Made by a program: the position numbers and the translations under genes | DNA from: Lytechinus pictus | Taxonomy: Eukaryota | DNA length: 64,000 bases | Direction of reading: 5' to 3' | NCBI RefSeq assembly: GCF_037042905.1 | Contig: NC_087252.1 | Coordinates: 23,498,001 to 23,562,000, forward strand | The notes under the pieces: generated by a model | What the model saw: the letters and a program-made list of their open reading frames with translations, nothing else | Database searches by the model: none | What the model was told of the DNA's origin: nothing | Part shown: piece by piece, positions 1-64,000 of the stretch | Position numbering within the stretch: position 1 is the stretch's first letter | Layout: every line of letters starts with the position of its first letter

Positions 1-630
1 GTTTATTTTGGGATGAGTAGTCAGAATTCATTGTTGGGATAATTTGATACTGCATTCAAGGAATTACATGTACTTGATCTGAGCCTTGATATAGATTTAT
101 GTATGTAGGTAAGAAATATGGATATTTAATTAAGCTGTACAGAATCAAATACTTGCATCCTTTTAAGTTTCCATTTAGGAGGCATTATTTTGAATTTTAA
201 CTCAAAATGTTCTGCTAATTACCTTCTGTCTGGTATTAGTTAAATTGTTTACAGTCATGTGGTTGATGGTAATTTATGATTGTTGAAGATGACTGTCGTT
301 ATGTGATTGATTGATATTAATCTATTTGATTAATTAAAGCAGCAGGATATTCGAGACAACTTACCCCCCCCCCCCCATTGAGCTCGGATAGGCTACCTGT
401 GAACCCAATGAATTGATAAGAGCGATTTGAGTATGAGTACATGTACATGGTTGTACGTATTTGATATATTTTCATTACTGGAATTTCTTCCAAATTATTC
501 TGAGTTGCGGTCTCAGTATAATCTCCCGCATGGTGGCAGCGTTACCAGGAGTTTTGAGGGGATTTCACGATACACCTCAATTTGAATAGAAAGATAAAAA
601 ATGGCACACACTGAATTATTGCCTTCGCCA

Positions 631-1018
631 AGCCAGGCCCTTGGCTTCGGTTTGCACTGCATTTTTTTTTATCATTTGAAAATGGATTATGTTTTCTGTG
701 AGAAAAGTTGGAAAATTAGAAAAAAAATCTAAAAATGTAAAAAAATCTTTAAAAAAATTGAAATCTAAAAATCTAAAAATTAGAAAAATCTAGTACCGGT
801 AATTGTTTCAAAAAAATAATATCAGTCACTGATATTAATATTTCCTTGAAACAAATAGATCTAGAGTTTTCTAATTTTTAAATTGTAGATTTCAATATTT
901 TTTTTTATTATTAGATTTTTTTTTCTTCTAATTTTCCAACTTTTCTCACAGAAAATGTATCCATTTTCAATTGACCAAAAAACGGAGTGCAAATCGAAGC
1001 CGAATCCAAGGGCTGGCT
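631..1018. repeat. Long imperfect inverted repeat (foldback/MITE-like) in BUD13 intron
   Basis: AGCCAGGCCCTTGG...TTTTCTGTGAGAAAAGTTGGAAAATTAGA (631-720) is the reverse complement of TCTAATTTTCCAACTTTTCTCACAGAAAA...CCAAGGGCTGGCT (927-1018). Confidence 0.75.
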
Positions 1019-1583
1019 CACTCGCACGTATTGCGAGGTTAGAATTAGTAACCTCGCACCATGATCAGTGACCATGTCCATGAACTGCGTTTGGCAGTGG
1101 ATTTCTAAGTGGGTCGCGCGTGCTGCGATCCCACTTCTCGTGTCCACAACACACGACTTCTATGGCTTGATTTTTCTGTGCATAGCGGCATGTAATGAAC
1201 CCTTATTTAAGTGGGGCTGGCTTGGCGAATCCAATCGATCATTGACATAACAAAAAAACCTGATGATCTGATCTTTGCAAAAATATTTAGACTGTACATT
1301 TCATATTTTAAATTAAATGTAGATAGGCCTAGATTATATTCATGATAATAATTTGATGAATTGCGTTTGGTATGGTTGATTTTATGTAAAGTGTTCGATA
1401 ATATCAGCAGCAGCATGCGAGCTCGTGGTAGGAAGCCCCTTGCATGTTCGCCGGATGGTCCGGCGTATGACGCTCCGGATTTTCGCTGCCTATCCTGCCT
1501 TGCCCTCTTTCACCTTAATGTTGGGCAATTGGGCCTGCATTGAAGCTGGACTGAATTGTTTGAAATTATAGAGGAGATCTTAC

Positions 1584-1708
1584 CTAGCAGCCTTCACAGC
1601 TACTCCTGAATGTCCTCCGTGTTTTTTCTTTCGCTTCTTCTTTTTATCCTCAGTATCACCTCCTGAAAGATATCTTTTCAGGTATTCTTTTTGGTCGATG
1701 ACTGACAT
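1584..1708 (-). CDS. BUD13: BUD13 homolog (RES complex splicing factor), first coding exon; gene continues left of the window
   Basis: ATG at 1708 gives MSVIDQKEYLKRYLSGGDTEDKKKKRKKK..., matching the BUD13 N-terminal EYLKRYLS + poly-Lys signature; ends at an AG|GTAAGA donor at 1584/1583 (phase 2). Confidence 0.85.
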
Positions 1709-2188
1709 GATTGATATGTTGCGATTTGGTACCGGTACATTCGGCTCTTGGAAACTCGTCCGATTATTATTTTCGTCTGGCGCGCGAGGGGCGTCGAGGT
1801 CAGTAACTGTTAGCCACAAAGATCTACTAGAAAAAAATAATAAACAGAACAAAGCTTAATAATGATTAGGCTTTTGTACGTTCTATTCATATTTTCTGAA
1901 ATACCAGTATATATCTAGTACTACCCGCCGGACGCCCCGCACGCCTCTTTGCACGCTCGGTATATAGGCCGACTTATATATACTCTATAAAAAGCATTAT
2001 TCTGTCTCCTGAAACTTGACTCGAGCAAAAAGAAAAACTAAATAATAAAGGTGGGTTCATCATCATCCAAAACAGGCCTCGGGTGCGTCTTATTTAATTT
2101 CCTGGCTTTCAAATTAGCGGCCTAATATATGAGTTTTAACCCATGCAGCCATGGGCCGCCAGTGCCCTTCTTTTTTCTTTTCAGAACA

Positions 2189-2859
2189 CCCGGGGGGGGC
2201 CACTTACATTGACGAGTGGATACCATGCGCGACCAAAAAAACACGTAAAAAGGGTGTCTTTTTCAAGATAGGGCACGTTACGTACGTAACGTGATAAGGG
2301 TGTCAAAAACACAAAAATATTGAAAAAAGGGTATCTATTTCGCTCGGAAAAATATACGTGTTTAGGGTCAAATATGCGGGGATGATAAAACAAAATCAAA
2401 ATGTTTTATAAAGGATGTCCTTTTTGCCCCAACACTACGTGTTTAGAGTCCGATTTGCGCGAGGTGTGGAAGGTGGGGCCGTACTAAACCAAAATTATGG
2501 TGTCTAAAGGTAAAACCGACGACCGACGGACGCGTGACATAACAATAAAATATCTCTGTACTTGTTTAGGGGTTCATTTCAGGGAATACTTGCTAATAGT
2601 ATCGTTTTGTTTCCAATACTTGTTAAGGGGTGCATTTTCAGAATATGGAAAATACATCGCTGTACTTGTTTAGGGGCTCAGTTCTGGGAATACTTGCCAA
2701 TAGTATTTGTTTCCAATACTTGTTAAGGGTAGGGTTTCACACGCCAATACTTGTTAAGGGGTGCATTTTCAGAATATGGAAAATACGTGTTTAGGGTGCT
2801 TTTCAAGACCCCGTGGTCGCGCATGGTATCCACTCGTCAATGGAAGTGGCCCCCCCCCC
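2189..2859. mobile_element. Non-autonomous TIR element (MITE) with ~40-bp TIRs and internal direct repeats
   Basis: GGGGGCCACTTACATTGACGAGTGGATACCATGCGCGACC ... GGTCGCGCATGGTATCCACTCGTCAATGGAAGTGGCCCCC; repeated CCAATACTTGTTAAGGG units inside. Confidence 0.8.
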
Positions 2860-3565
2860 AGAACATGACCCCGGCAGCGCTATAGGCCTATACTGGCTGC
2901 GGAACCGGGGCGCGGGGTACTTGCCCCCCCCCCCCCCCCTCATTCCCAGGAGGAATTTTTTTTTTTTTTTTCAAAATGGAAAGTGCCCTACGATTCAAAA
3001 TGATACGTGTATGCCCTAAAACAATTTTAGGCCTTTTTAGAAAATCACAGTTTTCAGGTTAGAATATCACAAATTTGCAGCTCGCGCTTCGCGCTCGCAT
3101 CTATACTAATTTTTAGTTAGATCACAGTGATCGAAAAAACCTGCTTTAAATGTTTAATTTGTATTGGTTAATGTCCATAAGTTTCGGAGCTAGTCTCAAA
3201 ATGTCTGGTTGCGCGATAAAATGAAATTGACCAAAAAGCTAGTTTACAACTTCAAATTTGAAATTTTTCTAAACCGCTGGCTCGTGGAAAAATAAAAGCT
3301 AATCAGTAATTTTGTATCATCAATCAGAAATCAATAAGTCAAAAAGGCTCTGCTCAATTTAATTAAGTATACAAAACACAATCAGTCATGGTGAAAAGAT
3401 AAAATGCCCTTTTTGTGCTTTGCCCCCTCCCCCAACGAAAACTTACGTTCCGCCGCCCCTTGAATGAACACACACACATAAACAAACACACAATAATAAA
3501 AAATATATAAAAAAAGATAGAGGAAATGTCCCCATCCTAGCTGTGACATCGACCCTATATTAACT

Positions 3566-5300
3566 TACAGGATGCTCCGGGCTGACTAGAATTAATAAAG
3601 TAAAATTCACAAAGCAATAAAATGCTGAAAATTTGATCAAATTCGGATATAGCAATTAAAAGACGAAGTTATTGAGTTTCAAAGATTTGCATTATTCCGG
3701 TGAGATATAGTTCTAGGCATATCTTCATGAATATTCACTATAGGTGGGCTGTTGATGTCATAATATTATCTCCAATTGTTATTTTGTATTTTCCCAGGAC
3801 CAAAATCCAATTGAAACCAGTTGGATTTCCAACTGCATGGTTTCAATTGGTATTAACTGGTTTTCAATTGGTTTTAAATGGAATATAACAATTTCCAGTT
3901 GAAACCAATCGAAACCAGTAGGGCAACTGGAAATCTTAACTGGAACCTGTTGGGTAACTGGAAATCCTAACTGGAACCTGTTGGGCAACTGGAAATCCTA
4001 ACTGGAACCAGTTGGGTAACTGGAAATGACTTCCTGAACTGGAAATAATTTCTAACTGGAACCAGTTGGGTAGGCCTATAACTGGAAATCCTAACTGGAA
4101 CCAGTTGGGTATACTGGAAATCCTAACTGGAGCCAGTTGGGTATACTGGAAATCCTAACTGGAACCAGTTGGGTAACTGGAAATGACATCCAATTGGTTT
4201 CCAATTGGAATTTCCAGTTACCCAACTGGTTTTAATTGAAACCAGTTAATTTGCATATTATCTGCCAGTGTGCACAGATTTATGTTTTATGTGTTTCATC
4301 ATCATTTAAAATGTATCTATTTAATTCTTTTCCATTTCAAGTACCATACTTGTTTCAGATAAGTGTTTAGAATGCTTAGCAGTGAAAACCATGTTCATAA
4401 ATGTTTTAGATTATAATTAAAACAGATTATAAGATAATTAGTACACCACTAACTGTTACATCAAATTTAAATACATTGTATTTGAAGATCTTTTATATAA
4501 ATATATACATATGAAAGTCTATTTTATCAATGCCCTTTACATTGTTATAAATAGAAATATTGCACTGCTTAGCATGAGCAATATAGTGCAAATGCTAATT
4601 AATTTGTAACTAATTAAGTTCATTCCAACTGGAAGTTCCAATTGGAAACCAGTTGGAAACCAATTAGTTTCAACTGGTTTCAGTTGAAACCTGTTGCCTC
4701 CAATTGGTTTCAACGGAACCAATTGAAACCAGTTGCCTCCAATTGGATTCAACTGGTTTTAATAGGGAAATTGGAACAACTGGAACAAATTGAAACCAGT
4801 TGCCTAATTTGTTTCAACTGGAACCAATTGCCAACTGGTTCCAGTTGCCCAATCGGTTTTAACTGGAACCAATTGGCAACTGGTTTCAATTGGAACCAGT
4901 TGTTCCAATTTCCCTATTGAAACCAGTTGGCCAACTGGTTTCAATTGGTTTTGCTCTAATTGGTTTCAACTGGATTTTGGTCCTGGGTTAGTATATGAAA
5001 TTAGGTTTATTCAAATTTTCCTATAAAACAATTGGATTGACAACTGACTAAGTGCATTAGTTACTTCTTGCTGCAACTGGCATAAATTTGAATGGAGACA
5101 CATCATTTACGCATTTATGAAAAAATGAAACAATTATGATATCATGTAATAACATAAGAAAAAAGGTAAGTGGGGATGTATGTGATGATATCATCAGCCT
5201 ATAGGCCTACCTAACATGCCCAATGGATGATTATAAAGACATGCTTCGAACTGTTTCACCGGAATGAATTTTCAGCATTTTGCTCTATGGACTTTACTCT
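3566..5300. mobile_element. Decayed non-autonomous element of the same family as 14383-14921, interrupted by the 3793-4987 insertion
   Basis: Shares CCGGGCT, CATGAATATT..TAGGTGG.CTG.TGA and TTTTCAG..TTTTG segments with the TTAA-flanked element at 14383-14921; boundaries approximate. Confidence 0.55.
3793..4987. mobile_element. Foldback-like non-autonomous TIR element (CCC...GGG ends, 2-bp TSD; CMC/EnSpm-like) with subterminal tandem repeats
   Basis: TIR CCCAGGACCAAAATCCA / TGGATTTTGGTCCTGGG; TT on both flanks; ~31-bp tandem units AACTGGAAATCCTAACTGGAACCAGTTGGGT at ~3926-4185 and related CCAGTT/AACTGG repeats at 4625-4975. Confidence 0.8.
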
Positions 5301-5735
5301 ATGGGAGGGGCTGAAACGTACATGTATATCGAGACTGAAAATTGCATCCAGAATGGGGGTCGATTTGTTTGTCTTATTTACTGATATTTTTATGGACGAC
5401 AATCCCAGAGCCACACTGCTGTCTACAGTACTCAGTAGATCAAATACAAAATGTTGCACGTCGGAACTGCCTAGGGTTTTCTCTAATTAATTGGTGGGAT
5501 TATTGATAATTGAAATCGCTGAGAATGAGATCAGAATGTGAAAGGAGTTTCGATGGATATTAGTAGCATTACAACCGAAACATAATGTTTCTTTCCTCAA
5601 GCATGCAGCAGATGATCACTGCCGTGTAGGTCGGGCTGGCCTGGCCCGGCCGCGCCCGTTCAATCTTCAACAGCTACCCGCTTCGCCGGCTGAATGTGCT
5701 GCTGCTAAGTGGTGAACAAGAAAGTTTTGTTGACC

Positions 5736-5745
5736 ATGGAATCAG
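5736..5745 (+). CDS. Putative first coding micro-exon (M-E-S) of the C2H2 zinc-finger gene, copy 1
   Basis: Strong Kozak ACCATGG, ATG GAA TCA G|GTACAC donor; the phase-1 G joins AT at acceptor 9302 to give in-frame MESDMLQAV...; lies in a GC-rich patch (5620-5710). Confidence 0.6.
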
Positions 5746-6033
5746 GTACACATGTAGTATAGGCCTAATCATCTGCTAGGCATATAAAATGTCGATAGCA
5801 ATTTGTTTAGCTTAGCCTATATTAGGGTTGAGTAGAAATTGGGCAATTGAATCTTGAAAATTTACAAGCCTTGTCTAGATCCTGTCTGAGATCTTGCTGT
5901 TAGAGATCTGGAAGGCCTCGAGATGCACTGGCGTAAATCCGTGTTGATGGGTGGGGGGGATGACTGAAATATTTTGACTTTTTTTTTGCAATCATGTTTT
6001 TAGATATGCAAGGAATTGTCATTGATATGTCCA

Positions 6034-8167
6034 CAGTGGCGTACTGTGGGTCACGGCATTGGGGAGGGGGGCACCAGCAGAATGTTTGAATCACTGAGTA
6101 AGCGCACTCAGTTGCCAGTTATACTGACCTAATAGAGACATTTTCTGGACAATGTCATTAAACGGATATGCATCTCACTGATCAAATAATGCGAGCGCGA
6201 AGCGCGAGCTGAATTTTTTTTATATTCACACCTAAAAAGAGACAATCAAATTTGTGTAATCATGATAGGTACCTGTCTCGCTAAACAATACGAGCGCGAA
6301 GCGCGAGCTGAAGTTTTTGTATATTTTGACCCCAAACAGCGAGATTTTGAGGAATATATTTTAGGAATCCATTTATAGTATACATATCTCACCATAGTCA
6401 TCTAATGCGAGTGCCAAGCGCTTGCTGGTTTATAAGAATTACATCTGAACACATGAAACACTTTTTGCAGGCATTGCAATCATGATTAGCATACGCATCT
6501 CACTAATCAAATATTGCGAGCGCAAAGCGCGAGCTGAAAATTTAGATAATTCAGACCTGAAGTGGGGCATTCTAAGGTTTCTTTGTAGGAATTAACTATA
6601 TAGGACCATACGTATTTCAATATCCAAATGATCGAAGCGCGAGCTGAAAGTTTTTGATATTCAGATCAGAAGAAGGGACATTTTAAGGACTGATTTTAGG
6701 AATTCATGAAGAGCAGACATATCTCACCAATCCACTAATGCGAACGTAATCACGGACAGGAAATGTTTCATATATACGAAGACCTTAACATGGGGCAATC
6801 ACTTTTTGAGTCATGTAAAAGAAGCATATGTCACTACATAAAACAATGATAACTCAAGTGCTAGGAAATATATTTGGTTTATATTGACTTGAAAACGGGA
6901 TGTTTCAGTACACCAGGATTATATGTCTCGTTAACAGACAATGCAAGCACCAGGAACTATGAGTACGTAGGCCCTGGGCAAATTATGTTTCATGAAATTA
7001 TGATAAAAATGTTTCTTATGTAATGTAACATAACATAATTATAACATAACATTATAATGAATAATATTTTCTTCTTTCCCACTGTACGCTTCTCTTCCTT
7101 TCTCCCTCTTTTCCCCGTTTTTTTTTGGGGGGGTCAGCCGATTGGGGGGGGGGGGCACGTGTCTACAGTACTCAGTAGATCAAATACAAAATGTTGCACG
7201 TCGGAACTGCCTAGGGTTTTCTCTAATTAATTGGTGGGATTATTGATAATTGAAATCGCTGAGAATGAGATCAGAATGTGAAAGGAGTTTCGATGGATAT
7301 TAGTAGCATTACAACCGAAACATAATGTTTCTTTCCTCAAGCATGCAGCAGATGATCACTGCCGTGTAGGTCGGGCTGGCCTGGCCCGGCCGCGCCCGTT
7401 CAATCTTCAACAGCTACCCGCTTCGCCGGCTGAATGTGCTGCTGCTAAGTGGTGAACAAGAAAGTTTTGTTGACCATGGAATCAGGTACACATGTAGTAT
7501 AGGCCTAATCATCTGCTAGGCATATAAAATGTCGATAGCAATTTGTTTAGCTTAGCCTATATTAGGGTTGAGTAGAAATTGGGCAATTGAATCTTGAAAA
7601 TTTACAAGCCTTGTCTAGATCCTGTCTGAGATCTTGCTGTTAGAGATCTGGAAGGCCTCGAGATGCACTGGCGTAAATCCGTGTTGATGGGTGGGGGGGA
7701 TGACTGAAATATTTTGACTTTTTTTTTGCAATCATGTTTTTAGATATGCAAGGAATTGTCATTGATATGTCCACAGTGGCGTACTGTGGGTCACGGCATT
7801 GGGGAGGGGGGCACCAGCAGAATGTTTGAATCACTGAGTAAGCGCACTCAGTTGCCAGTTATACTGACCTAATAGAGACATTTTCTGGACAATGTCATTA
7901 AACGGATATGCATCTCACTGATCAAATAATGCGAGCGCGAAGCGCGAGCTGAATTTTTTTTATATTCACACCTAAAAAGAGACAATAACATAATTATAAC
8001 ATAACATTATAATGAATAATATTTTCTTCTTTCCCACTGTACGCTTCTCTTCCTTTCTCCCTCTTTTCCCCGTTTTTTTTTGGGGGGGTCAGCCGATTGG
8101 GGGGGGGGGGCACGTGTCTACAGTACTCAGTAGAGTGCCCCCCATGCCCCCCGTAGTTACGCCACTG
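6034..8167. mobile_element. Inner hAT-like non-autonomous element nested in 5926-8574
   Basis: TIR CAGTGGCGTA / TACGCCACTG with 8-bp TSD TATGTCCA (6026-6033 and 8168-8175); internal ~110-bp repeats containing GCGAGCGCGAAGCGCGAGC. Confidence 0.85.
7476..7485 (+). CDS. Putative first coding micro-exon (M-E-S) of the C2H2 zinc-finger gene, duplicated copy 2
   Basis: Identical to 5736-5745, shifted 1740 bp by the tandem duplication. Confidence 0.55.
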
Positions 8168-9019
8168 TATGTCCATATGGCAAATACCCCTCCAATATTA
8201 TCTTTTTTACCCCATGATGGTTTAATGGTTTTATTAGAGATTACATTTAAAAAAGAATTGACATTCCATCTTAATCCCTTCCCAAAGACCCCAAACATTG
8301 ATGAATTGGAAGGAACGGAGTTTCTCTTCAATAAGGACATAAGTATTTTGTTTGGAAATGGTAAACTGGCTCTTTATTTGCATTTTATGATTCAATAATA
8401 TTGTTTTATTTGTTAAGCGGTATTTCAGGAAGAATTTTCACCAATAAAACATTTTTTTTCATTTCTTTCGTAAAAAGTGGGGGGATGTTTGTACAGGCCA
8501 TCCCCCCCTCCTCGAAAAGTGGGGGGGGGATATATCCCCCCCACCACCCCCCCCCCCCGGGATTTACGCCAGTGTCGAGATGTAACTAAGGTTGGTGGGG
8601 TGGGGCTCTGGGTTGGACCTGCTTTTCAACTAAAAGTGGCCTTGGTTTGTGAATTCATCTGGTAATGGAGGATTTTGTTACTTTTGTTAATACTTCTGGG
8701 GTTTTTTCTGCTGCTGTAGGATACTCATCCTTTAGATGATGGGGATTGTTGACTATAAAAGGATGATACACAAACCTTGGGTATAGTGTAATATGCCCCC
8801 ATATTAGGCGCAATTGGAAATTGTGAATATGGTCCTCATGCACTGTATTTACTTTGATAATTAATAGATTTTTGTAGAAACATGCTACAGTGTGTCAATC
8901 TCTCCTGTTTACTATGCAATCTCATTTTCATTTCCTTTACAGTCTTTTCTCCTCACTCTTTCTCTTTCTATCTTGGCTTTGACATCTCTTCATAAAAATA
9001 TGTTTAATTTGTATTTTAA

Positions 9020-9246
9020 TCGTATGGGAATACCCTTGATAAGCCCCCGTGGCTTTTGGTGTTTCCACCATATTTCAATTTGTTATGTATTTTTTATATG
9101 TATGTAAATTAGCCTTCTCTCACTTTCTTTTTTTATAGGTGTTTTTTCTGTATGTGATATATATGTATATATTCTTGTTTGTGAATTGATGATTATGTTT
9201 GTTTTTAATTGAATATGGAAATAAATGAAATGAAATGAAATGAAAT
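9020..9246 (+). mobile_element. LINE 3'-end remnant in intron
   Basis: Stem-loop GGGAATACCC..AAGCCCCCGTGGCTTTTGGTGTTTCC, then AATAAA and a (TGAAA)n tail, as in CR1/L2-group 3' ends. Confidence 0.45.
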
Positions 9247-9301
9247 ACTAAGTGTTTATCATTAAAAAATCACTTTCTTTACTTCTTTAATATGATTGCA
9301 G

Positions 9302-12069
9302 ATATGCTGCAGGCTGTGCACTCTTTCCAGTGCCAATTCTGTGAAGAGGTTTTTTCATCCAGCATTCAGATGGCACAACACTGGCAAGACCACCATCAGG
9401 AGGACCACATAGAGCAGGAAACATCAATCTACCACCTCCTCCAGACAACGGCCTTTGGTCTCACTCAGTCCATGGCCAACGGCGCAAGTGATGTCCTCAA
9501 GGGTAGCAGTCGCTTGACCGATTCTAACCACCATGTCGCTCCTGAAAAGCGTTCCACGAAAGATGCCATGTACGAGGAGAATTTAGTATCAGAGGAAACA
9601 TGTCAAGGACTCGGCCAAACCCATTCTGTAGAGAGTTCAAGTCAAGTAGCTGTCTCTGTTAAATCTTCAGACTTGAAATCTGTCCCCAGGAAAGGATTGA
9701 AGGATTTCTGTTGTGAAATATGTGGTCGGACTTACACAACCACATCAAATCTGAACAAGCACTATCGCACACATACAGGTGTTCTCTACTTCTGTAGCCT
9801 TTGTCAGAAAGGTTTTAGATATAAAGAGAGTCTAAAGAAACATGAAAAATGCCATACACAAAGAAGGATTAAGAATCATGACTGTGTCTATCAGTGCCAA
9901 TTTTGCCACAAGAATTTTCCTGACAAACTCAGATTAAGTATTCACTTCCGTTCTCATCCTATGGAGAAAACGCACAAATGCAACCAGTGTGAACGAACCT
10001 TTCTCTACAAAAGTGGATTAAGGCGACATATGCTTTCACATGCTTCTGAAAAGGCACATATATGTCCCCACTGTACAAAAAGTTTCTTGACACTTCATAG
10101 TCTGAAGGCACATATCAAGACCCATTCTGGCAAGAAGCCGTTCTCCTGTGACAAATGTAAAAAGGCTTTTGCTCAGAAGCTTACTTTAATCGAGCACATG
10201 AAATTACACGAGGACACTAGATCTTATAAGTGTAGCTACTGTGGAAAAGGTTTCCATCAGCGATCAACACTGTGGGGACATGAGAAGCTACACAAGCGTG
10301 AGAAGGTTCACAGATGCAGTAAATGTGAGGAACAATTTGGGACGTTGAAAGAACTTCGGAGGCATGAGAAGAAGCATTGGCTGGATTCCGGGCTGCACAA
10401 AACTGTTGACATTGATGGGGAACCTGTCAAGGATTTGGTGCAAATTAGGCGATTTGAATGTGATCTCTGTGGGGAAGCGTTCACCCAAAAGGCAGTGCTG
10501 CAAACACACTACAGGAGACATACGGGCGAAAAGCCATTTAAATGTAATGTATGTGGCAAACAATTCAGACACTTGGCATCCAGCAAGAGACATGGTTTAA
10601 TCCACAAAGGTATCAAACAGTATCATTGTGATATTTGTGGTAAATCATTCACCAAGAAGTCCTACTTGAAGTGGCATGTCTCCAAGCTTCACTCCACTGT
10701 TAATGACAGCAGACTGAAAGTTTGTGATGATACTTGTAAAGGGAATTTGGAAGCTACAGACTCCCAGTCGGTGACAGGAACTGGCGATAGGTGGAATGAG
10801 GATCCAGATAGTGTGTTATCACTAGAGGATTGTGGTGGTAGTGATATGGAGTCTGATAATCAGAGACCATTCAGTAGTTTGGAGGAGAAAGAAGGTCAGT
10901 GTAGAGATGAACTGGAGGACTTTACACAAAAACATGGATTTGGATGTCAGAGAAAACAAAGTGATTGTGAGATTAACCAGATGGAGAGTCTGAATACCCC
11001 TGACCATCCAAGCTCGCAGATCATGGAGGGAACAAACGTAATAGTGTCATTTCAAGATGTTTGCGATGTGCCAATCAATGAAGAATGTGTCCACACAATG
11101 AATGTCCTGGACCATGTCATGCAACTGGCTGAGATTTCCCAAAGAGATGTTGAAGAGTGTCAGATTCAGATTGAAAATGTTCCGTTAGGTCAGGCAGCTC
11201 CAGGTGAAGGGAGAAGCATGGAAACCGATCCAGATAAGAATAAAACACTGCTACATTTATCTCTTGATGATGTAACCATTGGCAATCAGAAACCTTCTGC
11301 AGTCAAACCCTTTGTGTGTGAATTATGTGGACGAATGTACAGCTCAAACTCGTGCCTTCTGAGACACAAGCAAACTCACCTGATCTCCAAGCCCCACAAG
11401 TGCAATCTTTGTGACAAGTCCTATAGCCGACGACCACTCTTACGAGAGCACATTCAGTTCTCGCACAGTGAGCAGCACAGGGTTCACCAGTGTTCATTCT
11501 GTGAGAAATCGTTTCCCAATGCGACCAGATTAGAATTGCATGTCCGTACCCACACACAAGACAAACCCTTCAAGTGCCAAGAATGCCAGAAGGGATTTGC
11601 AGACTCCAGCAATCTCAGGAGACATGAACGCAGTCATAAGGGGTTGCGAAGACATAAGTGCCCTCAGTGTGGACAGCTGTTCTCTGAGAAGCCTGCCCTT
11701 CAGCGGCATCAGGCCAGGCATCAAGGAGAGAAGAACTATCAATGTCAGCACTGCACCAAGTCATTTGTTCTGAAGACGGACTTACAGAGCCACATCATCT
11801 TACATAAAGCTGCCAAGGAATCGGAATGCTCTGCTTGTGGTTTGACATTCAAGCGACAAATCAGCTTCAATCTTCATCAGGCTACCACCAAGAAAAGTGC
11901 CAGGAAATGCAGGGTGTGTGGCATGGGATTTGCGAATGAATGCAAGAGACGCCAACATGAACTCAATGAGCATAAGTTTATTATCAATGACTCAGGTTTT
12001 GTTTGTGGGTGCTGCGGGAAGAGTTTTGATAGGCTCGGTAAAATGGTGAACCATATAAGAGAGCATTAA
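9302..12069 (+). CDS. C2H2 zinc-finger protein (~20-21 fingers, two main clusters separated by an acidic linker), main coding exon
   Basis: 925-aa ORF with repeated CxxC-x12-Hx3-4H motifs and TGEKPF-like linkers; pyrimidine tract and TTGCAG acceptor ending at 9301; stop TAA at 12069. Confidence 0.93.
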
Positions 12070-12281
12070 TGAAATGTCAAAGTTTTAGACCAGTTAGACA
12101 ATTACCTTTGAAATTTCCGCAAATTGTGGCTGGGGAGGGGTACTTCACAATTTGAAGTTGTTTTTTTCTCACTGATAGTTATAAACTTATATGATGCATA
12201 TTAAACCCAAGACCCAAGACCTGTCTACTTAGATTTTGTGCTCTAGTCTTCATTCGTCCAAATTTTTTTTCTCTCTGTTAA

Positions 12282-13985
12282 AGGAGAATGAAACTCTTGG
12301 AGCAAGTTAGTTTTTGTGAAAGCAGAAAAATCAAAGAATAAGATCAACAAAAGTTTGAGTAAAATAGGACTAGCAATAGAAGAGTTATGAGCATTTGAAT
12401 GTCGAGATCACTAATGCTATGGAGATCCTCCCATTGGCAATGCGACCAAGATCTATGATGTCACAGATGAACAACTCTCCCCTTTTGGACACTGAAAATA
12501 TACCCCAAAACATCTCTTTTTGCTCATTCTAATCATATGACAAACGATTCATCAATGATATAATGTTGTGAAACCTCTGTACTTGTCCCCTCATAAAGAG
12601 AACACCTCACCTTGTGATAGACTCTATAAAAGTGAGAATATAAGTGAAATAAGTACTAAAGTAATGAGGGAGTTGTACGTGTGTGACATCACAGATCTTG
12701 GTCGCATTGCCAATGGGAGGATCTACATGGCATTAGTGATCTCAATATTCAAATGCTCATAACTTTCTTATTATTCATTCAATCTTCCTCAAACTTTCAA
12801 CAATATGTTTCTTTGATTTTTGTCTCACCTGCATAGCAGAGTGAGACTATAGGGGCCGCTTTTCCGACGGCGACGGCGGCGGCGGCGTCAACACCAAATC
12901 TTAACCTGAGGTTAAGTTTTTGAAATGACAGCATAACTTAGAAAGTATATGGACCTAGTTCATGAAACTTGGCCATAAGGTTAATCAAGTATTACTGAAC
13001 ATCCTGCCTGAGTTTCATGTCACATGACCAAGGTCAAAGGTCATTTAGGGTCAATGAACTTAGACCATGTTGGGGGAATCAACATCAAAATCTTAACCTA
13101 AGGTTAAGTTTTTGAAATGTCATCATAAATTAGAAAATATATGGACCTAGTTCATGAAACTTATACATAAGGTTAATCAAGTATCACTGAACATCCTGCA
13201 TGAGTTTCACGACACATGACCAAGGTCAAAGGTCATTTAGGGTCAATGAACTTTGGCCGAATTGGGGGTATCTGTTGAATTACCATCATAACTTTAAAAG
13301 TTTATGGATCTGATTCATGAAACTTGGACATAATAGTAATCAAGTATTACTGAACATCCTGTGCAAGTTTCAGGTCACATGATCAAGGTCAAAGGTCATT
13401 TAGGGTCAATGAACTTTGGCCAAATTGGGGTATTTGTTGAATTACCATCATAACTTTAAAAGTTTATGGATCTGATTCATGAAACTTGGACATAATAGTA
13501 ATCAAGTATTACTGAACATCCTGTGCAAGTTTCAGGTCACATGATCAAGGTCAAAGGTCATTTAGGGTCAATGAACTTTGGCCAAATTGGGGTATTTGTT
13601 GAATTACAGCCATAAATTTTAAAGTGTGTTGGTCTAGTTCATAAAACTTGGACATAAGTCTAGAGTAATCAAGTATCACTGAACATCCTGTGCGAGTTTC
13701 AGGTCACATGAACAAGGTCAAAGGTCATGTAAGGTCAAAGAACTTTGGCCACGTTGGGGGTATTTGTTGAATTGCCATCATATCTCTATAAGTGTATTGG
13801 TCTAATTCATAAAACGTGGAAATACGAGTAACCAAGTATCACTGAACATCTTGTGCGAGTTATAGTAGTTTTCAAAATCAGCACTGCTGCTATATTGAAT
13901 CGCGTGATGCAGGTGAGACGGCCAGAGGCATTCCACTTGTTCTCTTTGATATGGATTCAGCTGGTTTCAAGGGTTTCATTCTCCT
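12282..13985. mobile_element. TTAA-flanked non-autonomous DNA transposon with long TIRs (Kolobok/piggyBac-type), just downstream of the ZNF stop
   Basis: TTAA|AGGAGAATGAAAC ... GTTTCATTCTCCT|TTAA; arms 12380-12466 and 12683-12765 are reverse complements. Confidence 0.8.
12819..13941 (+). mobile_element. Helentron-associated (HINE/DINE-like) non-autonomous element with internal tandem array, nested in 12282-13985
   Basis: Subterminal inverted repeats GTCTCACCTGCAT / ATGCAGGTGAGAC, short CGG microsatellite, ~6 tandem units of ~160-190 bp (CATGAAACTTGG...CAAGGTCAAAGGTCA), CTTGTT 3' end, inserted in a T-run without TSD. Confidence 0.7.
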
Positions 13986-14382
13986 TTAATCAAAAAAGTC
14001 ATAAGCCAAGGGTGATGATCCCTGCTCCTGATTGTATTCCATGTCCATATGCAGAACTAAGCAAGCCATGAGATTAAAAGTTTTATGTTGGAAATTTTTG
14101 TGTTTCCATGTTGGTGATTTTTCAATCTGTTGTGCTTTAAGAATAAATAAAGGTACCTAAATTTAACAATAGAATGTCATTTCTTCAATTTTTCTGCTCT
14201 ATTAGACAATATTACATTGTCGATTTAAACTCTGAAATTCCTATTTACATGAACATTGAGATTATTGACAAATCTGATTAAGATCAACCCTAAAAGGACT
14301 GTGATGTTTGAGCTGTATTGAAGACAGGGGGTGGTTCATAATGACCGAAGACCCCCTTCTGATTTAACCCTAGATTAATTAA

Positions 14383-14921
14383 AGGGGTACCCGGGCTAAA
14401 AATAAATGTTTATAATTAGAGTATAAATTTAAGAGAGCAAAATACTATAAATTTCAAAATCTGATAACAAATATTGAAGCTATTGAATTATAAATTTTAG
14501 CAATATACTGTGAAAACAGTTATATGCACGTCATCATGAATATTTATTAGGTGGCCTGATGAAATCGTGTCCCCACTTTCCCCTTTTTTCTTTTTCTATT
14601 ACATGAATATAAATATTTTCATACATGTGGGTATGGTATGTCTCCCTCATAATAAAGTAAGTTACAGCAATGAATTTCTTATTATTGAATCAGCTGTCAA
14701 TCCATTTTTTTCAATTCTTGAAGAAAAAGACCCTCACATAATTGCATATGATAAATAAAAGAAAGTTGGGATATAACATGAGTTTGCTCATTGAGTATTC
14801 ATGAAGACATGCATAGAACTATAATAATGCGAATCTTGTTGTTATTCTTTGTCCGATTTTGATAAAATTTTCAGTGTTTTGTTAACCTGATTTTTCTTTA
14901 CAGACAGCATGGAGTACCCCT
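14383..14921. mobile_element. TTAA-flanked MITE (Kolobok/piggyBac-type)
   Basis: TTAA|AGGGGTAC ... GTACCCCT|TTAA. Confidence 0.75.
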
Positions 14922-15408
14922 TTAAAGCAGACTGGTAAAAAGTATTGTGGTGTCGGAATGTTTTACCCGTATGTTGCGAATTTAGACTCAAAAGTTAGGT
15001 ATAACTTCAAAGGAAAATGTGACAAAATCTTGCAGCGCTATCTTTGTACGGTTCCGGAAAGATCGAGGGAGGGCGCAGAGTGTGATGGACCCAATTTCCC
15101 TTTAATTGAAAAATCCAGAGGCAAGAGAAGTTTTGAGAAAAAAAAACCCCTGAGGGGTAGAGGTGCACAATGTGAAGATGTAAAATAGAGGAAGGAGAAT
15201 GGATGAATTAACATGTGCAGTGTGATTACTAAGGCCTACGTTTGCATACGAGAATCGGGACTAGGGCCCGTAATTCATAGAGTTATAACTATCGTTATGT
15301 TGCCATTAATATGACTTCCATATTGCAACTGGGCTGCAATTTTTTTCCTCTGAACATTTTGGGCCTAGCTAGGCCTATGGGAATGATAATTTACGGTAAA
15401 AATTTGGC

Positions 15409-15656
15409 CAGTGGTGTTCGCAGGGGGGGGGGGGTGGTTACAGGTGTTCAAACCCCCATAAATGTTTTTGATACCCCACCCCCCCCCCCTAAAAATGATG
15501 AAGACCTTTTTATTGGGGGGGGGGTGTCAAATTATTGTTGGGAGTACGAAACGACCTAAAATTAGTGGCGAACACTTTTTGGGGGGGTTGTCAACATTTT
15601 TCTCAGCTTGAACCCCCCCCCCCCCCCCCTTTTCACCAGTCCTGCGTACGCCACTT
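15409..15656. mobile_element. Degenerate hAT-like MITE
   Basis: CAGTGGTGTTCGCAGG ... CCTGCGTACGCCACTT with poly-G/poly-C subterminal tracts. Confidence 0.5.
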
Positions 15657-17271
15657 AATTCGGCAACCGGGCTCAGCAACCAATCACAAGCAAGGTTTCC
15701 ATGCTTGGCAGTTATACAGTTACAATAAGTCTTAAGAAACGGGTATCAGATGATCAGAAGAAACAATCCAATAATTGGTTTGACCCTCCTTATGCTATGT
15801 CCCCCCCCCCCCCCCCAAGTTTATTATCATGATTACAGAGCAACCTACTTGCGGGAAATAAATTTTCACTTCCGCAGTGCTGAATTTGGTATATCGCCCT
15901 CTATTGGGAACAAAGTAATACTGGGCGACGAAGTGGCATGCGCCTGTACAGGTTCGAGCCCTTGTCGCGTCTTTCAGATGGTGACCGAGGTCGGTCCCAG
16001 CTAGGAGTAAATAATCATATCTGACTGATACATGTCTGTAAGAACTTCATCACATATACACGCACACACACCGTGTATAAGTTGATCAAAAAATAAGTGA
16101 ATTGTAGGCTAGCTATCAAGTCCAAGTATGCCCCCATTATAGGTGAAAAGGGAACTTTTTATCTAATTAAATGATCACTCAATTATTGTTGTGACAATTA
16201 TAATTATTTCAATTACCTTATGTTATTTTAAGTTCTAACTCCATGCAACTATAATAGATAAGCAGGTATACTTCAAGTTGATGTTATAGATAAGCGGCCC
16301 TTATAAAAGTATTTTCCATGATTTTTTTTTTTTTTGGGGGGGGGGGGGGCTGACAAGCCCCTAAACTCCAGTATCAAATTACCGGTTCTACGCCGTGATC
16401 TATATAATTTTGCTTTCTTAAACATAGATTTTTCTTGCTCTGTCGCAAAATGCCCCTTGCACATGTTTGCATACAGGCCAAATAATAGGAAATGTATTTT
16501 TGCTGGTTGCTGACGTCACAAACCCTTCATGTTTGCCCCTTCCCCTTTTATCTCGGGGGGGGGGGGGGTCGCTATGTGGCGACGAGACACTTTGCTAGGC
16601 CTGTAAGCCGTCTGTATGTTAATCGGACAATGCTGGCAATAAAATGACACTTTGGATTGAATTTTGCCCTCTTCAACTTTTCACCACACTGCGCTTATTA
16701 AATGACGTAGCCTATATAGGTATGCAGATCGACCCCCTCCCAATGAATTTCAAGTGATAAACAGAGAGAGAAGCTGAAATAGTTCAACGGCCGGGAGTTG
16801 GAAAGGATGGGCTATTACATATATAGCCCGCAGAACTATATTCTTCTGCATGAGCATATAGTCAACATAACCATGTTGGTATCATGTGTCGAAACCCCAT
16901 AGGAACCAATGGTAAAAAAAAAAATCAACCAAAGTTTTCGGGTAAACGTACAGATGGGGTACGTGGACCACCCCCCAATTTTTTTTTTAAATCAAATTGG
17001 GAAGAAAAAAGAAAAAGAAAGAAGTAGAAAGGAAAAAAAGGGAGTAGGCCCCATCATTTTTTTAATACGTGAACATCTTAAATTATACTTTTATATGAAA
17101 AGGATTTTAGCTCGCTCGCAGCCTTTTAGAAATTTTGTCATGTCTAGCTACTCCCTAAAATATTTCGGCATATTACTTTACAAAATTACTGATTTAAAGC
17201 CATTAGCTGTTGATCTGTCTATTTCTGATATCCACACGGTTTAGATATAACCTGTGTTAACATTATAAAAA

Positions 17272-17453
17272 CACTGAGTAAAAATATTTATACCCAATAT
17301 AGGGTAGAAAGAGAACATACATGTTTGCTTGATATTTTTTTTACCCCATATTGGGTTATTTCAACGCAACATTGCGTAAAATTTATATTTTTTACCCAAC
17401 CAACATGCATGTTCCCATTTTACCCAATATTGGGTAAACCTTTTTACAGAGTG
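17272..17453. mobile_element. CAC...GTG MITE (CMC-like, 2-bp TSD AA); same family as 42080-42309
   Basis: Termini CACT / AGTG; shares CATGTTCCCATTTTACCCAATATTG with 42264-42288. Confidence 0.6.
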
Positions 17454-20283
17454 AACTAGACTACAGATATGGAGTATACCAGCTAGTTGTCAACTATGAT
17501 TCACAAATTGAAAATTATTCGGATATAGGCCTACTTCCGCAATCTATTTTGTCAACAAAGAATCGAGTCGTGAAATGGGAACAATGTAGGAAAATGAAAA
17601 AAAGATTTTAATTAAGAAGACGGTGTATTATAATTGCCACGAATATAAAGTCATATTGTAGAATTTCATAAGTATGGTTTAAAATTCTAGCTTAGACTAC
17701 AGTTAAACCCATTCAGGTTTAATTATCAGAATACTCCTCATGTTTGAACTTCAATAATTTCTTGGCAGTGATCCCATGTCAACGCAACGAATGTCCAAGG
17801 TCCTTGTTTGTTTTTGGACTTGACTTGTGTTTATAATCTTTATAATTGATGTCAAGTGCACTTTTAGCTTACTCCTGAAAGACTTGAATGCATATGCCAA
17901 AGGATGTCCCATTAAACAATGTCTATACGACCGAGAAATATTTGAACGCGGATGGGGTGGTGAAAAAGCCTATAAGTTTACATTCTTTCGTGCATAACTA
18001 ACTGCCTCGATTTCACCTTCACGATATGCCCTTCACTCTTCAGGTCTCACTGCGCCCCTCTCCCCCTCTCTCTCTAGCTCTCTCCTTCATGATCACTCGA
18101 TCTGTACGCGTCCTTGCACTCTGAACATTTCCTCTCCTATATGAATGTAAAAATATTGTACTGAAAAGCAAATAAACGGGACAGGAATTCTCTATCTAAC
18201 CTTGATGGGATGACGGGGCTCTGATGGTCCCGGCCTGCTCTGCATGGGTTTCAGAGGGAGGAGGGGGGGGGGGGGCAGAGCGGCAGAGCCCGGCCCCCAC
18301 ATGCATGCCCCCCTCAAAAAAGTTCCACGACTACGAAAAACAAAAGAAAGAGAAATAAAACGAAAGGGAGAGGGGAAATGTGATATTACTAACAACAGCT
18401 GAATAATACTGTCAAACTCCATACATACACATACACATACACTAGTACATTGTGCCCGACCCTCAAAATTTCTGGCTGATATAGGCCTCCTCTCCAACAA
18501 TGATGAAGATAATAGAAAAATAGCTTTTACAACCTCTCTATATAGCTCCTATTCCTACCCCATCAAAATGTACCGTTCTCGATATAATTATTTGCAATAT
18601 CGGTACTGATGCAGACCCCCCCCCCCCATAAAAACAAAACCGCGGCCTTTGGAACAGCAAATTATTATCATGAGACAGCTAGAGTCCCTCGATCTGATGT
18701 TGAAATGAAATTTCACAATCCATACAAAATTGCATACACGTGACTTGCCTGACATGAAGCATTATCATGTCATTGATTAATTTGCCTCAGTCGAAAAAAG
18801 TGCATAATTATGACCATTTGGGCCCACGATATATACTGGGGTTTTTATGATTTTTTTTCACTACCTTAGATTTTTTCACTACTTGAGAGCAATGAGATCT
18901 TGAGGGCAATGCAAGGGAATTTTGATTGAGGGGGCAAGACGAGCTATTTTTATTTTTTGCTATTTTTTTTTTTATTATTCAGTTTTTAATTTAAATTTTT
19001 ACCTTTTCTTGCACCTTTTTTGTCAATAAAGGACTACTTTTAAAATGCACATAGAGGTGGACCCGATTTCCCTGAGCGGCTGTTTGTTCTTCCTTTTTCT
19101 AATGCGTTTATATCATATAGAAAATATCGTTATGCAAAATAGAAGTCACAGTTAAGCTATAATTACCTCTGTCGGAATCTTTGCAAAAAAAAAGGAAAAA
19201 GAAGAAGTAGATGAATTCAATTGAGCAGAGGTCAATTAAAGGTGGACAGCCACCCAGACCTCCCGAAAAACAATCAAATAAATAAACAAAATTGCTTATA
19301 ATTTTTATGTATTGATATATAATAATCATTGCTAATTAGTGCGTTTGTTCATCTTACATTTTGTCTTAGCTTGTATATTTTATTTTGTGATCGTTGCATG
19401 TAAGCCTAAAGCGTGAAACCGCTTTGAACTTGGTCGAACCGGTTTAGAACTGTTTTAAGTCTAAACGGCATCTTTAATCCATTGAATACATCACGGCAAT
19501 GGGGATTATTTTGTCAACAGTAATTTAGGTTGTCCAATCGATAATTGTTAGCTACTATACATAAAAAAACCCAGACAATTTCGTTGGAAACTGTCAATAA
19601 AGGGGCTATTCAACGTACGGTCAACAAGTCAACAAGAAAAACGAAACAAATTCTTTTGAAGATTACAAACTCTTTGCCTATTCAGTGTACGGTGGATTGG
19701 GGTGGATTAGCTGGGGATTAGCTGACTTGTCTTAGAACTTGACGCTTGTCTGTGACGTCATAGTACAAACTTATCGGTCTAACCATGAGGTAATTAAACC
19801 AATCATCAATTAGAGGGGGGGGGGGGGGGTTCTCTGTATAATTTTTGATAAATAAACGTCCCGTTAATGGAGTTCATCTTGTTCGCTAAATGTTTATGGA
19901 GCAATTAAGTTTCCAAGAATTACTTCATCTTAATTATCCCACCCCACCCTCTCTTTCTCCGATAAACCTGATATTACAAAGTTCTTCTAATACTTAGTAT
20001 AAAAAGTTTGAAATGCTTTTCAATATCATGGGTCGGGCATGGGTCCTATGTACTACAATATGTTTTTTCACGTTGTATACCACCTCTTCTGATCATTCGG
20101 TCACACGATCTCTCATCACATGCTTTCACATCGTCTCTCACACTTCCTTTTCTCCTCGTCACCCTCTCCCATTCATTCCTACCCCCCCTCTCTCTATCCC
20201 TCCCAACCCATCCCCACTCCTACTTTGACAATACACCCGAGACCCCCCCAAAAAAAAAATCATAAAAGAAATAAAAACCTATT

Positions 20284-20591
20284 GGCCCGTATTCTGAAGT
20301 CAGGTTTGATTTAGACAATGGTCTAACTCTGTGCTAAAATGATGGGAAGCCAAATGTGTCAAAATTGGTATTAAGTTGTATGTTTATGTTTACTGTGCTC
20401 TTTCCTGATTCACCTATGGTGAAGACAATCATCTGTTTATACTTCCTAGATAATTATGAATTATTTGAGAGCCAAATGAGCTGAAATATGATATCTCTAC
20501 TGTTAGGGATTTATGTAACAATTGGCTATCCATACTTAAACCATAAATTTAAACCAAAGTTTAAGTTAAACTTGACTTCAGAATACGGACC
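20284..20591. mobile_element. PIF/Harbinger-like MITE, copy 1
   Basis: TIR GGCCCGTATTCTGAAGT / ACTTCAGAATACGGACC, 3-bp TSD ATT; internal sequence matches 40527-40795. Confidence 0.8.
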
Positions 20592-23258
20592 ATTAACTCC
20601 AAAAGAAAAAAAATATATACACAAATTATATTGATATATTTTGACATTTTTATTCACAAACTTTTTTCCTTTTCCATGTAGTTTTTCAACTCTTTGTAAT
20701 ACAAAACATAAAGTAATAGCAGCCAGACATAGGAATAGATAATGAAATGCTGTGCATCCTTTAAAAATAGTATGAAATATTTCAAGAATTGCCTATGGTG
20801 TAAGATATTAGTGATGAAAGATATACGCGCCACAGGAACTTCATTTGGATAGACCAGTAAATGTGTTTAGTTTGTAATTGTAAGTAATATTAATACTTGG
20901 TTATCATATAGCACATCACACAGCAGATTCCATGTCCTCACGTGCTTAATGTATGAGTATTCAATCATTCCCTAGCAATTGCTTTAGTTACCATCAATTG
21001 CAATCTCGAAGCACAGATGGCCTTGTAACATAATACAATACAAAGAATATTTACAATCAACAACTTTGCATCTGGCTTCCCATATACATGGTTAAAATTG
21101 ATCATGGTATTCATTGTATCTTTCGTGCATCAGGGCCCAGATATTTAGAGGTGGCACATGCAGATGAAATTAGTAGACTTGGAGGGAGCTTTTCATGAAA
21201 AGTTTTGTCAGTCATTTTTTCAGAGTCATTGCTCTCAGCCAATCAGATGCAAGGATTTCAGTAGCTTATAAGATCTGTCGGCGACAACCACTGACAAAAA
21301 TGTTCTTGAAACACTCGCTGGAACTTGATAAAGTACAGAAATCATGCATATATCTTGTCTAAAGCTTACCCTGGCCCCTTGCTTACAGGTAACCCAACCT
21401 AGTACATATTTTCACAATTTGTTTGGTATCATCTCCACTGCTTATACTTTGTTTCCACTGTTGTGCGATCCTTAACGAAAGCCACGATTGGCCTTTCGTA
21501 TGCTGATCGTTAAAATTTTTAAACCATTCAAATTTTTTTCTCCGATTGGCGATTGCCACGACTGACCTGGTACGATATGATATGATCACGATTAACTGCG
21601 CCGTTTGAATCGTGGCGCAAATCACGATAGTGGGAACGACATCTAGGTATTAGCGAGTTTTCTATGATACGAATTGCACTTGTTGATAATGTGCATGTCT
21701 GAAATAAAATTTTGAAATTGCATGCAAATACCAGAGCAATTTAAGTATATAACAATTTACACAATCACAATGCAATTTAGTACAATGCAAGGAATTGCCA
21801 CTGGTACAATTCATGGCCTATTGATGAGTATACATGCAACACATTTATTTTAGTCATTCTTTGGCTAATAATAAACCATTTCCTTCCTGGCAGTAATAGG
21901 AAATAGAACCAACCATGCAAAAGATGTTTACATGAAAGTCATACTGGGAAATTAGTTAGCCTCGGAAATCAATTTCGTTGACAGCATTGTAATAGACATA
22001 ACTATGATATTGGAGGGATTAAAGCATACAATTATATTTTATGTGCTATTAAAATCTTCAGACTCTTGACTAGAATGGATATATGATCAAGCACTTTCTA
22101 TAGGAACCTGGCATCTATGACATATACATGTATTTAAGAGTTCAGCAATGTGAAAATTTCAGATATTCAGATTTTACCAGCCATAGCCTGCTACCCCAAA
22201 AAGTGTGTTGATATTTCAAGGAGAGTGGGGGGGGGGGGGGGGTAAGCGATATTCAGAGTTGAATCAACATGTTTCCATGGCAACTCTGATTTTCCATTAT
22301 GAAAAATAGACATGGCTGCATAGAGACCCTCTTTAAAATTTTAGTGGAAGTATAGTTTCCCAACTTTCTTAAAAACCAGGGGAAAAATTACTCAGGGGTG
22401 GAGGGGGGGTGATTTAGCCTGCAAAATGCTCAGAAGCTTATCCAATGTTGCAGATTCAGGCAGTTAAGCTGTGAGAAGTATCCCCAGAAAATTCAAATAA
22501 ACAAATATAAACAAATAAAAGGTGTCATCATGCTTAAAATCTACAAAGCAAATGAGTTGCCATTATAACATAATTTTTCATCTTCTATTATCATAGTTCT
22601 CTTACATGTAGAGGGAACTTCCCATCTTTTACTTACAAATGTGTAAGCCCACTATACAAAAGCCGACCAGCAGCATAGTTGTAAGAACAAAAAAAGAACT
22701 AAAAATGGTACAGGGCTGAAAGGTGATAAGCTGCTACAAATGGACATTTGTAAATGCTGAATATCAACTTGATAACCCTGTGACTAATAAAAAAAAAAAA
22801 ATAAGTACAATACCAAATTGGTGCAAAAAGCAGCATACAGATGTAGCTCATAATACTTTTAAAGCCATCTTTGATGGAATTACAATTTCATGGGAGTTGC
22901 AGTGTGAAGGCTTCAAATTATGATATTCTATAATGAAATGATTAATGGTTCTGAAAAACTTTGCTTCTCTTCAATACTGGCGTATTGCCACCTTGCATGA
23001 TATCTTCAGTTATCTCCATGTTGTGAGTTTGTGAAAAAAAATGTTTCATGCAAGTGTAAAGCCATAATGTTTCTATCTGTAGAAATCCATTTATCTACCA
23101 TTTTACATGTATTCAATACATTTAGGCCAGAAATAAATTTCAGGTCAGTAGCACTGTGAAAAGAAAACTCACTCATAATGAAGGTCTAAATAGTAAATCA
23201 GTAAATCAGAGTACAATAATTTTAATAATTAACATCTTAAAGATTACGGTATACAATG

Positions 23259-24550
23259 TTACTGGGGTTCTGCTTTGATCTGTATTGGGGGACATACGGA
23301 AACAGGGGAGGGGCTGGCAGATTGCTCTCCACTGCTCTGCCTTGATCGACACACGTTGAGCGGGGAAGAACTCCCAGATTTCACCGTCAAGGGGGACGGC
23401 TTGCCGTTCACGTGTGCTTTCTCAGCAGATTGTCCCTCACGCGGTGTAGAATCCTGGTTCGAGTGCATGGTCATATGAAGTTTGAGATAGTTCGCGTGAG
23501 TAAAGGTCATGCAGCACTCGCTGCACATGAACGGTGTGTGCTCGCGTTGATGAATCTTTCCGTGCTCGTCCAGCAGTCGCTTGTTGGAAAACACTCTGCT
23601 GCAGAGCTTGCAAGGGAATCGCCTCTTGGCGTCCGCGAGGGGACCCTTACGCTTAAACGTATTGAACTTCGTGGACGGGACCTGTGCATTTCTCGACGTT
23701 GATGCTTTCTGAGTTGCGTGGACTTTGGAGTGAGATGCAAGGAGTGGGAGGGAGAGGAACTCCTCTCTACAAATGTTACATTTGAACTGGTTTCCATTCG
23801 TTTGCGTGCAAGCATGTCCCTTGAGGGTTGATAAGTCTGTGAAGGTCTTGCCACAGTGCAGGCAGGGGAACACTTTCTCTCCGCTGTGGATTCGTTCGTG
23901 CATCTGTTTATGACTCAGGCGGACAAATATGCGATCACAGAACTGGCATGGGAACAGCTGCTTGTCTTCTTTCTGAACAGAGTGCAGGAGTTCATGGGCA
24001 CGAAGCCCTGCGGCGCGGTGGAACGCCTTCCCGCACATGTTGCACTTGAACGGCTTGATGCTACTGTGCTTCCGGATGTGAAGCAAGAACTTTGACTCGT
24101 GGCTGAACCACTTCAAGCAGATTCTGCAGACAAAGTGACCCTGTCCATTATGAACCCTCTGGTGCTCATGGAAGTCAAAGGCATGAACAAAAGAAAGTCC
24201 ACACTTATTACAAACATAGGGCTTTTCTCCTGTATGTTGTCTTTCGTGGCTCTTTAGATTGAAGCTGAAGGCAAAGGACTTGTCACAGTGGGTGCACTTG
24301 AAAGACTTCTCCTTGACGTGTTTCAAACGATGACGATTGAGATCCACAAGGCAATTGAAGGTTTGTTCGCAGTCGGGGCAGTGAAGCACAGGAGATGACA
24401 CAGTGTAAAATGGATTGGAGTGGAGAGACGAAGAACCAGGGGCATCTAGGTTGGTGTTCTGCCGCTGCAGGGGCGTCTTGTTGCCACTCTCGCTACCTGC
24501 AGGAGTCTTGAAGAAACAAGGACACTTCTTTCCTGGCTTTGCTCCATCAT
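23259..24550 (-). CDS. C2H2 zinc-finger protein 2, terminal exon (10 fingers)
   Basis: Acceptor TTTACAG at 24551; frame continuous with ORF 23259-24401; CxxC..HxxxH repeats and a TGEKPY linker; stop TAA at 23259. Confidence 0.9.
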
Positions 24551-25454
24551 CTGTAAAGAGATTTGAAAGAGAAAAAGGGTAACAAATTAATAATCCAACT
24601 CACAGTGAAGTAAATAACAGCACAGCTTTGATCCATTCAGAAAGAATTTGCATTAAGTCACTTATTGAGTTCAAAAGAAATTTTTGGCTGAACAAGTCCT
24701 ACATGTATTCCTGACCCTGTGGTAGAAGGGTGGGGTGTCATAAAGCTGTTCATAACGTTACGCAAAACCTTCTGCATGACTGTGACAATGTCTTCGGTGC
24801 ACTGCAGAGTCTGCAACATGTACATAAATTTTTTTTTAAAGGGTCACCAGTCATGCTGTAAGTCATTTGGAACCTACAAAACAGCATTATGAAATGGCCC
24901 ACAGAAGAAAACACATTTCTGTAAAAGAAATTTACATTGGCATGAGCCAAGACACTAATTGATTGTGGACTGACTTCGACACAAACATTTTGGACCTTGA
25001 TTCAATTATTCAACACAAACCATGGCAGCATTTCTTGTCAACTCTCTTTAGCATGGAACAGTTATAACTACAATGTACATGGCATGAATAATCACATCAA
25101 AAGCAAATTTGCTGGCAAGACTCAAAAGCCACAAGGTCAGTGACAATTGCTTCATCCATCAAGAATGCATTTAACATGTTACACTTATTCACAACATGAG
25201 TCAACCATTTAAACTTGGTAAAAAAAAATCAGTCAAAGTCAGAGACAGACATATATCCTCACAATCTTCATAGTTCATAGTTTCTTCAGTTTTCTCTTTA
25301 CTCAGGCAAGCTGAATTCTATTTCAAATATTCCAGTGATTGATTTCAGCAACTTTGACTTATAATTATATTTTGTCACTTGTGAAAAATGTAGTACCGGT
25401 ACAGTGATTAATCACTTCCAGAGCATACATTTGTGCTCTAAATTATTCCCTTAC

Positions 25455-25581
25455 CTTCTTCATCAAAGCTCCAGTCCGCTTCCTCCATATCATCTACAAT
25501 ATCAACGTCTTCATCGTCAGAGTTGTCCGAGGGCGACGTATTGTGATTCTCACAGCTATAATCTCTCTCATACGTATTCCC
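25455..25581 (-). CDS. C2H2 zinc-finger protein 2, exon 3 (acidic; GNTYERDYSCENHNTSPSDNSDDEDVDIVDDMEEADWSFDEE)
   Basis: TTCTAG acceptor and G|GTAAGG donor; 127 nt, phase 0 to phase 1, compatible with both flanking exons. Confidence 0.8.
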
Positions 25582-25960
25582 CTAGAATGATAAAGAAAAA
25601 TGTTGTCAGGTTAGTTGAAGTGGAAAGGTTCATTTACATTTAATGTAATGCAGGAACTCTGGATTTATTTGTTACATGATGTATAGTGTCTATTCACAGA
25701 TTGTCACAACCCCATCATCTTTCCTGTCCCAAGGTTACTTTCTGCAGTTAAATCAAATAAAAATTTAGCTCATTGAGAAAGAAATTTCAGAGCAAATCCG
25801 TATATGGTGGCTTTTCAATTTGCTCCAGTTTCTCCATGTGACGTTATGAAGGGGGGGGGGGGGGTAACTTGGGGGGAGTCGTTTTTTAGGATATTGGAAC
25901 CAATCCTACATATAAGTATTTCACATCAGGTTATTACCAATACCAATGAATTTCTCTTAC

Positions 25961-26583
25961 CTTTTTGGGCAAGACAGGTGAGCATCCAAGATTGATAGCA
26001 CCGCCGAGGCCAAGGGTCACCTTCATGTTATTCACAGAGGGCATGGCAAAATACTTGACCACATCCTCTGAAGTAACAGACTTCCTCCCGAAGTACGCTG
26101 CAGCCTGGCCCTGGACCATCGTGTCTTGAGACAGGAACTCTGTTACAACTTCTGGATCAGTCTCTCTGAGTTCCTCCACACAAGGGTTGTCCGACTCAGA
26201 TGACACCGATGCTGTACCTTTGGATGACTGATTAGGTGATGACTCACAACCTTCTGCCAAGAAATTGTCAGGGGGAGGGGTCTTCTTGTTGGGTGTCGGG
26301 GATTTCCCTTTATCTGGGGTGGGGGATATCCCTTCGTCTAAGGTGGGGGAATTCCCTCTGTCTGGGGTGGGGGAATTCCCTCGGATGGGCGAGCTTGCCC
26401 CGCAAACACCTACTTGGTCCTGGACGGTCTGAGTGCTGGCAACATCCAAGGATTGCAGCTCTGAAGTCTTGTCTATGGATTGGTCCGACTTTTGAAGATT
26501 CTCCAAAGGGTATGGAGAATTGGGGTCAGTGTCACTTGAGCTACAGGAAGATGAAATCTCTGATGACTGTGTGTGATCATTTA
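25961..26583 (-). CDS. C2H2 zinc-finger protein 2, exon 2 (Ser/Pro/Thr-rich, 8-aa repeats)
   Basis: CCTGCAG acceptor at 26584, AAG|GTAAGA donor at 25961; open in the frame of ORF 25934-26506. Confidence 0.8.
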
Positions 26584-27574
26584 CTGCAGGAATAAGATAA
26601 AAAGTACATTGTAATAATAATAATATAGGCCTACAATTAATATCTAAATTCTATTATTTAATGAATAATAATTTAAATCTATGAATTGTTTGTCAAAACG
26701 GCACTTAGTAATTTCTCACAAAGCTACGTCATATTGAAGTGGTTCAATGGTCAAGCCTATTGTATTTGCAGTGTTTACGAATGGATAGACACGAAATCGG
26801 TCTGGTAAGAAACCTCTCTTCTTTTTTTTTTGTGGGGGGGACATAGAAACTTCATAGAATCATACGCATTAGGTGTATAAATGTATGCAATTTAATAAAA
26901 TTTTAATCTAAAAAAATAGAATTTCTATTTCTGAAGGGAATTCCCTTCTTGGGTATTATCTTCTCCGGCAGTCCCGCGATGAAATGACAATATCAAAATC
27001 ATATTTTAAAAATATCATCACGGAGTCCTCTCTATACATGCTCTAGGCTACCGCTAGCCCTAACTTCCGAAGTTAAATTTTGTTAGGCGGCCTAACTAAC
27101 ATTAGTTATTTAACTTATTACAACATTAGAAAAGTAGGACCATATCATTCTAGAATAGATCTAACAAAGTTAGACTCTACACTACAGTACAGATTCAGTA
27201 CCGGTATTTCAGATATTTTTATTCAGTTATTGTCCAATTGCAATGGACCTACAAATGGAAATTAAATTCGTTCGCACAAAATAATACACAAACACAGGGC
27301 AACATACGATTGAAAGATCCATAATAAATGAATATTTCCAGCAATTCATACGCGGCTCAAGTTCAAGATGAGCGACTCGCAACGCAAGCAGGGTCAGAGA
27401 ACTGCTCGCCGCCAGCCACACCTCAGCTGAGCCCCGGGGCGCGGGGTCCACCTCACTTCCATCCACTCCAGCGCTGCTCAGTTTAGCTCCCACTCTTTCT
27501 CACTTTCCGTCACTATCACAGCATAAATACCGAAAAATAATCCAAAATAAATCAAGATCAAATACGTGACTCAC

Positions 27575-27590
27575 GATTTTCAACATCCAT
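27575..27590 (-). CDS. C2H2 zinc-finger protein 2, putative first coding exon (MDVEN)
   Basis: ATG GAT GTT GAA AAT C|GTGAGT; phase 1 matches exon 2; the four exons total 2058 nt (685 aa + stop). Confidence 0.65.
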
Positions 27591-28489
27591 AACAAAAGAA
27601 AATTGCAAATTTCACGGGAATCCATAATTTCCTACACACAAATAGATCATCCAGCTACACGTTCACATTGCGAAATACACACTGTAAACTCGCATGTAAA
27701 CAGCTGACTGACGGAAATTTCCCAAACTTTTCAGCTGGCCCGTCAGCTGTACGCTCGAATAGGCACGTCATCGATTACGGATTACGTGTAATATAACAAG
27801 CGAATATATTATATACTCGCTACTCGCAAAAATATCAAATATATCAACTAAATAACAAACTACATACAAATCTACCCCTTTAAAACGTTCATTTAGATAA
27901 TTTATTATAGGTAATTACCAAGAACATCAGTAATGCAGTCCAGAAACTTTGTGATATAATAATCGAGACTCAGAGTAATATATTGGTGACTTCAGCTTTG
28001 GCAGTATATTCATTTTCAAAACCGGTTAGTACTGGATAGTAGACTGAGTAGAAGCGAAGCTTGATGAGACCGGTTTGGAGGCTGCTGGATGGGTTGTCAT
28101 CAAGTTTTGTTCTAGTTCAAAAGTTTGATCAAGCAAATTCGATTTCCAGGTTCTATTATGATTGAGACTCTATTGTAAAATATTTGAGAATGAATGTTAT
28201 AAGCTACGTGAAGATTATAATTTATTATTGCAAGGTAAACATGAACATTACAATATATGTAATGTCTATTATGTAGACCTCTTAGGCCTATTTAATTTTT
28301 CTATTTTCATTCATCTTTCTCCATTGCGTTAGCAGTTTTTGATCATTATTTATTCTTATTCTGGGAACCTATGCTTGCAAGCTATATGCTGTTTTTAATA
28401 GGTTCCTCCTATTTCCCGTTATTCAAATTTATTATGTTCTTATTTACTCAAGATTAGTGGGAATGTTAAACAGCATAAATTCCATTTAA

Positions 28490-29230
28490 TTTTATTTATT
28501 GGTTTCCGTTTCACAATTTTGTACATAACATAATGAACATAATATAACAACATATTACATAACATAGTATCACTGAACATAATTATAGATTTGGTGAACA
28601 CAATTTAAAAACTTAAGCTTGATTTTTGTAATTTAGAGTAAAAACGGAGGGACTTGCCAAAAAAGCAAAGCTTGCATGACAGGCAGCCCCTAAACGGCTA
28701 AGTTTAATTCACACACACAGACCCCCCCCCCCCCAAAAAAAAAAATCAATAATAGTAATTGTCTATTTACACTTTGCAAAACAAACATTATCTGAAAAAA
28801 TGCGTAAAAATGAATATTAATAACAATACAATAGGAGAGAGTGTGTGTATAGAGATGGGGGAGGAGGTAAAAGGAGTGCAGTGTGAATAATAACGAAAAA
28901 GAAGGCGAGCAGCAGGAGCAGGTACTTTGGCGAGTTGCATTTGAAAAAAAGACTAAATAAATATACGCATATATATTCGTATATAAAAACAAGCAGTATA
29001 TAGGCCTATGACATGTACCTACAAAAACAGATATAGGTCCACGTATACAATCATACATACATATGCAAAATAATGAGTAAAGTTAAATCAGATTAACCCG
29101 TTAGTGAGTATTGTAAAATTAATTTTTTTTTCAGTTTGCGTTTGAAAATATTTACATTAGAGGATTCTTTACAATATTGAGGCAGATAATTTTTTATAAA
29201 TCTATAGTCAAATAAAAAACGGGACTGGCC
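28490..29230 (-). mobile_element. CR1/L2-group (Crack-like) LINE 3' remnant
   Basis: ORF 29093-29290 ends NYLPQYCKESSNVNIFKRKLKKKLILQYS, resembling the WNxLP...FKxxLK C-terminus of LINE ORF2; downstream stem-loop GGGGCTGCCTG...AAGCTTTGCTTTTTTGGCAAGTCCC and AATAAA. Confidence 0.6.
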
Positions 29231-30558
29231 CTGAGTATGAGAAGAATTATCTATCCCGGGAAAAAATGTAATTCTGAACAAAAAAAACAAAACATAGGCC
29301 TATATGTATTTGAACTAATAATGTGGGATATTACTTGACATGCATACAAAAATAGGCCTGGAATCTTGAAGATGATTTATAATCCCTTGAAAATTTGAAT
29401 GAAAAAAAAAACGGATGACATGGCAGGCTAAATATGATGCAACATGAATGATTAGAGAGGGCAATATCATTCAACTATGCCCAGGGTCCAAACAACACAG
29501 GAATAAGAGTATTTAAAAAAAAGATTTGGCCTCCTGTAGCTCTGAGATGGGATATGACATCAAGGCCGATGATAAAAAAAATGATGACTGGTTAGCTCCA
29601 GCCCTCGATCATTGATTTCAGGGCCGCGAAGTAAAACTGCACTCTTATTGGTTCATCAAACGCTACGTCACGTTCAGTAATAACATAGCCTTAATTCGTA
29701 GTCTTTTTCTTTCAAGCCAAAATCATTTCCAGGAGATCGAAGAGACATACAGGGAACGCGACTTAGCCTTGCCCCCTCCCGCCCATAACGTAAACGTGTT
29801 CGACTGACAAAGACTACGCTAAAACAACCCAATATTTACCCTACTAGTTCGTACGAAGTCCTTGCTGATATTTCTATTAACACTTTTACTTATATGTTAT
29901 GTCTAATTTGAGATATTTGTAAATTATCAAAGAAAAATCGTATTTATTACAGACATGATTCATGTTTTGTCGTTATTATTCTTACAAACTGTTTTTTCAA
30001 AAATAATTAATATCAAAGTAATGAGAATAACTATTCTAAGAGTCTGGATCAACAGCGAGCAACACGTGCGTGATGGAAAATTACCGTACAGAATGAACGT
30101 CCTTTCACATGTAGTGTGTGCGTGAACGAGGAGAATTACTATCGGCGCTGGAATGATTATAATCGATTATGACCCATTTATCAGGACAACAATCCGTAGT
30201 CTCAATTTCCATACTACTACTTGACTATACAGAAGCTTAATAAGTTAAGTTTCATAGGTTTTTTTTAATGAAAACTTACGAAAAAAAAACAAAACAAGTA
30301 CAATTTATGCACAGCTACATTTAGTGACATTCAAACAGAAACTATCGGCTGAAAAGACATTATCATTCGAAAGTATATAGGTAGGTATAGGCTTATTATA
30401 TATGGTTAAAAAACTAAGAGACTACGAATATCTGTTTTTATAATTATACATACATGATATAATAAACTGTTTCATTGATTTTGTGATCAGCATAACAAAC
30501 AATCACTAACATTAATTACATGACTACAATACAATGAAAAAATAACATGATAATTATA

Positions 30559-30723
30559 CAGGTGCCGCGGAAGCGGGGGGGGGGGGGGGGGCTTCATCCC
30601 CCACATTTTGCCAAAACCGTGTACAAAAACATAAAAATTACCAAAGGGTTGTGATTTTTTGCATGGTCAGCCCCCCACTTTTGGCTCAGCTCCCCCACTT
30701 TGAAAACCGTTCCGCGGCCCCTG
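30559..30723. mobile_element. Short hAT-like MITE
   Basis: CAGGTGCCGCGGAA ... TTCCGCGGCCCCTG; no clean TSD seen. Confidence 0.55.
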
Positions 30724-33317
30724 TTATAGTAATAATGCTATTGTTACTATAAATTTCAATGTGAGAAGGGACTATATAGTAAAGCCGAAGTAGGCCCTTC
30801 TGACACTAAATCTAAAAAATTGCTGAATTTTTTGTTGTCTCTCCAGTTTATTTTCAAAACGGATAAAATCTATTGAAGTGAAATATTAAAATGAATAGAT
30901 TAAATACGCGAATCTAATAAGAACAAATCTTCAAAATTAATACTTCGACCAGGTTATATTTATTTTTCAAAATTCGTTAATCAATGTCTAATAATCCTGG
31001 CTAATGATTTGTCAAAGGCATGGAAATTATTTATTCTATATTATTTTAATCAAGTAGTTAAAAAGCTGTATATGTTTTTTTTATATTAGATCAAAACAAA
31101 ACATAAGCCTACATCGTTAATACAAAAAAAAAATGAATTTCAAAAAGAAAATACTTATTCTTATAGATGTCTCCGTCCTACAAGTATTTTCCAACAAGCC
31201 GCTGTTCAGTCGTAGCCTTAACCAATTACATATATTTTTTTTCTGAATGAGTTAAATAATAGGTTTATGCTTTGGCACGATATTTTAATTCAATATAGTC
31301 CTGCGCATATAGCCATCACAAAGCATTTTTGGGAAGGGCCGCTGTGTCCCCCCCCCCCCCCCCACTCCCGATGAATGCACCTCCGCACTTCCGGAAGGAA
31401 ACGCTTCATTTATTTTTCATAAAAAAGCAAGGTCATCAGACTTCTTTAAAGGAATTGACAGCGATTACCCTTTCATTGGCGGCAATGCTTTTTTTTAACA
31501 GCGAGAATGTTATTATTTGTTTAATCTTACTTATTGTCTTTTTCTATTCTTTATTCTATTGACGCTTATTATATATGAAAAACAAAACATTAGGGGGGCG
31601 GCCCGCAGACTATAAACTTTGAGCTCTCACCAGGGTGATCCTACGGGTGTCGATTTGTGTTGTGAATCTATGATTGTTCAAGGGGGGGGGGATGATCTAT
31701 TGTTTCATGATCCCCACCCCACTCGGATATAGGGGGGGGGGCGGGGGACCCATTTCCACATTTCCTTTAGTTTTCTATTTAAAATTATATATCATTTTGT
31801 CTACAAAATGTGTCATATTTTGTATATATGATTGATGTTGTTGATAAATAATTATAATGACAATGATTTTGTATCGTAAATATTTTGTTGACTGAAAATG
31901 ATTTGTTTCAATATTCATGTCATTTCTGTTGGAAATAAAATCTGAATCTGAGAAAAAATAGTATGAAGTCACGGATTGACTCCAGTGCTATATTGTCAAC
32001 ATAATCTACTTTTTGTCAGATTTTGGGGGATTTTTCGTTGATTTGTTTATTTTGTGTTAAATCCCTGCACTCAGGAGGCCCACAACTATCAACCTGACTT
32101 TCAACAGTTCGGAAGAGGGCGCCATTGAGGAATGACCCATACGGATTATTGATTATCAGCTGCTCAAACACGCTCAATTCGCTAATATATTTTAGAATCC
32201 AAGCTTGTCCAAAATAATTATTCGGATGTTGGCTAAACGAGATGATCACGTTTAAATTATTATTTTTTTTATCTCGTACAAAAATATCAAGAAAACATAA
32301 TCAGAAGTTTCGATTAGAAACTAGTCAAATATGATTAGAATAACAGTTGCACCTAGCTGACCCTATTACTAATAATTTTTACTGATTTTTTTTTAGTGTG
32401 CTCACTCCTCTCTAATATGGCTATTGTTCATACAACATGGAGATATAGGCCTGGTTTCATGATTGTTAAGAGAAAAATGTTCGATTTCACTTTTTTTGTA
32501 ATAAAGTCAATCAATGTCAATGTTCATAATTTAGCTTTTCGTTCATACATGCAGACCCTATTTTTTATAGCAAGTTGCTTCATATAAGCGACCTATATAC
32601 AATTTATGTTTAAATTTGAAAAAAAATACCCTCCCACGTGTATTTGATCCTATATTTCCTCTTAATCGGTTGTTTTTGGTTATCTTTTCTACTATTCTAG
32701 CAATATACTTTTTAGCCAGGAAGAACTTCCCCTTAAACAGGATAAGTCAAAATTATGTCTTACTAATCTCCTAAATGGCCCTCACTGTAAAAAATAATAA
32801 TAAGTGACATTTTGTATTGAGTACCTGCTTACTCATGCATGGCGCGAAGGTTCGTTAATATAGCATTGGCTAATATTAATATGTTCTTGACAAATTAGTT
32901 TGCTCAAAATTAAATCTCAATTTTTTTTCCAGAGGGATTTGGGGATGCTAGTGTGTTGTCTTCATCAATTTTAGGCCTATTCAATTCAATTACTTTAAAT
33001 ATTTTAAAACACTGGTTTTAGATCAAACCATTCAGGAGTTTTTTTAAAATTGATATTATTTTGATTGATGTTTTAATTTCCTCCTTTTATTCAAATGCAC
33101 TTTTTATTTGATATCCACCTATTATCAGATATTGTCGGAGAACTGATCACATCCATCTATATAAATACTTGTCCTCCTTTCTTTCCGCCAAGTCTTCATT
33201 TTTACTCCCCGGATTAGCCTTTCGCCTTTGCTCCTTTTCATTCATGTAAATCCCTTTCAAAATAATAATAACGATAATAATAATAATAATACAATTCTCT
33301 TTTTTTCTACCCCCTGT

Positions 33318-33610
33318 TAATAATAATAATAATAGGCATTTATATAGCGCCATCTATCTAGATATATTATATTCCTAGGCGCGTTATTATTATTATTATT
33401 ATTACCCCGGCTTTATAGCTCGAGCTGCCTTTCAGCGCTCATGCATTCAAGGAATTAATCCTGCCGGGTACCCATTCACCTCACCTGGGTCGAGTGCAGC
33501 ACAATGTGGATAAATTTCTTGCTGAAGGAAATTACGCCATGGCTGGGATTCGAACCCACGACCCTCTGTCTCAAAGTCAGGAGACTTATCCACTGGGCCA
33601 CAACGCTCCA
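33318..33610 (-). mobile_element. tRNA-derived SINE with Deu/Nin-like central domain
   Basis: Pol III A box TGGCCCAGTGG and B box GGTTCGAATCCC, core GCAAGAAATTT...ACCCAGGTG...AATGGGTACC, (TTA)n tail. Confidence 0.85.
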
Positions 33611-33779
33611 TTTTATATGATTATGATAATCTATTTCTCTGTGACTCGCCTCTCTTACTTTTTCTTCCTCGTGCAAAAACACATTTTTTTTCTTCTCACA
33701 CACCCCCCTCAGCTCCCTCTCTCCTTCTCAGAAACCCTCTCACACACGCACATCTCACCACACACACTTTGCACGCATA

Positions 33780-33980
33780 CACAGTTAAAAAATAGCACGC
33801 TGTTTTAACCCGTCACTCTAACAACAAGTTGTTTAAACTTTTACACAATTGTTTAAACGTTGTCAACATCTTGTTAAAAAAAATAAACAACTTGTTGCAA
33901 ATTTTAACCAATATTCATTGACATGTTAGAGTGACGCGCTTAAACAACCTACTTAGAATTTTAAACAGCGTTTAACAGTG
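33780..33980. mobile_element. CAC...GTG MITE, TA-flanked
   Basis: CACAGTTAAA / TTTAACAGTG; internal inverted GTCACTCTAACA / TGTTAGAGTGAC. Confidence 0.6.
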
Positions 33981-34279
33981 TACATCCACACAGGCATTCT
34001 CTATTTCTTCATGGAAATATCTCACTCTGCATTAAATATAATCTCACGTTCTGTTCTTATCATGTCTCTTTATTTCTCAATATCTACACCCCCATTATGC
34101 TCACACTCCCCGATCTCCCACCCTACCCCCACCTCAAAATTCCCCCCTCTCGAACTGACCGTCTCTCGTTTCCATTTCTATTAAAGACATACAAATGCAA
34201 GAAAGTGAGAAATCAAATAGTTATTCTTATTTAATTGATTACAATCACGATTATGAAACATTTTTTTGGTCAACAAGTC

Positions 34280-34706
34280 TAAATGCGACCGCACACCTTA
34301 TACGACTGCTCGCGATCCGATTTTGGAACAAATCGCATTTTGCTAATTTTCTGAGAATATGAATGGAACATATCATTATTTTTATTACAGGTTGAAATTA
34401 ATTGAAAGAATACTAATATAACCATTTTGAAAGATTGCAAGCCTTTATTTTGGAGTAAAGGCCAAGTAAGTTTCAAATCGTAGCCAATCGTACGCCCGCT
34501 ATGACTTCATTACGACTAGATATTAAATTTGCTTTTATTCTAAGAAGAATGATAGCATAGTCACAGATTTGAACGTATGTATTCGTACAATGATTTCCAA
34601 CATTACACAGTAAGGTATTCCATGTCTCAATATTAGCATCAAATTATACTACGTGTTATTCCAAAATCGGGTCGCAGACCGATCGTAAGGTGTGCGGTCG
34701 GCTTTA
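34280..34706. mobile_element. MITE with ~25-bp TIRs
   Basis: CGACCGCACACCTTA ... TAAGGTGTGCGGTCG. Confidence 0.7.
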
Positions 34707-35799
34707 GGCATGATCAAAGCCCGATGAAGCAATATCCGAGCTACAAAAGGCGACCCCGAACCCCGTTACATGGTTACACAAACCTTAGCAATGATCGTAG
34801 CACATATTTTGCGATTTGCCAATGCAAAATCCATCGTAAAAATAAAGCTTTCGTTCAATGATAAGCTTTGTTGTACAGGACCAAGGATATCTTAAAAATG
34901 GGACGGGCTTACCTGCTGGTGGCCTTATCTCTATTGAATTATAAGTGTAGTGTAGAATTACCTTGTATAGCAGACTGACTCTCATTTCTATAATATTCTT
35001 CCTGCTCAATCGAATGCATTTCCCCCTCTTTCGCTTGACGTTGTTCGTGTTGAATGGTGACCCCGGATGGCGACTATAAGAACCCACGATGTATCATTGT
35101 CACCTTATTATTTCGATATACCACTATTATTTATCAATTTTCTTCGTATAGAATTTACATATCCATTCTTCCCGCACCGTATATGAATTAATTTAAAATA
35201 TTAGCATACGACCGCATTCTTTTTATTAAACACAACACACAAATCAAACGTATTTCTTCTCCCCACCAATTACATGAATTAGGCTTCTGGAACCTGCGTC
35301 CGATATGACACGCTTATGCTCTCACCTATCATGCCTATGCCCCCATGCAATACGGCCTTCTTTAAGGTATTGTCTCATCATCCCCTCCTACTCTGTCTGC
35401 CCCAAGGAGTTCTGATTTTTTTCAACGACTGATTGCATTGAACATAATGTACCAGGGGCTGCGGAATGGATTTGATTTAATGTGGGGAACTGAGCATGCA
35501 ACGAAATCACAATCAGATAGTCATTTTAAGGTTTTATACACATTTCTAAAAAAAAGAAAAAAAGTGGTGGTGCTGAGCACATCACCCCTTCTCCCAGGTA
35601 AATCCGCAGCCCCTATTTACAATCAATCTTAAATATGAACTGCAAGATAAAAAATCACCAAGATTTTTGTTACCGGCCTCAAACATGCATACATTCCATA
35701 TTTCAACCTCAATGACAGTCATTGCTTTTGACATCGCCTTGATTATGGTTGTGCTGATAAAAAGATTAGGAGTTTTAGAGACTCACACAAACAGAGATG

Positions 35800-36075
35800 T
35801 TTGAGATGATGATGGGTATGATGATAACGATGATGATGATGATTACGATAATTTTGTTGATGATGATGGTGATGATGATGGGTAAAAAGAAGATGATGGT
35901 AATGGTTGTGATGGTGGTAATGTTAATGGTGAATGATGACGACGACGATGATGGGGATGATGTTGATGATGACGAAGATGATGTTGATGATAATGGGTAT
36001 ATTGAGGATGATGGTGATGGTTTTGATGTTGTTGGTGAATGACGACGACGACGATGATGGTGGTGGTGGTGATGA
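35800..36075. repeat. Degenerate (GAT/GGT/GAC)n trinucleotide microsatellite
   Basis: ~275 bp of GAT-based triplets starting ~150 bp past the stop of the 572-aa gene. Confidence 0.9.
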
Positions 36076-36227
36076 TTAGGGTTAGGCAGATACTTGAGAC
36101 CGTAAGAAAACCGAATGACTGTGATTGCAGCCGTACATCTCGATCAAACCGTCTGACGATTAGTAGGAGACGGATTCTTTTCTCAGAACCAACGCGATGG
36201 AACTATCTTCTATCATGACGGCTACCT

Positions 36228-37946
36228 TCAAAGAGAATCTAACAGTTCTTCGAATCTCATCAAATTATGCAAATTTCTTGATTGTCTGAACTTGCTGTCT
36301 TTAGTCCTCGACGCATTCGATTTGAAACCGGCAGCGACGTGGTCAGGTAAGCTAAACTTTCCTTTGGAATGATAGAGGTCAGTAGATCCGCCAGAATCCG
36401 GAATGAGTGAATCGGCTAGGCGGGTAAACCGCGGATCTGCCATTAAATCTGTTCTATCCGATAGTTTTACGTTGCGGGCGTTCATGCTTGCGATCTTCTT
36501 GGCCCGCCGTTTCTTATTACGCGAGGTTGACCGCGTCCTCAGAAGCGCGATCTGAGCTGCAACTGTCAGCGAGTTAGCAGATTGTTTCTTTGATTTCTTA
36601 CTACCATCATCAGGAGATTCCGCACCGCCATCTTTTCCGCCTTTGAGTCTCTTTGCAATGGACGAAAAGGATGCCATCTTGGTACCCCCGGGAGTTGCGC
36701 TTCTGTCTCCTTCTGCCCTGAAACTTTCCACTAATATTGCAGGACTTTCGGGATTTGTGAAAGACTCTGATTTGATTAGTTCTACTAAGAACTTTCCACG
36801 GCTGGGAGGTTTCTGTTCGCCACCTTCTTGATTTGTATAAGGATCAGGATGTGGGGCCACTCTGCTATCAACAGAATCTCTTGGATATTCGTGATCCCGA
36901 TTTGCGGAAGCTTCTGGTCGTGGAGAAGCTGGTGAATTGATTCTAGAAGGTGGCTTGCTCCTGGGAGTTTCTTTTATTTCATTAACCTGTTCAATCAACA
37001 AATGTTTCATGAAAGAGATATTTCGACTGGGTGATCTATTAATCTCAAAATGCGTATCAGGTTTATCATCAGGAGCATCAGTTAATCTATTCTGAGCTGT
37101 TTGTTCACCCTTCGCCGAGGCTGCGCGCGATTTTGGCAGCGAATCCCTATAAGATTCCGCTTCATTTGCTTCTTCGATTCCTTCCAGAACACGGTTCGTT
37201 GCTTCCTCGTCATTGATATTGCTGATGCACGCTCTCATGTACGGGCTATTCAAGAATCGTTCAGTTTCACCCACTGCGGAATCGTGCGATTTGTCCCTGG
37301 TGCAGCTTAGAGGACGCATGTACCCTGGTGACCTTCTCCTAGACTCTACCACTTGATCCTCTCTGGATGAAGCATCCCTCGTCTGCTGACGCACCGCTCC
37401 TACTGGATAGATAGTAGGAAGCTGTGGGCGATCAGTATCGCTTGTTGGGGCCATGGGCGATCGACTACCATCGCGTCTGGTCAAGTTCATCGCCTGATCA
37501 ACCTTCTGCTTGTGGTGCACAAACTCTCGCTTCTTCTGGATCATCAGTCGTTTAGTCTGATCCTCGTTTTCCAGGAGTTTCTCATACTCGCGATTGAAGC
37601 GTCTGACCTCGTAATCATTGGTCTCCATGATGCACTTCCCAACGCGACTCTCTACGATATTCCTAGCCATCTCCAAGCCTTTCCTGCGATCCATCAAGGA
37701 CTTCTGGGAAACTTCCTTGGTCTGTTCCTGGTTGTTGTACTTGGACATCATCTCGGAGTCAATGCTGGTGGAGTTGGTGATCCGAAGCCCGACTTTCCCG
37801 ATGGTCGTTAGTTTGAGTTTGCGGGCGATGTCGATGGCGGCCTGCTTGTTGATGTGCCGAGGGCCTGGCGGGTCACGTGGGTACTTCAACGATGAAGGTT
37901 TCTTGCTCTCCTGGGGTATCCCCATGATTCTCTCCATACGAGACAT
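36228..37946 (-). CDS. Uncharacterised 572-aa protein with a short predicted coiled coil, long disordered Ser/Arg/Pro-rich middle and C-terminal DPRFxxLxxxL motif (possibly CCDC190-like)
   Basis: 1719-nt ORF of raised GC in AT-rich DNA; acceptor TTTTTTCAG at 38064; in-frame stops upstream make 37946 the start. The family assignment is from memory of motif pattern only. Confidence 0.8.
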   Translation of the reverse strand: MSRMERIMGIPQESKKPSSLKYPRDPPGPRHINKQAAIDIARKLKLTTIGKVGLRITNSTSIDSEMMSKYNNQEQTKEVSQKSLMDRRKGLEMARNIVESRVGKCIMETNDYEVRRFNREYEKLLENEDQTKRLMIQKKREFVHHKQKVDQAMNLTRRDGSRSPMAPTSDTDRPQLPTIYPVGAVRQQTRDASSREDQVVESRRRSPGYMRPLSCTRDKSHDSAVGETERFLNSPYMRACISNINDEEATNRVLEGIEEANEAESYRDSLPKSRAASAKGEQTAQNRLTDAPDDKPDTHFEINRSPSRNISFMKHLLIEQVNEIKETPRSKPPSRINSPASPRPEASANRDHEYPRDSVDSRVAPHPDPYTNQEGGEQKPPSRGKFLVELIKSESFTNPESPAILVESFRAEGDRSATPGGTKMASFSSIAKRLKGGKDGGAESPDDGSKKSKKQSANSLTVAAQIALLRTRSTSRNKKRRAKKIASMNARNVKLSDRTDLMADPRFTRLADSLIPDSGGSTDLYHSKGKFSLPDHVAAGFKSNASRTKDSKFRQSRNLHNLMRFEELLDSL

Positions 37947-40526
37947 AACGACAAGTTGGATCCCTCAATTTCGTCTTGAACTGCAGAAGAAAGGTCTGGA
38001 GATGTCCAGCTGAAAGGGGTGTGCCGCATATGACATCAGAAGCATTTCGATTGCTCAGAAAATCTGAAAAAAGAAGAAATGGATTACAGAAGCATACTTC
38101 AAAGAAAAGGAAAAAATGATCACCTAAAGTTGTCGCACACAACAGCCCAAAATATCTATGGTTCAGAAACTGCATTATTAGTCACATAAAATGTATAGGG
38201 ATAGATCAAGGGTGATTGACCAGTTGGCAGACGAAAAAACATTCTATTTCTAAAAACAACCCGAATCTTCAATGGCCTTCATTTTTTAATGCAAAGAAGG
38301 GGGGGTCAAAGATTCCCATACCGTTAAGGAAAGTTCTGTAACTATACGTTCAATCCTGTGTATTAAGGCCACCCAAACATGCCAAATGAACAGAAAAAGT
38401 GACCGCTGGAGACAGGTGGCCTTTGTAGACACGTTATATCTTATCAAATGGGAGACGATTGGGATCACTAAAAACAGGATTTCAATGTAGACAGGTGGCC
38501 AGTAATAGGTTTGAATATACGTGTCCAACTTGTACGTCCAACCTCACCCACCCCGATATACTCAGAGAAATGTACTGTAGATATAGTAAACCTAGAAAAC
38601 TTGCGCTGAAATCATAATCCTTACAAGTAATGATACCAATGAAAAAGATTTCGAGTATAAATATTTGAGTCTCTTTTGGGTTTTGCACGATCAAGCATCC
38701 AGAATACCTCTCGTTTACACGTCCGGCCACCCCCCTTTTTATACATAACAATATAGGCCTACTCTCTGTAGCTCTATACGGAGTAATCCTCTTCTCCTCC
38801 AAACACCAGCGATTCAAAAGACTGTAGCACACGCTATTGGGCATTAATGGGGCCAAAGGCTATGTATCTTAATAACAAATATTTATTTTCTTTAATACAA
38901 ACATTATTTTATACTTTATAAGGAATACTGTCTGAACTCCAGCCATGTGGGCATATCTCCTAACATGTCTTATTAACTAGTAACGAAATGAAATGAAAAT
39001 TTTAGTGGCCATAAATAGAAACGAATACAAACGATTCATTTGTTTTATCTTTTAAATCCAGGCCAATCGAGATAACTACTAGTTTGACCTTTACCAAACT
39101 CAATGTTTTGTTCTATGGTGTAGAATACCGTCTATTTGAATAGCGTATTATTGAAATCTGTCATTAGTAGGCGATCTTCGAATGGATTGTTTAAGATATC
39201 CGACGAAATTCTGCAAACCTATTCAATAAAGTACAAGTATAATCTGCGTGTGTTTGAATTAATAATAATACAATTTATAGAGCGCTTTATACGGGTGTTT
39301 CAAAGCGCACAGATGGGCTGACTAATATAAACAACCAATCCATTAATTAAAGATATGAATAATAATAAAAAATAAAAAGAATATACTAGTTGAAAAAAGT
39401 GAGGATTTGTTTGAATATGTCTGAATTACTGCTGACTTTTAAACTAGCTTTGGAGAAGGCACCTTTCATACGTTTTAATCAAGTCAAACTAGGGTTTACC
39501 CTCAACTGCCTGGTCAAACAAAGTCATGACATTTCCAATGAAAATAGTGAATATAACTATTTATAAAGATATATATATGCTCAGCAGACCCAATGGAACT
39601 AAAGTAACTCTTGACAAATTCATCACTATGAAACATTACGAAATTATACCTAGAATTTGGCATCACGTTCATCAATCGTAGACGATGATGACCCGGGGTC
39701 AACTTTGAGCCTAAGCTTATTTTTCAGGAGATCACTTCAGAAAACTTTCACTTGAACTTCTCGAATTCCATCTACCATTTACCCATTTCTGGTATCTACA
39801 TGTATCTACTCAAAAAGATGCCCAATTCGAAATTTGATACAGTAGGCCTATTATTCCACTGCTACTTTTGCCATCATGTTAATGTTTGTTAGCACAGACA
39901 TAATTTTCATGACTGCCCTTGGCGATATGGAAGATTGTCTGAGGTTTGCCTGCATGGCATATAAAAAAAAAGATCTATCCAACCTTCTCTACATGTATGC
40001 TGAACCCCAAGGAAAGAATAAATATATTTTTCAAGTTGAATAAAATGTGTATTAATGTTTCTTGTTGTATTAGGAGAGGAAAACAAACCAACAAAATCTA
40101 TCTGTTTGAATTCTCCCGTTAGGCATATCTGAATCGAGTCGTGGTTCAGGGAAAATATGAGCATGATCAAAGCACTAATACTTTCATGAATCATGAGAAG
40201 AAAAGACAACTAATGAAATTGTAGTTATGGGATCAACTAGCATGGATCATATTGTGTTTTAGATTAGACGGCATGCCTAAAATGTTTAGCGTCATAGATC
40301 ATGTAGATATGTGATACATTAAGTCGTATGTGATTAGGGAAAAAACCCTGAAATATGTGAATGGAATAAGATGATAAAAGAGACTAACCTTGAGTGGTAA
40401 TTGGAAATTTCCCTGCTTCACCCCTCCCTCCTCTAAAACATACCCCTAATTATCTACTCTTATGTTAAATGTTTCAAAGGTTTAAATTCATTTTACGAGA
40501 ACACAGCGTCACCATCAGACTTTAAT

Positions 40527-40795
40527 GGCCCGTATTCTGAAGTATGGGAAGCCAAAAGTATCAAAATATTTATTAAGTTGTATGTTTCCTATGTTTACTG
40601 TGCTCTTTCCTGATTCATCGATGGTGAAGACAATCATCTATTTATACTTCCTACACAATTATGAATGATTTGAGAGCAGAATGAGCTGAAGTATGATATC
40701 TCTACTGTTGGTGATTATGTAACAATTGGCTGTCCATACTTAAACTACAACTTTAAACCTGAGTTTAAGTTAAACCCGACTTCAGAATACGGGCC
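40527..40795. mobile_element. PIF/Harbinger-like MITE, copy 2
   Basis: TIR GGCCCGTATTCTGAAGT / ACTTCAGAATACGGGCC, TSD AAT; lacks ~40 bp present in copy 1. Confidence 0.8.
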
Positions 40796-40851
40796 AATGA
40801 CTTTCTATGTAAGATTTCACAATGTTTCAGGTGATACATCCAATAATCTTA

Positions 40852-41141
40852 CACTGTTAACAAACCCGTGATTGTACAGAAAAAAAAAAGATTTTGCAGA
40901 AAGCAATAACAGAATCATTCTGTTAATTCATTAAACAGGAATTTTTCTGCAATTTAACAGAACATGTCTGTTTAAAAAAGGGGAAAAGGGTGTTTTATTT
41001 AAGGAAATTTGTAAGATTCCGTACACCAAATACCAATTTCCTGTAAGATTACGCAGTCTGGTAACTGGGTAATGTTACAGGTGTTCTCGAGACTCTGGTG
41101 CAGGAACTTCTTTTATTTTAAGGAATTTTTTTTTAACAGTG
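40852..41141. mobile_element. CACTG MITE, TA-flanked
   Basis: TA|CACTGTTAA ... TTAACAGTG|TA. Confidence 0.65.
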
Positions 41142-41369
41142 TATAGGTTTCCATTTTTTATGTGATTTTATCATATAAAGAACCGTATTTTCGCTAATAA
41201 CCTTAATTAAGCACGTGATCCCTGAATGACAATAATTTTTCGAAAGTAATTTCTAGCTGGTTTACCTTAACATTTATTACACAAGAATGAGTCAATTATA
41301 TTACATATATTATAATGCATGCTGCGTTAAAAATGTATATAGATCTACAGACTAAATGTATATACTTAC

Positions 41370-41600
41370 CATGGTTGCGAGAAAGGGCCTGGAGAGATTT
41401 CGAGACGGAAGTTTTATGGTCCAACTTTAAAGCTTTTAATTGCTGTAGGCTCTACCTGATAGGAGTGGTTAATGGGTTCACAATATTCAATTTCTCTCAC
41501 ACTAATTCCCCGTCTTGAGTATAGGCCTATTCGTCATGAACTACGACGGTACATTTTGATCCGTAGTCGCCAAAATAGAACAGTTATATTCGGCCTAATC
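41370..41600 (-). other. Putative upstream (5' leader) exon of the 572-aa gene; 5' end approximate
   Basis: Consensus donor ATG|GTAAGT at 41370/41369, downstream of a CpG-richer patch (41690-41880). Confidence 0.4.
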
Positions 41601-42079
41601 CAAGTCATAACACTCTTGGCCTATACACTGTATAATACAGTCCCATAGCGGTGTCCCATTAGGCATTCTCATTTCTATTGTTAGACACTGAAGCGAGGAG
41701 GGGTACTATACCACAGTAAATGCGGCGTGGGTTGTTAGGGAACGCCAAATCCCTGACAACCCGGGCTATAGTATGAACTATGCCCCGGCGATCAATCACT
41801 CGCGGGCTTTGTCACAACGCTCAAAATAATCATAGGGAATGGTTCCCGTTCACGCCCCCTCTCGCTCGATGTTGCCCCCATTTACCTTTCTAATTTCCTT
41901 GATTTGATTGTTTTTCTAAACAGGTTTTTTGTCACGAATTTATAATACAGACAACTCAGTCTCTTACCCCTCTTTCTCTCCACCCTTCCCTAATTTCCTT
42001 AATTAATTTCCTAATCCCGATTTTGTCTAGAATAATTGCATCCAAAAATAAACCTGTGCAAAAAATGCACATTCAGCTA

Positions 42080-42309
42080 CACTCTAAAAACAGCTAGAGG
42101 GTAAAAATTTCCCTCAATATTGGGTAGAAAGGGAACATGCATGTTTGCTGGGTAATTTTTCCCCTCAATATTGGGCAAAATGCATGTTTGAAGGGCCAAT
42201 TTCATCGCAAAGTTGCGTAAAATGTACCAAATATGTGGTATCTTTTTTACCCAACAAACATCCATGTTCCCATTTTACCCAATATTGTGTAAACCTTTTT
42301 TTTAGAGTG
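42080..42309. mobile_element. CACTC MITE, TA-flanked
   Basis: TA|CACTCTAAAAA ... TTTTTAGAGTG|TA. Confidence 0.7.
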
Positions 42310-42534
42310 TAGCTCTTAATACCTCTGTTCCCCCTTTCTGTCTGTATCCTCACCATCCCACTCACCCCCTCTCTCTACTTCCTCTTTCTAGTATCTTAAT
42401 TTTCATATACTAATTCTGATTGACAAATTATTACAACCGGGAGGCCTTGTTTCAAATACAATAACATAATAAAGCTCTCTCTGTCCCTCACCAATAATTG
42501 TATCACGAATCATTGATTAAATACATCTCCTTCT

Positions 42535-44166
42535 CAGCGGCGTAACAGGGGTCGGTGGCCAGGGGGGGGGGGGGGGGGGGGGCAAGAGCCAAAAATTTCC
42601 CGGTCATATCATGGTATGAACATGTGTAATGGTGTAATGAGGCGACGATTTTGAGAGGGCCAGACATTGCGTATCAGGCAGAATTTATCTTTAAAAAAAA
42701 GTTGCGAGCGAAGCGAGCGAGCAAATTTTTGATATTTTTTATACAAAATCCAATTTAGTGATAGATTTTGACATGATATCCAGAGAATAATATATTTCAC
42801 TCTTCTCTCTTTCCATTCCTTTTTAGTGGTCTGTATGCCACTCTGAACATGATTCTTTGCAGCAGTAGCATGAAGAGTAAAAAAAACGAGAGGCGCAGTA
42901 TGGCGCAAGTGCTAAAAAGCTGCTTAATATAAGTCCAAAGGGAGCGAAGCGAGCGAGAATGAAAATCACATTTTCATGAGAATATAGCTTTGAGATATTT
43001 TTTGACATTGTATTCAGTAAATAAAATCATATCCTACACTTTTCCTTTGCTTTTCTTTCCTCCTTTTTTTTCTTGGTTGTAGAACTTTTGGGGACCATGG
43101 CCCAACCCTTCCATAATCATATACGGCAGTGCTTTGCGGTTGGGGTCCGTCTGGAGCCCCCGGAACTTCCTGATATCAAAGCCATTTAAACCTCGCAGAT
43201 TGCCGCTATTTTTAATCAAATCGCGGGTATATACAGAATATAGCTTTTACACAACACATTTATTCAATCCAGTTAAACCAAATATTTTGAGGGGGCAAAA
43301 CATAGCAATGTGGGAAGATTTGTAAAAAGTCGCCAGGGAGCAAAGCGAGCTGGAAAAAAATGCCTAGTGAAATTAGCTATTAATTATGTGATAGATATCC
43401 ATTATTATTAAGCAAATAACACATTTCATTGTTTCCATTCATTTCATTATACGTTGTCTCCTATAATTTCTTTTATTTCCTCTTGGGTGTGGAACGAAGA
43501 CACCCCCCCGCCTGTACGCCAGTGATTGAACGTAACGCTTAATGAAGGAAGGGTCCCTACAGGGGGGCGTTGGGTGTTATAGAGCCATTTGAAGGTTGTA
43601 GATGAAGAGCCCCTACTGCGTGGGGTCTGGGGCAAAGCCCCGGTAGCTTATTTGCATACTGAATTTAGCAAGCTTATAGCACAATGTTGTATGCAGTCCA
43701 TCTTTCTTCCCGCTCTTTATTTTCTATCCTCGGCAGCCCGGTCATGTTATTAAGTTTTTTTTCTTGTCCTTTTTCTTTGTTTTCCAATTTAGCTTTTGAC
43801 TAATTACATTCTACTTCATTTCCCGTTATTGTTTGCCATTTTGTCATCTTTTAATTTATTTCCCATCTTGCTATTGCATTACATAGGCCTATTTCGAAAT
43901 GATTTGTTCTTTCTCAAATGTTCTTTCGTTCATTTTCCCGCTTTCCTTCCTTTTCCATTAAAAATGTATTTTCTTCTTCGTTTTCTTTTCACTTTTCCCT
44001 TTCCTTTCCCCGTTCATTTTCCTTCTTTCCTTTTCCCCTTTCCTTCCCCTTTCCCTTTCTTTCTCCCTCCCTTTTCTTTTTTTCCCGTTTTTTTCATTTT
44101 CCCGGTGAAATCCGCCAGGGGGGGGGGGCAACTTGCCTCCCCTGCCCCCCGCCTGTTACGCCACTG
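42535..44166. mobile_element. hAT-like non-autonomous element
   Basis: TIR CAGCGGCGTAACAGG / CCTGTTACGCCACTG, 8-bp TSD CTCCTTCT; internal GCGAAGC hairpin motifs. Confidence 0.85.
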
Positions 44167-44919
44167 CTCCTTCTCTCTCGTTCTCTCTCTCTTTTTTATC
44201 GATCCCAACATTCCTCTCTCAATCCCCCTTCTAATTTATTTGTTTTCCTAATTCTGATTGTGTCACTGATTAATTTCAAACAAACACCTAAACTGCAGCT
44301 AGCCGCCGCCTCTCTCCCTCTCTGTCCCCCTCCTCCTCTCTCTCTTTACTTCCCCTTTCTACGTGATGTATTTGTTTTTCTAATTTTGAATGTCTTACGA
44401 ATCATTGCAACCGAAGTGGGAGCTTTAATATAACAGCAGAAGCTAACGCTTTGCTTCAAGTAAAAATCTATACATCACGTTCTCAATCTCAATTCTCTCC
44501 CTCTCTCCATCCCTGTTTCCCCAATATCTTTTTCCTAATTCTAATTGTGTCCCGAATCATCAAGATCGAAATAAAGGCTCATATAAATTATTCATACATG
44601 CATACATTTAATAACTGAATCCATTCATACTAATAATAATGGTATTTTATTACAAGACTGTTCGCAGCAAAAGCTGAATTGTACATAACTTTTACATAAA
44701 AACAATATAAAACATAACAGTATCAAAATAGAACTATACAAATACACAAAGCATGTAAAAATATACATTCATTAATACTTTGGGGGTTAATATGAATCAA
44801 CAGAATATTTTCAAATATATTTACTGATGTAAAATGCATAGATATTCATATTGATCACATAATCATATAAATTCATGACAACATAGTCATACCAAATTAC
44901 TATTTTCATGGAATGGAAA

Positions 44920-47900
44920 GGAGTGACTTTTTGACTTACTGTGGATTACCACCAGGTATGAATAGAACTGTTTCTATTGCTCACCTTTCATGACTACTGA
45001 AACCTGAAACTAACAATGGCACTAAGTAGAACATCTTTTATTCTGTTCACCCTTCTATTGTGTTTGTTTAACAATGGCCATGATGGCCAGATAAAACACC
45101 CTGCATGCATCTACAATGTCAAGTGGCCAGCAGTATATCTTTGCAAATATATGGGTACTCACATACCATATTATGATAACACTTGTGCTACTTTTCAAGC
45201 TTCCTTGGTGATTTGTGGGGATGTAAGCCCCAATCCTGGACCCGGCAACGTAACCACCATTGATAAGAATTTGAATCCTGATAAAGGAACATATCATATC
45301 CCCAAACACACAATTGAAGGTACACGAATATCATATAGTATCACACATTCTAGGAAAATCGGACATGAGTGTCTTCCGCGATTAGATCATGAAACATGGC
45401 AACGAATTCATGACCTTGGGATTGCTCGAAAGAGAAAAACCCATCGGGGGACCAAAGGGAAAGGAAGAAATATCCCCCCAAAGATGGTTGACTTTGCCCT
45501 AAAACACGTGCAATCTGAATCTACCGTGAACCTGAATAACCCTATACCTGTACTACTTCGGCAACGAGATCAGCGAGTAAACATTAAAAGGAATCCCTGC
45601 TTTAAGAAAGTGGAATTGCTAAGTGATCATATATCCTACGATATCCCTTCTGTGTTCCTAAGTAACCTTCGATCTATTAATAATAAAATAGATGAATTGG
45701 AAACTGTTGCCTATGATTTAGATGCTGATGTCCTTGCATTAACTGAAACATGGATTACTCAAGACACACCATCAGAATTATTGGAAATTCCTGGCTATGA
45801 AATGTTCACGAAATCAAGAATGGGTAGAAAAGGGGGAGGTGTCGCCCTCTACGTGAAACCAATGCTCAAACCAAAAGTTTTTCAAGTGGATATTCCGGAT
45901 AATGTTGAAGCAAGATGGGTAATGCTTAGACCAAAACGACTCCCTCGTGAACTATCTTGCATTGTTATATGCGTTGTATATTTTCCACCTCAAAGTCCAT
46001 ATGCTGACGAGTACATCAATCACTTAACAATCACGATTGATGACCTTTTAAGTCGGCATCCTGATGCAGGGATAGCAGTTGTTGGAGACATGAATGACTT
46101 AAACCTTTATCCTTTATTAGTCAATGACCGATTCAAGCAAGTTGTGAGCCAGCCTACCAGAGGAAATAACATATTAGATAAAATTGTAAGCAACTTCGAT
46201 AAGTACTTTTTACCTACTCAAGTAGTTTCCCCTCTTGGCATGAGTGACCACAATTGCGTATTGTGGTCACCTTTTAGGCAACAAGTCAGACCGAAAAATG
46301 TTGTAAAGAGAAAAACAGTCCGTCCTCTTAAAGATAGCGGACTCCGATCATTTGGTCAATGGATAACTGAATATAATTGGGAATGTATATCTTCACTAAA
46401 TGATCCAACAGACAAACATGAATTTATCTATAACACTGTAATGTCAAATTTAGACCTTTACTTACCTACAAAGGAGGTTCGCGTTGATAGCTGTGATAAA
46501 CCATGGATAACTTCACGACTGAAAAGTGATATACGAGCAAGACAGGATGCTTTCCACAGAGGCGACAAACAGCTGTGGCGTCAACTCCGCAATAAAGTTA
46601 TCCGTGCCCTGTCCGATGCAAAGCAGCATTATTACAACACGCGGGTTAAAAATCTTAAGGTGGAAAATCCGGCTGCCTGGTACAAACAAATAAAAATACT
46701 TACCAAAAGAAGTATTACTCCACCAACGATTACAGTACCAGATATTGATAGTGATGACCCTCTGAAGTTTAAAGAAGTTGCGACTGTAATCAATCAGCAT
46801 TTTCTTGGAGTAGCTGCTGACCTACCTTCGCTAGATCAGCACTCTTTGCCAGCCTTCTTACCTTCCCCTGTTGCGTGTCCTCTAGTGCAGCCCTACGAGG
46901 TGTATAAAACTGAAACAAATGAACAGTGGCAAAGCAACAATTGCTAACGATTTACCTGTCCGCATTGCTAAAGAATTTGCTTATGAGCTCTGCTTCCCAC
47001 TGACTGATCTGATGAACTCGTCCTTTCAACAAGGAGTGGTACCCGCCCAATGGAAACTCTCACAAATAACCCCTATCCCAAAGTCCCGACCTGCAGTCAT
47101 TGATAAACTTCGACCCATAGCTCTTACAAATAGTTTTGCAAAGATTGCAGAGTCATTCATTTCCAAATGGTTGTTAGAAGATATTGTGTCTCATATTGAT
47201 CCTAATCAATTCGGAAATCGCCCTGGTCTATCCACAGCACATTACTTAATCAAGTTATTGCATAGTCTGTACGAAAATAGTGACAAACCAAAATCATTGT
47301 CAACGATTGTGTGCACAGACTTTAGTAAGGCCTTTGATAGGCTCGATCACAATATCCTGGTTAGGAAACTGATTGATCTTAGAGTAAGGCCATGCCTCAT
47401 TGAATGGGTGATCAGCTTCTTAGAATCTCGAAAACAATGTGTAAAATACCAGTCTAACCTATCCGATTATATGAACAGTAATGCCGGGGTACCCCAAGGC
47501 ACTAAACTCGGACCGATTTTATTCCTTGTCATGGCAAATGATGCCTGTATGAATGTAACGTTACCATATTTTAAGTATGTGGACGACCTAACCTTGTTGG
47601 ATTGCCGTAAACATTCAGATCCTTCATTGTTGCAAGTTGTATTAGATGATCTTCAGAACTGGTCAGCTCAAAACCACATGAGTCTAAATCCGACAAAATG
47701 TCTTACCATGGATGTTCAGTTCCTCAAAACTCCCAATCCTTCTACAATTCTTTCTATCAATGACTCAGTGCTTATGAATGTCCAGTCAATGAAGATCCTT
47801 GGTGTCACAATACAATCTAGTCTTAAATGGGATTTGCATATATCAGAAATTCTCAAAAAGTGTAACCAGAAATTGTACATGTTCAGGATGGTAAAAAAAT

Positions 47901-49355
47901 ATGGTCTTTGTTTATCTGATATGAAAACAGTTTATGTGGGGTATATTCGCCCAATCATGGAATACTGTGTACCTGTCTTCAATGGATCTCTCACTAAAAA
48001 ACAAGTCACTGACCTCGAACGAATTCAAAAACGAGTCTGTAGAATTATGCTTGGATCATTGTATACTACATATGCCAATGCTTGCCGAATTTGTAACCTT
48101 GATACGTTGGAATATAGAAGAAAAAAATTATGCACCGAATTTGCCAAATCCCTGGTAGAAAACACCCATTGTTGCACTTGGTTACCACCTAAAAAGAAAG
48201 TTTACATGACGTTACGAAACACCCCCAAATACCAACAATTTAAATGCAAAACAAACCGCTATCGTAATAGTTCCCTGCCCTATCTTATCGATCTACTAAA
48301 TGAAACCTAAGCAAATCAATTCCATTAAATATAATAAAGTAATAATGTACTTCAGTTTTAGCCCACCATATGCCGAGATTAAAATGTAATTTCAATATAT
48401 GGTTTGTTACGTTCGTTTTGTTTTGTATGATTTTTCTACCATGACCGAATGAATTTACCAAACTTATCATACTTCTCATGATCCTTTTTAATTTACAATC
48501 CTATGTTTGTGTGATTTACAATGTTTATTTGTGTACCTTCACATGTTTTCCAGTTAGACGAGCAGGCCATTAATTAATTAATCCAAGTCCACTTTTGTTT
48601 CTTGATTTTTAAATATATTCTTATGCTTTGTCCCCCCCTCTCTCTCCCCCCTCTCTCTATATCTTTTTATCTTTACACTCATTTTTGACCTGCAACTGTT
48701 CTCCATCATATTGTCTGTGCTTCTAATGTTACTTTGCAAGACATTATGTTATTTTGATATCGTGAATTCGAGTTATAACGCAAACGTTTTACATATTATA
48801 TGAAATGCAATTATTACATTTTTTTGGTATATTTTGTTTTCCTACACACATGTATGCTTGAATTTCTTCTTTATTTCTTTCATTTCCGTTACCTGTCTCC
48901 GATCACCAAGCTTACTGTTCTCTGTTAAACTTTTTCTTTCTTTGTTGTCTTACCTATTCCCACTTTGTATCTTTCTTCCCATTTCTTCTTTCTGTCAACT
49001 CATTCAGGTCTTCCACTTCTCCACCCCATGATTTATCCTTTCTGAACATCTCTCCTTCTCTTACTCTCTTTCTCTCTCCCCGTTTTCCTTTCTCCCATAT
49101 ATTTCAGCCCTCTCCTTCATTTCTATGTTTCTTTCTCTCTTGCTCTCTTTCTTTGTGCCATTCTTTCAACCCTTAGTCTGTTAAAAGTTGTACTTAGTCT
49201 GAAGATGCAGTTATTTTATATTATTATGTAATTGAATTGTGAAAATAATGTGTAAAAATCAAATTTGTATCATTACAATTGTAAACTTCATGTAATTCAG
49301 CCTTTGGGCTGCGATGTGTTGTTTTTGCCAATAAATACCATTTTACTACTACTAC
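44920..49355 (+). mobile_element. Near full-length APE-RT non-LTR retrotransposon (CR1/L2 group); 5' boundary approximate
   Basis: EN-RT ORF 45016-48310; ~1-kb 3' UTR ending AATTCAGCCTTTGGGCTGCGA...AATAAA...(TAC)n. Confidence 0.9.
45016..48310 (+). pseudogene. LINE endonuclease-reverse transcriptase ORF broken by one frameshift at ~46906-46910
   Basis: APE motifs (NLRS, LTETW, GGGVALY, GDMN, SDH) in 45016-46947; RT motifs (LRPIAL, DFSKAFD, GVPQGTKLGP, YVDD) in 46919-48310; YK-[K]-LKQM is restored by adding 2 nt to the A4 run. Confidence 0.9.
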
Positions 49356-50049
49356 CAGATGCTCGTTTTCTTTGATTTATGCATTACTCTTTAATAATAC
49401 GTAGCACAATCAAGAAGATAAATGTTCGATACTCTTTAAAGATATGCTAAACAATCACAATTCAGAAATGCAACTAGCCTTTCTCCATTTTATCATACAT
49501 TTTTTTCACAATAATATATGGGACTATAAAAAGAAAAATATTGGCGAACATTATAATACAACTTTGAATCAGAAGAGGGGAAAGGTGGTCCCTTATTCGG
49601 TATTTTTTGTATAGATTTAGTTATTAACTGAAATATAAAAAACGTAGTAAACGTATTTTGAACCCCCGAAAAAGGATTGTGTACATGTCATACAGTTTTT
49701 ATTTCCTAAAATATTGGAATAGAGAATACATTAAAAGAAAAATATATTATTTATTTATCACAAATTTTATTCTTGAGTACCCTGTCAAGCTTTACATGTA
49801 TATAAAAATATGTCAAATTACACACTATGTACGTACAATTAAAATTTAATTTCCACAGGGCTCTGTATTATTATCTACATTCATAAAACACAAAATTCAT
49901 TACAAAGAGAACCGAAACATTTCATTATACATGTACAAATTATAGCAACAAAATAAACGAAAATAAGACTTTAAGATTCAGAATGAGAAGGCAAAAAGAT
50001 AAATAAGAGAGAGAGAGTCGAGGAGTTGAAGAAATAAGTTGTATTATCT

Positions 50050-50195
50050 GGGGCCCGTTGCAGAAAGAGTTGCGATCAAACGCAACTAAAAAAATCTTGC
50101 GCAACTTGATTTTCAGCCAATGAAGCACCCGTATTCGGGACCTACGCCTGCATTTGAAGCCTGCGTTTAAACGCAACTCTTTCTGCAACAGACCC
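50050..50195. mobile_element. Short Harbinger-like MITE
   Basis: GGGCCCGTTGCAGAAAGAGTTGCG ... CGCAACTCTTTCTGCAACAGACCC. Confidence 0.7.
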
Positions 50196-50286
50196 AGACC
50201 AATCAATCACAATATACAAGTATTCTTATGTATATAATAACAAAGCAATGCACTACAATACAATAAAGTATATGTATACAGCCCAG

Positions 50287-50415
50287 CAGTGGCGTACCTA
50301 GGATTTTCCACAGGGGGGGCAAAATCGGCCGCCCAAAAAATTGACAAGCAAAAAAAAAAAAAAAAAAGGTCTTCAATCCGAAATAAAGGTTATTGTACCA
50401 GAAATAAAATTGACA

Positions 50416-50453
<38 letters not shown>

Positions 50454-50498
50454 TCTTCAATCCCAAATAAAGGTTATTGTACCAGAAAAAAAATGACA

Positions 50499-50545
<47 letters not shown>

Positions 50546-50732
50546 TCTTCCTTCAAGCTCGTCAGGGTCGGGGGGGGGGGGGGGCAATAAAGGTCTTCAA
50601 GCTCGTCAGGGGGGGCATAAAAGGTCTTTCGAGCTCGTCAGGGGGGGGCAGTGATATGTATTTTGTATGGGTTGTGGCTCGTCAGGGGGGGCAGAGTGCC
50701 CCCCCTGCCCCCCCCCCGTAGGTACGCTAGTG
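50287..50732. mobile_element. hAT-like MITE with internal poly-A tandem units
   Basis: CAGTGGCGTACCTA / TAGGTACGCTAGTG; 8-bp TSD CAGCCCAG; three TGACAAGC(A)nGGTCTTC units. Confidence 0.85.
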
Positions 50733-51094
50733 CAGCCCAGATCAGTGAAATCAATCGAGCAGGGCTTAACACAAATGACAAATAATGTATACAGCATAAC
50801 TAAATTAATTCAGTTCATTACTTAAAAATGCCAATAATACAAGATTGCTATTGTATTCCATGGTATATCTGCACAGTGTTTATAACATTTTAAATTGGTG
50901 GATGAGGTCCATAAATGAACAAAAATATCAAACGTACGGATTTCAGATGAACTTCAAGTATGGATACACCCAATACAAATTGTTGAAAAGAATCTCGATG
51001 ATGTATTCTTTAAAGAATATTAGACTTATTCCAACTCCGCCCCTTGTTTAGCCATCACATTTTTTTTTCTTTTTTTAATAACTAGGAGAAATCT

Positions 51095-51251
51095 GGGGCC
51101 CGTTGCATATAACTTTTTATCTGAGAAAACTCAGGTTGTTTTTACCGGAGTTTTTGCCCTGTGTTAAAGTCAATGGCAGAAATCAGACTAACCTAAGTTT
51201 TCAGCTTTTACCAGAGTTTTCTCAGGTAAAAAGTTTTATGCAACAGGCCCC
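51095..51251. mobile_element. Short Harbinger-like MITE
   Basis: GGGGCCCGTTGCATA ... TATGCAACAGGCCCC. Confidence 0.7.
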
Positions 51252-53798
51252 AGGTATACTAAAATGCGATTGATAATTTTCCCGAAACCATGTTTTAGAT
51301 AAAGGCCTAATACATGTACCAAAAATTAGAACAGGGTTTTCCAAATCATGCATTCTGAATACAAAACGTTGTAAAAAAGGAATCCCTTGAACATTATTAT
51401 CCATGTACTCGCAGAATATGTTTATAATAAAATATTTATATTCAATACTTATCATATTCATATATAACATCGCTATCCAAATCAGCGTACATTCGGAATA
51501 TATCGTCGGAGCCCTCCATTGCTCTAAACAAATACATATCAACAAAGATATAACGACAAATTCAAATGTAGATGAAATAGAAAAAAAAAAGAAATAGAAA
51601 ATTGCCGACAGCCCATTGAATAAATGCACAAAAAGTCATAATACATACCTATACAGATTGAACACCCACATAACAGAGGGAATAAAATATAATACAAACT
51701 TCATGGACAAAAGTTTTTGAGTTATATGCCTTTAGATGAAAAGAGATGAAATTTATACGAAATTGGGGAATAGACTGCCAAGAAGAACACTTATAGTCTA
51801 TACCCCATAAATCTCTATATCATATCTCATATCAGATTCATTAAGCCATGCATATTATTTCGTTGCTCGTCTATATTCTACAAATAAAAAGATTTACCTT
51901 CATTCCAATATAATTGGCCTGTAAAAAAATATTTTGGTAGAAAATGGTGCGAGCATTGTATCCTAATTAACATTTCATTTTTGCTCCCTATATTCTGTTC
52001 TTGTTCCAGAAGACATTTCTATGACGATATAAATACCCAGGGAACAGCTTCATGCAAACATTTATTTAATGTTTTTATATTGCAGTCAATATTTTGTTGC
52101 AGTCGAATATATTAAAAATGCGTATAGAGAGATCAATTTGGACTGACACAGCAAACAATATAACTTTAACAAATGGTACAAAATGAAACAGCAAAGAATA
52201 TATAAAACTACAAATCAATTTACACATTATGTTCAGCACAAGGCAGTACACTTTAATAAATAAATGTTCAATCATCATTTTCACCTAGACACCAACTGAC
52301 AATCTGGTAGATGAAGTTTTATCATTACAACCACGAGATCTATATGGCAATGGGGGTTCCATTTCACCATCAGTTTTATCCGTATCAGACTTAATTTTAC
52401 AGTATGACTACTTGCAATAGCATGACAGTATCAATATATGGAACAAAAGTACACATAATAATATATATATACATGTCGGGTAATGTATTCAAGTAAGATT
52501 TATCGTTATTCTTTCTTGTAGAAAGTATTACGAGCACAATAATGATTAACATTTTATAATTTTTTTTCTTAATCGATCAGTCACTTCTATGTTGACAAAT
52601 TCATCATTTTGTAATTACTTACGCCTTAGTTTATGCAGGGCATATGTTAATAAATTTGCTATCCATACCTCACTTTCATGCACATACATAGACAATATTG
52701 TTGGTGCACAAGCAAGAAAATTATATCTTTGGAAAAGGGGGAATCACAAAATACGAATAGCTGCTAATTTATGTGTGGAACTCTGTTATGATATTAACTC
52801 TTCAAAATAAGTGGATACATAGTTATTACAAGTATTTCCTCGGCTCTGTAGGCGGCCATACGTGTATTCTAAATACAATTATCATAGACAATTTGTTCAC
52901 TCATAATGACGAGCTTGTGGGTCTGACGCAGAATGCTCAAGGTCAGTTGGAGAGAGAGAAGGAAATAAATGCATGGGTTCGAGAGAGAATCGGAATCCCG
53001 GTAGCAGGCTTTGTCGGTGGAGGTCACGGTGGATGCTCTATTATCTCTATTATCTTCGGTATGCCACTGAATATATATCGTTCGGAGGGCCCATAGTGAC
53101 ATCCCGATCTTCCTTTCTGATCAAAGAGGGTACAAAAAAGTTATTGCAAGTTTGCAAATAAAAAGCTTCTGAGCAAGTGTTTGCTTCAGAAAGTTATTGC
53201 AACATGTAAATATTGCCAACAGAACACCCAAAGGGTAAAGGCGTTTCTTATTTTCTCCATGACCATTCGTGTTTCGCATTTCAAGAAGAGCCTCAAAATC
53301 AAAGTCACTTCCATCATCGCTTTTTAGTGGGATCCTCCATTTTCACAAATAATACATCACAAATCCTTTACACATGATTATTTTGTATGTTACTTTCTTA
53401 TATCGTGTCTTTTTCAAGTTGATTTAATGACCTTGGTATATTTTTTTATGATGCTGACTTGTTATGATTGTATTTCTTTGATTTATATTTTGTTGAAAAT
53501 GAAATGAATGAAATGGAAAAAATGAATTTGATGTCCTAAATAGGAAATGTACGATATTTGCTTTCATTTAATGCAAAAAAAAATAGATGTAATAATGTAA
53601 TGCCCAAAACAAATCACCACTGGAATGAAATAAAATAATAATAGGCTTTCACTTTTTTACTTTAAAATAAAATATGTGTATTGTGAATATTTGTTTAATT
53701 TGTGTGTAATTTTATTCTAATTATTTGACATGCCTAATGACTTGTTAAAGGCCTACCCTATCCCTCTCTTTACTTTCACTTTTACCTGCACCACTTCG

Positions 53799-53833
<35 letters not shown>

Positions 53834-54299
53834 TATTCTTTCTTTGCCCTTCTATTGTAGTTTTATTATGATATTTCCTATTTTGGTCCCTCAGCTCTAC
53901 TGTGTGATACTTTATGTTGCATTTTTAAATTGTCTTCGGTCATCTCCATCAGCTTACATACCTGTTATGTTTTGCTATGCATAAACATTGAAACTAAGTT
54001 TCAGGGCTTGCCTCTCATACAGGCATACAGCTTTTCTTGGATTTCTGTGTTTTCGGTACTTTTTTGGACAAGGCAGTTCGATCTATTGAGCAAAGTTCAA
54101 ATTTTGTTCTCTTTTCTATTTTGTTATCAATTTTCATGATTGACATGCTTTTTGATATATTTTACTATGTACATAAAAATCAATAAAACAGTACAAAATA
54201 TTTATCATGACAACTTTCAATGCATCTCTGCGTAGTACTTTTGATAACAAGTCATTTACATCAATAACGCAATATCATTACTTTTATCGAATTTAGTAC

Positions 54300-57154
54300 T
54301 TGTTTGTTTGTTTGTTTTATTTTATTTCTGCGTTCACAATACATTATCAAAAATTATTTACATTGTTTGCAATATATAAAACAATCCATAATGTTTACAA
54401 CATAAACATAACAATTAGAAAAAAAAAATGGTTTGGGTATATACTTCACATTACATAAAATAGAAAAAAACGATTTGGGCATATACTTCACATTAGGATG
54501 ATAATAAAAAGCAGCATAAACAAATGAACGCAGGAGACCGCCATCGTGAGCGGTTAAGCTTGTAGTTGATGGCGGCCTCATAAAAAGGGTTCGTGACTAA
54601 GATCGGTAATTGCTGAACAAGTGGGTGCGATGCAGGTGCAGGTGCGGGTGCTGTAAATAGCAGTATAATTATTGTTATTATTTTTAATTTATAGTTTTTG
54701 GTTGTTAATGATAATCAATTTGAAGTGTCGGATGAATAAGATTGAATTATATTTTTTTTAAGAGTTGATTTTAATGAGTATAAAGTAGAACAAGATTTAA
54801 TATTGTTTGCAAGATTATTCTAAATGTCTGGACCATGATGTCGAATTGATTTAGAGGTAATTAACAGTCTGGGGTTTGTGAGATGAAAGTTTCCAGATGT
54901 ACGAGTTGGGTAGGTATGGACAGAACTATTGAACTTAAACATGTCATCAAAAGACGATGGGAGTAGATTATTGATATACTTAAACATAATGATAGCTACT
55001 TGAAGAGTGTACAAGTCGGCAACTTTCAGTGTTTTCTGTTTGAAAAATAAAGGGTCAGTGTGAGCCAGGTAATGCGACCCTGTACAAATGCGAATAATTC
55101 TCTTTTGTAATCTAAAAATAGAAGTCAGCTTTGTAGAGCCACAATTAGCCCACACAACGTTACAATAGGTTATGTACGGGAGTACTAATGAATTATACAA
55201 TAGGAATAAAGTTTTAAGAGGCAAGATAAATTTTAACTTAGAAATAATTCCAATGCTTCTTGAAATACACATTGTAATATGGTGCAGATGCTCATTCCAA
55301 GATAAAGCTTCATCTATGATGACCCCTAAAAATCTAGAGTGCGTTTTACGTTTTAATGACTTGCCGTCAATCTGTAAGTGAATTTGAGTGTTAGAATTAT
55401 GAGAATGATGTTGAAAATATATGTAATGAGTTTTTTGTGTGTTCAGAGATAATTTGTTAGCTTTGAACCACTGTGATACTTTATTTATTTCATGATTTAA
55501 AATATTGTATAAGGAAGTGAGATTTTTATGAGAAAAAAAAATATTTGTGTCGTCAGCGAATAATACAAAAGATAAAATGGATGATGTATTAATAATGTCA
55601 TTTACATATATCAAAAATAATAGTGGGCCTAAGATGGAGCCTTGAGGGACACCACAATGAACTAAAAGTGAATCAGAGTCGTGACCATTAAATGAGACGT
55701 ATTGTTTTCGATTTCTTAAGTAATCTTTAAACCAAAGAAGGGATTGACCCCGTACGCCATAATAGTTGAGTTTTGAGAGTATAATGTCGTGATTAAGTGT
55801 ATCGAATGCCTTACTAAGGTCACAAAATATCCCAATGACATGTTCTTTGTTAGCAATGGCGTTTGTAATTTTGTCATAGATTTGAATTAATGCCAAGTTT
55901 GTTGAGTAATTCTTCCTAAAGCCATATTGATTAGAATTTAGCAGATTGTGTTTGATAATGAATTTATAAAGTCTATTATATACTATTTTTTCTAAGATTT
56001 TTGGTATAGTTGGGAGAAGAGAAATGGGGCGATAATTACTAATTTCATGGGGATTGTCTTTTTTGAAAATTGGATTGACTTTGGCAATTTTGAATAAGTC
56101 GGGAAAAACTCCTTGTGATAATGATTTATTAAAAATGTTACTAAGAGGATTAGCAAGTGGGTGGATTATTTCTTTTAAAAGAGACATACTAATTATATCA
56201 TGTCCATGTGATTTTGAACTGTTAAGAGACCGTGTAATGTTGATAATTTCAGTGGGGTCCGTAGGGTTAAGAAATATAGAGTGTGGATTTGATTCGTGGA
56301 GATAGTCGGTGAACCGCGCATTAGGGCTATTAATTTTATTAAATATAAGTATGTTGGTTAAATGTTTTGATGTAAGGTAGTTTTAACTCACAGGTTAGAA
56401 AAATTGGTAAGTGGTCTGAAACTTCAGAGCATAGAATTCCACCTATCATTTTGTTGTTCATGTTATGTACGTTGGAAAAAATGTTGTCAATTTTAGTTGA
56501 TGAATTTGGGCTGATTCTAGTGGAATTATTTATAAATGAATGGAAGCCAAATGAGTACATTAGTTTTATGAAATTGTTTGATTTATTATTGTCGACTGAG
56601 GGTAGGAAATTGATATTAAAATCACCAAAAATAAAACAATTTTTATTTTCATTACTTATTATATGGAGATATTGCTCTGTTTCCTCATAAAAAGAATCAA
56701 AATTAGAACCTGGTGGTCGATAGATTAGACCTATGACGACATTTTTAAATTCTGTGTTTTCAATTTCAATAAACAAAGACTCAGCATTTAAGAGTTTCAC
56801 ATCGGAACGGATCTTAAATGTTAGTTTTTCGGCTATATAGAATGCTACCCCTCCACCTCTTTTTCCTTTGCGGTCTGCCCTAATCAGTTTATAATCTGGT
56901 AAATTAAACAAATCTGGTGAATTTTCATGTAGCCATGTCTCGCTAATACCAATAACAGAAAAGTTGAAATTGTTTAACGTGTGCAAGAGATTTTCAAAAT
57001 ATTCAAAGTTTCTATTCAGACTTCTTAAATTTGCGTGTAAAAGAGAAATATCATGATTACTACTAAATATGTTGTTAAATTCTTGAGGTGTGTAATATTT
57101 ACTGTTGTGTGAATTTTCTATTAAATGCTCAGGAATAAAGGAGAGTGAATTCAT
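54300..57154 (-). mobile_element. Decayed, 5'-truncated CR1/L2-group (Crack-like) LINE
   Basis: APE ORF 56339-57154 (NLRS, ISETW, GDFN, SDH) and RT ORF 54820-56187 (YRPIS, DLSKAFD, GVPQGSILGP, FADD); 3' stem-loop 54533-54579; AATAAA + (AAAC)n tail near 54300. Confidence 0.92.
54715..57154 (-). pseudogene. LINE ORF2 pseudogene (internal deletion/frameshift near 56339; premature TAG at 54820)
   Basis: EN-RT linker is very short and out of frame; GPDI*NNL where W is expected. Confidence 0.85.
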
Positions 57155-57544
57155 CCAAATTGATGAAATGTAAAGTACCAGAGATTATGTAAGGGGATAT
57201 ACTGCGATCGTGCTTGTGGTGAGGGTGCATGTGTGTGTAACTGTGGTGCTGATGTGCAGTTAATATAAATGAAAAATATGTCTACAAAAATAACAAGACC
57301 CATCTTGGTCAGCATATACAATATAGGATGCAGAACGGCAGAGCTCAACCACCTAAGTACATAGATACATGAGTTGAGATCATTACACATAAATAATAAA
57401 CGATCATAATACAAATGAATTAAAAGCAAACCCAGAAATATGCTTACGGATTTGTATTGATAGTCAAAGATCTAGTATGTATTAATTGGCATGATAAAAT
57501 CACTCCCATTAATTCCATGTATTAACACAGAAGGCGTAAAGTTT

Positions 57545-59282
57545 GAATAGCCACGCCCTCCCTGATCAGATAGGTGAATGTGTGTGTGCTAGTTTAATAT
57601 TTATGGATAATTATGCGTATGGGCCTGTCTTGTATTGGGAAATAATGAAGTTTGTTTCGAAGCGCTTATCTATCTGCCTTGAAGTACACGATCAGTCGCG
57701 CGTTTTGAAAGGTACGTCAAATCATGCATGAAATAGCCACACCTCCTCTGATCAGGGAGCGCTGTATACATGATGTGTGTATAGGCACACATATTGAATT
57801 TAGCAAATTGGACAAATCAATATAATTGGTCACATACAATGTGAAATCAACCCGTCTATCCCCTATTGAATATTCAAGTCTCGTGTCACAATAAAGATTG
57901 ATCATGCATGTATAACACTGCCCTCTCTGACCAGATACTTGGGTACATGCGTGTTTTCATATTAGGACTCATTTGCAAAATAAGAATTTTGTAAGCTCAC
58001 ATCAATCATATCAGTTATGAATGAAATAACCTGAATGCCGGGCGTAGGAGTACTAGTATATAGGTATACGTTGATCATGCATGGAATAACCACGCCCCTT
58101 AGATCAGACACTATACGTGCATGGTCTATGCCGGCGAACAAGACGTAATTGACATGTTTAACATGCACATCATGTAATTGGTATGCATATTGTAAGTTCA
58201 ACCCAATACATAAAGAGGGGGGGGGGGGGGTCATCAAAATCTTCGGGATGGCTGTTACAGTGATTTACAAGATAATAAAACGATACAGAATATATTTTAC
58301 AATAGAGTGGTTTCCTAATAACTGAAAGCATTCCGAAGTGTAATCAACATGTTCGTTGCAAATTGAGAATTCAAACCATGCCTGCTAAAATAAAGAGTTC
58401 GTTACTAAGCATTATCTGCCAACATAAAAATGTCATTGTAATTCCAAGGATTAGAATATCCCACACTCTCTGATCAGATAATAAGACTTAAAGAGTACAT
58501 CATATAGGCCAATGCAGGTATACAAAGTAAAAAGATCACTAAACATACAAAGAAAATTTGGGGATAAAGAGGTTTCCTAATGACATTCCGCATTATATTC
58601 AACACATAATAGATCAATGCGAGTCGTGTGAAGGAGACTATTCCTGCCTTTCCTAGCGAACATTTGTGTACGACGTACACGCATGTATAGCCACACCTTT
58701 ACTGCTCACTTACAAAACGTTATGGCGCATGCGTGTTTTCAATTCAAGTGTTTGTAGCAAAGCTCGTACATAATAAACCATTAAACAGAAATTTGGCGGT
58801 GATAAGCCACACCCCAATCTGATCAGACAGTGGTGTAAAACAGGCACGCGTAAGTTCATGCATGACCAACGATATTAACACAACAATCACAGATCGACAA
58901 ATTGTCGATCCATGATTGTTGCGTCAATAGGGGTTTTACATTTCAAACGAACCGTTTAAAATACTTGTGTTCATTATAGTCTCATTCATTGCTCGATCAA
59001 GCAAATGGTATTACATTTCAAGCGAATTTGTTAAAATACTCGAGATGGAGAACAATTAATAATGCAGTTACCAGAAGAAAACCTTTGGTCTGCAGTACTA
59101 AGGTTTGCAAAAATTCTGGGGGTACTTAAATGATACAAATACCCTGACAAATTGGAAATAATTAGTAATCAATTAAGTGATATTATTCAGCATTGAGAAT
59201 TTTAACCAGATTGTATTGTGAGTCGCCTACACGCATGCGTAGCCACACCCTCACTGACGAGATGTTATTGCGCATGCGTATA
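57545..59282. repeat. Array of ~8 copies of a conserved motif (CATGCATG-n3-TARCCACRCCC-n3-CTGATCAGA) separated by non-repetitive spacers
   Basis: Motif cores near 57548, 57733, 57912, 58087, 58459, 58687, 58803 and 59240. Confidence 0.7.
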
Positions 59283-59319
59283 ACAATTACAGAGTTTGAG
59301 GCAATACTCGTACCTAATA

Positions 59320-59789
59320 GGGCACACATGAGTATTACAGACCCCCATTCACTCACGTGTTATATCATAGCTCATCAAAAAATCATTAAAAATCAATCCC
59401 TCGATAGATTTTGCTTTAATTCACTGACATTAGTCACAATTAATAGTACATTAAGACTTGATATGTTAATCAGGTACTTGCCCAGCTCAATCAAAAGTTA
59501 AATGGCCTGAAATAAGACTAACCATAATTTCGGCCAGTTCATTGCCAGAAAAAACAGAACTGCATTGTGGGTAATAATAATTAAAATGAAATACAAAAAT
59601 GCAGTCTAGCCTCCCCAAACGCCTTAATTATGAAAGAGTATGAACATAGCATTATCTCTATCGTTCTTCTTTTGATATACAAACATTTGATCTATTTTTA
59701 ATGAATTATTTTAATCAATAAAGTCATGTGATCTTTACTTACGCCTGTCCGACATGCTTTGCGCGCAGATGAATTACTCTCATGTGCCC
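59320..59789. mobile_element. 470-bp MITE-like element, copy 1
   Basis: Imperfect TIR GGGCACA..GAGTA / TACTC..TGTGCCC; nearly identical to 60788-61256 but with unrelated flanks. Confidence 0.7.
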
Positions 59790-60787
59790 TATACTGAGGG
59801 TCAAATGACAAAAAGTTGAAAATAATGGTCTCAAAAGAAAGAGTGGGTTCTCCTGCATTCAATACCTAATCTGACTAAACGTGTTAAAAGAAAAGAAAAC
59901 GTCTCATTAGACGCCCCTGATTTTAATGTAAAAATACAGTGTTCCATTCATATATTTTATGCGCTTCCTATAGGCTATGGTATTGCAGCTACAAGTTCTA
60001 CTTGTTTGATGTCAATCAATGGGCTAAAATATATATTGTGTGGAGTTACAACTTCTTGTTAGCATGTTTAAATGTTTAATTTTGTTCGAAGTGATTTATT
60101 ACCTTTTTTATTCGCATACAAATAAACAAAGTAAATAAAAGAAAATTGATAACAAACAAAGAGTGTAAGCAATTCTTGTGCTCATATCGCCTCTCTTCCT
60201 CATTATAACTCACAAGTTGGGGGGGGGGGGTGCTATAGATATATACCATCAACCCCGCCTTGCGTACAAGCTAGGAGGATGGGGGTATGTACCCCGACTC
60301 AGCTCGCCCCCCCCCCCGCGTAGCTTTCAACGAAGTGAATAGTATTCAAGTGCGCAATCTATGATGTATAACATCTGACCATGCTGACTGAGACAAGTTT
60401 ATGTATTTTAATGTTTTGTTCATCTTTCTTTCTCGGCGTGCTCTAAATATTGAAAATAGGAATCCTTGATGATAATTAGAAGTTATGTATCATTTTGAAA
60501 TCCCTACTTATTTCATTTCACACTCTCAACAGATCTGATCTCCTATTGGCAGTAGAAACTCGCATTTCTGCATGATAAATGATAATAGACATTGAATATA
60601 CATTTGAAAGCGTCATTTCAGCATCGTAAGCGATAAATGCACCGAATGCCGAGTTATATACTTATCAACTGCTGTTAAACATAACCTATCACTTTGTATA
60701 AAACTGTTTGAAGCATTCTCACCACTGATTTCTAGCAGACGACGCCCAGCCATAGCAACGACAGTGTAGAAGTGTAGTCGCGCTATA

Positions 60788-61256
60788 GGGCACACATGAG
60801 TATTACAGACCCCCATTCACTCACGTGTTATATCATAGCTCATCAAAAAATCATTAAAATCAATCCCTCGATAGATTTTGCTTTAATTCACTGACATTAG
60901 TCACAATTAATAGTACATTAAGACTTGATATGTTAATCAGGTACTTGCCCAGCTCAATCAAAAGTTAAATGGCCTGAAATAAGACTAACCATAATTTCGG
61001 CCAGTTCATTGCCAGAAAAAACAGAACTGCATTGTGGGTAATAATAATTAAAATGAAATACAAAAATGCAGTCTAGCCTCCCCAAACGCCTTAATTATGA
61101 AAGAGTATGAACATAACATTATCTCTATCGTTCTTCTTTTGATATACAAACATTTGATCTATTTTTAATGAATTATTTTAATCAATAAAGTCATGTGATC
61201 TTTACTTACGCCTGTCCGACATGCTTTGCGCGCAGATGAATTACTCTCATGTGCCC
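60788..61256. mobile_element. 470-bp MITE-like element, copy 2
   Basis: Matches 59320-59789 with only ~2 visible differences. Confidence 0.7.
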
Positions 61257-61571
61257 AATACCAGGGAAGTGTTAAATAACACTTCCCTGGTTCATGCATG
61301 ACCAACGGTATTGGCACACAACAATCATAGATCGACAATAGGGGGTTTACATTTCAAACGAACCGTTTAAAATACTTGTGTTCATTACAGTCTCATTCAT
61401 TGCTCGATCAAGCAAATGGTATTACATTTCAAGCGAATTAGTAACAATAGTTGAGATGGAGAACAATAAATACTGCAATTACCATAAGAATACCTTTGGT
61501 ATGCAGTACTAAGGTTTGAAAAAATTCTGGGGGTACTTATCCAAATCAAATAATTATAACAAATTTGTATT

Positions 61572-62392
61572 TGAAGAGCTCACTTGCAAAAGGGGTTAGG
61601 TCCATTTTTCATCAAATTTGATTTTTTTTGTCTCAATGTATAGATTTTAGTAGCTCTATAAGATGATACCAAAGAAAAGTTGAAATTCCCATTACAAATT
61701 ATCTAAAATGGAAAAGAAAAATCCCTTTTTTTTCAAAAGGGGTTAGGTCCATTTCAGTTGTGTTGCAAAAGGGGTTAGGTCCACACATAATTTTTTTGGA
61801 AAAGAATATTTAAAAAAATATGAAGACAGGTAGATTTCTTTTATACCCAATTTTATGTTCTCATGGTAGGGTATCATGAAAATTTAGTTTCGCATAAGAA
61901 TATTGCAATATGGGAGAATAAAAAAATCATTTTGTTGGAGTGGACCTAACCCCTTTTGCAAACAAACTATTTTGAAGAGCTTAGTTGTCAAAAGGGGTTA
62001 GGTCCATTTTTCATAAATTTTTATTGTTTTCTGTCTCAACACCTCTAAATTTTTAGTCGTTCTGATGAAAACAAGGAAAATTTGAAATTCATGTGAAAAC
62101 CTGAATAGAAGTGACAAAGAATAATCACTTTTTTAATCAGAATAGATTGGATTCATTTCAGTTTACTTGCAAAAGGGGTTAGGTCCACAATGATAATGTT
62201 TAAAAGAATATATAAAGAAAAATTGAAGACAGGTAGATTTCTTTTATACCCAATTTTATGTTCACATGATAGGGTAGTACCTCATGACAATTTAGTTTCT
62301 CATGGGAATATTGCAGTACGTCAGAATAAAAAACATGGTTTTTCTCGGAATGGTAAAAAGTGGACCTAACCCCTTTTGTAACTACACTCTTC
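61572..62392. mobile_element. Tandem dimer of a ~400-bp MITE-like unit
   Basis: TGAAGAG...CAAAAGGGGTTAGGTCCA starts at 61572 and 61972; each unit ends with inverted TGGACCTAACCCCTTTTG; final CTCTTCA. Confidence 0.7.
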
Positions 62393-63011
62393 ATTTCATC
62401 AATTCAAATACAATACATAAATCATGAATTAATGAGTTTCCAAGAATTTCGTTAACATAATCAAATACATGTTAATAAACTTCAGATCAGATTATTTCAA
62501 TGAACTGCATTGACCCTATGAGACAATACATAAAATGCAAATAAAAACCTTGCAATCAGCTGCGTCAATTAAAATATGCACGCCCTTACACACACACACA
62601 CACACCCTCACACACCCCTACTCCCATAAACACAACGAATCAATAACATTTGATCTTACACACACAGACACATCCTCATCCGTGCATGTTCGCACACTCC
62701 TTCTCAACTACAAACGTCATATTAAACTCATCCTCGTGTTTATCTTTCTCTCATTCTATCTGTTTCTTTCCCTATGCTAGTAAGCAAATGAGCGAGATAT
62801 TCCTGCACAATCTCGTGAATTGTAAGACTTTCTATCTAAGAATTTAACCACTTTTTACTCAAATAAAATTGATTATTCTTGTACCATAGGAAAGGGTAAA
62901 TGTTACTCCTTTATATTGGTCGTTTCTTTTTTATAAAATCATTTGATAAGTGATTTTCAGGTCCGAATAGATGCCTCAAATTAAATTTTCTTCCTCTGTA
63001 TGTTGCACCTT

Positions 63012-63276
63012 TTAGATGGGTCAGCACCCATCTTTTTCCATCAAGAGTAGCATAAAATCCAGAGTTCTGATTGGGTGAATAATGTTTTCAAAACAACAGA
63101 CGCGGGTAATTCGAAGAGGTAACCACATTGCGAGTGTGACCTTGCAGATGCCCAGTGTGGAAACGTCGGAATTTGCGTGGGTGTGTGGTCTCTTTGACCA
63201 ATCAGAGTGAAGTATTCTTTCTTTATAAGCTGCTAAATGAACTTGGCCTATGAAAAGCTGACTGCTGACCCATCTA
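63012..63276. mobile_element. MITE with TAG...CTA termini
   Basis: TAGATGGGTCAGCA / TGCTGACCCATCTA. Confidence 0.65.
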
Positions 63277-63534
63277 AACACATCTTCTTATAAAACCTAT
63301 ATCATATTAAAGCTTAGATCTTCAGCTTTATCATAATTCTAAGATCATCTAGGCTCGCACAGAAATTGAGTACATAACAACAATTTTGGTTGCATGAAAA
63401 TAGTGCAAACACCCTCCGATCGTGAATATCACTCGGATAAAATTAGCTACTCTTTTTGAGGACCTGCCAACTGACTGCCTCTATCTAATCCTCCATTGAA
63501 AAACATAGTTCATAGTTCACAAAAATCCATTAAA

Positions 63535-63829
63535 TCATTCACCAAATAGTTCAGCAGCGAGATGGATTTGATCAGCCTTTTCTAGAGCAGTCTGCAAAGC
63601 TTCTAGCTCTGTATTCTCTGTTTGATTATTTCTCCACCTACGGAGCATTGAAAGAGTTCCCATGTACGACACTCCTGTCTCTCTCTTGTTCTCCTCAACG
63701 TAACGGCCAATATCCTCTGGTCCGAAGCCAAGGGCCATTCCCAGATCATCTATCTCTTTACGTGAGGCAACTTTATCTGCAACGGTTCCTAGGATGTCAT
63801 CAAAGTCCCTCTCTAGAGCTGGATTCATC
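63535..63829 (-). CDS. Death-domain-encoding terminal exon; gene probably extends right of the window
   Basis: Helical pattern ILGTVADKV..IDDLGMALGF..EDI..Y..GTLSMLRRW..LQTALEKADQIHLAAEL is typical of death domains; TCTAG acceptor at 63830. Confidence 0.8.
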
Positions 63830-64000
63830 CTAGATTATTGATTTGATAAATGATTACAGAGTGTGAATTCTCATAACTGTGCTGATTTCCTTTATTACGG
63901 CCTTTCAACTCCCAAATTATCTCCAATCATTTTTTTTTACTTTCTAAAAGTCAATTCCACCCATGAAAATATTGATGTGAATCAATAGAGAAAAATCGAA

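What the first reader, a model, noticed from the sequence alone, without database searches (positions are those of the whole stretch)
57545..59282. Conserved ~35-40-bp motif repeated at ~180-bp period with unique spacers
Seen in the sequence: a core (TGATCATGCATG)-n3-TARCCACRCCC-n3-CTGATCAGA recurs in the same orientation at ~57548, 57733, 57912 and 58087 (steps of about 185, 179 and 175 bp), then at 58459 (~2 periods later), 58687, 58803 and 59240. The ~140-bp spacers show almost no mutual similarity by eye. An ageing satellite should decay evenly, so conservation limited to the core suggests selection on a protein-binding module. Established: CCACRCCC is a KLF/Sp-type site, and GCGCATGCGT (58726, 59270) resembles an NRF1/P3A2 site. 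Inference: a phased, roughly nucleosome-spaced regulatory array, or a cluster of tiny transcription units each with its own promoter motif (conceptually like Ruby-motif piRNA loci in nematodes). It is not explained by any TE or gene in the window.
Basis: partly seen in the sequence, partly recalled or inferred. Interest (0 to 1): 0.72.

Follow-up and report, generated by a model that had tools for sequence, protein, structure and literature searches.

The report
Decayed 178-bp repeat, conserved GC-rich core
A sea-urchin intergenic stretch holds an old nine-unit tandem repeat whose short GC-rich block of protein-binding-type motifs has decayed about half as fast as the rest, but it lies in transposon-laden DNA missing from related loci and shows no RNA, so it is most likely a fossil.

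Summary
Eight same-strand copies of TAGCCACRCCC-n3-CTGATCAGA lie at 57.5-59.3 kb, often flanked by CATGCATG/CGCATGCG palindromes. A profile finds no other copy in the 64 kb.

- **Period:** about 178 bp. The 436-bp gap holds a 275-bp repeat insertion. The 371-bp gap holds a cryptic ninth unit whose core is now poly-G.
- **Spacers:** they are not unrelated. Sensitive alignment finds faint, roughly in-register homology, equal to about 50% pairwise identity against 66% in the core. This is a decayed whole-unit tandem repeat whose core evolves about half as fast.
- **Not a gene array:** there is no Rfam or tRNA hit and no stable fold. Indels break every reading frame. Two ribo-depleted RNA-seq runs gave no read.
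- **Context:** the array lies in a 7.2-kb block (54298-61539). The block starts with the (CAAA)n tail of a young LINE and also holds MITEs. It is absent from the intact "empty site" at two related Lytechinus pictus loci.
- **LINE link:** the array is not the LINE's 5' UTR, because family homology stops near 57313-57327.

Best reading: a fossil promoter/enhancer-type tandem monomer carried in mobile or transduced DNA. Neutral decay or a live regulatory cluster are not excluded. Interest is low to moderate. The scan's notes hold no earlier report of this motif.

The parts
57534..57598 (+). Unit m1 conserved module (TAGCCACGCCC-TCC-CTGATCAGATA, then GGTGAATGTGTGTG); box A absent
   Evidence: nhmmer E 1.1e-11; exact pattern match 57548-57569
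57718..57789 (+). Unit m2 module (ATCATGCATG / TAGCCACACCT / CTGATCAGG)
   Evidence: nhmmer E 1.3e-10
57900..57966 (+). Unit m3 module (GATCATGCATG / TAACACTGCCC, degenerate / CTGACCAGATA / TACATGCGTGTTTTCA)
   Evidence: nhmmer E 6.7e-12
58072..58134 (+). Unit m4 module (GATCATGCATG / TAACCACGCCC / AGATCAGACA)
   Evidence: nhmmer E 1.1e-07
58201..58435 (+). Cryptic ninth unit with lost core. Poly-G 58217-58230 lies where the core should be. Its spacer 58269-58385 is homologous to the m5 spacer 58532-58647.
   Evidence: Local alignment score 29.5, z 8.2
58441..58509 (+). Unit m5 module (TATCCCACACT / CTGATCAGATAA); box A absent
   Evidence: nhmmer E 6.6e-07
58673..58745 (+). Unit m6 module (ACACGCATGTA / TAGCCACACCT / CTGCTCAC, degenerate / GGCGCATGCGTGTTTTCA). 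Out of phase; 74% identical to m8 over 100 bp.
   Evidence: nhmmer E 1.8e-08; BLAST 58676-58775 vs 59228-59319
58789..58857 (+). Unit m7 module (AAGCCACACCC / CAAT / CTGATCAGACA)
   Evidence: nhmmer E 9.4e-09
58854..59128 (+). 275-bp repeat element 'A' inserted in the m7-m8 spacer. It contains a 57-bp palindrome (58873-58929). A second copy lies at 61290-61539 (83%).
   Evidence: BLAST; the repeat finder D2, D10, I1
59224..59292 (+). Unit m8 module (ACACGCATGCG / TAGCCACACCC / CTGACGAG, degenerate / TGCGCATGCGTA). It has the least CpG decay of the eight units.
   Evidence: nhmmer E 2.9e-11
54298..57327 (-). Young LINE (APE endonuclease plus RT; ORFs 57154-56339 and 56187-54820) with a GCAGAAATAAAA(CAAA)n 3' tail that abuts the flank X. 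Family homology ends at about 57313-57327.
   Evidence: Pfam; 3'-end match to relatives; contig breaks, depth and RNA loose end
54298..61539 (.). Lineage-specific block (LINE, array, MITEs and other repeats). It is absent from the intact junction at L. pictus loci L001 and L002.
   Evidence: BLAST synteny; junction alignment A2
59317..59794 (+). High-copy 478-bp MITE (TIR ATAGGGCACACATGAG) that truncates the array's right edge. A second copy at 60785-61261 is 99.4% identical.
   Evidence: BLAST; depth 25-40x the flanks and many loose ends at both termini
61540..61585 (+). Remnant of the ancestral junction sequence (TCCAAATCAAATAATTATAACAAATTTGTATTT), which continues flank X as in L. pictus

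Best explanation
The array is the fossil of a short tandem repeat with nine units of about 178 bp. Each monomer carried a GC-rich, promoter/enhancer-type module. That module has a KLF/Sp CACCC/GC box (TAGCCACRCCC) next to the palindrome CTGATCAG, flanked by NRF1/P3A2-like palindromes (CGCATGCG, mostly CpG-decayed to CATGCATG or CATGCGTG).

Shown:
- Whole units were duplicated, because spacers keep faint homology at roughly matching offsets.
- The array is old. Spacers are at about 50% pairwise identity.
- The core has changed about half as fast (66%).
- The array now lies in a 7.2-kb block of mobile-element-associated DNA that related loci lack.
- No long RNA from the array was seen in the two runs sampled.

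Inferred:
- The slower decay reflects past, and possibly residual, binding of sequence-specific dimeric or zinc-finger factors to the module. This is what one sees in regulatory monomers of mobile elements and in tandem repeats that carry a protein-binding box.
- The array reached this locus as a passenger, by one of two routes. It may have been co-mobilised with the adjacent LINE, since the LINE tail lies at one end of the block and a GTAC(TT) duplication or microhomology lies at the other. Or it came by nested insertions.
- At this locus the array is probably decaying rather than working.
For: - Motif clustering is far above chance and confined to this array.
- The period is about 178 bp once the 275-bp insert is removed and the cryptic unit is counted.
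- Spacers keep residual homology: mean z 1.28, 4 of 28 pairs with z>4, and 74% over 100 bp for m6/m8.
- Simulation places the spacers at about 0.50 pairwise identity, against 0.66 for the core.
- The R position and the box A/D variants follow CpG-to-TpG/CpA decay (sequence).
- Boxes A, C and D are 8-bp palindromes, and indels between boxes break every reading frame. The signal is therefore at the DNA level, not coding.
- The block 54298-61539 is absent from an intact empty site at L001 and L002.
- The LINE tail sits exactly at the left edge of the block.
- No RNA reads fell on 57458-59230 in two runs.
Against: - No other copy of the array or its monomer could be searched for in this genome, so a mobile-element origin is inferred from context only.
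- Related LINEs (L003, L004) carry no such array.
- The rate difference is only about twofold. The core was also picked after the fact as the best-conserved window.
- In the youngest pair (m6/m8) the core (68%) is no better kept than the flank (74%).
- The L. pictus loci may be paralogues rather than orthologues.
- The RNA sampling was shallow, about 6% of each run, and blind to small RNAs.
Confidence: 0.45

Rival explanations
1. This is a neutral old minisatellite. The core only seems conserved. It is GC-rich and free of indels, whereas the AT-rich spacers accumulate indels and slippage that destroy alignability. No factor binds and there is no function, past or present.
For: - The core is only 66% identical, and each box is intact in only half of the units.
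- In the youngest pair (m6/m8) the core is no better kept than the flank (sequence).
- CpG decay is evident inside the NRF1-like boxes.
- The block is absent from related loci.
- No RNA was seen.
Against: With indels included in the simulation, 66% identity would give a mean spacer z of about 10, not 1.3. Box B, TAGCCACRCC, is kept in 6 of 8 units, including otherwise random contexts (m1, m5, m7).
Confidence: 0.25
2. This is a live host cis-regulatory element: a homotypic cluster of composite KLF/Sp plus palindrome sites acting now as an enhancer, silencer or insulator on neighbouring genes (the death-domain gene or the zinc-finger genes).
For: Eight same-orientation composite sites lie in 1.7 kb, far above chance. 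The core decays more slowly than the spacers. The motifs match known transcription-factor consensus types (established knowledge).
Against: The whole block is missing from the intact junction at two related L. pictus loci. Half of the sites are degenerate. The array is interrupted by a repeat insertion and truncated by a MITE. No transcription was seen nearby apart from repeats.
Confidence: 0.15
3. These are monomers of the adjacent LINE's 5' UTR, like mouse L1 A/Tf monomers, read here in antisense. They would belong to an older 5' end that the young subfamily has since replaced.
For: - The array lies 220 bp upstream of the LINE's 5' end.
- The LINE tail and the far end of the block could mark one insertion event.
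- The LINE 5' UTR 57155-57327 aligns weakly to m1 (z 3.6, p about 0.002 before correction for 8 tests).
- Three RNA reads from other LINE copies continue beyond 57327 into CACACCC...TGATTCA.
Against: - In both DNA runs the contigs break at 57283-57312, and depth falls to the level of the surrounding block there.
- The loose-end match to the core is not significant (best p about 0.04 of 8 tests).
- Relatives L003 and L004 have no upstream monomers.
- The monomers are far too diverged for a young LINE.
Confidence: 0.07
4. This is an array of tiny motif-driven transcription units (small RNAs), or a repeated protein-binding module of a long non-coding RNA.
For: The architecture is a conserved promoter-like module followed by variable sequence. 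NRF1 and Sp/KLF sites are typical of TATA-less core promoters (established knowledge).
Against: There were no reads in two ribo-depleted runs, no Rfam or tRNA hits and no stable spacer folds. There are only 8 copies in 64 kb, all on one strand. The block is absent from related loci.
Confidence: 0.05

Closest known systems
Tandem repeats (satellite or minisatellite monomers) with one conserved protein-binding box, e.g. the CENP-B box in alpha satellite
   Same: Head-to-tail units of near-nucleosomal length, about 170-180 bp. A short box is better kept than the rest of the monomer.
   Different: There are only nine units at one known locus. The monomers are almost saturated with change, and the box resembles KLF/Sp and NRF1 sites rather than a centromere-protein site. 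No long homogeneous array is present.
Mouse L1 5'-UTR monomer arrays (A, Tf and Gf types, about 200 bp, each with transcription-factor sites)
   Same: Units of about 180-200 bp carry promoter-type sites and lie just upstream of a LINE.
   Different: LINE family homology stops 220 bp before the array. The motif orientation is antisense to the LINE. The monomers are highly diverged, and related LINEs lack them.
Homotypic clusters of transcription-factor binding sites in enhancers
   Same: Several copies of one composite site lie within 1-2 kb, separated by unconstrained sequence.
   Different: The regular period and the residual spacer homology show a tandem-duplication origin. There is no conservation at the related loci examined.
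C. elegans Ruby-motif 21U-RNA (piRNA) units
   Same: A short conserved upstream motif is followed by sequence that differs from unit to unit.
   Different: Ruby units number in the thousands, lie on both strands and sit at a fixed distance of about 40 nt from a small RNA. Here there are 8 copies on one strand, no RNA evidence and an unrelated motif.
Motif arrays with conserved spacing inside transposons of this same genome (earlier scan notes on Sola2-like, tyrosine-recombinase and Helentron/HINE elements)
   Same: Repeated short motifs with unique or diverged sequence between them, in transposon-rich sea-urchin DNA.
   Different: Those arrays are shared by many copies of an identified element. 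No element, terminal repeat or second copy could be tied to this array.

Membership tests
Tandem repeat with a conserved box (satellite/minisatellite type) | Head-to-tail units, same orientation, near-constant period | tested here: met
   Steps are 186, 178 and 175. After removing the 275-bp insert, R=0.76-0.77 at 178-180 bp. One unit (m6) is out of phase.
Tandem repeat with a conserved box (satellite/minisatellite type) | Homology over the whole unit, not only the box | tested here: met
   Weak but present: mean spacer z 1.28, 4 of 28 pairs with z>4, patches at roughly matching offsets, m6/m8 74% over 100 bp. TRF itself reports nothing.
Tandem repeat with a conserved box (satellite/minisatellite type) | Many copies or several loci in the genome | not testable with these tools
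   No copy elsewhere in the 64 kb. No second variant at 95% identity or more appeared in the reads. The whole genome could not be searched.
LINE 5'-UTR monomer array | The array is contiguous with the LINE and shared by other copies of the family | tested here: not met
   Contig breaks at 57283-57312 in two DNA runs, a depth drop there and an RNA loose end at 57327. Relatives lack it.
LINE 5'-UTR monomer array | Monomers closely similar within one element | tested here: not met
   Spacers are at about 50% pairwise identity.
Motif-dependent small-RNA units (Ruby/21U type) | Hundreds of units on both strands in large clusters | tested here: not met
   There are eight copies, all on the + strand, and none elsewhere in 64 kb.
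Motif-dependent small-RNA units (Ruby/21U type) | Small-RNA 5' ends at a fixed offset from the motif | not testable with these tools
   Only ribo-depleted long-RNA runs were available. They gave zero reads on the array.
Conserved host enhancer (homotypic site cluster) | Presence at the corresponding locus in relatives | tested here: not met
   Flanks X and Y are adjacent in L. pictus L001 and L002, with an intact junction. Orthology versus paralogy is unresolved.
KLF/Sp binding site | CCACRCCC core | tested here: met
   The core is perfect in m1, m4, m7 and m8, is CCACACCT in m2 and m6, and is degenerate in m3 and m5. Binding was not tested.
NRF1/P3A2 binding site | Palindrome YGCGCAYGCGCR with both CpG pairs | tested here: inconclusive
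   Near-perfect at 58724-58735 and 59269-59280, and CGCATGCG at 59232. The other units have CpG-decayed CATGCATG or CATGCGTG. The consensus is recalled from knowledge, not scanned with a matrix.

The most novel reading that the evidence does not exclude
The array is a working, phased platform. Nine evenly spaced composite sites (a CACCC box, the CTGATCAG palindrome and NRF1-like palindromes) would recruit one factor set. They would either position chromatin as an insulator or enhancer, or fire small motif-dependent transcripts. That would be a deuterostome counterpart of motif-driven small-RNA units, or a DNA-level analogue of the repeated protein-binding cores of long non-coding RNAs.
Probability: 0.08. 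Interest if true: 0.7.

Novelty: new member of a known kind. Interest (0 to 1): 0.25.

Why it matters
If the slower decay of the core reflects factor binding, the array is a small natural experiment. It would show which 25-70 bp of a repeated regulatory monomer are needed in a sea urchin, and it gives a candidate composite site (CACCC box plus CTGATCAG, flanked by NRF1-like palindromes) to test in embryo reporter assays. The block also looks like a clean filled-site versus empty-site case of a LINE-associated multi-kilobase insertion, with the empty site preserved in related loci. Otherwise it is ordinary decaying repeat DNA. The lesson for the scan is that 'conserved motif with unique spacers' can be an old tandem repeat seen by eye.

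Tried and rejected
- **Small RNA genes:** Rfam at gathering and at permissive thresholds, and tRNA search, gave nothing. The only weak miRNA-like hits fall on the palindrome of the inserted repeat. Spacer folds are no more stable than shuffles, except where that insert lies.
- **Tandem mini-exons:** rejected. Indels between boxes B and C shift the frame in m4, m5 and m7, stops occur in frame, and AG/GT edges are inconsistent (sequence).
- **LINE 5' monomers:** the family boundary lies 220 bp short of the array. My by-eye match of the 30-nt RNA loose end to the core was not significant when tested. Relatives have no upstream repeats.
- **Defined transposon carrying the array:** no convincing terminal inverted repeats for 57328-61539. 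The GTAC(T/A)TA strings at the junctions are too short to decide between a target-site duplication and microhomology.
- **Wider occurrence:** the metagenome-wide exact scan gave 40 single hits and no arrays. By my rough estimate (collection size assumed) that is about what chance would give.
- **Second copy:** an exact look-up of an array ORF found nothing on record.
- **Literature:** searches for the motif and for Lytechinus tandem repeats gave nothing relevant.
- **Earlier scan notes:** none mention this motif.
- **CpG content:** CpG observed/expected in the array (0.82) is unremarkable.

Full report
**1. What is there**

Reading 57000-60000 and anchoring on the CCAC of the core gives eight same-strand copies at 57551, 57737, 57915, 58090, 58461, 58691, 58807 and 59243.

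- The strict pattern TARCCACRCCYnnnCTGATCAG (up to 3 mismatches) matches four times, against 0.03 expected from shuffles.
- A profile HMM built from 75 bp around each anchor recovers exactly these eight copies (E 7e-12 to 7e-7). Nothing else in the 64 kb scores below E 0.04.
Its order is: box A (GATCATGCATG in m2-m4, ACACGCATGYR in m6 and m8, absent in m1, m5 and m7), 3-4 nt, box B (TAGCCACRCCC), 3-4 nt, box C (CTGATCAGAYA), 10-20 nt, box D (CATGCGTG-like; GCGCATGCGT in m6 and m8).
- Boxes A, C and D are 8-bp palindromes.
- The R in box B, and the variants of boxes A and D, are what CpG-to-TpG/CpA decay of an ancestral CGCATGCG/CCACGCCC would give.

**2. Period and gaps**

The steps are 186, 178, 175, 371, 230, 116 and 436.

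- The 436-bp step contains a 275-bp repeat (58854-59128). A second copy, 83% identical, lies at 61290-61539. Without it the step is 161.
- The 371-bp step contains a cryptic unit. Its spacer 58269-58385 aligns to the m5 spacer 58532-58647 (z 8.2), and a poly-G run (58217-58230) lies where its core should be.
- With the insert removed, the anchors are coherent at 178-180 bp (R 0.76-0.77). Only m6 is out of phase. m6 is also 74% identical to m8 over 100 bp, so it may be a later duplicate.

**3. Are the spacers unrelated?**

With stringent scoring most pairs look random, and TRF finds no repeat. With sensitive scoring and dinucleotide shuffles the picture changes.

- The mean z over 28 spacer pairs is 1.28, and four pairs exceed z 4.
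- The aligned patches lie at roughly matching offsets from the anchors. Examples are AAATAAnGAnnTTnGT..AAGC in s1, s3 and s4, and TAATTGGT...TGTAAGTTCAACCC in m2 and m4.
- A simulation with substitutions and indels reproduces this signal at about 50% pairwise identity. The 26-column core is 66% identical, and spacers at that level would give a mean z of about 10.

So this is a whole-unit tandem repeat, now nearly saturated, in which the core has changed about half as fast. The contrast is real but modest. Each of boxes B and C is perfect in only four of eight units. In the youngest pair (m6/m8) the core (68%) is no better kept than the flank (74%).

**4. What it is not**

- There are no Rfam families at gathering or permissive thresholds and no tRNAs.
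- Spacers do not fold better than shuffles on either strand, except where the palindromic insert lies.
- The core cannot be a mini-exon, because indels between the boxes shift the frame and stops occur.
- Two ribo-depleted total-RNA runs of this organism, each sampled at about 6%, gave zero reads over 57458-59230. The flanking LINE and MITE did collect reads.

**5. Context**

- *The LINE.* Immediately to the left is a LINE on the minus strand, with an APE endonuclease ORF at 57154-56339 and an RT ORF at 56187-54820. Relatives from other assemblies (L003, 80% identity to the RT ORF; L004, 70%) end with the same GCAGAAATAAAA plus microsatellite tail. This puts the 3' end of the LINE at 54298.
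- *The LINE family boundary.* In two DNA runs the contigs break at 57283-57312, and depth falls from repeat level to the uniform level of the array. RNA reads from other copies diverge at 57327. The array contig (57283-59346) has no variant at 95% identity or more. The family therefore ends about 220 bp before m1, and the array is not part of the young LINE.
- *The MITE.* To the right, a 478-bp MITE (59317-59794) cuts the array's edge. It has a second copy 99.4% identical at 60785-61261 and is at very high depth.

**6. Related loci**

The 97-residue death-domain ORF at 63535-63828 (minus strand) has one homologue, a Lytechinus pictus protein at 78% identity. It is encoded at two loci, L001 and L002.

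- Window 62393-63990 matches them at 86%, and window 53969-54299 at 85-91%.
- In L. pictus these two flanks are adjacent.
- The junction alignment reads TTTAGTACATATCCAAATCAGATAAT...ATTTAT in L. pictus.
- The window's left flank stops at TTTAGTAC and runs into the LINE tail. The remainder (TCCAAATCAAATAATTATAACAAATTTGTATTT) resumes at 61540, just after ...GGGGGTACTTA.

So 54298-61539 (7.2 kb: LINE, array, MITEs and other repeats) is an insertion relative to an intact empty site. A further MITE pair fills 61586-62375. The short GTAC(TT) shared by both edges could be a target-site duplication or a junction microhomology, and it cannot decide between the two. One LINE-mediated event that carried its upstream flank, or nested insertions, both fit. 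I cannot tell whether L001 and L002 are orthologues or paralogues. Either way, the array is far older than the insertion, so it came from elsewhere.

**7. Interpretation**

The most economical reading is a fossil tandem array of a regulatory-type monomer, with Sp/KLF and NRF1-like sites as in TATA-less promoters and mobile-element control regions. It was carried into this site as passenger DNA and is now decaying. Its binding-site module is retained somewhat better because it was once bound, and possibly still is weakly.

- A purely neutral explanation is plausible, through different indel load in AT-rich spacers.
- A currently working host element is less likely, because the block is absent from related loci, half of the sites are degenerate and the array is interrupted.
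- Tiny transcription units have no support, but they cannot be excluded without small-RNA data.

**8. Limits**

- The organism is coded in the run tables. 'Lytechinus' rests on earlier scan notes and on the L. pictus homologue.
- I could not search the genome for further copies of the module or of the block. That is the decisive missing step.
- The transcription-factor assignments rest on recalled consensus sequences, not on matrix scans or binding data.

Noticed in passing
window 59317-59794 and 60785-61261: A 478-bp MITE with TIR ATAGGGCACACATGAG has two copies 99.4% identical, 1.5 kb apart. It sits at very high genomic depth, and RNA reads from many copies map in both directions.
   Followed up: partly
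window 54298-57327 (minus strand): A young 3-kb LINE with an APE endonuclease ORF and an RT ORF separated by about 150 nt, no ORF1, and a GCAGAAATAAAA(CAAA)n tail. Relatives in two ENA assemblies also appear as two separate ORFs, so the split may be a family feature rather than damage.
   Followed up: partly
window 58854-59128 and 61290-61539: A 275-bp repeat ('A') has two direct copies at 83% identity. It begins TTCATGCATGACCAACG and ends GGGGGTACTTA. The first copy holds a 57-bp palindrome (58873-58929) that is partly deleted in the second. Its family is unidentified.
   Followed up: partly
window 61586-62375: By eye, two adjacent copies of about 390 bp of a MITE-like element whose ends read CAAAAGGGGTTAGGTCCA / TGGACCTAACCCCTTTTG, with the same string repeated internally. 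CpG observed/expected for 61540-62392 is only 0.21.
   Followed up: no
window 12888-13861; L001 14987-16084: A tandem repeat of period 162 (4.5 copies, containing AGGTCA-type strings), overlapped by a 192-bp-period row at 12888-13253. Window 12817-13941 matches both L. pictus loci at 90%. This probably corresponds to the Helentron/HINE central repeat described in an earlier scan note.
   Followed up: partly
L001 20617-21427 and L002 20619-21355: In L. pictus the junction of the two flanks is itself tandemly duplicated (X-Y-X'-Y'). The two loci, 1.6 Mb apart on one chromosome, are nearly identical in structure. They may be a recent segmental duplication or an assembly duplicate.
   Followed up: no
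window 57570/57733: One low-depth contig in run X5 (depth 6 against 110) joins the end of the m1 core directly to the start of the m2 core, skipping 162 bp. Only 22 nt lie on one side, so this may be an assembly artefact rather than a unit-loss allele.
   Followed up: no
window 63535-63828 (minus strand): A complete 97-residue ORF that looks death-domain-like by eye (no domain scan run on it). It is 78% identical to L. pictus LOC135155318 (149 aa), which carries a weak precomputed Pfam Death hit and whose gene spans 9.4 kb. The array lies 4-6 kb downstream of this exon.
   Followed up: partly
window 9292-12069 (+) and 23259-24401 (-): Two long C2H2 zinc-finger ORFs (925 aa with at least 11 fingers; 380 aa) lie in the same window as the motif array. 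No link to the array was tested.
   Followed up: no
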